Assembly: GCA_964291675.2 (NCBI GenBank)
Contig: OZ219866.1
Location: 2,912,001 to 2,976,000 of the forward strand
Length of the DNA: 64,000 nt
Direction: 5' to 3'
Origin: Alphaproteobacteria bacterium
GTDB lineage: Bacteria; Pseudomonadota; Alphaproteobacteria; MPNO01
Shown: one piece after another, positions 1 to 64,000 of the stretch
How the letters are laid out: each line of letters begins with the position of its first letter
Numbering within the stretch: the first letter of the stretch is position 1
Notes under the pieces: model-generated
Database searches by the model: none
What the model was told of the DNA's origin: nothing
Seen by the model: the letters and a program-made list of their open reading frames with translations, nothing else
Made by a program: the position numbers and the translations under genes

Positions 1-1011
1 GCGGTGAAGAACTCGGGCAAGTACATCGCCATCGGCTGCCTGGTGGTCAGGGACCCGGAGACCGGGGTGCTCAACGCCGGGGTCTACCGCCACGAGATCA
101 AGGGCAGGGCCGAGCTCGCCTGCATGTTCAACCCGGCCCACCACGCGGGCTACATCTACCGCAAGTACCGCGAGATGAATAAGCCGATGGACGCGGTGCT
201 GTTCATCGGCCACCACCCGGCCGCCATCCTCGGCACGCTGTCCAAGCAGCCCTTCGACTCCGACGAGTACGAGATGATGGGCGCGCTGATGGGCGAGCCG
301 CTCGAGGTGGTCGACGGCGAGACGGTCGACATCCCGGTGCCGGCCTGGGCGGAGATCGCCATCGAGGGCTTCCTCGACCCGGCGAAGGAGACCGCCGACG
401 GCCCGTTCTCCGAGTACACCGGGTTCTACGGCCCGGCCAAGGACCCGGTCGGGCTGATGCAGGTGACCGGGATCACCATGCGCCGGGACGCGATCTACCA
501 CGACCTCGACCCGTCGCATCGCGAGCACAACCTGGCCGGCGCGCTGACCTTCGAGACCGCGCTCTACAACGCGGTCGCCAAGCTCGTCCCCTCGGTCACC
601 GGCGTCCACCTGCCGCCCTCCGGCAACTGCACCTTCACCGCCTATATCAAGATCCGCAAGCGGGTGCCGGGCGAGGGCAAGTCGGCCGGCATGGCGGCGC
701 TGGCCGGCGATCCCAACGTCAAGATCGCCATCGTGGTCGACGACGAGATCGACATCTACAACGACTCCGACGTGCTGTGGGCGGTCTCCACCCACGTCCA
801 GGCCGACCGCGACGTGACCGCCATCCCGTTCGCCATGGGCGCCCATCTCGACCCCTCGGCATATGGCGAGGTCAGGACCGAGAAGGGGCCCATGCAGACC
901 AAGATGATCGTCGACGCGACCCGCCCGGCGACGCTCCCCTTCGCCGACCGCATCGTGCCGCCGAAGGAGGCGTGGGAGCGAATCCGCCTGGAAGACTATC
1001 TCGACGGCTAG
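1..1011 (+). CDS. UbiD-family (prFMN-dependent) decarboxylase, 5' end outside window
   Basis: Frame open from base 1; NAGVYR, VPAWAEIAIEG, DGPFSEYTGFY, IVVDDEIDIYN..VLWA and KMIVDAT are UbiD-family motifs. Confidence 0.9.
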   Translation, partial: AVKNSGKYIAIGCLVVRDPETGVLNAGVYRHEIKGRAELACMFNPAHHAGYIYRKYREMNKPMDAVLFIGHHPAAILGTLSKQPFDSDEYEMMGALMGEPLEVVDGETVDIPVPAWAEIAIEGFLDPAKETADGPFSEYTGFYGPAKDPVGLMQVTGITMRRDAIYHDLDPSHREHNLAGALTFETALYNAVAKLVPSVTGVHLPPSGNCTFTAYIKIRKRVPGEGKSAGMAALAGDPNVKIAIVVDDEIDIYNDSDVLWAVSTHVQADRDVTAIPFAMGAHLDPSAYGEVRTEKGPMQTKMIVDATRPATLPFADRIVPPKEAWERIRLEDYLDG

Positions 1012-1036
1012 GCCGTCCACGCGGCCCCTCCGACGC

Positions 1037-1121
1037 CATGCCGGCCCGGCACCCGCGGGTGCGGCGCAGCGGGGGACATCGGCTGCGGGCACCGGATGCC
1101 CGGACATACCCGGCCATGACG
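1037..1121. repeat. Degenerate REP-like palindromic element
   Basis: GGATGCCCGGACATACCCGGCCATGACG (1094-1121) resembles the right arm of the element at 3031-3107; intergenic position. Confidence 0.45.
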
Positions 1122-1200
1122 ATTGGGGGAGCGGGCATTCTCTCGCGTTGGGGACGCCGAGCGGCCTACCATGCGGCATCGCGCGGCGGGGAGGCGAGGG

Positions 1201-1986
1201 ATGGTGGCGGAAAAGACGGTCTGGATCACCGGCGCCTCGGGCGGGCTGGGCGAGGCGCTGGCGCATGCCTTCGGCGCGGCCGGGGCGCAGCTGGTGCTGT
1301 CGGCCCGGCGCGCCGGCGAGCTCGACCGGGTGGCGCGGGCGATCGGCCGGTCGGGCGGCGAAGCGCGGGCGCTGCCGATGGACCTCGCCGACCCCGCCTC
1401 GATCGAGGCCGCGACCAGGGCGGTGCGCGCCGAGGGGCGCATCGACTACCTGATCCACAACGCCGGCCAGACCCAGCGCGCGCTGGTCGCCGATGCCGGG
1501 ATCGAAATCTACCGCCGCCTGTTCGAGGTCAATTTCTTCGGGCCGCTGGCGCTCACCCGGGCGGTCATGCCGGCGCTGGCGGGCGGCGGCAAGATCGTCG
1601 TCATCTCCAGCATCGCGGCCTACTACTCCTCGCCCTACCGGTCGGGCTACAACGCCTCGAAGAAGGCGCTGCACGGGCTGTTCGACGCCTTCCGGGCGGA
1701 GGCGCATCGCGACGGAATCGGTGTGCTGCTGGTCGTCCTCGGCAGCGTCAGGACCCGGGTCTCGGTCAACGCGCTCAGGGGCGACGGCAGCCCGTACGGC
1801 CGCATGGATCCGGCGATGGCGGCCGGCATGGACCCCGCCCGGGTCGCCGCCAGGATCCTCCGCGCAGCGGTTTCGGGGCGCGAGGAGATCGCCATCGCGC
1901 CGCTCGGCCAGCGCTGGCTGATGTGGCGCAAGGCGTGGCTCCCGCGCCGCGCCTCGCGCGCCGTCCGGCTGCGCCCGCGCGCCTGA
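1201..1986 (+). CDS. Short-chain dehydrogenase/reductase (classical SDR)
   Basis: TGASGGLG, HNAG and YNASK (YxxxK) motifs; ATG at 1201 after a purine-rich RBS. Confidence 0.9.
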   Translation: MVAEKTVWITGASGGLGEALAHAFGAAGAQLVLSARRAGELDRVARAIGRSGGEARALPMDLADPASIEAATRAVRAEGRIDYLIHNAGQTQRALVADAGIEIYRRLFEVNFFGPLALTRAVMPALAGGGKIVVISSIAAYYSSPYRSGYNASKKALHGLFDAFRAEAHRDGIGVLLVVLGSVRTRVSVNALRGDGSPYGRMDPAMAAGMDPARVAARILRAAVSGREEIAIAPLGQRWLMWRKAWLPRRASRAVRLRPRA

Positions 1987-2066
1987 CCCGGCCCCCTGCG
2001 CGGTTCGGTCGCAGCCCCGCGGCGCCACGGCCGCGCTAGTCTCGCCCCTCCAATCTCGGAGGAGCC

Positions 2067-3014
2067 ATGGCGAGATCGATCCGCGTGGGCGCGGTGCTGC
2101 TGCTCGCCCTCGCCGGCGCTCTGCCGGCGGCGGCGCAAAGTTTCGAGGAAGCCGCCGCGGCCTACCGCGAGGGCGACTACGCCGCGGCTCGTCGGGGCTT
2201 CCTCGGCCCGGCCGAGCGCGGCAACGTCCTCGCCCAGCTCGCCCTCGGGGTGATCTACGACGAGGGCAGGGGCGTCCGCCAAGACGACGCCGAGGCCGCC
2301 AGATGGTTCCGCCGCGCCGCCGAGCAGGGCAATGCCTACGCGCAGAACAATCTGGGCCTGATGTACGGGGCGGGTCGCGGCGTGCGCCGCGATGCCGCCG
2401 AGTCCGCCAAATGGCTGCGACGCTCGGCCGAACAGGGCCACGTCCTCGCCCAGAACAATCTCGCCAACCTCTACCTCGCCGGCCGCGGCGTCGACCGCGA
2501 CTACGCCGAGGCCGCCAAATGGTACCGGCGCGCCGCCGAGCAGGGTCTTGTGGACGCCCAGTACAATCTCGCCGTCATACATGCCAGGGGCGATGGGGTG
2601 GACCGCGACGCCGCCCAGGCGGTCGAATGGTATCGCCGCGCCGCCGAGCAGGGCCATCGCCGCGCCGCGTTCAGCCTCGCACACATGTATCTCAAGGGCG
2701 AGGGTGTCGACGAGGATCTCGCCCAAGCCGCGACATGGTATCGCCGCGCCGCGGAGCGGGGCGACGGCAACGCCCAGGCGATGATCGGGTTCATGCACGA
2801 GGCCGCCAAGGGCGTGCCGGAGGACCTGGTCGAGGCCTACAAATGGTATGCGCTGGCGCTGTCCCCGGGAAACGCGCCGAGCCCGGAGATGCGCGAAATC
2901 GCGCACCGGGGACAGGCCAGGGTCGAAAAGCGCCTGCCGGACGCCGACCTCTCCCGCGCCCGGCGCCTGGCGCGGGAATGGGAGCCCGAGACCGGCGGGG
3001 ACCGGTCGCGGTAG
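2067..3014 (+). CDS. Secreted Sel1-like repeat (SLR) protein
   Basis: N-terminal signal peptide; about six 36-aa AQxNLGxxY..GxGVxxDxxEAxxWYRRAAEQG repeats; GGAGGAG RBS. Confidence 0.93.
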   Translation: MARSIRVGAVLLLALAGALPAAAQSFEEAAAAYREGDYAAARRGFLGPAERGNVLAQLALGVIYDEGRGVRQDDAEAARWFRRAAEQGNAYAQNNLGLMYGAGRGVRRDAAESAKWLRRSAEQGHVLAQNNLANLYLAGRGVDRDYAEAAKWYRRAAEQGLVDAQYNLAVIHARGDGVDRDAAQAVEWYRRAAEQGHRRAAFSLAHMYLKGEGVDEDLAQAATWYRRAAERGDGNAQAMIGFMHEAAKGVPEDLVEAYKWYALALSPGNAPSPEMREIAHRGQARVEKRLPDADLSRARRLAREWEPETGGDRSR

Positions 3015-3030
3015 CGTCCTCTGCCTTCCA

Positions 3031-3107
3031 CGTCACGGCGGGACCCGTTCCGGCCATCCACCCAGCGCTTCCGCACATGGGTGCCCGGAACGATTCCGGG
3101 CATGACG
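3031..3107. repeat. REP-like inverted doublet between convergent genes
   Basis: CGTCACGGCGGGACCCGTTCCGGCCATCCA...TGGGTGCCCGGAACGATTCCGGGCATGACG, matching the alphaproteobacterial GTCATGGCCGG..CCGGCCATCCA / TGGATGCCCGG..CCGGGCATGAC palindrome type. Confidence 0.7.
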
Positions 3108-3125
3108 GCCTCCGGCGGGGACGGC

Positions 3126-3965
3126 TCAACCCAGACCGGCGAGGAAATCGGCGACGGCCTCGGCGGTCTCGGCGGGCTTCTCGATGAACGGGATGTGACC
3201 GCCGCCCGGGATCTCGCGATAGGCGGCGCCCGGGATCGCATCGGCGATGATCCGGGAGAACTTCGCGGGGATGAAATAGTCGTTGTCGCCGGTCAGCACC
3301 AGGGTGGGGCAGGCGACGCCGCGGATCTTCGCGGTCCACGACTCCTCGCCCTCCTGGCCCGGCAGGCGGCGGCCCCAATGCAGGATCGAATCGAGGAAGG
3401 CGGTGTAGAGCACGGGCGAGTTCCTGCGCACGTTCTCCTGGTTGGCCCGCATGACGGCGAGCCCCTCGTCGGTGTCCATGAACTCCCGGGTCATGGTCGA
3501 GAGCCCCATGAAGTCGGCGAGCTCCTCCCCCATGCCGATCCTGGCGATGATCTTCTTGCGCAGCGAGAAGTTGATCTCCATCGCCCGGTCGAGCTCGGAG
3601 AAGCCGCCGACCACGATCATCGAGCGCACCAGCTCGGGGTGGCGCACCGCCATCGCCTGCGCCACCGACCCGCCGAGCGAGGAGCCCAGCACGTCGACGC
3701 TGGCCCAGCCCGCGTGGCGGGCGAGGGCAGCGAAGTCGTCGGCCCAGAGCTCGGCGCCGTAGGTGACGCCGGAGGGGTCGTCCTTCTGCGACCGCCCGAC
3801 GCCGCGCGGATCGACCAGCACGGTGGTGCAGCCCGCGCGCAGCAGCGGTTCGCCCAGCCGGTAATAGCTGTGGTCCATGCCGAGGCCCGGGAACAGCATC
3901 AGCGGGTGGCCGCCGCCCTGCGCCTGGTACCAGATCTCGGTGCCGTTGACCGCCGCCGTCGGCAT
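3126..3965 (-). CDS. Alpha/beta fold hydrolase
   Basis: DPRGVGRS, GSSLGG nucleophile elbow, GDND acid, GGHIP His; ATG at 3965 with AGGAGG RBS. Confidence 0.88.
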   Translation of the reverse strand: MPTAAVNGTEIWYQAQGGGHPLMLFPGLGMDHSYYRLGEPLLRAGCTTVLVDPRGVGRSQKDDPSGVTYGAELWADDFAALARHAGWASVDVLGSSLGGSVAQAMAVRHPELVRSMIVVGGFSELDRAMEINFSLRKKIIARIGMGEELADFMGLSTMTREFMDTDEGLAVMRANQENVRRNSPVLYTAFLDSILHWGRRLPGQEGEESWTAKIRGVACPTLVLTGDNDYFIPAKFSRIIADAIPGAAYREIPGGGHIPFIEKPAETAEAVADFLAGLG

Positions 3966-3976
3966 GGCGTTCCTCC

Positions 3977-6319
3977 TCAGCCCGCCGCTTCGCGCAGCGC
4001 CTGCCAGATGCAATGCGGGCTCGCCGGGAGCGGGAGTGCGGCCACCCCGCGGGCGGCGAGCGCGTCGAGCACGGCGAGGGTCACCGCCGGGTAGGCGCCC
4101 CCGTTGCCGGCCTCGCCGCAGCCCTTGACGCCGAGCGGGTTGGTGGCGCAGGGCACCGGGTGGGTGGTGAAGTCGACCGCCGCCATGTGGTCGGCCCGCG
4201 GCATGGCGTAATCCATGTAGGAGCCTGTCACGAGCTGGCCGTCCTCGTCATAGACCGTGTTCTCCAGCAGCACCTGGCCGAGCCCCTGGGCGATGCCGCC
4301 ATGCACCTGCCCCTCGACGATCAGCGGGTTGAGCACGGTGCCGAAATCGTCGACCACGGTGTAGCGCTCGATTGCGGCCGCGCCGGTATCGGGGTCGATC
4401 TCGATTTCGCAGACATGGCAGCCATTGGGGAAGCTGATCGGGCTCGTCTGGTGCGAGCGCTTGGCGTCCAGCCCGCCGGCGAGGTCGCCGGGCAGGGCCG
4501 GGTTGGCGCGCGCCGCCTCCGCCAGGCCCATGATGTCGATCGACCGGTCGGTGCCGGCGACGCGGAACGCCCCGTCGGCGAACTCGACGTCCTCGACCGC
4601 GGCCTCCAGCAGGTGACCGGCGATCCGCCGGCCGCGCGCGATTACCGCCTCGCTCGCCTCCAGGATGGCGCCGCCCGTGGCGATCGCCGAGCGCGAGCCG
4701 CCCGATCCGCCGGCGCCGTCGCTCATCTCGTCCGAATCGTGCTGCACGATGCGGATCCGTTCGAACGGCACGCCGAGCGTCCCGCTCAGCACCTGGGCGA
4801 AGGGCGTCGCATGGCCCATGCCGAAATCGCAGGTGCCGGTGACCAGGGTCACCGTGCCGTCCGCCTCGAAGCGGATATCGGCGAGCTCGGTGCCGGGCGC
4901 CGCGGTGGTCTCCAGATAGGGCGCGATGCCGAGCCCGCGCAGCCGGCCCGCTTCCTCGCTCGCCCGCCTGCGTTCGGCGAAGCCCGCGACATCGGCGCGC
5001 GCCATCGCCCGGTCCAGGATCGCCTCGAAGTCGCCCGAATCGTAAGTCAGCCCGACCGGCGTCTCGAACGGCATCTGGTCGGGCCGGACCAGGTTGCGCC
5101 GACGCAGCTCGATCCGGTCGATGCCGGTCTCGGCCGCCGCCTTGTCGATCAGCAGCTCGAGAAAATACTTCGACTCCGGCCGCCCGGCGCCGCGATAGGG
5201 CCCGGTCGGGACGGTGTTGGTGAACACGCATTTGGCGCCGTAGGAGAACAGCGGGGTCTTGTAGACGCTGATGATGTTGCGGCTGACCACCATGGTCACC
5301 GGCCACGGCCCCATGGCGGTGAGATAGGCCCCCATGTCGCCGAGCGCATCGACCTTGAGCGCGAGGAAGTTGCCGTCCTCGTCGAGCGCCAGCGCGAGGT
5401 CGACCGTCATCGCCCGCCCCTGGTGGTCCGACAGGAAGCTCTCCGCGCGGTCGGCGCACCACTTGACCGGGCGGTTCAGCCGGCGCGCCGCGTACATCGC
5501 GCAGATCGCCTCGGCATAGGCCGCGCCCTTCATGCCGAACGAGCCGCCGACATCGTCGCTGACCACGCGGATCTTGTCCGGCGCCACGCCGAAGATGGCG
5601 CCCGCCAGCGTCGCCCGGTAGCCGGTCACGCCCTGGCTGCCGACATGGAGGGTGAACTTTCCGGCGTCGGCGTCGTACTGCGCGAGCGCGGCGCGCGGCT
5701 CCATCGTGTTGACCACCATGCGGGTGTTGTCGAGGCGGATGCGGGTCACGTGACGGGCGTCCGCCAGCGCCGCCTCGACCGCCGCCTCGTCGCCCATGTG
5801 GAAGTCGAGGAAGACGTTTCCGGGGCAGCACTCCCAGAGCTCGGGCGCGTCCTCGGCAAGCGCGCGCTCGACGGTCGCCGCGGCGGGGAGCGGCGCGACC
5901 TCGAAGCGGATGGCTTCCGCCGCGTCGCGCGCCGCATCGAGGGTCTCCGCGATCACCACCGCCACCGGGTCGCCGACATGGCGCACCCGGCCGATGCTGA
6001 GCGCCGGGCGCGGCGGCACGCTGGGCGCCGAGCCGTCGCGGTTCTTCATCGGCACCGGGCAGGGGATGTGGCCGATGCCGTCGGCTTCGAGGTCGGCCCC
6101 GGTATAGACCGCGAGCACGCCGGGGGCGGCGCGGGCGGCGGCCACGTCGAGCGCCGCGATCTCCCCGTGACCCACCGTCGAGCGCAGGAACGCCGCATGG
6201 GCCTGGCCGGGCGCGCTGACATCGTCGGTGAAGCGGCCGCCGCCCGAGAGCAGGCGCGGGTCCTCGCTGCGCGGGACCGGCTGGCCGATCCCGAATTTGA
6301 GCGCGCTGTCGTCGGGCAT
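3977..6319 (-). CDS. Xanthine dehydrogenase-family molybdopterin-binding large subunit (CoxL form II-like)
   Basis: IGQPVPRSEDPRLL, DVGGSFGMKG, PYRGAGRPE, GQVHGGIAQG and GVKGCGEAG motifs. Confidence 0.92.
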   Translation of the reverse strand: MPDDSALKFGIGQPVPRSEDPRLLSGGGRFTDDVSAPGQAHAAFLRSTVGHGEIAALDVAAARAAPGVLAVYTGADLEADGIGHIPCPVPMKNRDGSAPSVPPRPALSIGRVRHVGDPVAVVIAETLDAARDAAEAIRFEVAPLPAAATVERALAEDAPELWECCPGNVFLDFHMGDEAAVEAALADARHVTRIRLDNTRMVVNTMEPRAALAQYDADAGKFTLHVGSQGVTGYRATLAGAIFGVAPDKIRVVSDDVGGSFGMKGAAYAEAICAMYAARRLNRPVKWCADRAESFLSDHQGRAMTVDLALALDEDGNFLALKVDALGDMGAYLTAMGPWPVTMVVSRNIISVYKTPLFSYGAKCVFTNTVPTGPYRGAGRPESKYFLELLIDKAAAETGIDRIELRRRNLVRPDQMPFETPVGLTYDSGDFEAILDRAMARADVAGFAERRRASEEAGRLRGLGIAPYLETTAAPGTELADIRFEADGTVTLVTGTCDFGMGHATPFAQVLSGTLGVPFERIRIVQHDSDEMSDGAGGSGGSRSAIATGGAILEASEAVIARGRRIAGHLLEAAVEDVEFADGAFRVAGTDRSIDIMGLAEAARANPALPGDLAGGLDAKRSHQTSPISFPNGCHVCEIEIDPDTGAAAIERYTVVDDFGTVLNPLIVEGQVHGGIAQGLGQVLLENTVYDEDGQLVTGSYMDYAMPRADHMAAVDFTTHPVPCATNPLGVKGCGEAGNGGAYPAVTLAVLDALAARGVAALPLPASPHCIWQALREAAG

Positions 6320-6327
6320 CGCGGCGG

Positions 6328-7038
6328 CTATTCGGCGGCTTGTTCTTCGTTGCGCCGCGTCGACGCCTCGAGCCGGGCGATCAGCTCGTCGGTCTCCTGC
6401 ACGTCGCCGAAATGGAGGTAGAAATTGCCCAGCGCCGCCGCGTGCTCGGAATCGCTCATCGTCGCGCAGCCGTCCGAGACCATCAGCGAGCGGTAGTTCA
6501 GCATCATCGCGTCGCGCGCCGTCGATTCGCAGCACACGTTGGTCGCCACCCCGGTCACGATGAGGGTCTCGATCTCGCGGTCGCGCAGCACGTTCTCGAT
6601 ATTCGACGAGCCCTGGATGAAGGCGCTGAAGCGCCGCTTGACGACGATCTCGTCCTCGTCGCGCACGTCGAGGGTGGGCCAGAGCTGGAACGCCCGCGAG
6701 CCGCGCTTCATGGCGTTCAGGCGTTGCTCGCGCTTCTCCGGCAGCAGGCGCTCATGCGTGACCGACCAGCTCTTGAGCGACTCGCGGGTCGCCAGGTTCT
6801 GCAGCCAGACCACCATCCCGCCGGCGGCTCTCACCGCCGCGGCGAGGCGGTTGACGTTGGGCACGATCTCCTGGGCCACCGGCGCCGCGCCGAGCTGGCC
6901 CTCCTCCATGAAATAGATCTGCATGTCGACCACCACCAGCGCCGTCTTCGGGCCGTCGAAGGTCTCGCAGGTATGCGGCCGTCCCTGGCGCTCGACCATC
7001 CGGTCGACATAGTCCTTGGGCATCTCGAAAGGGTGCAT
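6328..7038 (-). CDS. Isochorismatase-family cysteine hydrolase
   Basis: Asp-Lys-Cys triad in VVVDMQ, KRRFSAF and TNVCCESTARDA. Confidence 0.9.
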   Translation of the reverse strand: MHPFEMPKDYVDRMVERQGRPHTCETFDGPKTALVVVDMQIYFMEEGQLGAAPVAQEIVPNVNRLAAAVRAAGGMVVWLQNLATRESLKSWSVTHERLLPEKREQRLNAMKRGSRAFQLWPTLDVRDEDEIVVKRRFSAFIQGSSNIENVLRDREIETLIVTGVATNVCCESTARDAMMLNYRSLMVSDGCATMSDSEHAAALGNFYLHFGDVQETDELIARLEASTRRNEEQAAE

Positions 7039-7064
7039 CAACGCCTCCGCGGTTGGCTCGGGCG

Positions 7065-7093
7065 ACTATAGGTCCGCCGCCCCCGCGCGGCAA
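7065..7093 (-). promoter_or_regulatory. Putative sigma70 promoter for the cysteine hydrolase/Mo-subunit/hydrolase operon
   Basis: Minus strand TTGCCG-N17-TATAGT. Confidence 0.55.
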
Positions 7094-7113
7094 TCGCGCC
7101 CACCCGGGCGGTC

Positions 7114-7142
7114 TTGCAATGTCAGGGCAATCTGGCCACGAT
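7114..7142 (+). promoter_or_regulatory. Putative sigma70 promoter for dctQM
   Basis: TTGCAA-N17-CACGAT. Confidence 0.4.
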
Positions 7143-7221
7143 GACCGCGACGCCGCTGCGGTCCGGCACGGCGAAGGACGCGCGGGCCGCCAACGAAGAC
7201 AGAACGGTTGCGGGGACGGCC

Positions 7222-7830
7222 ATGAGCGATACCAGCCAGCAGAACGGCTCGGCCTTGGCGCGGATTGCCGACGCCTTGCACCCATTCGTCAGCGCCGGGG
7301 TGGTCAGCCTGCCGCGGCTCATCATCGGCTCGCTGATCCTGTTCGGGATCGCGATCAACTTCGCCAACATCCTCGGCCGCTATCTGTTCCTCGCGCCGAT
7401 CGTCTGGGCCGAGGAGATCATGATCTACTCGATGGTCTGGATGGTGTTCATCGGCGCGGTGCTGGTGAGCTGGGACGGCCACCACCTCAGGATGGACTTC
7501 TTTTCCATCATGCTGCCCTCGCCGTTCAAGGAGATCATGAACTTCGCCGGCGTGGTCTGCTTCCTGCTGGTGTGCATCTTCGTCCTGCCCCAGACCTTCA
7601 CGGTGACCGAGCTGATGTACCGGCTCGACCAGCGTAGCGTGGTCGCCGAGATCCCCATGGTGATCCCGCATTTCGCCATCCTGCTCGGCTTCATCATGAT
7701 GTTCGTCGTCATCGTCTGGCGCTTCCGCCGGCTGGTCACCGGCGACCTCACCAGCGAGGTCGAGGACCTGATCGCGGCGACCGAACAGCAGCAGGAAGAA
7801 GCGAAGCGCCGGGCGGAATCCGGCGGCTGA
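7222..7830 (+). CDS. dctQ: TRAP transporter small permease
   Basis: Four TM segments; NILGRY, WAEEI, WMVFIGA and HLRMD motifs; start codon uncertain. Confidence 0.88.
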   Translation: MSDTSQQNGSALARIADALHPFVSAGVVSLPRLIIGSLILFGIAINFANILGRYLFLAPIVWAEEIMIYSMVWMVFIGAVLVSWDGHHLRMDFFSIMLPSPFKEIMNFAGVVCFLLVCIFVLPQTFTVTELMYRLDQRSVVAEIPMVIPHFAILLGFIMMFVVIVWRFRRLVTGDLTSEVEDLIAATEQQQEEAKRRAESGG

Positions 7831-7882
7831 GCCGCGCCCGGGCAAAGCGAACAAGCGCAGCAGGGTTTGGGGGAGACGGGGA

Positions 7883-9157
7883 ATGGAGTGGGTGATGGTC
7901 CTGATGCCGGTGGGTCTTCTGCTCCTCGGCTTTCCGATCTTCATCATCCTGGTCGCCACCTCGGCGGTCATCCTCCTGTTCTTCACGCAGGTGCCGCATA
8001 CCGCGGTCCACCAGGTGATGTTCGGCAGCGTCGACAAGTTCGCGCTGATGGCGGTTCCGTTCTTCATCTTCGCCGGCGAGCTGATGGGCATGGGCGGCAT
8101 CTCCCAGCGCATCATCGCCTGGGTGATGTCGGTGATCGGCGGGATGCGGGGCAGCCTGCCGCTGACCACGGTCGGCACGTGTACGATCTTCGGCGCGATC
8201 TCGGGGTCGAGCCCGGCCACCGTGGCCGCGGTCGGCCGGCTGATGTACCCGCCGCTGCGCGAGAAGGGCTACGACGAGAGATTCTCGACCGGCGTGCTGA
8301 CGTCTTCGGGCGCCATCGCCATCGTCATCCCGCCCTCGATCAGCATGATCCTCTACGGCGCCTCGGCCGAGCAGTCGGTGTCGCATCTGTTCATCGCCGG
8401 CGTCTTCCCGGGCCTGCTGATGTCGCTGATGATGGGCGGCTACATCTACTGGTACGCCGCCCGGCGCGACATCCGCGAGGGCCAGCCCTTCGAGTGGCGC
8501 GAGTTCCTGCGCGCCAGCAAGTCCGGCATCTGGGCGCTCGGCACCCCGGGGATCATCCTGGGCGGCATCTATGCCGGGGTGTTCTCGCCCACCGAGGCGG
8601 CGGGGATCGCCTGCGTCTACGCCATCCTGGTCACCAAGTTCATCTACGGCGACATCTCGTGGCGCGGCATCTGGGACGTCTCGATCAACTCCATGTACCT
8701 GACCGCCCAGGTCCTGATCATCGTCGCCGGCGCCGGCGTGTTCTCCTGGCTGCTCACCATCAGCGGAATCCCGCAAGCCGCGGTCGCCGCGATCCAGGCG
8801 CTCGACGTCCCGCCCTGGGTCATCCTGATGATCATCAACGTGTTCCTGCTGATCGTCGGCTGCCTGCTCGACCCGGGATCGGCGATCCTGGTGCTGACCC
8901 CGCTGCTCGCCCCGATCGCCGCGGCGCTCGGCGTCGATCTGGTGCATTTCGGCGTGATCATGACGGTGAACCTCGCCATCGGCATGTTCACCCCGCCCTT
9001 CGGGCTCAACATCTTCGTCGCCCAGGCGCTGTTCAAGGCGCCGCTCAAGAGCATCTATCCCGGGCTGGTGCCGTTCATCGTCATCAACGTCTTTGCGCTG
9101 GTGATCGTCACCTACGTGCCCGAGCTCTCGCTCTATCTGCTGAAGTTCCTGGGCTAG
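7883..9157 (+). CDS. dctM: TRAP transporter large permease
   Basis: LMAVPFFIFAGELM, GAISGSSPAT, IPPSI, FSPTEAA and TPPFG motifs. Confidence 0.94.
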   Translation: MEWVMVLMPVGLLLLGFPIFIILVATSAVILLFFTQVPHTAVHQVMFGSVDKFALMAVPFFIFAGELMGMGGISQRIIAWVMSVIGGMRGSLPLTTVGTCTIFGAISGSSPATVAAVGRLMYPPLREKGYDERFSTGVLTSSGAIAIVIPPSISMILYGASAEQSVSHLFIAGVFPGLLMSLMMGGYIYWYAARRDIREGQPFEWREFLRASKSGIWALGTPGIILGGIYAGVFSPTEAAGIACVYAILVTKFIYGDISWRGIWDVSINSMYLTAQVLIIVAGAGVFSWLLTISGIPQAAVAAIQALDVPPWVILMIINVFLLIVGCLLDPGSAILVLTPLLAPIAAALGVDLVHFGVIMTVNLAIGMFTPPFGLNIFVAQALFKAPLKSIYPGLVPFIVINVFALVIVTYVPELSLYLLKFLG

Positions 9158-9830
9158 CGCCGCTTCCGAAGGCGAGGTCGGGCCCGCCGGAGGCGACGAC
9201 GACGCGGAGCGCGGCAAGCGCGCGGCGGTAATCCGTTGCAAGCCGGGCGAGCGCCGCCCAGTCGCCGGGACGCCGGCAGAGCTCGATGACCGCCCGGGCG
9301 CGGCCGACGCCCAATGCGGTGAGCGCCGACGCGGGCAGGCTGCGCCCGGCCGGGTCGGCGATGGCGCGCACGGCCAGCACCGGCAGCCCCACTTCCGCCG
9401 CCGCGAGCCCGACTTCGTGGCTCTCCATGTCGACCGCGGCGGCGCCCGAGGATCGGGCGAGCGCCGCCCTGGCGGCGGCGTCGGCGACCGGCTCGGGGGT
9501 TCCGGCGATCGGCGCGCGGGTGATGCGAAGCGCGGGCTCCAGCCGGGCGGCGAGCCGGCCCGCCCATTCCCCGTCGACCCCGATCGCGGCGCCGCCGGGG
9601 GCGACGATTTCGGTCGCGATCACCACCGTCCCCGGAAGCAGCCCGGGATCGAGCCCGCCCGCCACGCCGAAGCTGGCCAGCGCAGCCGCGCCCGAGCCGG
9701 CCAGCGCCTCGGCGTGCGACCGCGCCCGCTCCGGGGAGCCGTCGGCGCACAGGATCGCGGCGGCCGCGCCGCGCGCGGCGCGGGCTTCCCCCGGGAGGCC
9801 GGTGACGATCCCGAGCCGCCCGGCGTTCAC
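9108..9830 (-). CDS. hpnG: Hopanoid-associated phosphorylase/nucleosidase
   Basis: SFGVAGGLDP, AVDMESH and AVRAIADP motifs; GTG start overlaps the shc stop; 3' end overlaps dctM. Confidence 0.82.
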   Translation of the reverse strand: MNAGRLGIVTGLPGEARAARGAAAAILCADGSPERARSHAEALAGSGAAALASFGVAGGLDPGLLPGTVVIATEIVAPGGAAIGVDGEWAGRLAARLEPALRITRAPIAGTPEPVADAAARAALARSSGAAAVDMESHEVGLAAAEVGLPVLAVRAIADPAGRSLPASALTALGVGRARAVIELCRRPGDWAALARLATDYRRALAALRVVVASGGPDLAFGSGASPGTSADRARARARR

Positions 9831-11821
9831 AACCCGAAGGGCGAGGTCCTGGCGTTGCCGCGGCAGAGCCGCCGGTAGCGCGCCAGCGCGAGGACCGGGA
9901 AATAGGCGCTGTAGCCGTGATACTTGAGATAGAACACGCGGGGAAACCCGACCGCGTTGTAATGGTCTTCCCGCCAGACCCCGTCCTCGCGCGGTGCGTC
10001 GAGCAGGAATTCGACGCCGCGCCGCGCCGCCCCGCCGCCGGCCTCGCCGGCCGCCATCAGGGCGAGCACCGCCCAGGCGGTCTGGGTCGGCGTCGAGACC
10101 TTGGCCTCGCCGCGCCGGTCGCTCCAATAGGTCGCGCCGTCCTCGCCCCAGCCGCCATCGGCGCGCTGCCGCGCTTCCAGCCAGCGCACCGCGCGCCGGA
10201 TATGGGGCGCGGCCGGATCCTCGCCGAGCGCGTTGAACGCGCTCAGGGCGCACCAGGTGCCGTAGACGTAGTTCATGCCCCAGCGCCCGTACCACGAGCC
10301 GTCCTCCTCCTGCTCGCGGAGCAGGAATTCGATGCCGCGCGCGACGCTCGCCTCGTCGCGCGCATGGCCGAGCTGGGCGAGCATGCCGACGCAGCGCGCG
10401 GTGACGTCCGCTGTCGGCGGGTCGAGCAGCGCGCCGTGATCGGCGAAGGGGATGCTGTCGAGATAGTGCTTGTTGTTGTCGACGTCGAAAGACCCCCAGC
10501 CGCCGTTGGAGCTCTGCATGCCGAGGATCCATTCCGCCCCGCGCTCCACCGCGCCGTTGGCGCCGGTCGACAGCGCGCGGTCGATCGCCATCACGACGAC
10601 CGCGGTGTCGTCGGTGTCGGGGTAGTGCTCGTTGCGGTACTCGAAGGCCCAGCCGCCGGGGACGAGTCCGGGACGGTTGCGGGCCCAGTCTCCCCGGACG
10701 TCGGTGATCTGCTCGCCGACCAGCCAGCCGGAGGCGCGCTTCGCGGCTTCCCGGTTGTCCTCGCCACCGGTCTCCATCAGGGCGTGCGCCGCGAGCGCGG
10801 TATCCCAGACCGGCGACAGGCAGGGCTGGCACAGCGTCTCTCCCCGCGTCGCCGCCAGGAGCTTCCTGATCGCGTTCAGGGAATCCCGGTAGCGCGGATC
10901 GTCTCTCGCGTAGCCCAGCGCGTGAAAGGTCATGACCGTGTTGGCCATCGCCGGGAAGATGCCGCCGATCCCGTGATCCCCGTTGAGCCGCTCGCCGATG
11001 AAGTCGAGCGCCCGCGACAATGCGCGGCGCCTGAGCGCGGACGGGCTGAAGGGCCGGAGCAGCCGCAGCGCGCGGTCGGCCGCGAGGAAGACGTTGTCGA
11101 GCACGGCTCCGGTGGGTCGCACCAGATGAGGGCAGCGCCGCCAGGGGTCTTCGTCGAACAGCTCCGCGATATCCGCATTGCCCGGGTTGGCCGCCCTCGG
11201 CCGGCGGTCGAGCAGCACCAGCAGTGGCACGATCACCGTGCGCGACCAGTAGGACACCTTGTCGAGGTGGATCGGAAACCAGCGTGGCAGCAGCATGATT
11301 TCGAGCGGCATGACCGGCACCGCTCGCCACGGAAGCTGGCCGAACAGGGCCAGCGTGATCCGCGTGAACACGTTGCATTGCGCCGCGCCGCCGCGCGCCA
11401 GGATGGCGTCGCGCGCCCGGCGCATATGCGGAGCCTCCGGGTCGTCGCCCACGCATTTGAGGGCGAAATAGGCCTTGACCGACGCGCTGACATCGGTGTC
11501 GCCCTCGTGGAACAGAGGCCAGCCGCCGTCCTCTCCCTGGCGGCGGCGGATGTAGTCCGCGAGCCGGGCCTCCAGCGGGGCGTCGATGTCGTCGATGAAA
11601 TGCTCAAGCAGGATGTATTCGGCCGGGATCGTCACATCGGCCTCGAGCGGGAAGACCCAGTGGCCGTCCGCCGTCTGTCTATCGCGGAGCGCTGCGCCGG
11701 CGGCTTCGATGACGCGGTCGAGCCGCATGTCCAGCCCCTCCGCCGGGTCCGGTGCGGGCCGGGCGAGGGGCACGCATGATGGGGTCTCGACGGCGACGCG
11801 TTCCCATGTGGAACCTTCCAC
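9827..11821 (-). CDS. shc: Squalene-hopene cyclase
   Basis: DTDDTA catalytic motif, QxxDGxW repeats, GFPRVFYLKYHGY; GTG at 11821 with GGAGGG RBS (alternative ATG at 11728). Confidence 0.95.
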   Translation of the reverse strand: MEGSTWERVAVETPSCVPLARPAPDPAEGLDMRLDRVIEAAGAALRDRQTADGHWVFPLEADVTIPAEYILLEHFIDDIDAPLEARLADYIRRRQGEDGGWPLFHEGDTDVSASVKAYFALKCVGDDPEAPHMRRARDAILARGGAAQCNVFTRITLALFGQLPWRAVPVMPLEIMLLPRWFPIHLDKVSYWSRTVIVPLLVLLDRRPRAANPGNADIAELFDEDPWRRCPHLVRPTGAVLDNVFLAADRALRLLRPFSPSALRRRALSRALDFIGERLNGDHGIGGIFPAMANTVMTFHALGYARDDPRYRDSLNAIRKLLAATRGETLCQPCLSPVWDTALAAHALMETGGEDNREAAKRASGWLVGEQITDVRGDWARNRPGLVPGGWAFEYRNEHYPDTDDTAVVVMAIDRALSTGANGAVERGAEWILGMQSSNGGWGSFDVDNNKHYLDSIPFADHGALLDPPTADVTARCVGMLAQLGHARDEASVARGIEFLLREQEEDGSWYGRWGMNYVYGTWCALSAFNALGEDPAAPHIRRAVRWLEARQRADGGWGEDGATYWSDRRGEAKVSTPTQTAWAVLALMAAGEAGGGAARRGVEFLLDAPREDGVWREDHYNAVGFPRVFYLKYHGYSAYFPVLALARYRRLCRGNARTSPFGL

Positions 11822-11922
11822 CGAGTTCCCTCCGATTGACGCCAACTCGCGGAACCGGTGACACAACCGGCCCGTTCGCAGACTAGTTGCGGCGCCCCGG
11901 TTTGTCCACGATCGCCCGAGTC

Positions 11923-12768
11923 TCAGGCGAACACGAAGTGGCGCAGCGCGATCAGGAGCTTTTCCGGCTTCGATATGCGGACCGGGACTTCGAGGCGGGT
12001 CCAGCCGCGCCGCTCCAGCGCCGCCAGCAGGCGCCGGTAGTGCGTCATCATCGCCACCCCGGGCCGCAGCGCGCGGCGGTCGCAGCCCGCCAGCGCGGAT
12101 TGCGCCTCGTCGAATTTTTGCTTGGCGATCTGCGCCAGCGCCGCGCAGACCTTCGGCAGCGCGGCGTGGCGCAGCACCTCGCGCGGCGCCGCGACCTCGA
12201 TTCCCGCCTCGTCCAGCAATTCGCGCGGCAGATAGAGCCGGCCGCGCTCGGCGTCCTCCACCATGTCGCGCAGGATATTGGTGAGCTGCAACGCCGTGCC
12301 GAGCGCCAGCGCGAACGCCTGGGCGCGCGGTCCGCCGTCCCCGAAGGCGCGGATCGACAGGAGCCCCACCGCGCCCGCCACCCGGTGGCAGTAGAGCTCC
12401 AGCTCCTCCAGGCGCGGCGCCTTCAGCCCGTCGCCCAGATCCATCTTCATGCCGTCGATCACCGCCAGAAAATCCTCGCGGCGCAGCCCGAAGCGGCGGC
12501 TCGGCTCGATCAGGGCGCGCGCGGTGAGATTTTCCGGCGTGCCGGCGTAGATCGCGTCGATCTCGTCGCGCCAGAGGTCGAGCCGGCGGCCCTTGTCGTC
12601 CGGCGACCCGGCATCGTCGGCGATGTCGTCGACCTCGCGGCAGAACGCGTAGATCGCGAACATCGCCTCGCGGCGGGCCGCCGGCAGCAGCCGCATCGCC
12701 CAGTAGAACGACGTGCCGGAGGCGACGGTCACGGCGCGGACATGCGCCTTCGCCTCGTCGTCCGCCAT
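11923..12768 (-). CDS. hpnD: Presqualene diphosphate synthase (squalene/phytoene synthase family)
   Basis: SGTSFYWAMRLLP, FCREVDDIAD, YCHRVAGAVG and LQLTNILRD..ED..RGRLYLP motifs; adjacent to shc. Confidence 0.88.
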   Translation of the reverse strand: MADDEAKAHVRAVTVASGTSFYWAMRLLPAARREAMFAIYAFCREVDDIADDAGSPDDKGRRLDLWRDEIDAIYAGTPENLTARALIEPSRRFGLRREDFLAVIDGMKMDLGDGLKAPRLEELELYCHRVAGAVGLLSIRAFGDGGPRAQAFALALGTALQLTNILRDMVEDAERGRLYLPRELLDEAGIEVAAPREVLRHAALPKVCAALAQIAKQKFDEAQSALAGCDRRALRPGVAMMTHYRRLLAALERRGWTRLEVPVRISKPEKLLIALRHFVFA

Positions 12769-13027
12769 GGACCCTCGCTCGGTTGCGGTCCACATAGAGC
12801 ACAACTATCGCGGCGCCGGGCGGCGCGCAATCGCTTAGCCCGCCAAGGCGGACTCCCCGGCGAAGATGCGAAGCCCGATATGCCGCCCGCGACGGCGGTA
12901 CACGCAACTGTGATTCGTGCCCGGGATTTTTCGCTTTTCATTGGCGGCGAGAGGGCGTAGAGGCCGCTCCTTCCCGCATCTGCCCGCGCGGCGAATTCGC
13001 CGGCGGGTCCGGCCGATCGGCAAAGCC

Positions 13028-13921
13028 ATGAGTCTCGATCTTCGTTCCGCCGAGTACCCGCTACATCCGCAACCGCTCTTGCAGCGCCTGCTGACCGATG
13101 TGTCGACGGAAACCCTGCCGGATGCCGGCCAGGTCGACAGGGTGTGCGCGCATGTGCCGGCGGGCGCGCGGGTCTTCGTCACCGCGCTGCCGTCGCGCGA
13201 CCGGGCCGACACGGTGGCCGCCGCGAAGACGCTGAATGCGCGGGGCTATGTTGCCGTCCCGCATATCGCGGCGCGGGACCTGCCGAGCCACGCCGCGCTC
13301 GAGGATTTCCTCTGCCGGCTGACCGGCGAGGCCGGCTGCCGGGAGGCTCTGGTGATCGCCGGCGACCGGCCGGAAATTGCCGGGCCGTATGCCGGGAGCA
13401 TGGACGTGCTGCTGACCGGCGCCCTGGAACGGCACGGCCTGCGCAGGATCCATGTCGGCGCCCATCCCGAGGGCAACCGCCTCATCGGCGCGGAGGCGTT
13501 GCGCGAGGCGATGCTCGGGAAGGACCGTTACGCCCGCTTCAGCGACGCCGATTTCGATTTCGTGACCCAGTTCGTGTTCGACGGCGCGACGGTCGTCGAT
13601 TGGGCGCGAAGCCTGCGCGGCCTGGGCATCGGCCTTCCGGTGCGCCTCGGCATTGCCGGCCCCGCCGACCTGGCGACCCTCCTGCGCTATGCGAAAATCT
13701 GCGGCGTCGGCGTCTCGGCCCGCGCCCTGATGCGCCAGGGCGCCGGCAGCGTGAAGCTGATCCGCCGCACCGTGAAGCCGGACGGGCTGATCGCCGGCCT
13801 GGTCGCCGCGGCGGGGAACGATCCGTTGCCCGAAATCGTCGGCCTGCACATCTTCCCTTTCGGCGGCGTCGGGCGCGCGACGGCGTGGCTGGCGGAGGCC
13901 CGCAAGGCGGCGGGCCTGTAA
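13028..13921 (+). CDS. Methylenetetrahydrofolate reductase-like protein (MetF family)
   Basis: AVPHIAAR, IAGD, GAHPEG, VTQFVFD, GIAGPA and HIFPFGG motifs. Confidence 0.8.
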   Translation: MSLDLRSAEYPLHPQPLLQRLLTDVSTETLPDAGQVDRVCAHVPAGARVFVTALPSRDRADTVAAAKTLNARGYVAVPHIAARDLPSHAALEDFLCRLTGEAGCREALVIAGDRPEIAGPYAGSMDVLLTGALERHGLRRIHVGAHPEGNRLIGAEALREAMLGKDRYARFSDADFDFVTQFVFDGATVVDWARSLRGLGIGLPVRLGIAGPADLATLLRYAKICGVGVSARALMRQGAGSVKLIRRTVKPDGLIAGLVAAAGNDPLPEIVGLHIFPFGGVGRATAWLAEARKAAGL

Positions 13922-14012
13922 ACCGCCCGGTTCCGGAAAGGACCGCCGCGGCGCGTGGGCGGGAGACCGGCACGACACAAACCCCGATGCGTCGCCGAGG
14001 CGGCGTCCGGCA

Positions 14013-14049
14013 TTGACCGGATTTCCCGCACGTCCTACCGTGAATCCGG
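14013..14049 (+). promoter_or_regulatory. Putative sigma70 promoter with an overlapping inverted repeat (candidate operator) for the Rieske operon
   Basis: TTGACC(14013)-N17-TACCGT(14036); CCGGATT (14017-14023) and AATCCGG (14043-14049) form an inverted repeat. Confidence 0.5.
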
Positions 14050-14093
14050 GAAACAGCGTCCGCTACCGGTCGTATTGTCGGAGGGGTCCGACC

Positions 14094-14327
14094 TTGCCCT
14101 TGCCTTTCGAGGAGCCCGGAAATATCCGGCACCAGACCCAGGTCGACGCGCCGCCGAGCGCGTTCGCCGAGGCCCTCGCAGACCGTCTGGAGGAGATCTT
14201 CGGCCGCGGCATCCACGATCTCGACGGGATCGTCGATGCGCTGAACGCCGACGGTCCCGCCCCCGAGGGCGCGGAGCGGTGGACCGCGGAAGTCTTCGAG
14301 GCGGCGATGATGCGCCTCGGCCCCTGA
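14094..14327 (+). CDS. Small recombinase-like HTH domain protein preceding the Rieske oxygenase
   Basis: TTG start after GGAGGG; LADRLEEIFGRGIHDLDGIVDALN..G..P.G..WT pattern; 9 nt from the Rieske gene. Confidence 0.7.
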   Translation: MPLPFEEPGNIRHQTQVDAPPSAFAEALADRLEEIFGRGIHDLDGIVDALNADGPAPEGAERWTAEVFEAAMMRLGP

Positions 14328-14336
14328 CGGAGCAGG

Positions 14337-15395
14337 ATGGAGACGGAGATGTCCGCACACGAGAGCGCCGCCGATGTCGAATCCCTGACCGATCTCGGGG
14401 TGCGCAACCGCTGGTACCCGATCGCCGCCGGCTGGATGATCCGCGACAAGCCGGTCGCGCTGACGCGTCTCGGCGAGCGGATCGTCGTCTGGCGCGACGC
14501 GGAAGGCGGGGTCCGGGTGCTCGCCGACCGCTGCCCGCATCGCGGCGCCGAGCTCTCCAAGGGCTGGAATCTCGGCGACCGGCTGGCCTGCTGGTATCAC
14601 GGGCTGGAGGTCGACGGCACCGGCACGGTGGTCGCCATGCCGGCGATCGGCGACTGCCCGCTGGTCGGCACGCGGGCGGTCAGGGCCTATCCGGCGTTCG
14701 AGCACATGGGCGGCATCTTCGCCTATTTCGGCGATGCGCTGCATCCCGAGCCGGTGCCCTTCGAGTACCCCGAGGAGCTGCGCTCGGAGGAGTGGAGCGC
14801 GATCCTCTGCACCTCGCACTGGCGCTGCAACTACCGCTACGCCATCGACAACGTGATGGACCCGATGCACGGCGCCTATCTGCACGCCGAATCGCATTCC
14901 ATGGGGCGCGGCGACAAGGATGCGAGGATGCGCACCCGCGACACCGAGCACGGGCTGGTGTTCGAGAAGACCAACCAGCGCGGGGTCAATTTCGACTGGG
15001 TCGAGTTCGCCGACACCGGCGCCCACTGGATGCGGCTCTCCATCCCCTATCAGCGCAACGCCGGTCCCGGCGGCGCGTTCGGCATCGTCGGCTTCGTCAC
15101 CCCGATCGACCGCGAGAACTGCCGCGTCTTCTTCTGGCGCACCCGGAAGGTGACGGGCTGGGAGCGGTCGGTCTGGCGGTTCATGTACAAGCACAAGCTG
15201 GAAACCCTCCACTGGGACGTGCTGGAGCAGGACCGCATCCTGCTGGAAGGCATGCCGAACGACGCGCGCGACCGCGAGTTCCTCTACCAGCACGACACCG
15301 GGCTCGCGCGCATCCGGCGGCTGATCGAGGACGAGGCCGGACGCCAGGCCGCGGCGCTCCGCGCGGGCGAAGCGCCCGCCGCGGCGGCCGAGTAG
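14337..15395 (+). CDS. Rieske non-heme iron oxygenase alpha subunit
   Basis: CPHR...CWYHG Rieske ligands; DNVMDPMHGAYLH mononuclear Fe motif; EQD. Confidence 0.93.
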   Translation: METEMSAHESAADVESLTDLGVRNRWYPIAAGWMIRDKPVALTRLGERIVVWRDAEGGVRVLADRCPHRGAELSKGWNLGDRLACWYHGLEVDGTGTVVAMPAIGDCPLVGTRAVRAYPAFEHMGGIFAYFGDALHPEPVPFEYPEELRSEEWSAILCTSHWRCNYRYAIDNVMDPMHGAYLHAESHSMGRGDKDARMRTRDTEHGLVFEKTNQRGVNFDWVEFADTGAHWMRLSIPYQRNAGPGGAFGIVGFVTPIDRENCRVFFWRTRKVTGWERSVWRFMYKHKLETLHWDVLEQDRILLEGMPNDARDREFLYQHDTGLARIRRLIEDEAGRQAAALRAGEAPAAAAE

Positions 15396-15407
15396 GAGGA
15401 CCCGACC

Positions 15408-15896
15408 ATGCGCAGCCTCGCCGACTGGATGGAGACCCGGATCGCGCGTTACCGGACCCGGCGCTACGACTGGGACGCGCTCAAGTTCCAGGCCGATTTC
15501 GACCCCAAATACCGGCGCGCGCAGATGCGCTATCTCGGCACCGGCGGGACCGGGGTGACGGACGACTCGAACGCCGTGCCGTCCGAGCATTTCACCTTCT
15601 CGACCATGGTGCTGCCGCCCGGCTGCGAGGGTCCGCCGCACGTCCATGACGACGTGGAGGAGGTGTTCTTCATGCTGCGCGGGCGGATCCGTCTCACCCT
15701 GGAGAGCGACGGCGAGAGCTTCGAGACCGAGCTCGGCGAGCGCGACCTGATCTCGGTGCCGCCCGGGGTCTATCGCGGGCTGGTCAACGAGGGCGAGGAG
15801 GAGGCGCTGATGTGCGTGATGCTGGGCGCATCCCGGCCGCGCATCCCGACCTACCCGCCCGACCATCCCCTCGCCAAGATCAAGCGCAAGGCGTGA
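15408..15896 (+). CDS. Cupin domain protein
   Basis: PPHVHDDVEEVFFMLRG and DLISVPPGVYRG cupin motifs; AGGAGG RBS. Confidence 0.88.
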   Translation: MRSLADWMETRIARYRTRRYDWDALKFQADFDPKYRRAQMRYLGTGGTGVTDDSNAVPSEHFTFSTMVLPPGCEGPPHVHDDVEEVFFMLRGRIRLTLESDGESFETELGERDLISVPPGVYRGLVNEGEEEALMCVMLGASRPRIPTYPPDHPLAKIKRKA

Positions 15897-16702
15897 GCCT
15901 TCCGCCGCTCGAAACCGTCCGGGCGAACGGTCGCGCGATCGCCTGCCGCGCGGCCGGCGACGGGCCGGCTCTTGTCCTGCTGCACGGAATCGGCTCGGGC
16001 TCGGCCTCCTGGGCGCCCCAGCTCGACGCGCTGGCCGACCGCTTCCGCATCGTCGCCTGGGACGCGCCGGGCTATGGCGGCTCGGACCCGCTGCCCGGGG
16101 ACGCCCCGCCGTGCGCCGCCTATGCCGACGCCGTGGGCGACCTGCTCGACGGGCTCGGGCTCGCGCGGGTCCATCTGCTCGGCCATTCGCTCGGCGGGCT
16201 GATCGCGGCGTGTTTCGCCGCCCGGCACCCCGGGCGGCTCGGGAGCGTCACCCTGTCCGACGCCGCTGCGGGCTATCGGAACGCGTCCGAGGAGATCCGC
16301 GTCGGCCGGCTGGAGGCGCGGATCGAGGCGATGACGGCGCTCGGCCCGGCGGAGGTCGCCAGGCGGCGCGCCCGCGAGGTGCTGTCGCCCGGCGCGCCCG
16401 ACGAGGTCTACGAGAAGGTCTACGCGGTGCAGAGCCGGGTGCGGCCCGAAGGCTACGCCCAGGCCGCCCGCATGCTGCACGGCTCGGACATCTTCGCCGA
16501 CGCCGCGGCGATCCGGGTGCCGGCGCTGGTGATGTATGGCAGCGAGGACAGCGTAACCCCCGAGGCGATCGGCCGCGACATCGCCGCCGCCATTCCCGGC
16601 GCGCGCTACGTCACGCTGCCCGGGCTCGGCCATGCGAGCTATGTCGAGGGGCCGGGGACGTTCAACGCCGCGCTCACCCGGTTCCTGGACGGCCTGGAAT
16701 GA
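15893..16702 (+). CDS. Alpha/beta fold hydrolase
   Basis: LLHGIGS, WDAPGYGGS, GHSLGG, GSED and GHASY motifs; GTGA overlap with the cupin gene. Confidence 0.9.
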   Translation: MSLPPLETVRANGRAIACRAAGDGPALVLLHGIGSGSASWAPQLDALADRFRIVAWDAPGYGGSDPLPGDAPPCAAYADAVGDLLDGLGLARVHLLGHSLGGLIAACFAARHPGRLGSVTLSDAAAGYRNASEEIRVGRLEARIEAMTALGPAEVARRRAREVLSPGAPDEVYEKVYAVQSRVRPEGYAQAARMLHGSDIFADAAAIRVPALVMYGSEDSVTPEAIGRDIAAAIPGARYVTLPGLGHASYVEGPGTFNAALTRFLDGLE

Positions 16703-16745
16703 GCGGCGGACGCCTGCCGTCCCCGCAAGCGGCGGAATAGCGGCG

Positions 16746-17540
16746 GTGGACCTGAAACTGTCCGGCAAGGTGGCGGTGGTCACCGGGGGCTCGTCGGGGA
16801 TCGGCCTCGCCTGCGCGCGGATGTTCCTCGAAGAGGGCGCGAGCGTCGCCATCTGCGGCCGGTCGGCGGAACGGCTGTCCGGGGCCGAGCGGCAGCTTGC
16901 CGGCGCGCATGGCGCGGACCGCGTGCTGGCGGCGGCCTGCGACGTGCTCGACCCCGGCCGGGTGGCGGAATTCCGCGACCGCGTGGCGGAGCGCTTCGGC
17001 CGCGCCGACATCCTGATCGCCAATGCCGGCCAGGCGCGGCGCGGCGGGATCGCCGACCTCGCCGACGACGAATGGCGCGCCGAGCTCGACCTGAAGTTCT
17101 TCTCCGTGCTGCACCCCGTGCGCGCCTTCCTGAAGCTGCTCGAAGACGCCGCGCCGTCGGCCATCGTCTGCACCAACGCCCTGCTCGCGAGGCGCCCCGA
17201 GCCGTGGCTTGCCGCCACCGCCGCCGCGCGCGCGGGCGCGCTCAACCTCGCCAAGACGATGAGCCGGGACTTCGCACCCAAGGGGATCCGCGTCAACTCC
17301 ATCCTGATCGGGCTGGTCGATTCGGGACAGTGGAACCGCCGCCATGAACAGGGCGAGGGCGGCGGCAAGAGCAAGCAGGCGTGGTTCGCCGAGCTCGCCC
17401 ATGAGCGGGGGATCCCGCTTGGGCGCATCGGCGAGGCCGACGAGGCGGCCCGCGTCATGGTCTTCCTCGCCTCGCCGGCGGCGAGCTACCTGACCGGGGA
17501 GACCGTCGAGGTCGCGGGCGGGCAGGGGCACCATGTCTGA
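16746..17540 (+). CDS. SDR-family oxidoreductase (atypical active site)
   Basis: TGGSSGIG, ANAG, GIRVNSI and ASYLTG; canonical YxxxK replaced by ATAAAR. Confidence 0.87.
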   Translation: MDLKLSGKVAVVTGGSSGIGLACARMFLEEGASVAICGRSAERLSGAERQLAGAHGADRVLAAACDVLDPGRVAEFRDRVAERFGRADILIANAGQARRGGIADLADDEWRAELDLKFFSVLHPVRAFLKLLEDAAPSAIVCTNALLARRPEPWLAATAAARAGALNLAKTMSRDFAPKGIRVNSILIGLVDSGQWNRRHEQGEGGGKSKQAWFAELAHERGIPLGRIGEADEAARVMVFLASPAASYLTGETVEVAGGQGHHV

Positions 17541-19176
17541 GATCCCGGCGGGCGAGGCGGTCGCGGCCTTCCTCGAATCCGCCGGGGTGGAGACCGCCTT
17601 CGGCGTGATCTCGATCCACAACATGCCGATGCTGGACGCGATCGGGCGGCGCAACCGCATCCGCTTCGTGCCGGCGCGGGGCGAGGCGGGCGCGGTCAAC
17701 ATGGCCGACGCCAATGCCCGCGTCTCCGGCCGGCTCGGCGTCGCCTTCACCAGCACCGGGACCGGCGCCGGCAATGCCTGCGGCGCCCTGGTCGAGGCGC
17801 AGACCGCGGGCACCCCGCTGCTCCATCTGACGGGTCAGATCGAGACCGCCTATCTCGACCAGGACCGCGGCTATATCCACGAGGCGCGCGACCAGCTCAC
17901 CATGCTGCGCGGCGCCTCCAAGGCGGCGCTCCGGGTGCGTTGCGCGGCCGACCTGCCGGGCGCGCTGCGCGAGGCGGCGCGCATCGCCCGCAGCGCGCCC
18001 GGCGGGCCGGTCAGCGTCGAGATCCCGGTCGACATCCAGGAAGCGTCGCTGGCGCGGCCGTCCTCGCTCGCCCCGCTCGCGCCCGACCGGCCGGAGCCCG
18101 ACGCGGCGGCGCTCGACGAGCTCGCCGATGCGCTGGCGGCGGCGCGCCGGCCGATGCTCTGGCTCGGCGGCGGCGCGGCCGGGGCGGCGTCGGAGGCGCG
18201 CGCGCTCGCCGCTCTCGGCTTCGGCGTGGTCACCAGCATCCACGGCCGCGGCACGGTCCCGGAGGGCGATCGCATGTCGCTCGGGGCGTACAACTTCCAG
18301 CCCCCGGTCGAGGCGTTCTACGCGGGCTGCGACGCGATGCTGGTGGTGGGCTCCCGGCTGCGCGGCAACGAGACGCTCAAATACCGGCTCGCTTTGCCGC
18401 GCCCGCTCTATCGCATCGACGCCGATCCCAGGGCGGACGGGCGTTCCTACGCCAACGACATCTTCGTCTGCGGCGACGCGGCCAGGGCGATGGCCGGGCT
18501 CGCCGAACGGCTGCGCGGGCGCATGGCCGTCGATCCGGCGCTGGGCGCGGATCTCGCCGCCGCGCGGCACGCCGCCGAGACCGCGCTGCGCGAGACCCTC
18601 GGCCCCTATGAGCGGTTGATGGACGATCTGCAGGCCGCCGTGCCCGACGATCTGGTCTGGGTGCGCGACATCACGCTGTCCAACAGCGCGTGGGGCAACC
18701 GCGCGCCCCGCCTTTCCGGGCCGCGCCGCGGGGTCCATGCGCTCGGCGGCGGCATCGGCCAGGGGCTGCCCATGGCGATCGGCGCCGCGCTCGCCGCGCC
18801 CGCTCGCAAGACGGTGGCGCTGGTCGGCGATGGCGGGCTCGCGCTCTCGCTCGGCGAGATTTCGACGCTCGTGCAGGAGCGCGCCCATGTCGCGCTGATC
18901 GCGATGAACGACCGCGGCTACGGCGTGATCCGCAACATCCAGGACCGCGGCTATGGCGGTCGGCACCTCTATACCGACCTCGCGTTGCCCGACCTCGCGG
19001 CGCTCGCCGGCGGGCTCGGCCTGCCGTTCCGGCGCGTGGGCGAGGTCGCCGCCATGCGCGCGGCGCTCGACTGGGCGATCGCCGCCGACGGCCCCGCGAT
19101 GGTGGAGATCGACATGACCGCGATCGGCCCGTTCGCGATACCCTTCGCCGGACCGCCGGTGCGCCGCAAGGATTAG
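17533..19176 (+). CDS. Thiamine diphosphate-binding enzyme (acetolactate synthase-like superfamily)
   Basis: FGVISIHN, RGEAGAVNMAD, STGTGAGN, and GDGG...MNDRGYG ThDP motif. Confidence 0.92.
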   Translation: MSEIPAGEAVAAFLESAGVETAFGVISIHNMPMLDAIGRRNRIRFVPARGEAGAVNMADANARVSGRLGVAFTSTGTGAGNACGALVEAQTAGTPLLHLTGQIETAYLDQDRGYIHEARDQLTMLRGASKAALRVRCAADLPGALREAARIARSAPGGPVSVEIPVDIQEASLARPSSLAPLAPDRPEPDAAALDELADALAAARRPMLWLGGGAAGAASEARALAALGFGVVTSIHGRGTVPEGDRMSLGAYNFQPPVEAFYAGCDAMLVVGSRLRGNETLKYRLALPRPLYRIDADPRADGRSYANDIFVCGDAARAMAGLAERLRGRMAVDPALGADLAAARHAAETALRETLGPYERLMDDLQAAVPDDLVWVRDITLSNSAWGNRAPRLSGPRRGVHALGGGIGQGLPMAIGAALAAPARKTVALVGDGGLALSLGEISTLVQERAHVALIAMNDRGYGVIRNIQDRGYGGRHLYTDLALPDLAALAGGLGLPFRRVGEVAAMRAALDWAIAADGPAMVEIDMTAIGPFAIPFAGPPVRRKD

Positions 19177-19180
19177 GCCC

Positions 19181-19978
19181 ATGCTGAACGTCGTCCTGAT
19201 CGGCCGCGGGGCCATCGCCACCGAGGTTCTCAAGCACATCCGGCCGGGCGCCGGGGCGGCGGTCACCGGCGTGCTGGTCCGCCCCGGGCGGGAGGCCGCT
19301 GCGCGCGCCGCCCTGCCGGCGACGCTGGAGGTGGCGGGCGCCATCGGCGAGCTCCCCACCGTCCCCGACCTGATCGCCGAATGCGCCGGGCACGGCGCGG
19401 TGGCGGAGTTCGGCGAGGATGCGCTGAGGCGCGGCATCGACTTCCTGGCGATCTCCATCGGCGCGCTGGCCGATGCGCCGCTGCGCGCCCGGCTGGAGGC
19501 GGCCGCCGCGGCGGGCGGCGGCAAGCTGATCCTGCCGGCGGGCGCGGTGGCCGGCGCCGATGCGCTGGCGGCGGCGCGTATCGGCGGGCTGGAGCGGGTG
19601 GTCTACACCTCGCGCAAGCCGCCGGGGGCGTGGCGCGGCACCCCGGCCGAGGCGGCGCACGATCTCGACGCGCTCGACCGCCCGACGGTGCTGTTCGAGG
19701 GCGCGGCGGACGAGGCGGCCCGGCTCTACCCGCAGAACGCGAACGTCGCCGCCACCATCGCGCTTGCCGGGGCCGGGTTCGACCGCACCGAGGTGCGGCT
19801 GGTCGCCGATCCCGGGGCCGGCGGCAACATCCACACTGTCCGCGTCGAGGGGACGTTCGGCGCCTTCGACATCGAGGTGCGCGGCAGGCCGCTCCCCGGC
19901 AACCCCAAGACCTCGACGCTCGCCGCCCACAGCGTGGTCGCCGAAATCCTGCGCCGCGCCGCCGCGGTCGAGATCTAG
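19181..19978 (+). CDS. L-aspartate dehydrogenase family protein (NadX-like)
   Basis: GRGAIA, ECAGHGAV, SIGALAD, YTSRKPP, YPQNANVAA and NPKTS motifs. Confidence 0.9.
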   Translation: MLNVVLIGRGAIATEVLKHIRPGAGAAVTGVLVRPGREAAARAALPATLEVAGAIGELPTVPDLIAECAGHGAVAEFGEDALRRGIDFLAISIGALADAPLRARLEAAAAAGGGKLILPAGAVAGADALAAARIGGLERVVYTSRKPPGAWRGTPAEAAHDLDALDRPTVLFEGAADEAARLYPQNANVAATIALAGAGFDRTEVRLVADPGAGGNIHTVRVEGTFGAFDIEVRGRPLPGNPKTSTLAAHSVVAEILRRAAAVEI

Positions 19979-20120
19979 CCCGCCCGCCCTCGCGCCGTCG
20001 CGGCAAATCGCCGCACAGCCCGGCGGGGCGCCCCGTTCGGGGTATATACGCGCTCCGGGACGGGCGGGAATCCCTCCGGCCGCGGCCCGGCCCTCACCCG
20101 AGCGACAGGGGATATCGAGG

Positions 20121-20819
20121 ATGGATGTTCGCCGCTGTGCGGTCGCCGCCGCGACGGTCATGGCAATGGCCGCGCTCGGCAATCCCGGCATGGCCCGCGC
20201 CCGCGGCGGCGGATTCTACGTGACCGTGACCGGGCTGCTCGCGCTCCCGCGCGACTCCGAAATGTCCCAGGAGGGGGAACGCCGGCGGCTGTCCATGGCG
20301 TTCTCGATGAAACCGGGTGTCGGGGTGCTGGCCGCCGCCGGCTACCGCTTCCGCTCGGGGCTGCAGGCCGAGCTCGAGCTCGGCTATCGCCGATCCAGAT
20401 TCGGCGAGGCGACGAGAATCGAAGCCGGGCACGGCGCCGCCGCTTCGACGCTGTCAGGGAAGTTTCCCGTCGACGGAAGGCTGAACACGTTGAGCCTGAT
20501 GGCCAACGGTACCTACAGCCTCAGAATGCGCAGGTTCCGACCCTATGCCGGGCTCGGCCTGGGGCTGGCGACCCACATGGCCAAGATCGACCCGGTAACG
20601 GTGCGGAGCAACGGCGCTGCGTACACCGCGTTCGCGACCTCGGACAACGCGACGGTGTTCGCCTATCAGGCCATGGCCGGACTCGGCTATCGGGTCACGC
20701 GCAGGATGGAGATCAGGCTGGGGTACCGCTACTTCGCCACCCTGAAGCCGGATTTCGGGGACACCGGGTTGACCTACGGCGCCCACAACGTCGAAGCGGG
20801 GCTGCTCTACCGGTACTGA
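20121..20819 (+). CDS. Outer-membrane beta-barrel protein (8-stranded, OmpA/opacity-like)
   Basis: Signal peptide; ELELGYR, PYAGLGLG, FAYQAMAGLGY and LGYRYF; C-terminal aromatic residue (YRY). Confidence 0.85.
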   Translation: MDVRRCAVAAATVMAMAALGNPGMARARGGGFYVTVTGLLALPRDSEMSQEGERRRLSMAFSMKPGVGVLAAAGYRFRSGLQAELELGYRRSRFGEATRIEAGHGAAASTLSGKFPVDGRLNTLSLMANGTYSLRMRRFRPYAGLGLGLATHMAKIDPVTVRSNGAAYTAFATSDNATVFAYQAMAGLGYRVTRRMEIRLGYRYFATLKPDFGDTGLTYGAHNVEAGLLYRY

Positions 20820-20833
20820 CCGCGGCGGGCCGC

Positions 20834-22327
20834 TCACAGGCGGTTCACCGTCTCCCGCAGCTCGTGCTTGAGGGTCTTGCCCATCGCGTTCCTGGGCAGC
20901 GCGTCGACGAACAGGACGTCCTTGGGGTGCTTGAAGCGGGCGAGCCTGCCCTCGAAGCGGGCGAGGAAGTCCGCCGGAGGGATCGCCGCGCCCGCCGCCG
21001 GGACGACCACGGCGACCGGCACCTCGCCCCAGCGCGAATCCGCCCGGCCGACCACCGCGACGTCCTCCACATCGTCCATGCGGTGGACGAGCTGCTCGAT
21101 CTCGGCCGGGTAGATGTTCTCGCCGCCCGAGATCACGATGTCCTTCTTGCGGTCGTTGACGAACACGTCGCCGTCGGCATCGCGGTAGGCGACATCGCCG
21201 GTATGGAACCAGCCGCCCTTGATGGCGCGGCGGGTCTCTTCCCGGTTGTTCCAGTATTCGAGAAGCACGTTGCCGCCGCGGATCAGGATCTCCCCCGACT
21301 CCCCGTCCGGCAGCGGATTGCCGGCCTCGTCGGCGATCGCCATCTCGCAGTGCAACCCGCATTTCCCGGTCGAGCGCGGCTTCAGGCGGCAATCCCCCGG
21401 CTTCTGGTAGATCGCGACCGGCGCGGTCTCGGTCAGGCCATAGGTCTGGCACACCGGGATGCCGCGCGCATGGACCGCCTCGATCAGGTGCAGCGGAACG
21501 ATGGACGAACCGGTGGTCAGCAGGCGCAGGCTGGAGAGGTCCGCCTCCGCCCATCCGGGGAGGTCGATCACCGCCTGGATGGTCGCCGGCACCAGCACCG
21601 TCTGGGTCGGGCGGTCGTCCACGATCGCGCGCAGCGTCGCCGCGGCGTCGAAGCGGCGGTGCAGGATCACCGTGCCTCCGACATAGAAGGCGGGCGAGGT
21701 CAGGATGTTGAGCCCGCCGACATGGAACATCGGCAGCACCGTCAGCACCCGGTCGGTATCGGTGAGCCCGGCATAGTGGATGCAGTGATGCGCGTTGACC
21801 TGGATCGCCTCCTGGGCGAGCACCGCGCCCTTGGGACGGCCCGTGGTGCCCGAGGTGTAGACCAGCAGGCAGGGCGTCTCGCGCCCCGCCCCCGGGTTCC
21901 TGTCGTCGCCGCTCGCCGTCTCCGCGTCCCGGGCTATCCCGTCCGCTGGAACCACCGCCGCCGGGCAATCGCCGGCCGCGGCGCGCGCGAGGTCGAGATG
22001 ATCGGCGTCCGCCACCAGCACGCGCGGCGCCGAATCGCCAAGGATGTAGGCGAGCTCCGGCGCCACCAGGCGCCAGTTGAGCGGCGAGAACATCGCGCCG
22101 AGTCGCGCGCAGGCGAAGAACAGCGCCAGCATCGCCGGGCTGTTGAAGCCGAGGAAGGCGACCCGGTCGCCGGGCCGGACCCCGTGCACGCCCTTCAGCG
22201 CCCGCGCGCAGCCGCTTATGGTCTCGGCAAAGCGGGCGTAATCGATGTCCTCGCCCTCGAAGCGGATCGCGGTCTTCGACGGGGCGAACGCGGCGTTCTT
22301 CTCGACCCAGGACGACAGATCGCTCAT
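20834..22327 (-). CDS. AMP-dependent acyl-CoA synthetase/ligase
   Basis: YTSGTTGRPKG, YGLTET, WFHTGD, SGGENIYPAEIE and LPRNAMGK motifs. Confidence 0.93.
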   Translation of the reverse strand: MSDLSSWVEKNAAFAPSKTAIRFEGEDIDYARFAETISGCARALKGVHGVRPGDRVAFLGFNSPAMLALFFACARLGAMFSPLNWRLVAPELAYILGDSAPRVLVADADHLDLARAAAGDCPAAVVPADGIARDAETASGDDRNPGAGRETPCLLVYTSGTTGRPKGAVLAQEAIQVNAHHCIHYAGLTDTDRVLTVLPMFHVGGLNILTSPAFYVGGTVILHRRFDAAATLRAIVDDRPTQTVLVPATIQAVIDLPGWAEADLSSLRLLTTGSSIVPLHLIEAVHARGIPVCQTYGLTETAPVAIYQKPGDCRLKPRSTGKCGLHCEMAIADEAGNPLPDGESGEILIRGGNVLLEYWNNREETRRAIKGGWFHTGDVAYRDADGDVFVNDRKKDIVISGGENIYPAEIEQLVHRMDDVEDVAVVGRADSRWGEVPVAVVVPAAGAAIPPADFLARFEGRLARFKHPKDVLFVDALPRNAMGKTLKHELRETVNRL

Positions 22328-23580
22328 TCGTCCTCCTCGCCGCGCTCGTACAGCGCCTCGCGGCCGAGCTTGTCGATGCAGAGCTCGGCCGTCCAGGGCA
22401 GCATCAGCGAGCCGCAGCGGCTGTCGCGGTAGAGCCGCTCCAGCGGCAGGCTTTTCAGCATCGACTGCCCGCCGCAGGTGCGGATCGCCTTCTGGCAGAG
22501 GTCGTTGGCGGTCTCCATCACCGTGTACTGGGCGCAGTAGGCGCGCAGAACGGACGCCTTGGACGGGTTGGCGCGCGCCTCGCCGAGCATCTGGAACCAC
22601 AGCGCCTTGGCCTGCTCCAGCGCGACCAGCATCTCGGCCACGGCGTGCTGCTTGGTCGGGTACATGCGCCGCTTGACCGGCGGCATCCCCGGCACCTCGC
22701 CGCGCAAATAGCGCACCGTGAAGTCGTACGCCGCCTGGGCGATCCCCATATAGCTCGGGGTGAGCGTCGTGAACATGTGCGGCCAGCGGGTCGCGGCCTC
22801 GAAATAGATCCCCTTGGGCATCAGCGCCGCGTCGTCCGGCACGAACACGTTCTCGAACAGGAGATTGCGCGAGACCGTCCCGCGCATTCCCAACGGGTCC
22901 CAGTCGCCGACCACGCTCACCCCCTCGGCCTCGGCGGGGATGGCGAAATACATCGTGTCGCGGCGGCTCAGATTCTCCCTCTTCTCGGTGCACAGCACGC
23001 CGTAATAGTCGGCCGAGCCCGCGAGCGAGGCGAAGATCTTCTTGCCGTTGATCACCCAGCCGCCGTCCACCCGGTCGGCCAGCGTGCCGAACGGGCGGAA
23101 CCCCGCCGCCGCCGCGCCGCCTTCGGAGAACGGCTGGGCGTAGATCGCGCCCTTCTCGACGATCCGGGCGTAGTGCAGCGCGCGCCGCCGGTTGTGCTCG
23201 CGCCTTTGGCTGCGGGTCATCGGCAGGTCGTCGGCGAGCGCGCCGGTCCACAGGCACGAGCTCACATGCATGTTGAAGGTGAGCGCCGTCGACCCGCAGT
23301 AGCGCCCGATCTCGGCCGCCATCAGCGAATAGGCCTTGAGGTCGGCGCCGTGCCCGCCGTGCTTCTTCGGCACGCACACCGCGAGCAGGCCGGATTTGTG
23401 GAGGTCGCGGTAATTCGCCATCGGGAAGATCGCGTCGCGGTCCCACTTCTCGGCCCGTCCCGCGAACCTGTCCTCGCCGAGGCGTCTTGCCTCGGCGCAG
23501 AGCGCGGCCGCTTCGTCGGTCAGGCCGAAATAGTCCGGGTCGAACATCGGCGCGTCGCGCCCGCCGGTGCCGGTCGCCAT
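22324..23580 (-). CDS. Acyl-CoA dehydrogenase family flavoprotein
   Basis: INGKKIFAS, WDPLGMRGTVS and LERLYRDSRCG motifs. Confidence 0.9.
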   Translation of the reverse strand: MATGTGGRDAPMFDPDYFGLTDEAAALCAEARRLGEDRFAGRAEKWDRDAIFPMANYRDLHKSGLLAVCVPKKHGGHGADLKAYSLMAAEIGRYCGSTALTFNMHVSSCLWTGALADDLPMTRSQRREHNRRRALHYARIVEKGAIYAQPFSEGGAAAAGFRPFGTLADRVDGGWVINGKKIFASLAGSADYYGVLCTEKRENLSRRDTMYFAIPAEAEGVSVVGDWDPLGMRGTVSRNLLFENVFVPDDAALMPKGIYFEAATRWPHMFTTLTPSYMGIAQAAYDFTVRYLRGEVPGMPPVKRRMYPTKQHAVAEMLVALEQAKALWFQMLGEARANPSKASVLRAYCAQYTVMETANDLCQKAIRTCGGQSMLKSLPLERLYRDSRCGSLMLPWTAELCIDKLGREALYERGEEDE

Positions 23581-23630
23581 GTCTCACGCCCTCCGCTTAC
23601 AGAGAAAATTGCCGCCCCGATGGATCGCGG

Positions 23631-24677
23631 TCATGCCCCGCCGTCGACCAGGCGGCCGGATTCGACCACCGGCACCCCGTCGAGGCTGACCGTGCAGTTC
23701 CGCATCGGCAGGTCGAAATGCCCGAGCGTGTGACGATCGGCGAACTCGTTGGCGCCGGTCGAGTACAGGAAGTTGCCGGCAAACGCCCGGATCTCGGTGC
23801 CGTTGAAGTCGCGCCGGTCGTACATGGTGAGCGCCTCGTAGCGCGCCGCCTCGTTCAGCCCCCAGCCGACATGCGAGGTGGCGTAGGCCTCGCGGTCGCC
23901 CCAGGCGGCCCAGTAGCGCCGGAACAGCTCGGCGTCGGTGCCCTCGCCCTCGACGGCGGTGACGTAGTCGTCCTCGATGGTGAGCCCGACCGGCGCCTCG
24001 AGATAGCGCTTGAAGGTCAGGTTGACGTCGCCGGTATCGAGCACCAGCCGGCCCTGCACCGAGCCCGCGGCGGGGAAGGCGACCACGATCCCGCCCGGCC
24101 AGTGGGCGACGGTCTTGGGACGGTCGCAATAGCCCCACACCCCGGCGCTCGGCGCCCCGTCGAGGGCGACCGTCAGGTCCGAACCGGCGTTCGAGGTCAC
24201 GCGCATCTGCTTCGCCGCGCGGACCCGCTTGACCGCCGCCTTGACGCGGTCGGTGAGCGCCGGGTCGGGCACCAGGCGCTCCAGCGCGTCGGGATGCTCG
24301 TTGCTGACCATCAGCAGCCGCGCGCCGTCGCCGATGATGTCGGGCAGCTCGGGCGCGTGCAGCATCCCTTCCACCGTGAGATCGACCACGAGGGAGCTCG
24401 CCGCCAGCGCCTTGACCGCCGGGCCGAGCCCCTGCAAGGCGGGCGATGCGCCGGTGGAACGCACCGGCACCGGCGCGGTCTGCGGCGGCGAGACGACGGT
24501 GACGTGGAACGGGCGGGCGCCGCGCCTGAGCAGCGCGAGCTCGGCGAGCTGCACGTTGAGCCGCCGCGACTGGGTCTCCGAGAGGATCGCGACTTCCTCG
24601 CCCTTCCCGACCCTGCACAGGCCGAAGACGGTATCGAACGCCGCGATCCAGCGTTCCTCGATTCGGTCGGTGAACAA
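23631..24677 (-). CDS. Peptidase M29-fold protein, NicX (2,5-dihydroxypyridine dioxygenase)-like
   Basis: ILSETQS, SHVGWGLN, GNFLYSTGAN and GHFDLPMRNCTV resemble NicX metal-ligand motifs; TTG start. Confidence 0.7.
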   Translation of the reverse strand: MFTDRIEERWIAAFDTVFGLCRVGKGEEVAILSETQSRRLNVQLAELALLRRGARPFHVTVVSPPQTAPVPVRSTGASPALQGLGPAVKALAASSLVVDLTVEGMLHAPELPDIIGDGARLLMVSNEHPDALERLVPDPALTDRVKAAVKRVRAAKQMRVTSNAGSDLTVALDGAPSAGVWGYCDRPKTVAHWPGGIVVAFPAAGSVQGRLVLDTGDVNLTFKRYLEAPVGLTIEDDYVTAVEGEGTDAELFRRYWAAWGDREAYATSHVGWGLNEAARYEALTMYDRRDFNGTEIRAFAGNFLYSTGANEFADRHTLGHFDLPMRNCTVSLDGVPVVESGRLVDGGA

Positions 24678-24763
24678 TTGCGGTCTCCCCTAACCCTCGC
24701 CCCGCTGTTGTAGCATCCCCGGGGCGGCAATAAAGTCCCGGCGACAGAGGGGGAGAGCCTGCG

Positions 24764-26398
24764 ATGAGCCGACGCCTGACGGTCCACGATCCGCGCGGCA
24801 CGCCGCCCGGGGTCGCCGGAGAGCGGCTTGCGCCGCGGCTCCGGAGCCTCGACGGCAAGGTGGTCTATCTGGTCGATTGCCTGTTCGACAATTCCGACAG
24901 GTTCATGGGCGAGCTGCTCGACTGGTTCGGCGGCAACCTGCCCTCGGTCGATGCCAGGATCGTCAAGCCGCGCGAGAGCTGGGTCGACGATCCCGATATG
25001 CGCAAGCGGATCGAGCACGACGGCGACGGGGCGATCCTCGGGGTCGGGCTGTGAAGCACCTGCAGCCCGACGGTCGTCGGGCTCGCGCTCGACCTCGAAC
25101 GCGCCGGGGTACCCGCCGTCGCGGTCCACACCGAGGTGTTCTCGCAGCTCGTGAAATCCACGGCGCTGGCCAACGGCATGCCGACGGCGCGCCAGGCCTT
25201 CGTCCCCCAGCCGGTCGTCGACCGCACGGCGGCGCAGCTCCGCTCCTATATCGAGGGCGCGGACCCGGTCTCCGGCCGCCCCTTCCTGCGCGAGGTGATC
25301 GAAGGGCTGACCCGCCCGCTCGACGACGCCGATCTGAGCGGGCTCTCCTTCGAACGCGCCACGCCGCGCCTGCTGGAGCCCGACGGCGAGGACAACCTGC
25401 GCGCCTTGTTCGAGGAGAACCGCTGGACCGACCATTTGCCGATCGTCCTGCCGACCGAGGAGCGGGTCGAGGCGATGCTGCGCGGCACCGGCCGCAGCCC
25501 CGACGAGGTCGTGGGCACGCTCAGGCCGACCGCCTATCGCGAGGCCTGGGAATTCACCGTCGAGAAGGTCGCGGTCAACGCCGTCATGGCGGGCGCAAGG
25601 CCCGAATACCTGCCGGTCATCCTCGCGCTGGCTGCGACCGGGCAGACCGCGCGCTCGTCGAGCACCAACTCGTTTGCCGTCATCGGGGTGGTCAACGGGC
25701 CGATCCGCACGGAAATCGGCATGAATGACGGCATCGGCGCGATGGGTCCCTACAACCACGCCAACGCGACGATCGGGCGGGCCTACAACCTCGCCTCGAT
25801 CAACCTGCAAGGCGGCTCGGTCCCGGGCGACACCTATATGGGCTCGGTCGGCAACTGGTACAACTATTCCTCCACCTTCGCCGAGGCCGAGCAGCGCAGC
25901 CCGTGGCAGCCGCTCCACGTCCAGAAGGGATTTGACGCCGAAGAGAGCGCCGCGAGCGTGTTCTTCGGCGCGTGGTACACCCATGCCGGGTACGGACCGC
26001 GCGAGACATGGCAGGAGAATTTCCGGCGCTCGCTCGCCGGCTGCGAGCACCATTTCCCGCCGCTCTTCGTGATGGACCCGATCTGCGCCCGCGGCCTGGT
26101 CGAGCTCGGCTTCGACACCAAGGAGAAGATGATCGACTGGCTCGCCGACAACGCCCGCCTGCCGGCGCGCGAGTACTGGGACAACCAGTGGGTCAAGACC
26201 CTGATCCACCCGCTCGCGGTGGCCGGCGTCGAGCCCTTCGCGACCCGGCTGCGCGCCGCGCCCGAGGAGCCGATCCGCATCTTCGAGCCGTCCGACATCA
26301 ACATCGTCGTCGCCGGCGGCGAGACCCAGGGCGCGTGGAAGATGATCGCCGGGCGCTACAGCCAAGGCGGCACGGTGTCGATCGACGCCTGGCGCTGA
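24764..26398 (+). CDS. Selenoprotein candidate, 544 aa, Sec97 in a U-S-T-C motif (UGSC-like domain fused to a larger C-terminal domain)
   Basis: ORFs 24764-25054 and 25136-26398 are in the same frame, separated only by TGA 25052-25054; readthrough gives GAILGVGL-U-STCSPTVVGLALDLERAGVPAVAV; a SECIS-like hairpin follows. Confidence 0.85.
25052..25087 (+). promoter_or_regulatory. Bacterial SECIS element after the in-frame UGA
   Basis: Stem AGCCCGAC (25064-25071) / GTCGGGCT (25076-25083) with a GGTC loop 17 nt after the UGA; loop starts with G, as in the E. coli fdhF SECIS. Confidence 0.75.
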
Positions 26399-26444
26399 GG
26401 CCGCGCGGGAGGTCGACTCGGCGTGGAGCCCCCGGCGATCCCGC

Positions 26445-26588
26445 TTGACATCCTCTACGGTATGATTGTGTAACTGCACTCAAATGCCCTCTGGCGTCCC
26501 GCGCACCCGTCCGGGAGCGTGGCATGTCAGGCACATAATTTTCGGAATGAGGACCGAGTGCGGGCGGTCGCCCCACTCGGTTTTTTTT
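26445..26588 (+). ncRNA. Candidate small RNA or leader/attenuator (includes a -35-like hexamer and the terminator)
   Basis: AT-rich intergenic island; TTGACA at 26445 (no -10 at canonical spacing); ends in a strong intrinsic terminator; no convincing ORF. Confidence 0.35.
26553..26588 (+). terminator. Rho-independent terminator
   Basis: ACCGAGTG-C-GGGCG-GT-CGCCC-CACTCGGT stem running into a T8 tract (26581-26588). Confidence 0.85.
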
Positions 26589-26723
26589 CGGCACATCAGG
26601 AACATAAGCCCCGCAGGGGACGTATCGAGGGACGCGGCCGAGGTTGAAGGGACCGCCGCGCTTCTATCCGAACCGGACAGGCTCTAACATCGCCGGATCG
26701 GAACCGCTGGGGAGGCACAGGCG

Positions 26724-27359
26724 ATGGCCGTAATCTTCGAAAACGTGCTGCCGCCCAAGACCGGGCTCGCGCTCGAAATCGAAACCGGGCAGCGGCTCCG
26801 CGTGATCGACCTCGAAGGGCAGCAGGTGGTCGACATGGCGTTGTTCAACCGCGACAACCCGCGCGAGAAGCTGTCGACCTCGTATTCGCGCACCCGCTAC
26901 ATCCCGGCGCCCGGGGCGCAATACGTGCCGCGCGACTCGTTGAGCGTCGGCGACACGCTGATGTCGACCTCGTGCCGGCCGATGATGACGATCACCGCCG
27001 ACACGCCCACGCCCAAGGGCGTCCATGACGTGCATAACCGGATGTGCAACCGCTACCTCTACGAGAGCCACGGCGTCGGGCCGAGGGACGGCTGCCACGA
27101 GATCATCGCCGGCGTGATGCAGCCCTACGGCATCGGCTACGACGACATCCCGGACACGATGGATCTGTTCATGAACTACCACCACGACTGCAGCCAGAAG
27201 CGGTGGATCATCGATTTTCCGGTTTCGCAGCCGGGCGACTACATCGAGTTCGAGGCGAGGATGGCGCTGCTCGTCGGCCTCTCGAACTGCCCCATGGACG
27301 TGCTCGCGCCGTGCAACGCCTATAACTGCACAAGGGTGAAGGTCGAGATCCGCGACTGA
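26724..27359 (+). CDS. DUF1989 / urea carboxylase-associated family protein
   Basis: GQRLRVIDLEGQQVVD, HDVHNRMC, GCHE, DLFMN, SQPGDYIEFEA, SNCP and CNAYN motifs. Confidence 0.9.
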   Translation: MAVIFENVLPPKTGLALEIETGQRLRVIDLEGQQVVDMALFNRDNPREKLSTSYSRTRYIPAPGAQYVPRDSLSVGDTLMSTSCRPMMTITADTPTPKGVHDVHNRMCNRYLYESHGVGPRDGCHEIIAGVMQPYGIGYDDIPDTMDLFMNYHHDCSQKRWIIDFPVSQPGDYIEFEARMALLVGLSNCPMDVLAPCNAYNCTRVKVEIRD

Positions 27360-27370
27360 GCGTCAAGGCC

Positions 27371-27638
27371 AGCCCGGATTTCCCGCCCCTGTCACGGCCT
27401 GCGTCGCGCCCGGGCGTTCGTCCCGCCAGGAGCGGGCCGAAGAGCGTATCGGGCAATACGGTCGAGGCCCGCGACGCAGCGGGCGGGCGCCCGGGCGCGA
27501 CCCTTCGGGCGGCGCTGTCCGGCCGACAGGGTGCGCAGACGCGCTTGCCCGATGTCCCCGCATCGCGCCGCGCGCCTCTCCTGCCCTGTCGGCCGGACAG
27601 CGCCGCGCAGGCCATGACAGGGGCGGGAAATCCGGGCT
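27371..27638. repeat. Multi-arm palindromic element (REP-derived composite or MITE-like)
   Basis: 33-bp terminal inverted repeat (27371-27403 vs 27606-27638, one mismatch) enclosing two further long inverted repeats. Confidence 0.75.
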
Positions 27639-28800
27639 AGTCGTCGTCGGTCCGGCGATAGGGGCCGGCCTCCGTCAGCTCGTGCATCTCGTGGCGGAGC
27701 AACACGCTCTCGCGGCTGACGAAATTCGCCACCGCCTCGCGGAATCTTGGCTCGCGGATCCAGTGGACGCTGTAGGTGGGGCTCGGCAGGTAGCCGCGCT
27801 GGATCTTGTGCGGTCCCTGTGCGCCGGCCTCGACGCGGGCGAGCCCGTGCTCGATGGCGTAGTCGATGGCGCGGTAGAAGCAGGCCTCGAAATACAGCAT
27901 CCGGTAGCGCCGCTCGGCGCCCCAGTTGCGGCCGTACAGTGTGTCGCTGCCGCGCAGGTTGAGGGCCCCGCCCACCATGCGCCCGCCGCGGAAGGCGGCG
28001 ACCAGCACGACCCGGTCGGCGAGCTCGCTGCCGAGCAGCCGGAAGAAGGCGCGGGTGAGATATGCGTTCGACCACTTCTTGTCGACCGTGCTCAGGTAGA
28101 AGCCGTAGAACGCCTCCATGTGGTGCTCTTCCAGGGCGTCCCCGGTCAGCGTCCTGATCTCCAGCCCGTCATTCGCCTCGCGCCGCTCCTTGCGGATCGA
28201 CTTGCGCTTGCGCGAGGCGAGCCCGGCGAGGAAGTCATCGAAGCTCCCGTAGCCCCGGTTGTGCCAGTGGAATTGCTGGCCCATGCGCTGCAACAGCCCC
28301 GCCTCGCCCAGCGCGCGCCACTCGTCTTCGGTGCAGAAGGTGACATGGAAGGAGGACACCCCGTGCGTCTTGGCGAGCTCCATCAGCCCCGCCGCCAGCA
28401 TCAGCCGGGTCTGTTCCGTCTCCGCGCCCGGCCGCACCATCAGGCGCGGCCCCGATACCGGCGTGAACGGCACCGAGATCTGGAGCTTCGGGTAGTACTG
28501 GCCGCCGGCGCGCTCGAACGCGTCCGCCCAACCCCAGTCGAACACGTACTCGCCGTAGGAATGGCTCTTCAGGTAGCACGGCACCGCGCCGATCAGCGTG
28601 CCGTCCTCGTCCTCGATCGCGAGGTGCTGGGGCAGCCATCCGGTACGGCCGGAGACCGAGCCGCTCTGCTCCAGGATGCGCAGGAAGCCGTGCGAGACGA
28701 ACGGGTTGCCGGGGCCGGCGCAGGCATTCCACGCATCCGGCGCGACCTCCCTTATATCATTGAGAACCTTGATCTTTACCGGCTCGCCGCCGTCGGGCAT
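27637..28800 (-). CDS. FemAB-like GNAT family protein (DUF482 type)
   Basis: NPFVSHGFL, YLKSHSYGEYVFDWGWA, YYPKLQISVPFTPVSG and EAGAQGPHKIQRGY motifs. Confidence 0.9.
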   Translation of the reverse strand: MPDGGEPVKIKVLNDIREVAPDAWNACAGPGNPFVSHGFLRILEQSGSVSGRTGWLPQHLAIEDEDGTLIGAVPCYLKSHSYGEYVFDWGWADAFERAGGQYYPKLQISVPFTPVSGPRLMVRPGAETEQTRLMLAAGLMELAKTHGVSSFHVTFCTEDEWRALGEAGLLQRMGQQFHWHNRGYGSFDDFLAGLASRKRKSIRKERREANDGLEIRTLTGDALEEHHMEAFYGFYLSTVDKKWSNAYLTRAFFRLLGSELADRVVLVAAFRGGRMVGGALNLRGSDTLYGRNWGAERRYRMLYFEACFYRAIDYAIEHGLARVEAGAQGPHKIQRGYLPSPTYSVHWIREPRFREAVANFVSRESVLLRHEMHELTEAGPYRRTDDD

Positions 28801-28976
28801 CGTGGCCTCTGGAACCCATCCGACCGGCGTCCATTGTGTGGCGCGCGGGCGCCGCGCACAAGCGGCCAGGCGGGGTCGGGCCGGTATCGGGATGCTGGAC
28901 GATCGGCGGGACAAGTGCCATATTGCCGGCCCTTCGATCGCCGCCCCGGCGCGGGAGCCGGCGGCGCGGAAACGCG

Positions 28977-29336
28977 ATGACCATAGCCACGCGCATATTC
29001 ACCTGGTGGAAGGGCGAGCCGGTCGGAAGCGACGACACGGGCAATCGCTACTACCGCGAGAAGTCGGCGCCCGAGGGACGGCGGGAGCGCCGCTGGGTGA
29101 TTTACGAGGGCGAGGCCGAAGCCTCGCGCGTGCCGCCGGAATGGCACGCCTGGCTGCACCACACGGTGGACGAGGCGCCGCCGGAGGCGGGATCGCCGAA
29201 GCGGCCGTGGCAGAAGCCGCATCGCCCCAACGCCACCGGCACGCCGGACGCGTACCGCCCGCCCGGACATGCCCTGAGCGGCGCGGAACGCGCCCGCGCC
29301 CGCAGCGAGTACGAATCCTGGAAGCCGCCCGCGTGA
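28977..29336 (+). CDS. NADH:ubiquinone oxidoreductase 17.2-kDa subunit homolog (NDUFA12)
   Basis: GSDDTGNRYY, RRWVIY, VPPEWHAWLHH and WQKPHRPNATGT motifs. Confidence 0.92.
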   Translation: MTIATRIFTWWKGEPVGSDDTGNRYYREKSAPEGRRERRWVIYEGEAEASRVPPEWHAWLHHTVDEAPPEAGSPKRPWQKPHRPNATGTPDAYRPPGHALSGAERARARSEYESWKPPA

Positions 29337-29354
29337 CCGCCGGGGTGCCGCCCG

Positions 29355-29821
29355 GTGCGTAGGAGTCCGGTCGAGACGCTGATCGGCGCCCTGGTCATCG
29401 GCGTGGCGGTGCTGTTCTTCGTCTTCGCCTACAACACCGCGCAGGTCGAGACGGTCGAGGGCTACGCCATCTCCGCGTCCTTCGACCGGATAGACGGCAT
29501 CCATCCCGGCAGCGACGTGCGGATGAGCGGGATCAAGATCGGCACCGTGATCGACCAGCGCATCGATCCGAAATCGTTTCTTGCGGTGGTCAGGATGAGC
29601 ATCGATTCGAAGATCCGGTTGCCGGCCGACAGCTCGCTCGCGATCACCGCCGACGGCTTGCTCGGCGACAGGTACCTGGCGCTGACGCCCGGGGGGCGGA
29701 GGAGACCATTCCCGACGGCGGCGAGATCGAGATCACCCAGGGCGCGATAGACCTGACATCGCTGCTCGGCCAGTTGATTTTCAGCCAGACCGGCAATGAG
29801 GGCGGCGGCGCCACCAAGTGA
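29355..29821 (+). pseudogene. mlaD: MlaD/MCE lipid asymmetry protein with a single-base frameshift (possible sequencing error)
   Basis: ETLIGALV, FDRIDGI..GSDVRMSGIKIG, DGLLGDRYLALTPG; the conserved tail (ITQGAIDLTSLLGQLIF) resumes in the -1 frame after G6 at 29691-29696. Confidence 0.8.
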
Positions 29822-30611
29822 CCGGGCGGCGCGCGCGGCGGGCACGGCGCCGGAGCAGCGCTGGGATCCCGCGCGCTATGCGGAGCACGGCCGTTTCGTC
29901 TCCGACCTCGCCGGGCCGCTGGTCGAATTGCTGGCGCCCCGGCCGGAAGAGGACATCCTCGACCTCGGCTGCGGCGACGGCGTGCTCACCGCCGCCATCG
30001 CGGCGCGCTGCCGGAGCATCGTCGGCGTCGATGCCAGCCCGGCGCAGGTCGCGGCGGCGCGGGCGCGGGGCGTCGACGCGCGGGTCTGCGACGGTCACGC
30101 GCTGCCCTTCGAATCGGAGTTCGATGCGATCGTCACCAACGCGGCGCTGCACTGGATGACCCGGCCCGACGAGCCGATCGACGGGATGTGGCGGGCGCTT
30201 CGCCAGGGCGGACGCATCGCCGGCGAGATGGGCGGCGCGGGGAACGTGGCGCAAATCTCCCGCGCGCTTGCGAACGCGCTGGAACGCCGCGGGATCGACC
30301 CGGAATCCCGCTTCCCCTGGTACTTCCCGACCCCGGAAGCCTACCGGCGCCGACTGGCCGCGCGGGGATTTGAGGTCCGGACGATGGCGCTGGTGGAGCG
30401 GCCGACGAATCTGCCGGGCGACATCGTGGGCTGGCTGGAGACCTTCGCCGCGCCGTTCCTCGACGCCGTGGCGGAAGACGCGCGGCCGGCGCTCTTGTCG
30501 GAGGTGAGGGACGCGCTGGAGCCGGCTCTCTATCGCCAAGGCACGGGCTGGGTGGCGGATTACGTCCGGCTCCGCTTCCTTGCGGTCAAGCCCGCGGCGG
30601 ACGGATGCTGA
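29796..30611 (+). CDS. Class I SAM-dependent methyltransferase (Tam-like)
   Basis: WDPARYA, ILDLGCGDG, FDAIVTNAALHW and WVADYVRLRF motifs; start uncertain. Confidence 0.85.
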   Translation: MRAAAPPSDRAARAAGTAPEQRWDPARYAEHGRFVSDLAGPLVELLAPRPEEDILDLGCGDGVLTAAIAARCRSIVGVDASPAQVAAARARGVDARVCDGHALPFESEFDAIVTNAALHWMTRPDEPIDGMWRALRQGGRIAGEMGGAGNVAQISRALANALERRGIDPESRFPWYFPTPEAYRRRLAARGFEVRTMALVERPTNLPGDIVGWLETFAAPFLDAVAEDARPALLSEVRDALEPALYRQGTGWVADYVRLRFLAVKPAADGC

Positions 30612-31000
30612 GGCTGGCCGCCGTCGTCGCGCTGATCGGGGCGCTGATCGGGGCGGCGCCGGCGGCGGCGCAGGAGGGCCGGGTCGCGGTGCTCCAGGGT
30701 CTCGACAAGGTGACCGCCAGAATCTCGACCTTCGACGCCCCGGTCGACCGGCCGGTGAGGTTCGGCACGCTCCGCATCGTCTCGCGCCATTGCCGTAAAC
30801 GGCCGCCCGAAGAGCCGCCCGAGACGACGGCGTTCCTGGAGATCGTCGAGCTGCGGCGGGACGGCCCGGCGATGCCGTTGTTCAGCGGCTGGATGTTCGC
30901 CTCGAGCCCGGCGCTGTCCAGCCTGGAGCACCCGGTCTACGACGTCTGGGTGGTGGATTGCAGGACCGCCTCGACAGCCGAGGGCGCGACTTCGCGCTGA
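30605..31000 (+). CDS. DUF2155 domain protein
   Basis: Signal peptide; [10 protein letters not shown] and [24 protein letters not shown] motifs. Confidence 0.9.
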
Positions 31001-31587
31001 AAGGACGCCGATCTGTCGAGCGCGTCGGCGAGCAGTTGCCGGTAACCCGAACGGTGGATCTCGACGGCGCCGAAGCGGGCGAGATGCGGCGTGACGAACT
31101 GGACGTCGAGCAGGGTGAACCCGCCCGCCGCGAGGCGCGCCACCAGATGCACCAGCGCCACCTTGGAGGCATCGGATTCGCGCGTGAACATGCTCTCGCC
31201 GAAGAACGCGGCGCCGAGCGCGACGCCGTAGAGCCCGCCGACCAGACGCCCGTCGCGCCAGGCTTCGACGCTATGCGCCCGCCCCATCGCGTGCAGCTCG
31301 CAATAGAGGTCGACGATCTCGCGGTTGATCCAGGTCTCCCTGCGCCCGCTGCCCGGCTCGGCGCAGGCCGAGATGACCTCGCGGAAGGCGGCGTCGCAGC
31401 GGATCTCGAAGACGCCGCTGCGCACCCGCCGGGCCAGCCGCCGGGGCGTGTGGAACCGGTTGAGCGGCAGGATTCCGCGCTTCTCCGGGTCGATCCAGTA
31501 GAGCGTCGGATCGTCGCGCCGCTCGGCCATCGGGAACAGCCCCACGGCATAGGCGCGCAGCAGCGTCTCCGGGCTCAGCGCGGCCAT
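30937..31587 (-). CDS. aat: Leucyl/phenylalanyl-tRNA--protein transferase
   Basis: [38 protein letters not shown] and DASKVAL motifs. Confidence 0.95.
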
Positions 31588-31591
31588 GGCC

Positions 31592-32935
31592 TCATTCCGG
31601 CTCCGCGACGAAGGCCTCGAGCCACTTGATGTCGTAATCGCCGTTGATGAAGTCGGCCTCGGACACGATCCGTTCGTGCAGCGCGAGCGTGGTGTCGATG
31701 CCGCCGATCACGCACTCCTGCAGCGCCCGGCGCAGCCGCATCAGGCATTCGTTGCGCGTCGAGCCGTGGACGATCAGCTTGGCGATCAGGCTGTCGTAGT
31801 TCGGTGGGACCGAATAGCCGGCGTAAATCCCGGAATCGACGCGCACGCCGAGCCCTCCCGGCGGGTGGTAATCGGTGATGCGGCCCGGCGAGGGCGCGAA
31901 GGTCTCCGACGATTCGGCGTTGATCCGGCATTCGATCGCATGGCCGGAGAACACGATATCCTCCTGACCGAAACCGAGCGGCAAGCCGGCGGCGATGCGG
32001 ATCTGCTCGCGGACGATGTCGATCCCGGTGATCGCCTCGGTCACCGGATGCTCCACCTGGAGGCGCGTGTTCATCTCGATGAAGTAGAATTCGCCGTCCT
32101 CGAAGAGAAATTCCAGGGTGCCTGCGCTGCGATAGCCGAGGCGTTGCATCGCCTGGCAGGCGATGCCGCCGATCCGGTCGCGCTGGTCGTCGTTCAGCGC
32201 CGGAGAGCCCGCCTCTTCCAGCACCTTCTGGTGGCGGCGCTGGAGCGAGCAGTCGCGCTCGCCGAGATGGACGACATTGCCTTCCCGGTCGGCGAGCACC
32301 TGCACCTCGATGTGGCGGGGCCGGTCGAGATATTTCTCGATATAGACCGATTCGTCGCGGAAGGCCGCCTTGGCCTCGGAGCGCGCCATGGCGAGCGCCG
32401 AGGGCAGCACGTCGGCGGCCTCCGCGACCTTCATGCCGCGCCCGCCACCGCCGCCGGCCGCCTTGATCAGCACCGGAAAGCCGATTTCCCCGGCGATTCG
32501 CGCCGCCTCCGAATCCTCGCTCACCGGACCGTCCGAGCCGGGGACGGCGGGGACGCCGAGCCCGATCATCGCCTTCTTGGCCGCGATCTTGTCGCCCATC
32601 ATCGCGATGTGATCCGCCGACGGCCCGATGAAGCAGAGGCCGTGCTCCTCGACGATGGAGGCGAACTTGTCGTCTTCCGACAGGAAGCCGTAGCCCGGAT
32701 GGATGGCGTCCGCGCCCGCGATCACCGCCGCCGAGACGATCGCCGGCACGTTGAGATAGCTCTGGCGCGCCGCCGGCGGGCCGATGCAGACGCTCTCGTC
32801 GGCGAGCCGGACATGCATCGCGTCCTTGTCCGCCGTCGAGTGCACCGCGACGGTCTGGATTCCCATCTCCTTGCACGCACGGTGGATCCGCAGAGCCACC
32901 TCTCCCCGGTTGGCGATAAGGACCTTGTCGAACAA
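31592..32935 (-). CDS. accC: Acetyl-CoA carboxylase, biotin carboxylase subunit
   Basis: [38 protein letters not shown] and [14 protein letters not shown] motifs. Confidence 0.97.
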
Positions 32936-32945
32936 GCGGGACCCC

Positions 32946-33398
32946 TTATTCGAGGACGATCAGCGCTTCGCCGAATTCCACCGGTGCTGCATCGGAGACC
33001 AGAATGCGGGCGACCTTGCCGGCGCGCGGCGCGCGGATCGGGTTAAAAGTCTTCATCGCCTCGATCAGAAGCAGCGTGTCGCCGGCGGCGACCGTGTCGC
33101 CGGGCTGCACGAAAGGCAGGGCGCCGGGCTCCGGCGCGACATAGACGGTGCCGACCATGGGCGCGACGACGGCATCCTCCGTCGCAGGCTCCGGGGCTTC
33201 CGGCGCGAGCGGCGGCGACTCCGGCGGCGGAACGGAAGCGGGCGGCGGCGCGGGCGCGGCGGCGTGCGCCGCCGCGGTCCGCCCGGTCACCCGGATCCGG
33301 CGGTCGCCCTCGGCATATTCGATTTCCCCGAGCCCGGTCTCTTCCAGCAGGGATGCCAGCCGCCGGATCAACGCTTCGTCGATCTCCAGCGGCGGCAT
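32946..33398 (-). CDS. accB: Acetyl-CoA carboxylase biotin carboxyl carrier protein
   Basis: Ala/Pro linker, APMVGT and EAMK biotinylation motif; ATG at 33398. Confidence 0.95.
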   Translation of the reverse strand: MPPLEIDEALIRRLASLLEETGLGEIEYAEGDRRIRVTGRTAAAHAAAPAPPPASVPPPESPPLAPEAPEPATEDAVVAPMVGTVYVAPEPGALPFVQPGDTVAAGDTLLLIEAMKTFNPIRAPRAGKVARILVSDAAPVEFGEALIVLE

Positions 33399-33853
33399 CA
33401 GCCCGCTTTCGCTGCGCCCGACGCCAGACGGGAAGCGGCTTCGACGGCGAGGGTGTAGCCGTGGCTGCCGAAGCCGCAGATCACCCCGGCGGCGACCCTG
33501 GAGACATAGCTGTCGTGGCGGAACGCCTCGCGCCGGTGCGGGTTGGACAGATGCAGCTCGATCACCGGAAGCTCGCTCGCGACAAGCGCATCCATCAGGG
33601 AGAGCGATGTGTGGGTGAGCCCCGCGGGGTTGATCACGATCGCGTCCTGGGTCTCGCGCGCGGCGTGAATCCAGTCGATCAGCTCGCCCTCGTGGTTGGA
33701 CTGGCGGAAGTCGATTTCGACGCCGAGCGAACGCCCCTTGTCGCGGCACAGCCTCTCGATCTCGGCCAGCGTCTCGCGGCCGTAGATCTCCGGCTGGCGT
33801 GTACCGAGCATGTTGAGGTTGGGGCCGTTGAGGACGAGGACGCGGGGGGCCAA
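33398..33853 (-). CDS. aroQ: Type II 3-dehydroquinate dehydratase
   Basis: [34 protein letters not shown] and [13 protein letters not shown] motifs. Confidence 0.97.
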
Positions 33854-33885
33854 GCTCGATCACTTCCGGTGAGAGGGGACAAATC

Positions 33886-33914
33886 TATATAGGGGGACGG
33901 GATTCGATTCGCAA
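33886..33914 (-). promoter_or_regulatory. Putative sigma70 promoter for aroQ-accB-accC-aat
   Basis: Minus strand TTGCGA-N17-TATATA, about 30 nt upstream of aroQ. Confidence 0.65.
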
Positions 33915-34017
33915 CGACGGCGTGCGCGACGCCCCTCTCCCGACCCCTTTACAGCCTCCGCAACCCCGTCTATCACCGGCGCCCTCGCTCCGGCGTGGCT
34001 ATGGGCGGCGGCGCAGC

Positions 34018-35148
34018 ATGACCGACAAGATCGCACGCTTTCTCGCGGCCCGCCGGCCGGCCACGCCTTGCCTGGTGGTCGATCTCGACGTCGTCGAGGA
34101 GAACTACCGCGCGCTCGTCGAAGCCCTGCCCACGGCCGAGATCTACTACGCCATGAAGGCCAACCCGGCGCGGCCGATCGTCGAGCGTCTCGAACGCCTG
34201 GGTTCCAGCTTCGACACCGCCAGCATCTACGAGATCGAGCAGTGTCGGGCGCTCGGCATCGCGCCGGAGCGGATGGCCTATGGCAGCACCGTCAAGAAGG
34301 AGCGCGACATCCGCAGCGCGCACGCCTACGGCGTCGGGCTGTTCGCCTTCGACAGCGAGGCCGAGCTCGCCAAGCTCGCCCGCGCGGCCCCCGGCGCCCG
34401 GGTGCTGTGCCGCATCGCGATGGAGGGCGCCGGCGCCGACTGGCCGCTGTCGGAGAAATTCGGCTGCCGCATCGACATGGCGATCGATCTTCTCCAGCGC
34501 GCGGGCGCGCTCGGTCTCGATCCGCACGGCCTGTCTTTCCATGTCGGCTCGCAGCAACGCGATGTCGCGCAGTGGGATATCGCGATCGGGCGGTCGGCAA
34601 TGGTCTTCACCGCGCTGAACCGGCGCGGCGTCGACCTCGAGACGATCAATCTCGGCGGCGGGTTTCCCGCGCGCTACCGCCAGCACGCACCCCCGGTGGA
34701 GCGCTACGGCGCGGCGATTTCCGCCGCGATGACCCGGCATTTCGGCAACAACCTGCCACGCATGATGATCGAGCCGGGGCGCTGCATCCCCGGCGATGCC
34801 GGCGTCATCCAGACCGAGGTGGTGCTGATTTCGCGCAAATCCCGCGACGACGACAGGCGCTGGGTCTATCTCGACGTCGGGCGTTTCGGCGGGCTGCCCG
34901 AGGTGCTGGACGAGGCGATCCAGTACCAGCTGCGCACCGGGCGCGACGGCGGGCCGACCGGACCGGTGGCGATCGCCGGGCCGACCTGCGACGAGGTCGA
35001 CATGCTCTACGAGAATGCGGGCTACGAGCTTCCGCTCGCGCTCCGGATCGGCGACCGGATCGAGATCCTGAGCGCCGGCGCCTACACGGCGAGCTACGCC
35101 TCGATTGGCTTCAACGGCTTCCCGCCGCTCGACGAGTACTACATCTAG
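34018..35148 (+). CDS. Fold-type III PLP-dependent ornithine/lysine decarboxylase
   Basis: YYAMKANP, FDTASIYE, SFHVGSQ, NLGGGFP, EPGR, GPTCD and GFNGF motifs. Confidence 0.93.
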   Translation: MTDKIARFLAARRPATPCLVVDLDVVEENYRALVEALPTAEIYYAMKANPARPIVERLERLGSSFDTASIYEIEQCRALGIAPERMAYGSTVKKERDIRSAHAYGVGLFAFDSEAELAKLARAAPGARVLCRIAMEGAGADWPLSEKFGCRIDMAIDLLQRAGALGLDPHGLSFHVGSQQRDVAQWDIAIGRSAMVFTALNRRGVDLETINLGGGFPARYRQHAPPVERYGAAISAAMTRHFGNNLPRMMIEPGRCIPGDAGVIQTEVVLISRKSRDDDRRWVYLDVGRFGGLPEVLDEAIQYQLRTGRDGGPTGPVAIAGPTCDEVDMLYENAGYELPLALRIGDRIEILSAGAYTASYASIGFNGFPPLDEYYI

Positions 35149-35912
35149 CGGGCTTCGGTGCGCCCGTCCGCGGCCGCCTCGCGCGCGTCCGCGACGAGTT
35201 GGCGCATCGTCTCCAGATCGCGCCCGCCGCGGATCACCTTGCCGCCGATGACGAATGACGGGGTGCCGTTGAGGGAGAGCGCGTCGGCGATGGCGTAGTT
35301 GCGGTTGATGATGCGGGCGATGTCGGGCTTTCCGAGATCGCGTTCCAGCCGCCGCCGGTCGAGCCCCGCCTGCTCGGCGAGGGAGAGCACCTTGCCCCTG
35401 TCCAGCGCGCCGCGCGACTCCATCATGAGGTCGTGGAAGCGCAGGTATTTCGCACCGCCCTGGTTGCGCGAGGCCAGCGCCGCGCGGGCGGCGAAGACCG
35501 ATTCGGGACCGAGAATCGGCCATTCGATGTAGACCCGACGGATCTTGCCGTCGGACGCGATGAGCTCGTCGACGATCGGATGGACCCGCCGGCACACGCC
35601 GCAGCGGTAGTCGAAGAACTCGACCACGGTCACGTCGCCGTCGACATTGCCGCCCACCGGGGTCGCCGGGCGCTCGAACAGGTCCCGCCGGTACTTCTCG
35701 ATGGCGACCGCGGCGGCGCTCTCCTTCGCCGCCTCGCGCTTGGCCGCGAGCGCCTCCATCGCGCGCTCGATCACCTCCGGATGGCGCAGCAGGTAGGACT
35801 CGACGACGCTTTCAATGGCCTGGCGCTGCTCGGCCGTCATCTCGGCCGCGCGGGCGGGGAGTGCGCCCGCCACGGCGATCGCACAGACCGCCGCGAGAAT
35901 CCATGAGCGCAT
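35145..35912 (-). CDS. Periplasmic DsbA/ScsC-like thiol-disulfide oxidoreductase
   Basis: Signal peptide; YLLRHPEVI, EFFDYRCGVC (CxxC) and GTPSF cis-Pro loop. Confidence 0.92.
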   Translation of the reverse strand: MRSWILAAVCAIAVAGALPARAAEMTAEQRQAIESVVESYLLRHPEVIERAMEALAAKREAAKESAAAVAIEKYRRDLFERPATPVGGNVDGDVTVVEFFDYRCGVCRRVHPIVDELIASDGKIRRVYIEWPILGPESVFAARAALASRNQGGAKYLRFHDLMMESRGALDRGKVLSLAEQAGLDRRRLERDLGKPDIARIINRNYAIADALSLNGTPSFVIGGKVIRGGRDLETMRQLVADAREAAADGRTEAR

Positions 35913-35989
35913 GCCGCTTCTCCCGTTCGCCGATCCAATTCCGCAAGCGCGCCGTCGCGATTCTATCACGGCAGGCGCCATGCCGCCGC

Positions 35990-37366
35990 TCACCGTCCCC
36001 GCGCGCGCCGTTTCAGCGTGCCCAGCAAATCCTCCGCGCGCAGGCGGCCGGCGGAGCCCTCCTCGAACAGGCGCTTGGCCCGTTCGGCCATCAGCACCGC
36101 ATCGCCCGTTCGTCCGGCGCGCATGGCATATTCGGCCGAGGCGAGCGCGGCTTCGCCGAGCTTTCCCGAGCGTCCATAGGCCGTCGCGGCAAGGCGCCAG
36201 GCGAGTGCGATGGTATCGTCGTAGCGCAGCGCCTCTTCCAAATTGGAGACCGCCGACCCGAGCAGCGTCTGCCGGTTGGTCTCGATCATGGCATGGGCGA
36301 GCCCGACGCGCAGCAGCGGCGCATCGGGAAGTTGCTCGACCGCGCGGCGGTAGTAGGGCAGGGCGTCCGCGATCCGGCCGCTCTCGAACAGGATCTGGCC
36401 CTTGAGCTCGAGAAAATACGGGTCTTCCGGATGCTCGGAGATCAGCCCGGAGACGGTGTCCAGCGCCTTGGCGAATTCCGCCTGGCGATAATGCGCGACG
36501 GCGCGGGCGTAGCGCGCCGGCACGGAGCCGTCGCTCGCCGGATATTTGCGCAGGGTTTGCTCGGGCCGGTCGAGGAAGCCGTCGAGCTTGGCGACCATGC
36601 GCCGATGCGCGTCGATGGCCGCCGGCGGGGCCGGGACGTCGGAATGCCTGGAATTCGCGACATGGTTGCGCAGGAACGCGATCCGGTCGCGGGTCAGCGG
36701 ATGGGTGACCTGGTAGCTGATCTGCTCCTCTTCCTGCCGGCTCAGGAACAGGCTCTGGTAGTCCTCGAGAATCTCCATGAATTCGAGCAAGCCGCGGCTC
36801 GACTGGCCGGTCCGGTCGAGCAGGCGGACGGCCGCGCGGTCCGCCGAATTCTCCTGCGTCCGGCTGAAGGAAAGGAGCCGCGAGCGCACCAGATGCTGGC
36901 CCGCGCTGATGGTCGCGATCGCCACCCCGGCATCGCCCGCCAGCGTGCCGAGGACGGCGCCGATCACGGCGCTCATCAGCGTCGGCGTGGCGGCGTCGCG
37001 CAGCACGGTGTCGAGCCGCGCCAGGTGACCGCCCGCGATGTGACCCGTCTCATGCGCCAGCACCCCGATCACCTGCCCCGGATGCGTGGTCCGGCGCAGC
37101 AGGCCGGTGGTCAGGAACATGTGCCGCCCGCGCGAGACGAAGGCGTTGGGCGCGTTCGAGCGCAGCAGGTGGATGCGCACCGAATCGGGCTCGACGCCGG
37201 CGGCGTCGAGGATCGGTTCGAGATGGGACCGGATAATATTCTCGATCTCGGTGTCGTAGATCTGTACCGTCGGGGCGGCGAGAGCCGGCGCGGCGGACGC
37301 GATCAGCAAGGCGCCGCTCAGGGCCTTCACCCAAGCGGCGAGGCGAATGAAACCGGTACGGAACAT
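35990..37366 (-). CDS. M48-family zinc metalloprotease with TPR repeats (BepA/YfgC-like)
   Basis: NAF, GVLAHETGH (HExxH), FSRTQENSAD, THP and C-terminal TPRs; start uncertain. Confidence 0.9.
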   Translation of the reverse strand: MFRTGFIRLAAWVKALSGALLIASAAPALAAPTVQIYDTEIENIIRSHLEPILDAAGVEPDSVRIHLLRSNAPNAFVSRGRHMFLTTGLLRRTTHPGQVIGVLAHETGHIAGGHLARLDTVLRDAATPTLMSAVIGAVLGTLAGDAGVAIATISAGQHLVRSRLLSFSRTQENSADRAAVRLLDRTGQSSRGLLEFMEILEDYQSLFLSRQEEEQISYQVTHPLTRDRIAFLRNHVANSRHSDVPAPPAAIDAHRRMVAKLDGFLDRPEQTLRKYPASDGSVPARYARAVAHYRQAEFAKALDTVSGLISEHPEDPYFLELKGQILFESGRIADALPYYRRAVEQLPDAPLLRVGLAHAMIETNRQTLLGSAVSNLEEALRYDDTIALAWRLAATAYGRSGKLGEAALASAEYAMRAGRTGDAVLMAERAKRLFEEGSAGRLRAEDLLGTLKRRARGR

Positions 37367-37391
37367 CGAACACCTTGTTCTGTGTAGGCGT

Positions 37392-38855
37392 ATGTGGGTC
37401 GCTGTCCGCCGTAAAACAATCTTCTTCGCCGTCATTCCCCTGCTGGCGGGGTGCGGGACCGTCTCCCAGCCTCTCGGCGTTGTCGGTCGCGCCGCGGACG
37501 GCTTCGGCGGCGCCGTCGCGGATGAGCCGACCGCCGCCCTGGTCGCGCGGGATATCCTGTCCGCCGGCGGCAACGCGGCCGACGCCGCGGTGGCGCTCTA
37601 TTTCGCGCTCGCCGCGACCTATCCGGTCGCGGCGGGTATCGGCGGCGGCGGGGTCTGTCTGGCCTACGATTCCCGCAGCAACCGGCCCGGGATGGTCGAT
37701 TTCGGCCTCGCGCGGATGGCGGGGTCGGCCGGCGCGAAGCCCGGTGTCGCGCCGCCCGGCAATGTCCGCGGCATGGCCGCCCTGCACGCGCGCTTCGGTG
37801 GGCTTCGCTGGGCCCGGCTGGTTCAGCCGGGCGAACGTATCGCCCGTTTCGGCCATCGGATCTCGCGCGCCCTGGCGCGCTCGATCGCCGCCAACGCCGC
37901 TCGCCTCCGGCGCGACGAGCGGGCGCGCTCTCTCTTCTTCAGACCCGACGGCAGCCCGCTGCGGGAAGGCGACCGTCTGGAACAGGTGACGCTCGCCACG
38001 GTCATCGGCCAGCTACGGTTCCAGGGAGCGGGCGCGCTCCACAGCGGTCCCCTGGCGCGCCGCTATGCCGAGTCCGCCGCCGCCATCGGCAGCAGCCTGC
38101 CCGTCGCGGCGCTGCGCAGCGCCACGCCGGCGTGGCGCGAACCGCAACGCTTCGAGGTCGGCGACCATGAAGCCGTGCTGGTGCCCTCCTCGATGGCGGC
38201 GGGGCTGTGGCGACGGCTCTTCGTCGAGGGGGCGTATGGCCGCGCCGACGACACCGGCAAGGCGCGGGCGATCGCCGAGGCGGCGCTCGCCGCCGGCCGA
38301 CCGGCGCCGGGCGCCCATCCCGCCTCGCCGGACTTGAGCGGGACCACGGGTTTCGCCGTAATCGACCGCGCCGGCGGGGCCGTCGCCTGCCGCCTCTCGA
38401 TGAACGGGGCCTTCGGGACGGGGAGGATTCTCCCCGGAATCGGGGCTTTTGCCGCGGCGCCCGGGCGCGGGACCGAGGCGGCCTCGATCGCCGTCGTCAG
38501 CAACGCCAACACCCGCAACACGTTCTTCGCCGCCGCGGCTTCCGGCGGACCGGCCTCCGCCGCCGCCCTGGTCCGGGTTGCCGGCGGCGTCCTGTTCGAC
38601 GGAAGGCCGGTGGCGGACGCCCTGGCGGACGGCCGCGTCTCCGCCGATGCCCGATCGCGGACGGTCTACGCCGAGGCCGGAATTGCCGATACCGCCGCGC
38701 CGTTCCGGGGCCGCGGCTTCAGGATCGTCGCCGGCGGCTCGCTCGGCCGCGTCAACGCGATCCACTGCCCCGGCGGCAGCCGGCGCGGCCAGGACAGCTG
38801 CCGCTACGGCGTCGATCCGCGCGGATTCGGCCACGCCGCGAGCGCGGCGCGGTAG
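37392..38855 (+). CDS. Gamma-glutamyltransferase-family lipoprotein
   Basis: Lipobox LAGC; GGNAADAAVA..GIGGGG; GTTGFAVID nucleophile Thr; DPRG near the C-terminus. Confidence 0.8.
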   Translation: MWVAVRRKTIFFAVIPLLAGCGTVSQPLGVVGRAADGFGGAVADEPTAALVARDILSAGGNAADAAVALYFALAATYPVAAGIGGGGVCLAYDSRSNRPGMVDFGLARMAGSAGAKPGVAPPGNVRGMAALHARFGGLRWARLVQPGERIARFGHRISRALARSIAANAARLRRDERARSLFFRPDGSPLREGDRLEQVTLATVIGQLRFQGAGALHSGPLARRYAESAAAIGSSLPVAALRSATPAWREPQRFEVGDHEAVLVPSSMAAGLWRRLFVEGAYGRADDTGKARAIAEAALAAGRPAPGAHPASPDLSGTTGFAVIDRAGGAVACRLSMNGAFGTGRILPGIGAFAAAPGRGTEAASIAVVSNANTRNTFFAAAASGGPASAAALVRVAGGVLFDGRPVADALADGRVSADARSRTVYAEAGIADTAAPFRGRGFRIVAGGSLGRVNAIHCPGGSRRGQDSCRYGVDPRGFGHAASAAR

Positions 38856-38856
38856 C

Positions 38857-40017
38857 ATGGCGCTCAAGCGCGCCGCCCGCGGGTCGGTCCCGCCCTTCAT
38901 CGTGATGGACGTCATGCGCGTGGCCAACGAGCGCGCGGCGGCCGGAGAGGACATCGTCCACCTGGAGGTGGGACAGCCGGCGACATCCGCGCCCCGCGCC
39001 GTGCTCGACGCGGCCGCCGCGGTGCTGGAGCGCGATCCGCTGGGCTACACCGAAGCGACCGGCATCCCCGATCTCCGCTCGAGGATCGCCCGGCACTATC
39101 GCGAACGCTACGGCATCGACCCGGATCCGGCGCGGATCGTCGTCACCACGGGGTCGTCCGGCGGGTTCATGCTCGCCTTTCTGGCGGCCTTCGATCCCGG
39201 CGACCGCGTCGCCCTGGCCGATCCCGGATACCCGGCCTACCGCAACATCCTTTCGGCGCTCGGCATCGAGGCGGTGTGCATCGCGACAGGGCCGGAGACC
39301 CGGTTTCAGCCGACACCCGCGCTGCTGGAGGCCGAGGGCCGCCTCGACGGGCTGATCGTCGCGAGCCCGGCCAATCCCACCGGCACGATGCTCGACCGCG
39401 CCGCGCTCGCCGCGCTCGCGGGCTATTGCGCCGAGCGCGGCATCCGCCTGATCTCCGACGAGATCTATCACGGCATCGCCTACGAAGCCCCGGCCGATAC
39501 CGCGCTCCGCTTCACCGACCGGGCGGTGGCGATCAACAGCTTCTCGAAATACTTCTCGATGACCGGCTGGCGAATCGGCTGGATGGTGGTGCCGGAAGAC
39601 CTCGGCCGGGCCGTGGAATGCCTGGCCCAGAACCTGTTCATATCGCCGCCTACCCTGGCGCAGCATGCCGCCATCGCGGCTTTCGACTGCGCCGCCGAGC
39701 TCGACCGCAATGTCGCCAGATACGCGGAGAACCGGGCAATCCTGCTGGCCGGATTGCCGCCGATCGGCTTCGCCCGCTTCGCGCCCGCCGACGGCGCGTT
39801 CTATCTCTACGCCGACGTCCGCGCGTTCGGCATCGACAGCCGGGAGCTGAGCCGCCGGCTACTCGCCGAGGCGGGGGTCGCGGTCGCTCCCGGGCTCGAC
39901 TTCGACCGGCGCCGCGGCGGAGACTACGTGCGGCTGTCCTTCGCCGGATCGCAGCAGGACATGCGCGAGGCGGTGGCGCGGCTGGAGCGCTGGGCTGGCG
40001 CCGCGCCGGCTATTTGA
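38857..40017 (+). CDS. Class I/II PLP-dependent aminotransferase
   Basis: HLEVGQP, TTGSSGG, SPANPTG, SDEIYH and [14 protein letters not shown] motifs. Confidence 0.93.
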
Positions 40018-42820
40018 CGATCTTCTGCCACCAGCCGCGCCGTTTCGGGCGGTCGTTCTCCTCCGCGACGACGGCGTCGGCCGATTCGGACCCCGCCTCC
40101 CCTCCCGGCGCCGCCAGCGCCGGTGCGGGATCGGGCTCCGGCGGGGCGACCGACACCGGCTCGGGCTCGGGTTCCGCTATCGCAACCGGCTCGGGCGCGG
40201 GTTCCGGTATCGCGACCGGCTCGGGCTCGGGTTCCGCTATCGCGACCGGCTCGGGCTCGGGTTCCGGCATCGCGACCGGCTCGGGCGCGGGTTCCGGTAT
40301 CGCGACCGGCTCGGGCTCGGGTTCCGCTATCGCGACCGGCTCGGGCTCGGGTTCCGGCATCGCGACCGGCTCGGGCGCGGGTTCCGGTATCGCGACCCGC
40401 TCGGGCTCGGGTTCCGGCATCGCGACCGGCTCGGGCTCGGGTTCCGCTATCGCGACCGGCTCGGGCTCGGGTTCCGGCATCGCGACCGGCTCGGGCGCGG
40501 GTTCCGCTATCGCGACCCGCTCGGGCTCGGGTTCCGGCATCGCGACCGGCTCGGGCTCGGGCTCCGACCGGGGCTCCTGGACCGCTCCCGATTCGGGCAC
40601 GCCGTCGCCGTCGGGAGCCGCGCCGGGCGTCGCGGAACCGTCGGTCTCCGCCGCTCCGCCGGTGTCGGACGCCGCCTTGGAGCCGCGCCCCGACCGCCGG
40701 CGTCCCCCCCGGCGTCCCGAGCGTTTCCGGGCGGGCCGCTTCTCGCCGCCGGCGCCTTCGCCTTCGGTCTCTGCGGTCTCCTCCGACACGGCTTCCTCGG
40801 GCGGCTGTGCGGTCGTTTCCGCGGCGGGCTCGGCGACCGCTTCCGCGGCCGGCTTGCGCCGCGAGCGCCGGCGCCGCGAGCGCTTCTTCTCGCCGTCTTC
40901 CGCGGCGGCCTTGGCGGGCTTGTCCGCCGCTTCTGCGGCTGGCGGACGCTCGTCGGATTCCGCCGCGCGCACCCGCTCGATGCGCATATCGGGCGGAATC
41001 ACGCTGTCGTCGCCGAGCAGCGTGACCCGGAATCCGTAGCGGTTTTCGATGTCGGTCAGCATCGCCCGCTTGTTGTTGAGCACGTAGAGCGCGACCGAGC
41101 TGGGGATCGAGACCGTGACCTCGCCCAGACGGTGCCGGATTCCCTCGTCCTCCAGCGCGCGCAGCACCTGAAGCGCCATCGACTCGGTGGACCGCACGAA
41201 CCCGGCGCCCCGGCAATGGGGACAGGTCTGGCTGCTCGCTTCCTGCAGGCTCGGACGCAACCTCTGACGCGACAGCTCCAGCAGGCCGAAACCGCTGATC
41301 CGGCCGATCTGGATGCGCGCCCGGTCCGCCTTCATCGCCTCCTTGAGCCGGCGTTCGACCTGGCGCAGGTTGCGGTTTTCCTGCATGTCGATGAAGTCGA
41401 TGACGACGAGCCCCGCGAGGTCGCGCAGCCGGAGCTGGCGGGCGATCTCGTCGGCCGCTTCGACATTGGTGTTGACCGCGGTCTCCTCGATATTGCGCTC
41501 GCGCGTCGAACGGCCCGAGTTGACGTCGATGGAGACCAGCGCCTCGGTCGCCTGGATGACCAGGTAGCCGCCCGACTTGAGCTGCACCTCGGCGCTGTGG
41601 ATCGCATCGAGCTGCCCCTCGATCTGATAGCGGTGGAAGAGGGGGATGTCGGTCTCGCGATAGCGCTGGACCCGCTTGGCGTGGCTCGGCGTCAGCATCC
41701 GCATGTATTTCTTGGCGGTCTGGTAGGCCTCCATCCCGTCGACCAGGACCTCCTCCACGTCCCTGGTGTAGAGGTCGCGGATGGCCCGCTTGATCAGGCT
41801 CGCGTCCTCGTAGACCAGGGCCGGCGCGATCGAGTTGAAAGTCCGCTCGCGCACTTCGTCCCAGTTGCGGCTCAGATACTCGAAGTCCCGGCGGATTTCC
41901 GCCTTGCTCCGCTCGGTCCCGGCGGTCCGTATGATGACGCCCATCCCGTTCCGGATTTCGAGGTCGTCGATGATCTTCTTGAGCTTCTTGCGCGCGTTCG
42001 CGTTGGTGATCTTGCGCGAAATGCCGCCGCCGCGCGCCGTGTTGGGCATCAGGACGCAGTAGCGCCCGGCCAGCGAGATATAGGTGGTCAGCGCCGCGCC
42101 CTTGTTGCCGCGCTCTTCCTTGACCACCTGGACCAGGATGATCTGGTTGCGCTTGATGACTTCCTGGATCTTGTAGCGTCGGGCGCGCCGCCGGCCCGAT
42201 CCCGATTCGGCGTCGCCGTTGCCGTCCTTGCGCTTGCGTCCCCGGCGCCGCCTGCGGGGGGCGGGCCGAGCCTCTTCGCCGCCGGCGTCTTCGCCGTCTT
42301 CGTTTGCGGAGCCCGCCGCTTCCGGCGCCGCCTCCCCGTCCGCAGAGCCCTGAGGTTCTTCCGAATTCCCGGCCTCCGCGGCCGCTACATCGGCGAGCGG
42401 GGCGCCGGCCGATTCGGGAAGCGCGGCATCGGCCTCGTCCTCGGCCGGCTCCGCGTCGTCGGCCTCGGACATCTCCTCCACCGTGCTGTCGATCTCGTCG
42501 ACCAGCGCCTGCGCGACGTTTTCGTTCCCGCCCTCGGCGTTCTCCGCTGCGACCAGCGCCTCGCGGTCTTCCACCGGGATCTGGAAGTAGTCGGGGTGGA
42601 TGTCGTTGAAGGCCAGGAAGCCATGCCGGTCGCCCCCGAAATCGACGAACGCCGCCTGCAGGGACGGTTCGACTCGGGTGACCTTGGCTAGATAGATGTT
42701 TCCCTTGAACTGGCGTTTGGTCGACGTCTCGACGTCATACTCATCCAGCCGGTTCGCGCTGGTGATGACGACACGCACCTCTTCGAGGTGGGTGCCGTCG
42801 ATCAGCATCCGTTTTGTCAT
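40010..42820 (-). CDS. rne: Ribonuclease E
   Basis: [52 protein letters not shown] zinc link; C-terminal RRGWW. Confidence 0.97.
40155..40565. repeat. 30-bp coding tandem repeat (about 13.5 copies) in the rne C-terminal region
   Basis: Unit GTTCCG(C/G)(T/C)ATCGCGACC(G/C)GCTCGGGC(T/G)CGG starting every 30 nt from 40171 to 40531; encodes EPEPEPVA(I/M)(A/P). Confidence 0.97.
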
Positions 42821-43105
42821 CAATTGCTCCGGGGCCGGCGCGGCGCGACGCAAGGCGTCGTGACGGCGCGCCCGGCCGTGTTTCGGTCGTGGCCTCGAGG
42901 GGCGCCGTCGAAACCCGGTCGCGCGGAATGGGCTCCGCCCGATCTCGGCCGATACGGCTGCCGAATTCTTTGCTTGCCTCGGACCCGGCCATTCTCTCCA
43001 AATTCCGACGTCAGCGTGCGGCGCCGGCTTTCGCCGGGCGCACTGCCGGCACGGCATCGCCGCTGCGTGCCGCATGCGCGGCCGAGCCCAGCCGGCCGCG
43101 TCCGA

Positions 43106-43134
43106 AACATAGTCGCGCGGCCCCGCGCACTCAA
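43106..43134 (-). promoter_or_regulatory. Putative sigma70 promoter of rne, implying a ~280-nt 5' UTR
   Basis: Minus strand TTGAGT-N17-TATGTT. Confidence 0.55.
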
Positions 43135-43161
43135 CCGCATTCCTCACCGCCCGGCGGTCGA

Positions 43162-43190
43162 TTGACACGCCGCGCGCGGCCAAGAAGAAT
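43162..43190 (+). promoter_or_regulatory. Putative sigma70 promoter of the triple-RidA operon
   Basis: TTGACA-N17-AAGAAT, about 35 nt upstream of ATG 43225. Confidence 0.5.
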
Positions 43191-43224
43191 TCCCGCCGCC
43201 GCAGTGGCCGCCGAGGAACGAATC

Positions 43225-44475
43225 ATGCGGGTCGAGGCCGTCAGATCCGACATCCCCCAGCCTCTCGCCAACTACACCGAGGCGTTTTGCGCCGGCGGGC
43301 TGATCTTCGCGGCGGGCCAGCTTCCCACCGATTTCACGACCGGAATACCGCCCGAGGCGCGGACCGATCCGGCGTTTCCCTATTACGGGTCCGACATCAA
43401 GAAACGCACCCGGTACGTGCTGAACAACCTCGTCCGGACCTTCGAGGCGGCGGGCTCCTCGCTCGACCATGTCGTCAAGGCGCAGGTGTTCCTCGAAGAC
43501 CTCAACGATTTCAACGCTTTCGACGAGGTCTGGAAGGAATATTTCAGGACCCCGCCGGCACGCACCACGGTCGGCACCAGCGGCCTGCTGGTCCGGGACG
43601 CGATGATCGAGATCGACCTGATCGGCTATGTGCCCGGCGAGCTCGACTGTACCGCGGTGACGTCCGATGTGCCCCAGCCGCTCGCCAGCTACACCGAGGC
43701 GTTCCGGGTCGGCGGGCTGGTCTTCGCCGCCGGCCAGCTTCCCACCGATTTCACCACCGGAATCCCGGCCGAGGCGCGGACCGACCCGGCGTTTCCCTAT
43801 TACGGCTCCGACATCAAGAGGCGCACCCGCTACGTGCTCGGGAACCTGGCCCGGACCTTCGAGGCGGCGGGCTCCTCGCTCGATCGCGTGGTCAAGGCGC
43901 AGGTCTTCCTGGAGGATCTCCACGAGTTCGATGCCTTCGACGAGGTCTGGAAGGAGTATTTCGATTCGCCGCCGGCGCGGACGACGGTCGGCACGACGGG
44001 TTTGCTGGTCAAGGATTCGATGATCGAGATCGACCTGATCGGCTACGTTCCCGGCGCGCTCGAATGCACCGCGATCCGGTCCGACAGCCCGCAGCCGCTC
44101 GCCAACTACACCGAGGCGTACCGGCTGGGCGATTACGTCTTCGCCGCGGGCCAGGTGCCGAGCGACTTCGTCGCCGGAATTCCGGCCGAGGCCAGGGTCG
44201 ATCCGGCCTTTCCCTATTACGGTTCCAACATCAAGAAGCGCACCCGCTATGTCCTGGACAATCTGGCGCGCACCTTCGCCGCCGCGGGGAGCTCGCTCGA
44301 CGATGTCGTCAAGGCTCAGATCTTCCTGGAAGACCTCAACGATTTCAACGCCTTCGATGAGGTCTGGAAGGAATATTTCGACATCCCGCCGGCGCGGACC
44401 ACGGTCGGCACCACGGGTCTTCTGGTCCCCGACGCGCTGATCGAGATCGATCTGATCGGGGCGGTTCGAGGCTGA
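43225..44475 (+). CDS. Rid (YjgF/YER057c/UK114) family protein with three tandem domains, 416 aa
   Basis: Three 139-aa repeats (417-nt period), each with PLAxYTEA, FAAGQ, VVKAQVFL, PPARTTVG and IEIDLIG; GAGG RBS. Confidence 0.92.
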   Translation: MRVEAVRSDIPQPLANYTEAFCAGGLIFAAGQLPTDFTTGIPPEARTDPAFPYYGSDIKKRTRYVLNNLVRTFEAAGSSLDHVVKAQVFLEDLNDFNAFDEVWKEYFRTPPARTTVGTSGLLVRDAMIEIDLIGYVPGELDCTAVTSDVPQPLASYTEAFRVGGLVFAAGQLPTDFTTGIPAEARTDPAFPYYGSDIKRRTRYVLGNLARTFEAAGSSLDRVVKAQVFLEDLHEFDAFDEVWKEYFDSPPARTTVGTTGLLVKDSMIEIDLIGYVPGALECTAIRSDSPQPLANYTEAYRLGDYVFAAGQVPSDFVAGIPAEARVDPAFPYYGSNIKKRTRYVLDNLARTFAAAGSSLDDVVKAQIFLEDLNDFNAFDEVWKEYFDIPPARTTVGTTGLLVPDALIEIDLIGAVRG

Positions 44476-44484
44476 GGAGCGCAG

Positions 44485-44781
44485 ATGGCCAAGTTCCTGA
44501 TACTCGCGCGGCCCAGGAAGCCGCTGCCGCAAAAGGCCAATGTCGACGGCGCCCGGGCCCAGTGGCGGGCGCTGCGCGACGAGGGCAGGGCGGAGGTGTT
44601 CGAGATCGTCGAGGACAACGGCGCCGGGTTCGCGGTGTTCCTCGACGTCGAAGACCATGACGAGCTGATGGCCGTGCTGTTCCGCAACCCGGGCGGCAGC
44701 TGGGGTTCCTACGAGGTCTACCCGCTCGGTACGCTGGAAGGCGAGACCCGGGCGATGCGCGAGGCGGGGATCATCGGCTAG
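44485..44781 (+). CDS. Small protein, muconolactone isomerase/DUF3303-like dimeric alpha+beta barrel
   Basis: GAGGAG RBS; MAKFLI..., GFAVFLDVEDHDEL...NP...YEVYPL pattern; fold assignment is by pattern only. Confidence 0.65.
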   Translation: MAKFLILARPRKPLPQKANVDGARAQWRALRDEGRAEVFEIVEDNGAGFAVFLDVEDHDELMAVLFRNPGGSWGSYEVYPLGTLEGETRAMREAGIIG

Positions 44782-44796
44782 CGGCGGGAGAAGGAC

Positions 44797-45051
44797 ATGG
44801 CGAAGTTTCTCATCATCAACCGGCCGCCGCCGCACCGCACCAAGGACGCGCCGGTCGGCCAATGCGTCAACCATTTCGTGTCGCTCGGCGAGAGCAACCG
44901 GGCGAGCGTCTACCCGATCGCCGGGCTCAAGGGCTATGCCACGCTGGTCGACGTGGACGACCACGAATCGCTGCGCGACGTGGTCGCGGGCAACGCGATG
45001 GGCAATATCGAGGAATACCGGATCATCGCGCTCGCCGATCTCCGCGACTGA
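44797..45051 (+). CDS. Small protein, paralog of the upstream gene
   Basis: AAGGA RBS; MAKFLI..., GYATLVDVDDHESL...N...YRIIAL aligns with the upstream protein. Confidence 0.65.
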   Translation: MAKFLIINRPPPHRTKDAPVGQCVNHFVSLGESNRASVYPIAGLKGYATLVDVDDHESLRDVVAGNAMGNIEEYRIIALADLRD

Positions 45052-45161
45052 CCCGGGCCCGAAGGCGGCGTCGAACGGTCGGACCGCCGGCACGGTACCC
45101 GGTCATGGACTAAATCGCCCACCGCGCGTATAGATGCGGTCCGGGATTTGGGGCCGGGTAC

Positions 45162-46364
45162 ATGTTCCTGAGAACGAGGCGCCTGTGGACGCCTGTCGGG
45201 ATTGCGCTGGCGCTGACCGCCTGCGCCGCGGCCGCCGCCGACGCCGCCACTCTCGTCATGGGCGCTCGAATCGGCCCCGACAAGGCCAAGACGCGGTTCG
45301 TGCTCGATCTCAGCGCGCAGGTGAAATTCGCCGTATTCACCCTCGACAAGCCGTACCGCGTGGTCATCGACCTGCCGCCGGTGACATGGCGGCTCGACCC
45401 GCTGAGGGCGCCCAGAGGCGGGCTGGTCCAGGCGTTCCGCTACGGACATTTCAGCGACACGATCTCGCGCGTGGTGCTCGACGTCTCGCGGCCGGTGGCG
45501 GTCGAGAGCGCGTTCCTGCTGCCCCCCAGGGGCAACCGCGCATATCGGCTGGTGGTGGATCTGCGCGCGGTGAGCGCGACCCGATTCGCCAAGCGCGCAT
45601 CGCCGGGCCGCGCGGCGAAGCCGCCGGCGGAAACCGAACCCGTCCCGCTTCCCAAACGCCGCATCGCGCGCAGCGTCAAGACGGTCGCCGTCGACCCCGG
45701 CCATGGCGGGGTCGATCCCGGCGCGATCGGGGTGCGCGGCACGCGCGAGAAGCGGGTGACGCTGGCCCACGCCGTGGCGGTGGCGAGGAAGCTGCGCGCG
45801 ACGGGGCGTTACCGCGTGGTGATGACCCGCGCGCGCGACGTGTTCGTGCCGCTGCGCCGGCGGGTGGCGACGGCGCGCCGCCACGCCGCGGATCTGTTCA
45901 TCTCGCTGCACGCCGATTCGATTCCGGGAAAGAAGGTGCGCGGCGCCTCGGTCTACACGCTCTCCGAACGCGCCTCCGACAAGGAGGCGGCGGCGCTCGC
46001 CGCCAGGGAGAACAAGGCGGACCTGATCGCCGGGATAGACCTCACCGAGCAGACCTCGGAGGTCGCCAGCTTTCTCATCGATCTCGCGCAACGCCAGACG
46101 ATGAACGATTCGGCGATCTTCGCGCGCATCCTCACGCGCGAGATCGGCAAGGTCCGCCCCCTGCTTCGCAACACCCACCGATTCGCGGGTTTCGCGGTTC
46201 TCAAGGCACCCGACGTTCCCTCGGTTCTGGTCGAGCTCGGCTACCTGTCCCACCGGTCCGAGGAGCGCAGCCTCAACCGGGCGCGCGACCGCGAGCGCGT
46301 CGCCGCCGCGATCGTCCGCGCCATCGACAGCTATTTTGCCCGCGAACAGGCCTTCAAACGGTAG
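45162..46364 (+). CDS. amiC: N-acetylmuramoyl-L-alanine amidase (AMIN + Amidase_3)
   Basis: Signal peptide; RVVIDL AMIN motif, VDPGHGGVDPGA, FISLHADS and VLVELGYLS. Confidence 0.92.
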   Translation: MFLRTRRLWTPVGIALALTACAAAAADAATLVMGARIGPDKAKTRFVLDLSAQVKFAVFTLDKPYRVVIDLPPVTWRLDPLRAPRGGLVQAFRYGHFSDTISRVVLDVSRPVAVESAFLLPPRGNRAYRLVVDLRAVSATRFAKRASPGRAAKPPAETEPVPLPKRRIARSVKTVAVDPGHGGVDPGAIGVRGTREKRVTLAHAVAVARKLRATGRYRVVMTRARDVFVPLRRRVATARRHAADLFISLHADSIPGKKVRGASVYTLSERASDKEAAALAARENKADLIAGIDLTEQTSEVASFLIDLAQRQTMNDSAIFARILTREIGKVRPLLRNTHRFAGFAVLKAPDVPSVLVELGYLSHRSEERSLNRARDRERVAAAIVRAIDSYFAREQAFKR

Positions 46365-46448
46365 GATCCCTTCCCATATCTCATTGACCGGCCACCCTCG
46401 GCCCCGATCCCCGTGCGGGCGGGAACGGCCCGGTGACTTGCGGTCGAC

Positions 46449-48872
46449 ATGCGTGTTCTGAAGACGATCGGCGTACTGGCTGCGGTATTCGTCGTCGTCG
46501 GGCTTCTCGCCGGCGGCGGTGCCGTCTGGCTGCTCTACTCCTATAGCCGCGGCTTGCCGGACTACGCCCAGCTCGCCGATTACGAGCCGCCCATGGTGAG
46601 CCGAATCCATGCCGGAGACGGCAGGCTGCTCGCCGAGTTCGCGACCGAGAAACGGGTCTTCGTCCCGGTCTCGGCCATGCCCCGCCGGGTGATCGACGCC
46701 TTCGTCTCGGCCGAGGACAAGACGTTCTTCGAGCATTCCGGGATCGACCCGCCCGGGATCGCGGTCGCCCTGATCAGGAACCTGATGCGGCTCGGCACCG
46801 ACCGGCGGCCGGTCGGCGCGTCGACCATCACCCAGCAGGTGACCAAGAATTTCCTGCTGACCGACGCCGTCTCCTACCGGCGCAAAATCCGCGAGATCCT
46901 TCTCGCCTTCCGGATCGAGCGCGCGCTGTCGAAGGAGCGCATTCTCGAGCTGTACCTCAACCAGATCTATCTCGGGCTCGGCTCCTATGGCGTCGCCGCC
47001 GCCGCCATCAACTACTTCAACAAGTCGCTCGACGAGCTGACCGTCGCCGAGGCCGCCTTCCTCGCCGGCCTGCCCAAGGCGCCCAACAACTACAACCCCG
47101 AACGCCGCCCCAGGGCCGCGCGCGCGAGGCGGGATTACGTGATCGGCCGGATGTTGAGCGACGGACGTATCGACGAGGCCCAGGCGACGCTCGCCCGGTC
47201 GCGACCGGTGACGCTCACGCCGCCCGACGAGGTGCTGGTCGCCAAGGCCGAATACTTCGTCGAGGAGGTGCGCCGCGAGCTCGCCGCGCGGTTCGGGACG
47301 ACGCAGCTCTATGGCGGCGGCCTGTCGGTGCGGACCACGCTCGATCCCGGCTTGCAGGCGGCCGCCGACCGGTCGTTGCGCGGCGGCCTGCTCGCCTACG
47401 ACCGGCGGCATGGCTGGCGCGGTCCGGTGGCCCGGATCGACCCGGATCTGCCGATCGCCGCCCAGCTCGGGCAGCACCGCATCGCCGGCATGCCGGAGGG
47501 CTGGCGATTGGCCGTGGTCGACCGGGTGGACGAAACCGCCGCCGCCATTCGCCTGGTGTCGGGAGAGCACGGGACGATTGCGCTCGACCGGCTGCGCTGG
47601 GCACGCGAGCGGCTGGAGGATCAAAGGCTGGGCCCCGCGGTCGAACGGGTTTCCGACGTGCTCGCGCCCGGCGATGTCGTCAGCGTCGAGCCCGTGGCCG
47701 CCGCCGAGGGCGAGCCGGAGGGCGTGGGCTACGCGCTCCGCCAGATCCCCGACATCGACGGGGCGCTGGTCGCGCTCGACCCCCATACCGGCCGCGTGCT
47801 GGCGCTCACCGGCGGGTTCAGCTACGCGGCCAGCCAGTTCAACCGCGCCACCCAGGCCAGGCGCCAGCCCGGCTCGGCCTTCAAGCCCTTCGTCTACCTC
47901 GCCGCCCTGGACCACGGCTTCACCCCCTCCAGCCTGGTGCTCGACGCCCCCTTCGTCATCGATCAGGGGCCGGGGATGGGCAAGTGGAAGCCGGCCAACT
48001 ACACCAAGCGCTTCTACGGCCCCAGCCCGATGCGGATCGGCATGGAGAAATCCCGCAACCTGATGACCGTCCGCGTGGCGCAGCGCATCGGCATGGAGGC
48101 GGTGGCGCGCTACGCCGAACGGCTCGGCGTGGTCGACCGGCTGCCGCGGATCCTGTCGATGTCGCTCGGCGCGGGCGAGACCACCCTGCTGCGCCTGACC
48201 GCCGCCTACGCCATGCTGGTCAATGGCGGAAACAGGATCGTGCCGACCTTCCTCGACCGCATCCAGGACCGCAACGGCAAGACCGTGTTCCGGCACGACC
48301 GGCGCGAGTGCCCCGGCTGCACCGGCGTTGCCTGGACCGGCCAGGCCGAGCCCGACCTGCCGGATGCGCGCGAACGGGTCGCCGACGGGGGGAGCGCCTA
48401 TCAGGTGGTCTCGATGCTGGAAGGCGTCGTCCAGCGCGGTACCGGGCGGCGGGTCCGGGCGGTGGGCAAGCCGATCGCCGGCAAGACCGGCACCACCAAT
48501 GACAGCCGCGATGCCTGGTTCGTCGGCTTCTCGCCCGATCTCGCGGTCGGCGTCTTCGTCGGCTTCGACGCGCCCAAATCCCTCGGCCGAAACGAGACTG
48601 GCTCGTCGGCGGCGGCGCCCATATTCCGCGATTTCATGCAGGCCGCGCTCGAGGACAAGCCGGCGACGCCGTTCCGCATCCCGCCCGGGATTCGCCTGGT
48701 CCGGGTGGACGCGGCGACCGGGCTGGTCGCGCGCGGGCCGGGCAGGGGGGTGATCCTCGAAGCGTTCAAGCCGGGCACCGAACCCGCCGCCCCTCAGCCC
48801 GTCGTCGGAGGCGCCGCGGCGCCGGCGGCGGAGGACCCGGCTACACCGAAGCGTCGCCGCGACCTATATTAG
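46449..48872 (+). CDS. mrcA: Penicillin-binding protein 1A
   Basis: EDKTFFEHSG, GASTITQQV, RKIRE, ILELYLN; transpeptidase SAFK, SRN and KTG motifs. Confidence 0.95.
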   Translation: MRVLKTIGVLAAVFVVVGLLAGGGAVWLLYSYSRGLPDYAQLADYEPPMVSRIHAGDGRLLAEFATEKRVFVPVSAMPRRVIDAFVSAEDKTFFEHSGIDPPGIAVALIRNLMRLGTDRRPVGASTITQQVTKNFLLTDAVSYRRKIREILLAFRIERALSKERILELYLNQIYLGLGSYGVAAAAINYFNKSLDELTVAEAAFLAGLPKAPNNYNPERRPRAARARRDYVIGRMLSDGRIDEAQATLARSRPVTLTPPDEVLVAKAEYFVEEVRRELAARFGTTQLYGGGLSVRTTLDPGLQAAADRSLRGGLLAYDRRHGWRGPVARIDPDLPIAAQLGQHRIAGMPEGWRLAVVDRVDETAAAIRLVSGEHGTIALDRLRWARERLEDQRLGPAVERVSDVLAPGDVVSVEPVAAAEGEPEGVGYALRQIPDIDGALVALDPHTGRVLALTGGFSYAASQFNRATQARRQPGSAFKPFVYLAALDHGFTPSSLVLDAPFVIDQGPGMGKWKPANYTKRFYGPSPMRIGMEKSRNLMTVRVAQRIGMEAVARYAERLGVVDRLPRILSMSLGAGETTLLRLTAAYAMLVNGGNRIVPTFLDRIQDRNGKTVFRHDRRECPGCTGVAWTGQAEPDLPDARERVADGGSAYQVVSMLEGVVQRGTGRRVRAVGKPIAGKTGTTNDSRDAWFVGFSPDLAVGVFVGFDAPKSLGRNETGSSAAAPIFRDFMQAALEDKPATPFRIPPGIRLVRVDAATGLVARGPGRGVILEAFKPGTEPAAPQPVVGGAAAPAAEDPATPKRRRDLY

Positions 48873-48914
48873 CCGCGCCCGCCACGTCAGCGAGAAACCC
48901 CGGAGCGGTCCGAC

Positions 48915-50028
48915 ATGCGCGCGGAAATCGAGTCCGTCCTCGGCGAGATCGAGCAGTCGCTTGCGCTGCTGAGGAGGCATCTTTGACCCCGAGAGATCCG
49001 AGGCCCGGCTGGCGGCGCTGAACGCGCTGGTCGAGGACCCGGCGTTCTGGAACGATCCCGAGCGCGCGCGCGACGTGATGCGCGAGCGCACGCGGCTCGA
49101 CGGCGCGCTCGCCGCCTGGCGGGCGCTCGACCGCGAAATGCGGGACAACCGCGACCTCGTCGAGCTCGGCGAGGCCGAGGACGACGGCGAGGTCGTCGCC
49201 GAGGCCGAGGCCGCCCTGGTCGCGCTGCGCGACCGCGCGGCGCGGATGGAGACCGAGAGCCTGCTCTCCGGCGAAGCCGACGGCAATGACAGCTTCGTCG
49301 AGATCCATGCCGGCGCCGGCGGCACCGAGTCGCAGGACTGGGCGGAGATGCTGGCGCGGATGTACGCGCGCTGGGCCGAAGCGCATGGCTATGCCGTCGA
49401 GATGCTGGAGGAGAGCCCGGGCGAGGAGGCCGGCTTCAAGTCGGTCACCATGCGCGTCAAGGGGGAGAACGCCTATGGCTGGCTCAAGACCGAGAGCGGG
49501 GTTCACCGCCTGGTCCGCATCTCGCCCTTCGACGCCAGTTCGCGGCGGCATACCAGCTTCGCCTCGGTCTGGGCCTATCCGGTGATCGACGACGACATCG
49601 CGATCGAGATCGAGGACAAGGACATCCGCATCGACACCTACCGCGCCTCGGGCGCCGGCGGGCAGCACGTCAACCGGACCGACAGCGCGGTCAGGATCAC
49701 CCATCTGCCCACCAATATCGTCGTCCAGTGTCAGAACGACCGCTCGCAGCACCGCAACCGGGCGGCCGCCTTCGCGATGCTGCGCGCCCGGCTCTACGAG
49801 CAGGAATTGCAGAGGCGCGAGGCCGAGGCCCAGGCCGAGCACGCCGCCAAGAGCGAGATCGGCTGGGGGCACCAGATCCGCTCCTACGTGCTGCAGCCCT
49901 ACCAGATGGTGAAGGACCTGCGCACCAATATCGAGAAGGGGAACCCCCAGGCGGTGCTCGACGGCGATCTCGACGCCTTCATGGCCGCCGCGCTCGCCGC
50001 CAGGCTCGGCGCGCGCCCGTCGGGTTAG
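48915..50028 (+). CDS. prfB: Peptide chain release factor 2 (programmed +1 frameshift)
   Basis: ATG 48915 ([23 protein letters not shown]), then CTT-TGA-C; the +1 frame continues into the RF2 body with SPF and GGQ motifs. Confidence 0.96.
48972..48987 (+). promoter_or_regulatory. prfB +1 ribosomal frameshift cassette
   Basis: Internal SD AGGAGG (48972-48977), 3-nt spacer, CTTTGAC (48981-48987). Confidence 0.95.
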
Positions 50029-50072
50029 CGTCCCGCTTCGGCAGCGTCTCTCCATCGCCATCGCGCCCCGCC

Positions 50073-50115
50073 CGTCATGGCCGGCCCCCGCAACGAGTCC
50101 GGGGGCGTTCCGGCC
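50073..50115. repeat. REP-like palindrome between convergent prfB and the LLM gene
   Basis: CGTCATGGCCGG-CCCCCG..CGGGGG-CGTTCCGGCC; same GTCAYGGC signature as at 3031 and 27391. Confidence 0.5.
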
Positions 50116-50127
50116 CTCCGCAGCGCC

Positions 50128-51192
50128 TCACAGACCCCCGATCACCTCGGCCCATTCGTCGAGCGTCTCCTCGTGGCCGAAGCGGATGTGGCAGGAGAAC
50201 TGGGTGAAGCCGGCCGCTGCCAGCGCGCGGATCGCCTCGCGGAGCTGCGACTTCGTTCCCGTGATCGTCGCATTGCGGATCAGCTCGCCGGTGATCAGCG
50301 GCGCCTCGTCCGGGCGCAGGAACAGGAGATGGCCGCGATGCAAAGTGAGGTAGCGCGCATCCTCCGGCGTGTAGCCCCGGTAGAGCGTGCGGTAGCGCTC
50401 CAGCAGCGGGGCGAGGGGGGCGGGGAGGTCGAGCCGGATCGTCCCGAATCGCTCCTGCTCGACCAGGTTGTGCAGCACCACCGCGGCGGCCGGCCCGGCC
50501 AGCGCCTTCGCGCGTTCGCTGTCGAACGCCTCGCCCTCGGCCAGCACGCAGCCGCCGGTGATCGCCGTCGCGTAGAGCCCGGCCGGGTCGCGCCCCGCCT
50601 CGCGCATGGCGTCCCGCATGTCCGCGGCATCGGCGGCCGCGCGATCGAGATTGCCCACCGCCGACATCCAGCCCGCCCCGATCCGCGCCGTCAGCCGCCG
50701 CCCCTTGGGGCCGAACGCCGAGACATGGAAGCGGACCGGGTCGTCGATATTGATCAGCCCGTGCTCGGGGTTGAGGAAGCGTATCCGGCTGGTCCCCTCC
50801 GCGTCGCTCCACGCCACCGTGTCGCCGTCGAGCAGGCCCTTCACGACCTCGATGTATTGCGCCATCTCGGCCAGCGGCACCGCGCCGCGGCCCATCGTGC
50901 GGCGCGCGGTAAACCCGGTGGATATGCCGAAATCGATGCGCCCCGGCGCCAGCTTGTTGAGCGAGGCGAGCGCGTTGGCGGTCACCGGCGCGATCCGGTT
51001 CGACGGCACCGCGACCGCGCTGCCGAGCCGGATCCGCGAGGTCTCCATGGCCGCGGCCGCCATGGCGACGAACACGTCGGCGTTGAGCAGCTGGGTGTCG
51101 GAGAACCAGGCATAGTCGAAGCCGAGCGCCTCGGCCCGCCTGGCCGTCTTCCAGTGCTCCGCCGCGGTCGCGAAGCTGACCCCGAAATCCAT
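50128..51192 (-). CDS. LLM-class (luciferase-like) flavin/F420-dependent oxidoreductase
   Basis: AEALGFDYAWFSD, TSRIRLGSAV, LAPGRIDFGISTG and SAFGPKG motifs. Confidence 0.9.
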   Translation of the reverse strand: MDFGVSFATAAEHWKTARRAEALGFDYAWFSDTQLLNADVFVAMAAAAMETSRIRLGSAVAVPSNRIAPVTANALASLNKLAPGRIDFGISTGFTARRTMGRGAVPLAEMAQYIEVVKGLLDGDTVAWSDAEGTSRIRFLNPEHGLINIDDPVRFHVSAFGPKGRRLTARIGAGWMSAVGNLDRAAADAADMRDAMREAGRDPAGLYATAITGGCVLAEGEAFDSERAKALAGPAAAVVLHNLVEQERFGTIRLDLPAPLAPLLERYRTLYRGYTPEDARYLTLHRGHLLFLRPDEAPLITGELIRNATITGTKSQLREAIRALAAAGFTQFSCHIRFGHEETLDEWAEVIGGL

Positions 51193-51324
51193 CGCCCGAT
51201 CCCGTCGGTTGCGCGCCGCATAGTGGGCGGTCCCGGGCGCTCCCCGTCAACCCGGCCGGGACCGGCTTGACAGCCCGCCCGCCATCGACAAAGAGAGCGC
51301 GGGACCCCAGCCGGGAGACATCGA

Positions 51325-51756
51325 TTGGGACGCTGGCACGAGACCCACCGCGCGGTCGTCCACCCTTGGTATTGCGACCAGTTCGGGCATATGAACGTCC
51401 GCCATTACTGCAATTTCTTCGACGATGCCGGGTTCCATATCTGGAGCCATATCGGCTGTCCGCACAGCGAGATGAAGGCGCGCGGGGTGATGCTGGTGGT
51501 CGCCCGCAACACCCTCAACTTCATCCACGAGATGAAGGCCGGCGAGCTGCTGCGCATCGAGACCGCCTTCATCCGCGTGGGCCGCAAGAGCTGCACCCAT
51601 CTCAACCGGATGTACAACGTCGACGACGGCACGCTGACCGCGACGCTCGAATCGGTCGAGGTGTTCTTCGATCCCGCGACCCGGACCTCCGCGCCCATGC
51701 CGGAGGACATAAGGGCGTTGCTGACCGAGGCCCTGGTGCCGCTCGAGGACGGGTAG
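51325..51756 (+). CDS. Hotdog-fold acyl-CoA thioesterase (4HBT-like)
   Basis: VHPWYCDQFGHMNVRHY motif; TTG start with GGAG RBS. Confidence 0.85.
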   Translation: MGRWHETHRAVVHPWYCDQFGHMNVRHYCNFFDDAGFHIWSHIGCPHSEMKARGVMLVVARNTLNFIHEMKAGELLRIETAFIRVGRKSCTHLNRMYNVDDGTLTATLESVEVFFDPATRTSAPMPEDIRALLTEALVPLEDG

Positions 51757-51833
51757 CGACGCATCGCGCGGTTTGTAACCGCCGTGCCGAACCGATAGCC
51801 TCGCCCGGACCCGCCCCAACCGATCGGAACGTC

Positions 51834-52853
51834 ATGTCAGGGATCGAGCGCGCCAACGGGCACCGGCCGGACGGTGTTCTCGACATCGTCCATCCCGCGC
51901 TGATGGGCGCCTCCCGCCCCGACCCCGCCGAGCTCGCCTACGACCTCGATCCCGTGCTGGGCGCGGTCTTCCGGCTGCGCGCCGAGGTCCCGGCGAGCGC
52001 CTTCACGGCGACCATCCTGGGCACCGAGCGCGAGGGCAACGGCGTGCTGATCGGCGCCGACGGGCTGGTGCTGACGATCGGCTATCTGATCACCGAGGCC
52101 GACCGGATCGCGCTCACCGACGTCGACGGGCGGACCGTGTCCGCTTCTCCGGTCGGCTACGACCACGAGACCGGGTTCGGGCTGGTGCGGGCCGACGAGG
52201 CGCTCGATGCCGCCCCGGTGGCGATCGGCCGCTCCGGCGTGGTGTCGGCGAAGGACCCGGTGGTCATCGCCTCGTTCGGCGGCATCAAGCACGCGATCGA
52301 GGGCGAGGTGGCGGTCGTGCGCGAGTTCGCCGGGTCCTGGGAATACATGCTCGACGAGGCGATCTGCACGGTTCCCGTCCACCCCTATTGGGGCGGCGCC
52401 GCGCTGATCGACCGGTCGGGGGCGCTGGTCGGCTGCGGGTCGCTCTATGTCGAACACTCGCTCGACGGCGGCGAGACGGTGCCGGGCAACCTGTTCGTGC
52501 CGATCGACCTGCTGGCGCCGATCCGGGACGATTTGGTGAGCACCGGGCGGGCGCGGCGCGCCGGGCGCCCCTGGCTCGGCGTCTATGTCAACGAATCCGA
52601 CGACCGGCTGGTGGTGACCGGGGTCGCCGCCAACGGACCCGGCGACCAGTGCGGCGTGCAGCCGGGCGATGCGATCCTCTCGGTCGAGGGCGTCGCGGCG
52701 TCCGGCCTGGCGCATTACTACCGGACGGTCTGGGCCGCCGGGGAGCCGGGGGCGGAGATCCGCCTGACCGTGCTCAGGGACGACGACGTGCTGTCGATCC
52801 GGGTGCGCTCGGGCGACCGCTACAGCTATCTCAAGCTGCCGCGCCCGCACTGA
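51834..52853 (+). CDS. S1C/HtrA-like trypsin-fold + PDZ protein with degenerate catalytic motifs
   Basis: GNGVLI, LTIGYLI, YDHETGFGLVR, HPYWGGAAL, RPWLG and a PDZ domain. Confidence 0.82.
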   Translation: MSGIERANGHRPDGVLDIVHPALMGASRPDPAELAYDLDPVLGAVFRLRAEVPASAFTATILGTEREGNGVLIGADGLVLTIGYLITEADRIALTDVDGRTVSASPVGYDHETGFGLVRADEALDAAPVAIGRSGVVSAKDPVVIASFGGIKHAIEGEVAVVREFAGSWEYMLDEAICTVPVHPYWGGAALIDRSGALVGCGSLYVEHSLDGGETVPGNLFVPIDLLAPIRDDLVSTGRARRAGRPWLGVYVNESDDRLVVTGVAANGPGDQCGVQPGDAILSVEGVAASGLAHYYRTVWAAGEPGAEIRLTVLRDDDVLSIRVRSGDRYSYLKLPRPH

Positions 52854-52868
52854 GCGGCCGCACCGGGA

Positions 52869-53333
52869 TCAGAGCGACCCGACGGCTTCGAGCACGGCGT
52901 CGACATGGCCGTTGACGCGGACCTTGCGCCAGATGCGGCGGATCGCGCCGGTCTCGTCGATCAGGAAGGTCGCGCGCTCGATCCCCATGAAGCTGCGCCC
53001 GTACATGGATTTCTCGACCCAGGTGCCGTAGGCCTCGCACACGCTGCCGTCGAGGTCGGCGGCCAGCGTAAACGGCAAATCGTGCTTCGCCTTGAACCGG
53101 TCGTGCCTGGCGACGCTGTCCTTCGACACGCCCACGACCACGGCATCGAGACCGGTAAAGTCCGGGAGCGAATCGCGGAAGGCGCAGGCCTCCCTGGTGC
53201 ATCCCGGCGTGTCGTCCTTCGGATAGAAGTAGAGCACGATTTTGCGGCCCGCGAGGCCGGCGAGCGACACGGTTCCGCCGCCGTCGGTCGCCATCTCGAA
53301 ATCGGGTGCGCGCTGTCCAACCTCCAGCGTCAT
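52869..53333 (-). CDS. bcp: Peroxiredoxin BCP/PrxQ
   Basis: YFYPKDDTPGCTREACAFRD motif. Confidence 0.95.
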   Translation of the reverse strand: MTLEVGQRAPDFEMATDGGGTVSLAGLAGRKIVLYFYPKDDTPGCTREACAFRDSLPDFTGLDAVVVGVSKDSVARHDRFKAKHDLPFTLAADLDGSVCEAYGTWVEKSMYGRSFMGIERATFLIDETGAIRRIWRKVRVNGHVDAVLEAVGSL

Positions 53334-56317
53334 CGGCGATCCTTTCCTGTCGTGGCCTCGGCCGCGGCCGCGGGTCCGGCGACGATCTCCTCGAAATGCC
53401 GGTACGACCGGGCGGCGAGGGCGAGGCTCCTCTCTTCGAGCGCCGCGTAGTCCGCCGAGCCCGTTGCGCGGGCGACGAATTCCTGCAACGCGGGCGATTC
53501 GTGGCGGCCCGCCACCCCGGCGCCGAAGGCCAGGCGAACGATCCCCTGCAGCCGCCGCCACAGCGTCATCGCCTCGATCAGCTCGCCGGCGACCGACGGG
53601 TCCAGGCAACCGGCGGCGGCCAGCCGTTCGAGCGCGTCGGTGGTATCGGTCGACAGCACCTCGGGGTGGCTGTGGGCGTGGCGAAGCTGGAGATACTGGG
53701 CGATGAACTCGATGTCGATCATGCCGCCGCGAAACCGCTTGATCGACCAGAAGTCGTCGACCGCAAGCTCCCGCTCCATTCTGTCGCGCATGTCGGCGAC
53801 CGCAGAGACCAGCCGGTCCGGGTCGCGCTCCCGGGTGAGCACCGACGCGATGGTCTTCTCGATGCGCGCGGCGAACGCTTCCGGCGCGGCGATCACCCTG
53901 GCGCGGGTCAGCGCCAGATGCTCCCAGGTCCAGGCATCTTCGTTCTGATAGCGCGTGAACGCCGCGAGCGAGGTGGCGATCGGCCCCGACGCGCCGGCCG
54001 GGCGCAGCCGCATGTCGACCTCGTAGAGACTCCCTTCGTTGGTCGGCGCCGACATGGCGCCGATGAAGCGCTGGCACAGCCGGGCGTAGTAGGTCTGGCA
54101 GGGCAGCGGGCGCGAACCGTCGGACTCGGCATGCTCGTCCCCGGTCTCGTAGAGGAACAGGAGATCGAGGTCCGACTCGGTGGTGAGCTCCCGCCCGCCG
54201 AGCTTGCCGAAACCGAGCACGGCGAAGGCGCTGTCCGGCACCGCGCCGTGCCTGCGCGCGAAATCGCGCGCGGTCGCGGGCAGCAGGGCGCGCACGCAGG
54301 CCGTGGCGATGTCGGCCAGCGGCCGGCCCGCCTCCGCCCCGTCGATCCGGCCGTTGAGCATCTGCACGCCGATCTCGAACACGCGGACGTTGTTCCAGTA
54401 GCGGCAGGCGTCGAGAACGTCCTCGTAGTGGTGGGCTTCGGCGAGCGCCCGTTCGAGGTCGGCGGCGAGCCCCTCGCTGCCGGCGCCGGGGTCCAGCGAC
54501 CCGGGCTGCAAGACGCCTTCGAGCATGATCGGGTGACGGCTGAGCAGGTTCGCGAGCCGGGGGGCGCTTCCCATGATCCTGGCGAGCAGCGCCAGCAGCG
54601 CCGGGTTGTTGGTGAACAGCGAGAGGATGTGCACCCCGGCCGGAAGCGTGCGCAGGAAGTCGTCGAAGCGGAGCAGCGCGGCGTCCGGGTCGTTGGTGGT
54701 CGACAGGGTCTCCAGCACGGTCGGGATGAGCTCGGTCAACAGCTCGCGCGCCCGCGCGCTGCGGGTCGACGAGTAGCGGCCGTGATGCCAGATGCGGATG
54801 CGCTCGGCCACCCGGCCGGGCTCCCGGAAGCCCATCCGCGACAGGGTCTCCAGGGTTTCCGGGTCGTCCTCGGCGCCGGTGAAGACCAGGTTTCCCGGAC
54901 CCGACAGATCGGGGGTCTTTTCGAACAGCACGGCGTAGTGCGATTCGACGGCGCGCAGCTCCTCCAGCAGCGCCGCCTCGAACGCCGCCCGGCCGTCATA
55001 CCCCATGAGAAGGGCGATGCGTTCCAGCTCCGCCTCGTCCTGCGGCAGGGAATGGGTCTGCTGGTCGTCGATCATCTGCAGGCGATTCTCGATCCGGCGG
55101 TGAAACCGGTAGGCCTGGATCAGCCGGCTGCTGACGACGGATTCGAGAAGACCCGCGCGCGCCAGCGCGCGCAGCGCATCGCAGGTGTCGCGGACCCTCA
55201 ACGAGGAATCGCGCCCGCCCCAGATGAGCTGCTGGGTCTGGGCGAAGAACTCGATCTCGCGGATGCCGCCGCGGCCCAGCTTGATGTCGTGCCCGGCTAC
55301 GTCCATCGTCGAGCCGCCGCGCCGGGCGTTGATCTGGCGCTTGATCGAATGGATGTCCTGGATGGCGAAGAAATCGAGGCTCTTGCGCCAGACGAACGGA
55401 TGCAGCATTTCGAGAAACGCTTCTCCCGCCACGATGTCGCCGGCGATCGGGCGGGCCTTGATCATCGCCGCCCGTTCCCAGTTCTGGCCGGCGCTCTCGT
55501 AATAGATCTCGGCCGCCCTTGTGGCGACCGCGACCGGCGTGGATCCCGGATCGGGGCGCAGCCTCAGATCGGTGCGGAAGACGTAGCCGTCACTGGTCCG
55601 TTCGGCCATCACCTTGACCAGGTTCTGGGTGAGGCGGATCATGCATTGCTGAAGGCTGGTTCTGCCCGTGTATTCGATCAGCGCGCCGTCATAGAGCACG
55701 ATCAGGTCGATATCGCTCGAGTAGTTGAGCTCGCGCCCGCCGAGCTTCCCCATGCCGAGCACGATCCATCCTGAGGCGAGCGACGGATGGTCCGGCGCGG
55801 GCAGCGCGATTTCGCCCGCCGCCGCCGCCCCGGCGAGCAGGTGGTCGACGGCGATCTCCAGCGAGCGCTGGGCGAAGTCGGAGAGACGGGCGCACACGGT
55901 CTCCACCGGCCAGGCGCCGCTCAGATCGGCGACGGCGGTTGCGAGCGAGGTTCTTCTCTTGGCGACGCGAAGCGCCGACATTATCTCTTCGGTGCCGGCA
56001 TCGTGCGGCCCCATGCGATCGAGCGTCGCCATCGTCCGATCCCACGCCGCCTGCACGCCATCGGCGAGCAAGTCACAGGCGAATGCGATATCGCGGATGG
56101 CACAATGGGTGAGGAAGGGGCTGTTACCGAACACCGTCGAAAGCACTGAGCGCGCAGCCGGGTCGGCGGCGAGCGCGCGGGCGCGGCGCGCGGTTTCCGG
56201 CGCGGCCTCGGAAGCGGCCTCTTCCCAGCGTTCGAACGCGAGCTCGGCCGCCGCCGGGTTTGCCGGCCGGGGGAGGTCTCCGGTGTCGGCGACGGGTTGT
56301 TCTGCGGTCGGCGTCAA
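53330..56317 (-). CDS. glnE: Bifunctional glutamine synthetase adenylyltransferase/adenylyl-removing enzyme
   Basis: Two nucleotidyltransferase motifs (GMGKLGGRELNYSSDIDL and GFGKLGGRELTTESDLDL); DLRLRP / DMRLRP; WERAA. Confidence 0.95.
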   Translation of the reverse strand: MTPTAEQPVADTGDLPRPANPAAAELAFERWEEAASEAAPETARRARALAADPAARSVLSTVFGNSPFLTHCAIRDIAFACDLLADGVQAAWDRTMATLDRMGPHDAGTEEIMSALRVAKRRTSLATAVADLSGAWPVETVCARLSDFAQRSLEIAVDHLLAGAAAAGEIALPAPDHPSLASGWIVLGMGKLGGRELNYSSDIDLIVLYDGALIEYTGRTSLQQCMIRLTQNLVKVMAERTSDGYVFRTDLRLRPDPGSTPVAVATRAAEIYYESAGQNWERAAMIKARPIAGDIVAGEAFLEMLHPFVWRKSLDFFAIQDIHSIKRQINARRGGSTMDVAGHDIKLGRGGIREIEFFAQTQQLIWGGRDSSLRVRDTCDALRALARAGLLESVVSSRLIQAYRFHRRIENRLQMIDDQQTHSLPQDEAELERIALLMGYDGRAAFEAALLEELRAVESHYAVLFEKTPDLSGPGNLVFTGAEDDPETLETLSRMGFREPGRVAERIRIWHHGRYSSTRSARARELLTELIPTVLETLSTTNDPDAALLRFDDFLRTLPAGVHILSLFTNNPALLALLARIMGSAPRLANLLSRHPIMLEGVLQPGSLDPGAGSEGLAADLERALAEAHHYEDVLDACRYWNNVRVFEIGVQMLNGRIDGAEAGRPLADIATACVRALLPATARDFARRHGAVPDSAFAVLGFGKLGGRELTTESDLDLLFLYETGDEHAESDGSRPLPCQTYYARLCQRFIGAMSAPTNEGSLYEVDMRLRPAGASGPIATSLAAFTRYQNEDAWTWEHLALTRARVIAAPEAFAARIEKTIASVLTRERDPDRLVSAVADMRDRMERELAVDDFWSIKRFRGGMIDIEFIAQYLQLRHAHSHPEVLSTDTTDALERLAAAGCLDPSVAGELIEAMTLWRRLQGIVRLAFGAGVAGRHESPALQEFVARATGSADYAALEERSLALAARSYRHFEEIVAGPAAAAEATTGKDRR

Positions 56318-56395
56318 GCGCGGTTCTCCGGCGGTGGAGAGGCCGACCGAAAGTGTTCCCTCGGCCGTTCCCGGTCAAGCGGGCGCGGGCTCGCC

Positions 56396-59300
56396 ATGAT
56401 GCGCCGCCTGCTCCGCATCGGCGTCGACGTCGCCCTGCTCAGCGCCCTCACGCTGGTCGGTCTGACCCTTTTCGGCGCGTGGAAAATTTCCGAAGGCCCG
56501 GTATCCCTCGGCTTTCTCAAGCCCCATGTGGAGCGGCGGCTGGCCGCGCTCGACCTCCCCCACCGCATCGCCTTCTCCGACCTCGTGCTGACCTGGGGCG
56601 GCACAAGACGGCCGCTCGATCTGGTGATGTCGGACGCCGAGCTGCGCGGCAGGGACGATGTCGTGGTCGCCAAGGTTCCCGAACTCTCCATCGGGCTGTC
56701 GCCGGCCGCGCTTCTGGACGGCAGGCTGGTGCTCAAGACGATCCGCCTGAGCGACGCCGCGGTTTCGGTGATGCGGCGCAAGGACGGCACGTTGAGCATC
56801 GGCCTGGCCGGGGAGGGCGGCCGATCCCTCACGCTGTTCGAGTCCGGCGGCGAGGGCGGGTCCGGCGAGAGCCTGCTGGGGAAGCTCGAACGCGTCGCCA
56901 TCCACCGCGCCTCGGTCTCGCTGGAGGACCGGCTGCTCGGGCTGCGCATGAGCCCCGACCGGGTATCGGTCGATTTCGAGCGCCGGGACCGGGCGATCGT
57001 CAGCGTGTTCGACCTCGACGGCTGGTCCGGCGACGAGCGGCTCTCGATGGCGGGCGTGGCGGAATACCGGCTGGCGGACCGCACCACCCATGTCGCGCTC
57101 GACTTCGCCGGCCTGGTGCCCGACCGCCTGGCGGCGATCCTCGCCGGCTGGTTCCCCCGCCTTCCCGACCTCCGGGGCGTCTCGGTTCCGCTTGAGGGGC
57201 ATCTCGCCGCGACCTCCGACGCCGGCGGCAGCATCCGCGACGCGCGCTTCGCCATCAGCGGCGGCGCGGGGTCGCTGCGCCTGGCCGAGCTCGGCAATCA
57301 CCGCTACGACATCCGTTCGCTCGTCCTCGACGGAAGTTACGGCGCCGCCGACGGGGCGGTCGAGATCGACCGGCTGGACATCGATTTCGGCAAGCCCAGG
57401 CTGTCCCTGACCGGCAGGCTCGCCGGGGTCGATCGTAAGCCGCGGCTGAACGCGCGCGCGAAGCTCGTCGGGATGACCATGTCGGCGCTGCCGCGCTACT
57501 GGCCCGAGGGGGTGGCCGAGGGCGCGCGAAGCTGGCTGGCCGCCAATCTGAACCGGGGCGAAGTCCGCGATCTGGCCGCCGATCTCGCGCTCTCCTTTGC
57601 CGATGGCGGGGCCAGGATCGAGCGGGTCGAGGTGACCCTCGGCATGGTGCGCGCGACCCTCCACTACCTAAAGCCGCTGCCCCCCATTACCGAGGCCCGG
57701 GGCTCCGTCACCATCGGCCGCGACCGGATACGGATCGCCGTCGACGGGGGCGGGGTTTCCGATCTCGTCCTGTCCGAGGGGCTGATCCACATCACCGGTC
57801 TCTCGGCGGACACGGCGCATATGGCGTTGCAGGGCCGGGTGACCGGGCCGCTGGCCACGGCGCTCTCGGTGCTCGACCATCCGCGCCTGGGCTACGCATC
57901 CAAGGTCGGTCTCCGGCCGGGCGGGGTGCGCGGCAGGCTGGCGATGCGGATCGAGGCGAGCTTTCCGCTGATCGACGCGCTGGCGCTCGACGACGCGAAG
58001 ATCGGCGCGGCGGGCACGCTCACCGGCGCGGTCGCCGACGGGGCGTTCCTCGGCGAGGACCTGGCCGACGGGGCGCTGCGTTTCACGCTCAACAACCAGG
58101 GTATGAAGATCGACGGAGATGCGCGCGTTTCCGGCGTCTCCGCCGCCGTCGGCTGGCGCGAGGATTTTACCGGCACCGAGGAGCCGCGCCGGCGCTACAG
58201 CGTGCGGGCGCGGCTCACCGAAGCCGACCGGGAGCGCCTCGGCGTGACCCTCGCCCCGCTGGTGCGGGGACCGGTCTCGGTGGCCGCGGATTACGCCGTG
58301 TTCTCCGGCGGTGCCGCCCGCGCGACGGGCACGCTCGACGCCGCCGAAGCGGAGGTCGCCCTGCCCCCCCTCGAATGGTGGAAACCGCCCGGCGTGAAGG
58401 GACGGGCGTCGTTCGAAATCGCCTTCGACAAGGGCCGCGCGCGGGCGATCCGCATCAAGGACCTCGTGGCCGGCGATCTCCGGGCGGCGGGTCGGGTCAG
58501 GCTCGACCGCGGAAGCATAAGCAGGGTGGAGATCGACCGCCTCGCCGTCCCCGACCGCTTCGACCTTGCGGGCGCGCTGTCGATCGACGAGGCGGAGGGC
58601 TGGACGATCGACGCCGGCGGCCGGCTGTTCGACGCCGCGCCGATCCAGCGCCTGACCCAGGGAGAGGGCGAATCCAGCCTGCCGCCGCTGCGCATCGCCG
58701 CCCGGCTCGATCGCGTGCTGCTCACCGCCGGGCGGTCGGTCGAGAAGGCGTCGCTCGCCGCCCGCTACCGCGACGGGAGCTGGCAGGCGATCGACCTCTC
58801 CGGCCGGTTTCCCAACGGAAAGCGCTTCGATCTCAGCTACCGCCCCCGCGACGGCGCCGGACGGCTGCAGGCGACCAGCATGGATGCCGGGGAGATGCTG
58901 GGCCTGGTGGGCGAGACCAAATGGGTCCGCGGCGGCCGGCTGACCGTTGCCGCCGAGGGCCAGACCGGCGATCGGGAAGGGCAGTGGAAGGGCAGGATCG
59001 CCATCCGCGACTTCGTGCTCACCGGCGCGCCCAGGCTGGTGCAGGCGCTGCGCCTTGCCTCGCTCGGCGCCCTGTCGGAGGAGCTCGGCGGGCGCGGCGT
59101 GCGGGTGACCGCGCTCGACATCCCGTTCACCCATGGCGGGTCGAAGCTCCGCTTCGCCGAGGCGCGGGCGTTCGGTCCGGGAATCGGCGTCACCGGCAGC
59201 GGGACCATCGACGTCGACGAGGAGACCGTTGAGATCGACGGCACCCTGGTGCCCGCCTATCCGCTCAACGCGGCGCTTGGCGAGGTTCCGGGCATCGGTT

Positions 59301-59488
59301 TTATCTTTTCCGCCGAGAAGGGCGGCGGCCTGTTCGCCGCGCCCTTCGCGATCCGCGGCAAGGTCGAACAGCCGTCCTTCACCGTGAACCCGCTCGGCGT
59401 GCTGACGCCCGGCGTGTTCCGCAACATCTTCCGGATATTCGACAGCAAGCGCGAGGACCCGCCGCCGGAGCCGCAGCCCAAGCGGTGA
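56396..59488 (+). CDS. AsmA-like/YhdP family lipid-transfer protein (DUF3971 + AsmA_2)
   Basis: N-terminal TM followed by GPVSLGFL; long beta-rich body; RYWP..VA.GAR.W; C-terminal GTLVPAYPLN..VNPLGVLTPGVFR. Confidence 0.85.
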   Translation: MMRRLLRIGVDVALLSALTLVGLTLFGAWKISEGPVSLGFLKPHVERRLAALDLPHRIAFSDLVLTWGGTRRPLDLVMSDAELRGRDDVVVAKVPELSIGLSPAALLDGRLVLKTIRLSDAAVSVMRRKDGTLSIGLAGEGGRSLTLFESGGEGGSGESLLGKLERVAIHRASVSLEDRLLGLRMSPDRVSVDFERRDRAIVSVFDLDGWSGDERLSMAGVAEYRLADRTTHVALDFAGLVPDRLAAILAGWFPRLPDLRGVSVPLEGHLAATSDAGGSIRDARFAISGGAGSLRLAELGNHRYDIRSLVLDGSYGAADGAVEIDRLDIDFGKPRLSLTGRLAGVDRKPRLNARAKLVGMTMSALPRYWPEGVAEGARSWLAANLNRGEVRDLAADLALSFADGGARIERVEVTLGMVRATLHYLKPLPPITEARGSVTIGRDRIRIAVDGGGVSDLVLSEGLIHITGLSADTAHMALQGRVTGPLATALSVLDHPRLGYASKVGLRPGGVRGRLAMRIEASFPLIDALALDDAKIGAAGTLTGAVADGAFLGEDLADGALRFTLNNQGMKIDGDARVSGVSAAVGWREDFTGTEEPRRRYSVRARLTEADRERLGVTLAPLVRGPVSVAADYAVFSGGAARATGTLDAAEAEVALPPLEWWKPPGVKGRASFEIAFDKGRARAIRIKDLVAGDLRAAGRVRLDRGSISRVEIDRLAVPDRFDLAGALSIDEAEGWTIDAGGRLFDAAPIQRLTQGEGESSLPPLRIAARLDRVLLTAGRSVEKASLAARYRDGSWQAIDLSGRFPNGKRFDLSYRPRDGAGRLQATSMDAGEMLGLVGETKWVRGGRLTVAAEGQTGDREGQWKGRIAIRDFVLTGAPRLVQALRLASLGALSEELGGRGVRVTALDIPFTHGGSKLRFAEARAFGPGIGVTGSGTIDVDEETVEIDGTLVPAYPLNAALGEVPGIGFIFSAEKGGGLFAAPFAIRGKVEQPSFTVNPLGVLTPGVFRNIFRIFDSKREDPPPEPQPKR

Positions 59489-59497
59489 CCGGGCCGG

Positions 59498-60754
59498 TCA
59501 GACCGGCGTCACGATGACATGCCGCTTGCGGCCGGCCGACAGCTTCATCACCCCGTCCGGCGTCAGATCGCCCAGCGTGACCGTCTGCATCTCGCTGTTG
59601 AAGGCGCGGTCGTTGAGCCGGCCGCCGCCGCCCCGGATCAGCCGCCGCGCATCGGCCCTGGACGCAGCGAGCCCGGCGCGCGCGATCAGGTCGAAAGCCG
59701 CGATCCCGCTCTCCAGCTCGGACCGGTCGAGCGCGTAGCGCGGCAGGTCCGACCCCAGCGCGCCGTCCTCGAAGGTGGTGCGCGCGGTCGCCTCGGCGCG
59801 CCTCGCCTCCGCCGCGCCGTGGCACAGCGCCGTCGCCTCGCGCGCCAGCACCTTCTTGGCCTCGTTGATCTCGGCGTCGCGCAACGCTTCGAGCCGGGCG
59901 ATCTCGTCGAGCGGCAGGGTCGTGAACAGCCGCAGGAACCGGCCGACATCGCCGTCGGCGGCGTTGCGCCAGAACTGGTAGTAGTCGTATGCGCTCACCC
60001 GGTCGGCGTTGAGCCAGACCGCGCCGCCCGCCGTCTTGCCCATCTTCTCGCCCGAAGCGGTGGTGATCAGCGGCGAGGTCAGCCCGTAGAGCGCCGCCCC
60101 GTCGGTGCGCCGTGCCAGCTCGATGCCGGAGACGATGTTGCCCCACTGGTCGGACCCGCCCATCTGCAGGATGCAGCCGGTCCGCCGGTAGAGCTCCATG
60201 AAGTCGTAGGCCTGGAGCACCATGTAGTTGAATTCGAGGAAGCTCAGCGGCTGCTCGCGGTCGAGCCTGAGCCGGACCGAATCGAAGCCCAGCATGCGGT
60301 TGATCGAGAAGTGGCGCCCGAATTCGCGCAGGAACGGGATATACGAGAGCCCGTCGAGCCAGTCCGCATTGTTCATCATCACCGCATCGGTCGGACCGTC
60401 GCCGAATGTCAGGAACTGCGAGAAGACCCGCTTGATGCCGTCCAAATTGGCGAGGATCCGCTCCTCCGAGAGCAGTTGACGGGATTCGTCCTTGCCCGAA
60501 GGGTCGCCCACCTTGGTGGTCCCGCCGCCCATCAGCACGATCGGCTTGTGGCCGGTCCGCTGCCACCAGCGCAGCAGCATGATCGGCATGAGCGAGCCCA
60601 CATGCAGGCTGTCCGCGGTGCAGTCGAAGCCGATATAGCAGAGCTTCGGCACGCCCTCGGAGAGCGCCGCGTCGAGCCCGCCCGCGTCGGTGCACTGGTG
60701 AACGAACCCGCGCTCGGCGACGGTTCTCAGGAAGTCCGAGCCGTAGACTGTCAT
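59498..60754 (-). CDS. tyrS: Tyrosine--tRNA ligase
   Basis: [32 protein letters not shown] and a C-terminal S4 domain. Confidence 0.97.
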
Positions 60755-60874
60755 CGCAAACTCCAAGGAGCGTGGCGGCGCTCGGGCACAGCCTCCCGGC
60801 TGCCCGAAACCGTTGGCGCCCGCTTCGCCGGCCGGTTTAACATCCGGCCGTCCGAGAAACAAAGGGAGTCGACC

Positions 60875-61744
60875 ATGGAACCGAGCCGCACCGGGCCCTT
60901 CGCTTACGTTCCGATCAACCGGCGGGCGAAGCTCACCTGGCCCGGCGGGGCGCGGCTCGCCCTCTGGGTGATCCCCAATATCGAGATCTTTCCGCTCGAC
61001 GAACCGGTCCCCGGCGGCACCGGGATGGCGCCCGACATCATCAACTGGGCGCCGCGCGACTATGGCGCCAGGGTCGGGGTGTTCCGCATCATGGAGGTGC
61101 TGGAGCGTCACGGGGTCAGGGGCACCGTCGCCCTCAACTCGGAGGTCTGCGACGACTACCCCGAGATCGTCGAGGACGCCAGGGCGCTCGGCTGGGAGTT
61201 CATGGGCCACAACGAGAGCAACTCGCGCTACCTCCACCACATGGAGCCGGAGGCCGAGCGCGATACCGTGAAGCGCGTCTTCGACCGCATCGAGGCCGCG
61301 ACCGGGGCGCGGCCGCGCGGCTGGCTGTCGTCGGGGCTGCAGGAGAGCTGGCACACGCTCGATTATCTGATCGACAACGGCGCCGCGTATGTCGCCGACT
61401 GGATCAACGACGACCAGCCCTACCGGATGGATGTCGACGGGCGACAGATCTGCTCGATCCCCTATTCCGGCGAGATCAACGACCTGCCGGCGATGATCCG
61501 CATGGGGCGGACGGCGGAGGAGTTCGAGACCATGATCAAGCGCCAGTTCGACGTGCTGTACCGCGAAGGAGCCGAGTCCGGAAGGGTGATGGCGATCTGC
61601 CTCCACCCGTTCGTCATCGGCATGCCGCACCGGATCGGCGCGCTCGAAGGCGGGCTGGACTATATCTGCGCCCATGACGGCGTCTGGCGCGCCACCGGGT
61701 CGGAGATCGTCGACCACTATCTTGCGACCGTCCCCGCGGACTGA
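60875..61744 (+). CDS. Polysaccharide deacetylase family protein (PuuE allantoinase-like)
   Basis: [37 protein letters not shown] and [12 protein letters not shown] motifs. Confidence 0.87.
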
Positions 61745-61761
61745 CCGCGGGGCCTGCGGGC

Positions 61762-62841
61762 ATGGCCGGGGCGGAAGGCCACGCCTGGGTCGTCGGGCTG
61801 ATGAGCGGCACCTCGCTCGACGGCATCGACGCGGCGCTGATCGAGACCGACGGCGAGACCGTCCGCGCCTTCGGACCGGCGGCGACCTTCCCCTATCCCG
61901 CGGCGTTCCGCGCCCGGCTCGCGGCGACGCTCGGCCGGTCGTCGGGCTACGAGGCGGTCGAGTCCGAGCTCACCCGCCGCCATGCCGATGCGGTGCGGCG
62001 GCTCCTCGCCGGGCTTCCCGCCGACCGCCCGGCGCCCGCTCTGGTCGGGTTTCACGGCCACACGATCGACCATCGCCCGGGCGACGGGGTGACCGTGCAG
62101 ATCGGCGACGGCGGAGCGCTCGCGCGCGCGCTCAAGCTTCCGGTGGTCGACGATTTCCGCAGCGCCGACGTGGCGGCGGGCGGGCAGGGGGCGCCGCTCG
62201 CGCCGCTCTACCACGCGGCCCTGCTCGGCGATGCCGCGGCGCCGGTCGCGGTGCTCAATATCGGCGGCATGGCGAACCTGACCTGGATCGGCCGGCGTGC
62301 GCCGCCAATCGCCTTCGATACCGGACCCGGCAACGCGCTGCTCGATCAATGGGTGGAGCGCCACACCGGGCGGCGCTACGACGCGGACGGCGCGCTGGCG
62401 GCCACCGGGCGCGTCTCGCAGGAGGTCGTGGCGCGCTACCTCGCCGATCCCTGGTTCGACCGGGCGCCGCCCAAATCGCTCGACCGGCTGGATTTTTCCC
62501 TCGACCCCGTCGCCGGGCTGTCCGCGGCGGACGGCGCGGCGACGCTGGCCGAGGTCACCGCGGCCGCGGTCGCGCGCGCTCTCGCCCATCTGCCCGCGCC
62601 GCCGGCGCGCTGGCTGGTTGCCGGCGGGGGGCGCCGCAACCCGGTCATCATGGCGCGGCTCTCCGCCCTGCTCGGCGTCGCTTGCGACCCCGTCGAGGCG
62701 CAGGGCTGGCGGGGCGACGCGCTGGAGGCCGAGGCCTTCGCCTTTCTCGCGATGCGCAGCCGGCGCGGCCTCCCGCTCAGCCTGCCCACCACCACCGGCG
62801 TCGCCGCGCCGACCGCCGGCGGCAGGCTGCATCTGCCCTAG
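61762..62841 (+). CDS. anmK: Anhydro-N-acetylmuramic acid kinase
   Basis: [38 protein letters not shown] and EAEAFA motifs. Confidence 0.95.
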
Positions 62842-62845
62842 GGTG

Positions 62846-62960
62846 CGTCCTTCGCTACGCCCCGGATCAAGTCCGGGGCTGCTCAGGATGAGGAGAGGTT
62901 GGCATGCCGCAAAAATACTTCCTCGTCCCGAGTAGGCGCGAAGCGCTGCACCGAGGGACG
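62846..62960. repeat. REP-like inverted doublet (second family)
   Basis: GTCCTTCG..hairpin..CTCAGGATGAGG paired with CCTCGTCCCGAG..GCGCGAAGCGC..CGAGGGAC, resembling the alphaproteobacterial CCTCATCCTGAG..CGAAGGA palindromes. Confidence 0.7.
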
Positions 62961-62996
62961 CCTCGCCGCATCGGCTCCATCGAGAGCGGACAGCTT

Positions 62997-63338
62997 CTAG
63001 CGGATCGGCCGGATCGCTACATCGCCGGACGCCGCCTCCCGCCGCCGGTCCTCGATCAGCGAGTCCGACAGGCTGACATCGGCGGGGACGGCCTTGCCAA
63101 GGATGCGCCGGGCCATGCGGACGGCCGCCGACGCGCTGGTCAGCCGGACGACGCCGTCGCCGTCGATCGTCGCGACCAGGGTGTCGCCTTCCTGCACTCC
63201 CATGGCCTCGCGGAAACCCGCCGGAATGACGATGCGTCCGCCGCGACCCATCTTCACCGCGATCCGATCGTCGGCTGGAGGGCCGTCCCGTCCCAGGTCG
63301 GTCGCGCGCCGCCCGTGCTCGGTCTTGTCCCGTCGCAT
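62997..63338 (-). CDS. AbrB/MazE/SpoVT-family DNA-binding protein (VapB-like antitoxin)
   Basis: KMGRGGRIVIPAGFREAMGVQEGD motif; tail VSLSDSLIEDRRREA. Confidence 0.8.
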   Translation of the reverse strand: MRRDKTEHGRRATDLGRDGPPADDRIAVKMGRGGRIVIPAGFREAMGVQEGDTLVATIDGDGVVRLTSASAAVRMARRILGKAVPADVSLSDSLIEDRRREAASGDVAIRPIR

Positions 63339-63340
63339 GC

Positions 63341-64000
63341 TCAGTCTTCCTCGCCTTCGCCCACGGGGCCGACGCGGGCGTCGAGATAGTCGTCCATGTG
63401 CCCGGTGAGCACGTCGAGGTGCTCGTTGAAGAAATGGTCGGCGCCCTCGATCACCCGGTAGTCGATGGTCACGCCGCGCTGGTTGGAGAGGTGCTCGGCG
63501 AGCTCGGCGACCGAATCCTGCGGCACCTGCTGGTCGGCATCGCCGTGCAGGAACAGGCCCGAGCACGGGCAGGGCGCGAGGAAGGAGAAGTCGTAGAGGC
63601 TCGCCGGCGGCGCGATGGAGACGAAGCTGGTAATCTCCGGCCGGCGCATCAGCAGCTGCATGCCGATCCAGGCGCCGAAGGAGAAGCCGCCGATCCAGCA
63701 TTGCGGCGCGTCGGGGTTGCAGGATTGCAGCCAGTCCAGCGCCGCCGCCGCGTCGCTGAGCTCGCCCAGCCCCTCGTCATAGACGCCTCGCGACCGCCCG
63801 ACCCCGCGGAAGTTGAAGCGCAGCGCCGAGAATCCACGCCTGGTGAACACCTGGAACGCCTGGAACACCACCCGGTTGTTCATCGTCCCGCCATATTGCG
63901 GGTGCGGATGGAGCAGGATCGCGATCGGCGCGTTGGGCGTCTTGCTGTGGTAGTAGCGGCCTTCCAGCCGTCCCTCGGGGCCGTTGAATATGACCTCGGG
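63341..64000 (-). CDS. Alpha/beta hydrolase; start codon just outside the window
   Basis: Frame reads PEVIFNGPEGRLEGRY..HPHPQYGGTMNN, RFNFRGVG, GFSFG and GADHFF. Confidence 0.9.
   Translation of the reverse strand, partial: PEVIFNGPEGRLEGRYYHSKTPNAPIAILLHPHPQYGGTMNNRVVFQAFQVFTRRGFSALRFNFRGVGRSRGVYDEGLGELSDAAAALDWLQSCNPDAPQCWIGGFSFGAWIGMQLLMRRPEITSFVSIAPPASLYDFSFLAPCPCSGLFLHGDADQQVPQDSVAELAEHLSNQRGVTIDYRVIEGADHFFNEHLDVLTGHMDDYLDARVGPVGEGEED

Follow-up and report, generated by a model that had tools for sequence, protein, structure and literature searches.

A probable UGSC-family selenoprotein fused to a conserved C-terminal domain in an alphaproteobacterium

A reading frame divided by a single TGA

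The DNA analyzed here is a 64-kb window from Alphaproteobacteria bacterium (MPNO01), corresponding to positions 2,912,001-2,976,000 of the forward strand of OZ219866.1 in assembly GCA_964291675.2. Positions 24764..26398 of its plus strand hold what we interpret as a complete selenoprotein gene of 544 codons, including one selenocysteine (Sec) codon, followed by a terminal TGA stop. Two open reading frames (ORFs), one at 24764-25054 (96 aa) and the other at 25136-26398 (420 aa), lie in a common frame, and reading of that frame bears out the original prediction that the TGA at 25052-25054 (codon 97) is the only stop between them. Readthrough of this codon gives a 544-aa product in which the two ORFs are joined by 27 codons, STCSPTVVGLALDLERAGVPAVAVHTE, that read as had been claimed, and in which the sequence around the Sec codon is GVGL-U-STCSPTVVGLALDLER. 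Cys100, encoded by TGC at 25061..25063 on the plus strand, follows three residues past the TGA and completes a U-S-T-C motif in which it is the putative resolving partner. The product also contains all three of the motifs quoted at the outset, WTDHLPIVLPT, EKVAVNAVMAGA, and NATIGRA.

The ATG at 24764 matches the start position in 20 of 21 orthologues in the alignment, and a Shine-Dalgarno-like element, GGGGAGAG, can be read from the sequence at 24750..24757 (plus strand), with its GGAG core 8 nt 5' of this ATG. The 420-aa downstream ORF, as suspected, lacks a convincing start of its own: the GTG at 25136 is immediately adjoined by GAGG, and codon 109, where gene callers place an ATG start in more distant orthologues, reads CTC, CTT, or TTG in others and CTC in the window gene. 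Values of dN/dS for the 544-codon gene range from 0.12 to 0.38 against its orthologues and from 0.12 to 0.20 inside the genus. A scan of positions 24500-26800 found no promoter-like site and a single terminator-like site, on the minus strand and at chance level.

The expectation that standard gene callers would split such a gene is matched by the database, where the best 120 homologues are all 330-438 aa long and most of them are 426-438-aa pieces with ~78-81% query coverage. Public annotation is thus systematically cut at the Sec codon, and the redox centre is absent from most database entries. The gene is nevertheless not of the hidden or undescribed kind it was first taken for; the UGSC family has long been known, a UGSC fusion was published in 2008, and NCBI names the truncated homologues "UGSC family (seleno)protein".

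Conservation and decoding of codon 97

Orthologues were collected from 41 related genomes, the window's own genome among them, and from an additional sample of 301 class-wide genomes. Within the related set, an orthologue is present in 26 of 41 genomes (full-length matches over residues 1-544 in 23, our own included, and three that are fragmented), and each of these 26 carries a single TGA, in the same column, together with the U-S-T-C motif. The column is kept in orthologues with as little as 64-65% identity, and the three further orthologues from the class-wide sample also carry TGA there, which brings the set to 29 orthologues that are 61-95% identical. Because the TGA column is identical in every orthologue examined, readthrough at 25052-25054 reflects more than chance, and the codon is very unlikely to be an error or a recent nonsense mutation of the kind the original prediction had allowed for. 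Beyond these orthologues, each of the 38 UGSC-domain matches in the 41 related genomes contains a single in-frame TGA; in a multi-clade UGSC alignment the UGA column is invariant, and Cys100 is invariant across three UGSC clades.

Homologues that run uninterrupted through this position were also aligned, since Cys had been proposed as the alternative occupant of the column. Cys is found there in six of 22 full-length homologues, within the motifs CSTC (P0123, P0124, and P0142), CPGC (P0126), CGSC (P0179), and CGGM (P0181), as well as in two homologue fragments (CSTC and CSNC); the remaining 16 lack Cys at this position. Sec forms seem to be commoner than Cys forms among the close relatives of the window protein, given that many representatives of ~418-476 aa begin at query residues 101-127 and that only six full-length Cys forms were found. 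Such truncated representatives have the appearance that would be expected of Sec genes cut at the TGA.

A SECIS-like hairpin, AGCCCGAC-GGUC-GUCGGGCU, lies at 25064..25083 on the plus strand, beginning 12 nt past the UGA and consisting of 8 bp closed by a GGUC loop. It is seen in 26 of 26 orthologue loci, where 97.6% of the alignment cells are paired and five of the eight pairs never vary. One G-C pair is replaced by C-G in three sequences through changes that are synonymous at both codons (P102 CCG>CCC and V105 GTC>GTG), probably as a single evolutionary event, and one G-C to G-U change also occurs among the orthologues. None of 500 shuffles reaches the covariation score of the hairpin, and control positions slid along the alignment pair in just 17-52% of cases. 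In two paralogous UGSC clades, separate hairpins follow the TGA at a distance of 13-16 nt. Synonymous entropy along the gene is lowest over codons 97-106 (permutation p = 0.07). The minimum free energy of the 69 nt 3' of the UGA is no better than that of shuffled sequences (z -0.16), so support for the hairpin comes from comparison, not from energy. An Rfam scan of positions 24600-26600 at E <= 10 returned no SECIS family, only chance-level matches to U11, Flavivirus_DB, and isrK.

The check for Sec machinery that the original prediction had called for turned up the full set in this genome, with selD (314 bits), selA (565), selB (456), and tRNA-Sec (76.7) all scoring above their cut-offs; selA, selB, and tRNA-Sec lie together ~70 kb upstream of the window. 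From these comparisons, UGA-97 is predicted to be decoded as selenocysteine with the aid of the hairpin and the cell's own SelA, SelB, SelD, and tRNA-Sec.

Contigs from several runs bear on the same site. A 1035-nt contig from run X1, which may be the source sample, spans the TGA with 0 differences. Contigs from runs X2 and X3 cover the site, and no change at 25052-25054 is among the differences listed for them, beyond which there are 206 more. In metatranscriptome run X15, contigs 88-99% alike to the window lie on either side of the TGA, no listed contig crosses it, and the bin 25054-25112 has a depth of 0; this run leaves the odds of a single transcript unchanged.

It is extremely improbable that the TGA is a true stop, with two genes, a pseudogene, or an assembly error at the locus. 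Such a stop would agree with the split made by standard gene callers and with the lack of an Rfam SECIS match, and the gene also ends in TGA. It is hard to reconcile, however, with 29 orthologues bearing the same TGA column, with a protein conserved on both sides of the codon and over the 27 start-less codons that follow, with Cys forms that run on without interruption, or with a Pfam domain and a confidently predicted single-domain fold that both cross the TGA (see below). The bridging contig from X1 and those covering the site in X2 and X3 also count against it. The comparative data already contradict this explanation, and we regard it as very likely that the 96-aa and 420-aa ORFs make up one genuine Sec-containing UGSC fusion protein.

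The UGSC domain and its C-terminal partner

Residues 7-162 (24782..25249, plus strand) match Pfam family PF24696 across the TGA, scoring 82 bits (cut-off 25; E 7e-23), which upholds the proposed membership in the UGSC family. The NCBIfam model NF041046 scores 56.3 bits, below its 125-bit equivalog cut-off. With PF24696 above and NF041046 below their respective cut-offs, the window protein belongs to UGSC at the level of the domain and is not an equivalog of the small proteins. As in the family represented by these two profiles, a SECIS-like hairpin lies just 3' of the UGA, and the Sec and Cys residues align with the family U and C. The family motif is U-G-S-C, whereas the window protein reads U-S-T-C; paralogous clades, both fused and small, read U-G-S-C or U-G-A-C. 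The two also differ in size, as UGSC proteins are stand-alone and ~150-170 aa long (profile lengths 147-172) and the window protein reaches 544 aa because its UGSC domain continues, by fusion, into a further domain of ~350 aa. The description of the protein as a USTC variant joined to a large domain of unassigned family thus holds, the C-terminal ~350 residues having no Pfam or NCBIfam match.

Searches of PDB sequences with the protein and with a UGSC-domain profile gave no meaningful match. AlphaFold2 models the UGSC domain with a pLDDT of 95.5 as a flavodoxin/CheY-like alpha/beta fold carrying the redox motif, and the 50 best VIA-align matches to model residues 28-192 are generic alpha/beta domains, flavodoxin/CheY/Rossmann-like (Z 8.1-10.6), with no thioredoxin listed. 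In the model, Cys100 begins a helix (100-113) that follows a strand (89-95). A position between strand and helix is the usual geometry of redox-active UxxC/CxxC pairs, and the predicted structure places U97 and C100 in just this arrangement, between the beta-strand and the start of the helix.

A UGSC domain fused to an unknown domain ("UGSC/Unknown_1") appears in the 2008 Global Ocean Sampling survey (PMC2398784), and, as that survey describes it, may be a counterpart of the window protein. Stand-alone homologues of the C-domain also exist in our set. The survey's text differs from our results in two respects: it guessed at a thioredoxin-like UGSC fold, whereas our model is predicted to be flavodoxin/CheY-like, and it expected a conserved Cys in fused domains, whereas the C-domain of the window protein has none. 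Metagenome studies place the orphan UGSC proteins among the commonest selenoproteins of ocean and fresh waters.

The C-terminal domain (residues ~203-544; 25370..26395, plus strand) is a separate, conserved unit of no described family, marked by the motifs WTDxLP(I/V)xxPT, VxxVAxNAVMAG, VNGP, NxANAxIGRA, and AE(N/x)ExSPW. AlphaFold2 models residues 196-544 with a pLDDT of 93.8. A wide VIA-align search with this domain gave a best Z of 5.6, under the usual background of 7-8. Foldseek against the PDB gave a weak match for the C-domain (E 2e-3, probability 0.47) and, across the whole-protein and C-domain models, an unconvincing best E of 8e-4 over 224 columns with a TM of 0.2. Class I fumarate hydratase and the "Toblerone-fold" hydrolases were considered as relatives and set aside, with Foldseek probabilities of 0.47 at most. 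A Protein Atlas search with the downstream ORF (table 11) returned only its own kind of cluster. Conservation across the C-domain singles out no Cys, His, or other obvious redox residue.

The C-domain is predicted to form a homodimer. Its ipSAE of 0.92 compares with 0.00 for the best of three controls and passes a mark that, by rough counts (own alignment used), is attained by 20 of 30 one-chain-pair structures and 1 of 23 single-chain ones. At least 92% of contacts are shared between the dimer runs, partner pLDDT is at least 90, and the predicted interface includes eight of the 28 invariant or near-invariant positions (D223, P226, A276, G277, N334, R339, G363, and G518). Tandem duplicates of the C-domain (~710 aa) occur naturally.

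In the 41 related genomes, the UGSC domain is accompanied by a C-domain, fused or encoded by a neighbouring gene, in 38 of 38 cases, and the small UGSC selenoprotein genes adjoin a C-domain homologue in 12 of 12. The two domains therefore always occur together in this bacterial order, whether fused or adjacent. The 16 full-length homologues without Cys or Sec at the U column still hold all of the C-domain motifs, so the C-domain is able to work without a redox-active N-terminal domain in cis.

Gene neighbourhood and candidate redox chemistry

A Pyr_redox_2 gene encoding ~305 aa lies directly upstream and abuts the selenoprotein gene start at 13 of 23 loci, namely at 10 of 11 in other genera and 3 of 12 within the genus. 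It also adjoins four of seven loci of a second fused UGSC clade. Its product matches the thioredoxin-disulfide reductase model TIGR01292 with 246-275 bits, below the 343-bit cut-off, and retains a C-A-S-C motif; we refer to it as thioredoxin-reductase-like (TrxR-like). The gene is absent at the window locus and at eight other same-genus loci (9 of 12), and the genome analyzed here contains no dedicated copy, its best match being 38% identical and encoded elsewhere. In the relatives, as in two-component systems of thioredoxin reductase, a gene for a CxxC flavoprotein abuts one for a U/CxxC protein. The present system departs from those in that its acceptor domain does not have the sequence of a thioredoxin, the TrxR-like protein falls below the TIGR01292 cut-off, and this genome has lost the gene.

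TRAP transporters, GMC (choline-dehydrogenase-type) oxidoreductases, and TauD-family dioxygenases recur among the neighbours. The divergent NicX-like, acyl-CoA dehydrogenase, and ligase genes were named correctly in the original prediction, but the functional link drawn from them to the selenoprotein is weak, as they accompany it within the same genus only; the NicX/ACAD/ligase/DUF1989 neighbourhood occurs at none of eight loci of other genera and was discarded as a wider functional clue.

We propose that U97 and C100 may alternate between a selenol/thiol and a selenenylsulfide state, with NAD(P)H re-reducing the pair through the low-molecular-weight TrxR-like flavoprotein. As this genome has lost the TrxR-like gene, the task would fall here to a housekeeping reductase. 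A small substrate bound to the C-domain would receive the reducing equivalents; this domain probably works as a dimer whose subunits meet at its most conserved residues. A reductase mechanism driven by thioredoxin reductase has, in our estimate, slightly less than an even chance of being correct. As a whole, a Sec-containing UGSC fusion gene together with the proposed redox mechanism is probably the best explanation of the locus. UGSC thereby gains three handles, an obligate partner domain, a TrxR-like gene usually abutting upstream, and a confident, dimer-predicted model of the partner without a clear solved relative, which together define a testable three-part redox system.

Selenocysteine could instead be a catalytic nucleophile and not an electron relay, making the protein an aerobic-bacterial analogue of the substrate-specific selenoprotein B (GrdB/PrdB) found in D-proline reductase and in the reductases of glycine, sarcosine, and betaine. 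U97 would then attack the substrate that the C-domain dimer binds, the selenoether or adduct would be resolved by C100, and the TrxR-like protein would recycle the selenenylsulfide. GrdB and PrdB likewise place a UxxC(xxC) motif between a hydrophobic strand and a helix and have a thioredoxin-type reductase nearby; the Grd and Prd systems rely on thioredoxin systems, to which the TrxR-like neighbour may be compared. Aligned by hhalign with a PrdB-like profile built from PF07355 seleno/Cys proteins of related genomes, UGSC matches with a probability of 75% (E 2.5e-5) over 48 columns, Sec on Sec, and a wider UGSC alignment picks out that region too, with a probability of 66% over 73 columns. A weak match to NCBIfam GrdF pairs residues 78-126 with GrdF 331-379 (E 0.084), and the TRAP, GMC, and TauD neighbours would fit catabolism of a small polar metabolite. 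The small UGSC proteins read U-G-S-C-T-S-C, the UxxCxxC pattern that a 2026 review (PMC13188914) ascribes to GrdB. The likeness is limited, however, to one beta-alpha-beta unit. PF07355 (GRDB) has no match at E <= 1 in a direct scan or at this locus in the 41 genomes, the rest of the window protein is unrelated, and its C-domain is unlike the remainder of PrdB-like proteins. No pyruvoyl-type partner (GrdE/PrdA-like) was found in the neighbourhoods scanned, neighbours differ between genera, and GrdB and PrdB belong to Stickland fermenters, whereas the hosts here have high-GC genomes and oxygenase-rich neighbourhoods. We therefore consider this nucleophilic role rather unlikely. A broader proposal, that the UGSC domain, the C-domain dimer, and the TrxR-like flavoprotein form an unrecognised NAD(P)H-driven, Se-dependent reductase of aerobic bacteria, built on a Sec unit distantly related to that of GrdB/PrdB and reductively cleaving or reducing a TRAP-imported small polar metabolite, is unlikely. 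Were it correct, one of the most abundant orphan selenoprotein families of aquatic metagenomes would gain a function, and the C-domain, which has no solved relative, a role.

The UxxC motif might also serve as a redox switch or as a protective or sensing site, the C-domain being a non-redox enzyme or binding protein gated by oxidation of U97-C100. This would suit the C-domain motifs kept by the 16 of 22 homologues that lack Cys or Sec, the lack of a conserved redox residue in the C-domain, and the nine of 12 same-genus loci where the gene is under purifying selection without its TrxR-like partner. We judge it quite unlikely and favor the reductase mechanism, as Sec is costly and typical of catalytic redox sites, and it is kept in all 38 UGSC domains of the 41 genomes. 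Moreover, every one of the 12 split systems pairs the small UGSC gene with a C-domain homologue, which suggests that the redox centre is needed, and in genus after genus the TrxR-like gene stays in tight linkage with that of the selenoprotein.

The selenocysteine codon and its hairpin

Window 24764-26398 (+) holds a single 544-codon frame whose sole interruption is the TGA at 25052-25054. The original prediction's 96-aa ORF, 27 stop-free intervening codons (STCSPTVVGLALDLERAGVPAVAVHTE) and 420-aa ORF, all in the same frame, match the sequence exactly, and the redox motif of the product is U97-S-T-C100. The ATG at 24764 is preceded at 8 nt by a GGAG core. The gene's dN/dS is 0.12-0.20 inside the genus and at most 0.38 at larger distances.

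Searching 41 related genomes in all six frames identified orthologues in 26 of them, 23 full-length (1-544) and three fragmented (contig ends or split), and each carries exactly one TGA, even at 64-65% identity; with the selenoprotein as query, none was found in 15 of the 41. The Pfam UGSC profile gave 38 matches in the same genomes, all 38 with one in-frame TGA, and three more orthologues, at 61-66% identity and each with the TGA, came from 301 genomes sampled from the class. Examining the occupant of position 97 in homologues had been proposed as a check. TGA stands there in all orthologues, and among 22 full-length uninterrupted homologues aligned after a search of 1.84 billion representatives, six have Cys at this column (CSTC in three; CPGC, CGSC and CGGM in one each) and 16 have Gly, Met, Thr, Ser or others. 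The TGA sequence is also matched by public contigs, but the best-matching run may be the source sample.

A hairpin, AGCCCGAC-GGUC-GUCGGGCU (25064-25083 (+)), starts 12 nt 3′ of the UGA and is found in all 26 extracted orthologue loci. Across 21 distinct sequences, 97.6% of the hairpin cells are paired and five of the eight pairs are invariant. In three sequences, two synonymous substitutions (P102 CCG>CCC, V105 GTC>GTG) turn one G-C pair into C-G, probably in a single evolutionary event since the three are kin, and one other pair changes from G-C to G-U. The covariation score was reached by none of 500 shuffles, and pairing falls to 17-52% when the hairpin partner is slid as a control. Synonymous entropy is the lowest of the gene at codons 97-106, with a permutation p of only 0.07 in this codon-biased genome. 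An Rfam scan of the locus returned no SECIS family match, and the folding energy after the UGA is not exceptional. Two paralogous UGSC clades have hairpins of their own 13-16 nt past the TGA.

The genome encodes selA, selB, selD and tRNA-Sec, each over its curated cut-off, so that the machinery sought as a further check is complete; selA-selB-tRNA-Sec lies ~70 kb upstream of the window. Because five independent lines of sequence evidence (TGA conservation, the SECIS-like hairpin, the machinery, Cys homologues and selection) converge, we take window 24764-26398 to be a real selenoprotein gene, which upholds the original prediction.

In the genus of locus L055, the selenoprotein gene adjoins a 769-aa protein with Pyr_redox_2 and AIRS/AIRS_C domains (L055:5613-7922 (-)), which is an NADH-dehydrogenase-like/SelD fusion. 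The selD match of the window's genome (G000:C2:1869115-1870017) sits inside a 775-aa open frame and is therefore probably of the same fusion type.

Family membership and domain anatomy

Pfam PF24696 (UGSC) covers residues 7-162 with a score of 82 bits, bearing out the suspected family likeness; the NCBIfam equivalog NF041046 stays below its cut-off (56 bits versus 125). The protein adds a fused U-S-T-C form to a known family. UGSC-containing proteins, catalogued from 2007 onwards as function-unknown selenoproteins, rank with the most abundant selenoproteins of the GOS data, with 255 Sec versus 21 Cys forms (PMC1976440, PMC2398784, PMC9312934, PMC9402790, PMC5029168, PMC13188914); a UGSC/‘Unknown_1’ fusion is reported in Figure S1A of PMC2398784. 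The passages of this literature on UGSC selenoproteins contain nothing on a thioredoxin-reductase-like (TrxR-like) partner, an obligate C-domain pairing or a likeness to GrdB/PrdB, although such points may already have been published. NCBI homologues named ‘UGSC family (seleno)protein’ are 434-436 aa long and cover only ~80% of the query; judged by this coverage, the records are thus cut at the Sec codon, the splitting by standard annotation that had been foreseen.

An AlphaFold2 model of the whole chain (pLDDT 95.5, pTM 0.93) places U97 after strand 89-95 and ahead of helix 100-113, whose first turn contains C100. Structural matches to the N-domain model are generic alpha/beta domains of the flavodoxin/CheY type (Z up to 10.6, 138 residues, rmsd 4.4), and thioredoxin is absent among the best 50 listed. 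The C-domain (residues ~203-544), described at first reading as a large domain of unknown function, indeed matches no Pfam or NCBIfam family. Folded alone it reaches a pLDDT of 93.8, and PDB structure searches found no solved relative, the best matches (Z 5.6, 75 residues, rmsd 3.1; Foldseek E 2e-3, probability 0.47) falling under the tool's stated background. Near-invariant residues include D223, P226, P230, T231, T242, G277, S300, N334, R339, G363, E374 and W381; the alignment holds zero conserved Cys or His.

The C-domain is predicted to form a homodimer, with an ipSAE of 0.92 versus 0.00 for the best of three controls, at least 92% contact agreement between runs and a partner pLDDT of at least 90. 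The 0.92 mark is reached by 20 of 30 same-chain-pair structures and 1 of 23 single-chain structures, counts that apply only roughly because a custom alignment was used for the C-domain. The predicted interface takes in 8 of the 28 positions that are invariant or nearly so, and natural proteins of ~710 aa carry a tandem C-domain pair. Two tandem C-domains occur in the distant homologues P0210, P0215, P0231 and P0260 (~710-740 aa) and P0219 (1226 aa). One distant homologue, whose N-terminus is hydrophobic and signal-peptide-like, has a C-domain, a UGSC-like domain with C-G-C-G-L-C, a second C-domain and extra C-terminal repeats.

In 12 of 12 cases in the 41 genomes, a small UGSC selenoprotein gene (U-G-S-C-T-S-C) directly follows the gene of a 500-550-aa C-domain homologue. 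UGSC domain and C-domain are therefore always linked in these genomes, fused in one order and adjacent in the opposite order.

Genomic neighbourhood

The divergent gene encodes a 348-aa homologue of the 2,5-dihydroxypyridine dioxygenase NicX (E 6e-56 to 7cn3), with an acyl-CoA dehydrogenase and an AMP-forming ligase beyond it, all three identified correctly from the outset; a DUF1989 gene lies downstream of the selenoprotein gene. The functional tie to these catabolic genes that had been suggested finds no support past the genus: the neighbourhood recurs in the same genus only (L050), and the catabolic neighbours occur in none of eight loci from other genera (8-kb flanks).

The conserved neighbour is a ~305-aa pyridine-nucleotide-disulfide oxidoreductase. 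In 13 of 23 loci (10/11 from other genera, 3/12 from the window's genus) its gene has the orientation of the selenoprotein gene and lies immediately upstream, abutting the start codon of the latter. This TrxR-like protein keeps C-A-S-C and, at 246-275 bits, stays below the 343-bit cut-off of TIGR01292 thioredoxin-disulfide reductase. Its gene sits between the NicX-like and selenoprotein genes in the three loci of the window's genus. A TrxR-like gene also adjoins four of seven loci of a second fused clade (C-U-G-S-C, ~30% identical). The window's genome has no TrxR-like gene at the selenoprotein locus, the best match elsewhere being 38% identical. TRAP transporters, GMC oxidoreductases, TauD-family dioxygenases, SDRs and luciferase-like monooxygenases are recurrent but variable neighbours.

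In the window, 87 nt separate the NicX-like and selenoprotein genes, where three other species have an intact TrxR-like gene. The same-genus loci L025, L027 and L028 have a 0.8-1.25-kb gap there without a TrxR-like match at E 1e-5, which could be a leftover of recent TrxR-like loss or a different insert; at L026, a NicX-like match is absent from the 1.5-kb flank. The 326-nt spacer between the selenoprotein and DUF1989 genes, only ~40 nt in L050, has a lower-GC stretch (26440-26590 (+)) ending with a hairpin, GACCGAGTG...CACTCGGT, and eight T (~26553-26589), suggestive of an intrinsic terminator, a small RNA or a leader. Every Rfam match on this spacer was at chance level.

A possible electron path and the likeness to GrdB/PrdB

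The established parts are a Sec/Cys pair in redox geometry, its obligate C-domain linkage and a frequent linkage to the TrxR-like flavoprotein. Electrons from NAD(P)H would enter through the FAD/CxxC centre of the TrxR-like protein, which would reduce the U97-C100 selenenylsulfide; U97-C100 could in turn reduce a substrate at the C-domain dimer. The comparative pattern of UGSC loci renders the family's function testable.

A bolder version, by analogy, would make Sec the catalytic nucleophile, as in selenoprotein B of the glycine/sarcosine/betaine and D-proline reductases (GrdB/PrdB; Pfam PF07355). In profile-profile comparison, UGSC domains align Sec on Sec with PrdB-like selenoproteins of related genomes across the Sec-bearing strand-loop-helix-strand (probability 75%, E 2.5e-5, 48 columns; 66% for the wider alignment), and a GrdF model matches weakly at the Sec-bearing region, but the PF07355 profile itself fails to match the selenoprotein.

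The window's own genome yielded no PF07355 PrdB/GrdB-like gene. Related genomes carry such genes with an in-frame TGA (V-U-P-x-C-T-R-A; loci L096, L098, L099, L101), the two complete read-throughs measuring 406 and 411 aa, and two genomes have a Cys form, N-C-P-V-C (L097, L100). The Sec forms make up another group of selenoprotein genes that annotation splits in this order.

Two public runs contain 84% of the sampled words of window 24700-26450, and the other, partially matching runs are mostly labelled sponge or coral-reef metagenomes. In one of the partially matching runs, X3, 61 contigs match this stretch, 51 at ≥90% identity and 10 at <90%, and relatives of the selenoprotein gene are therefore present in that sample.
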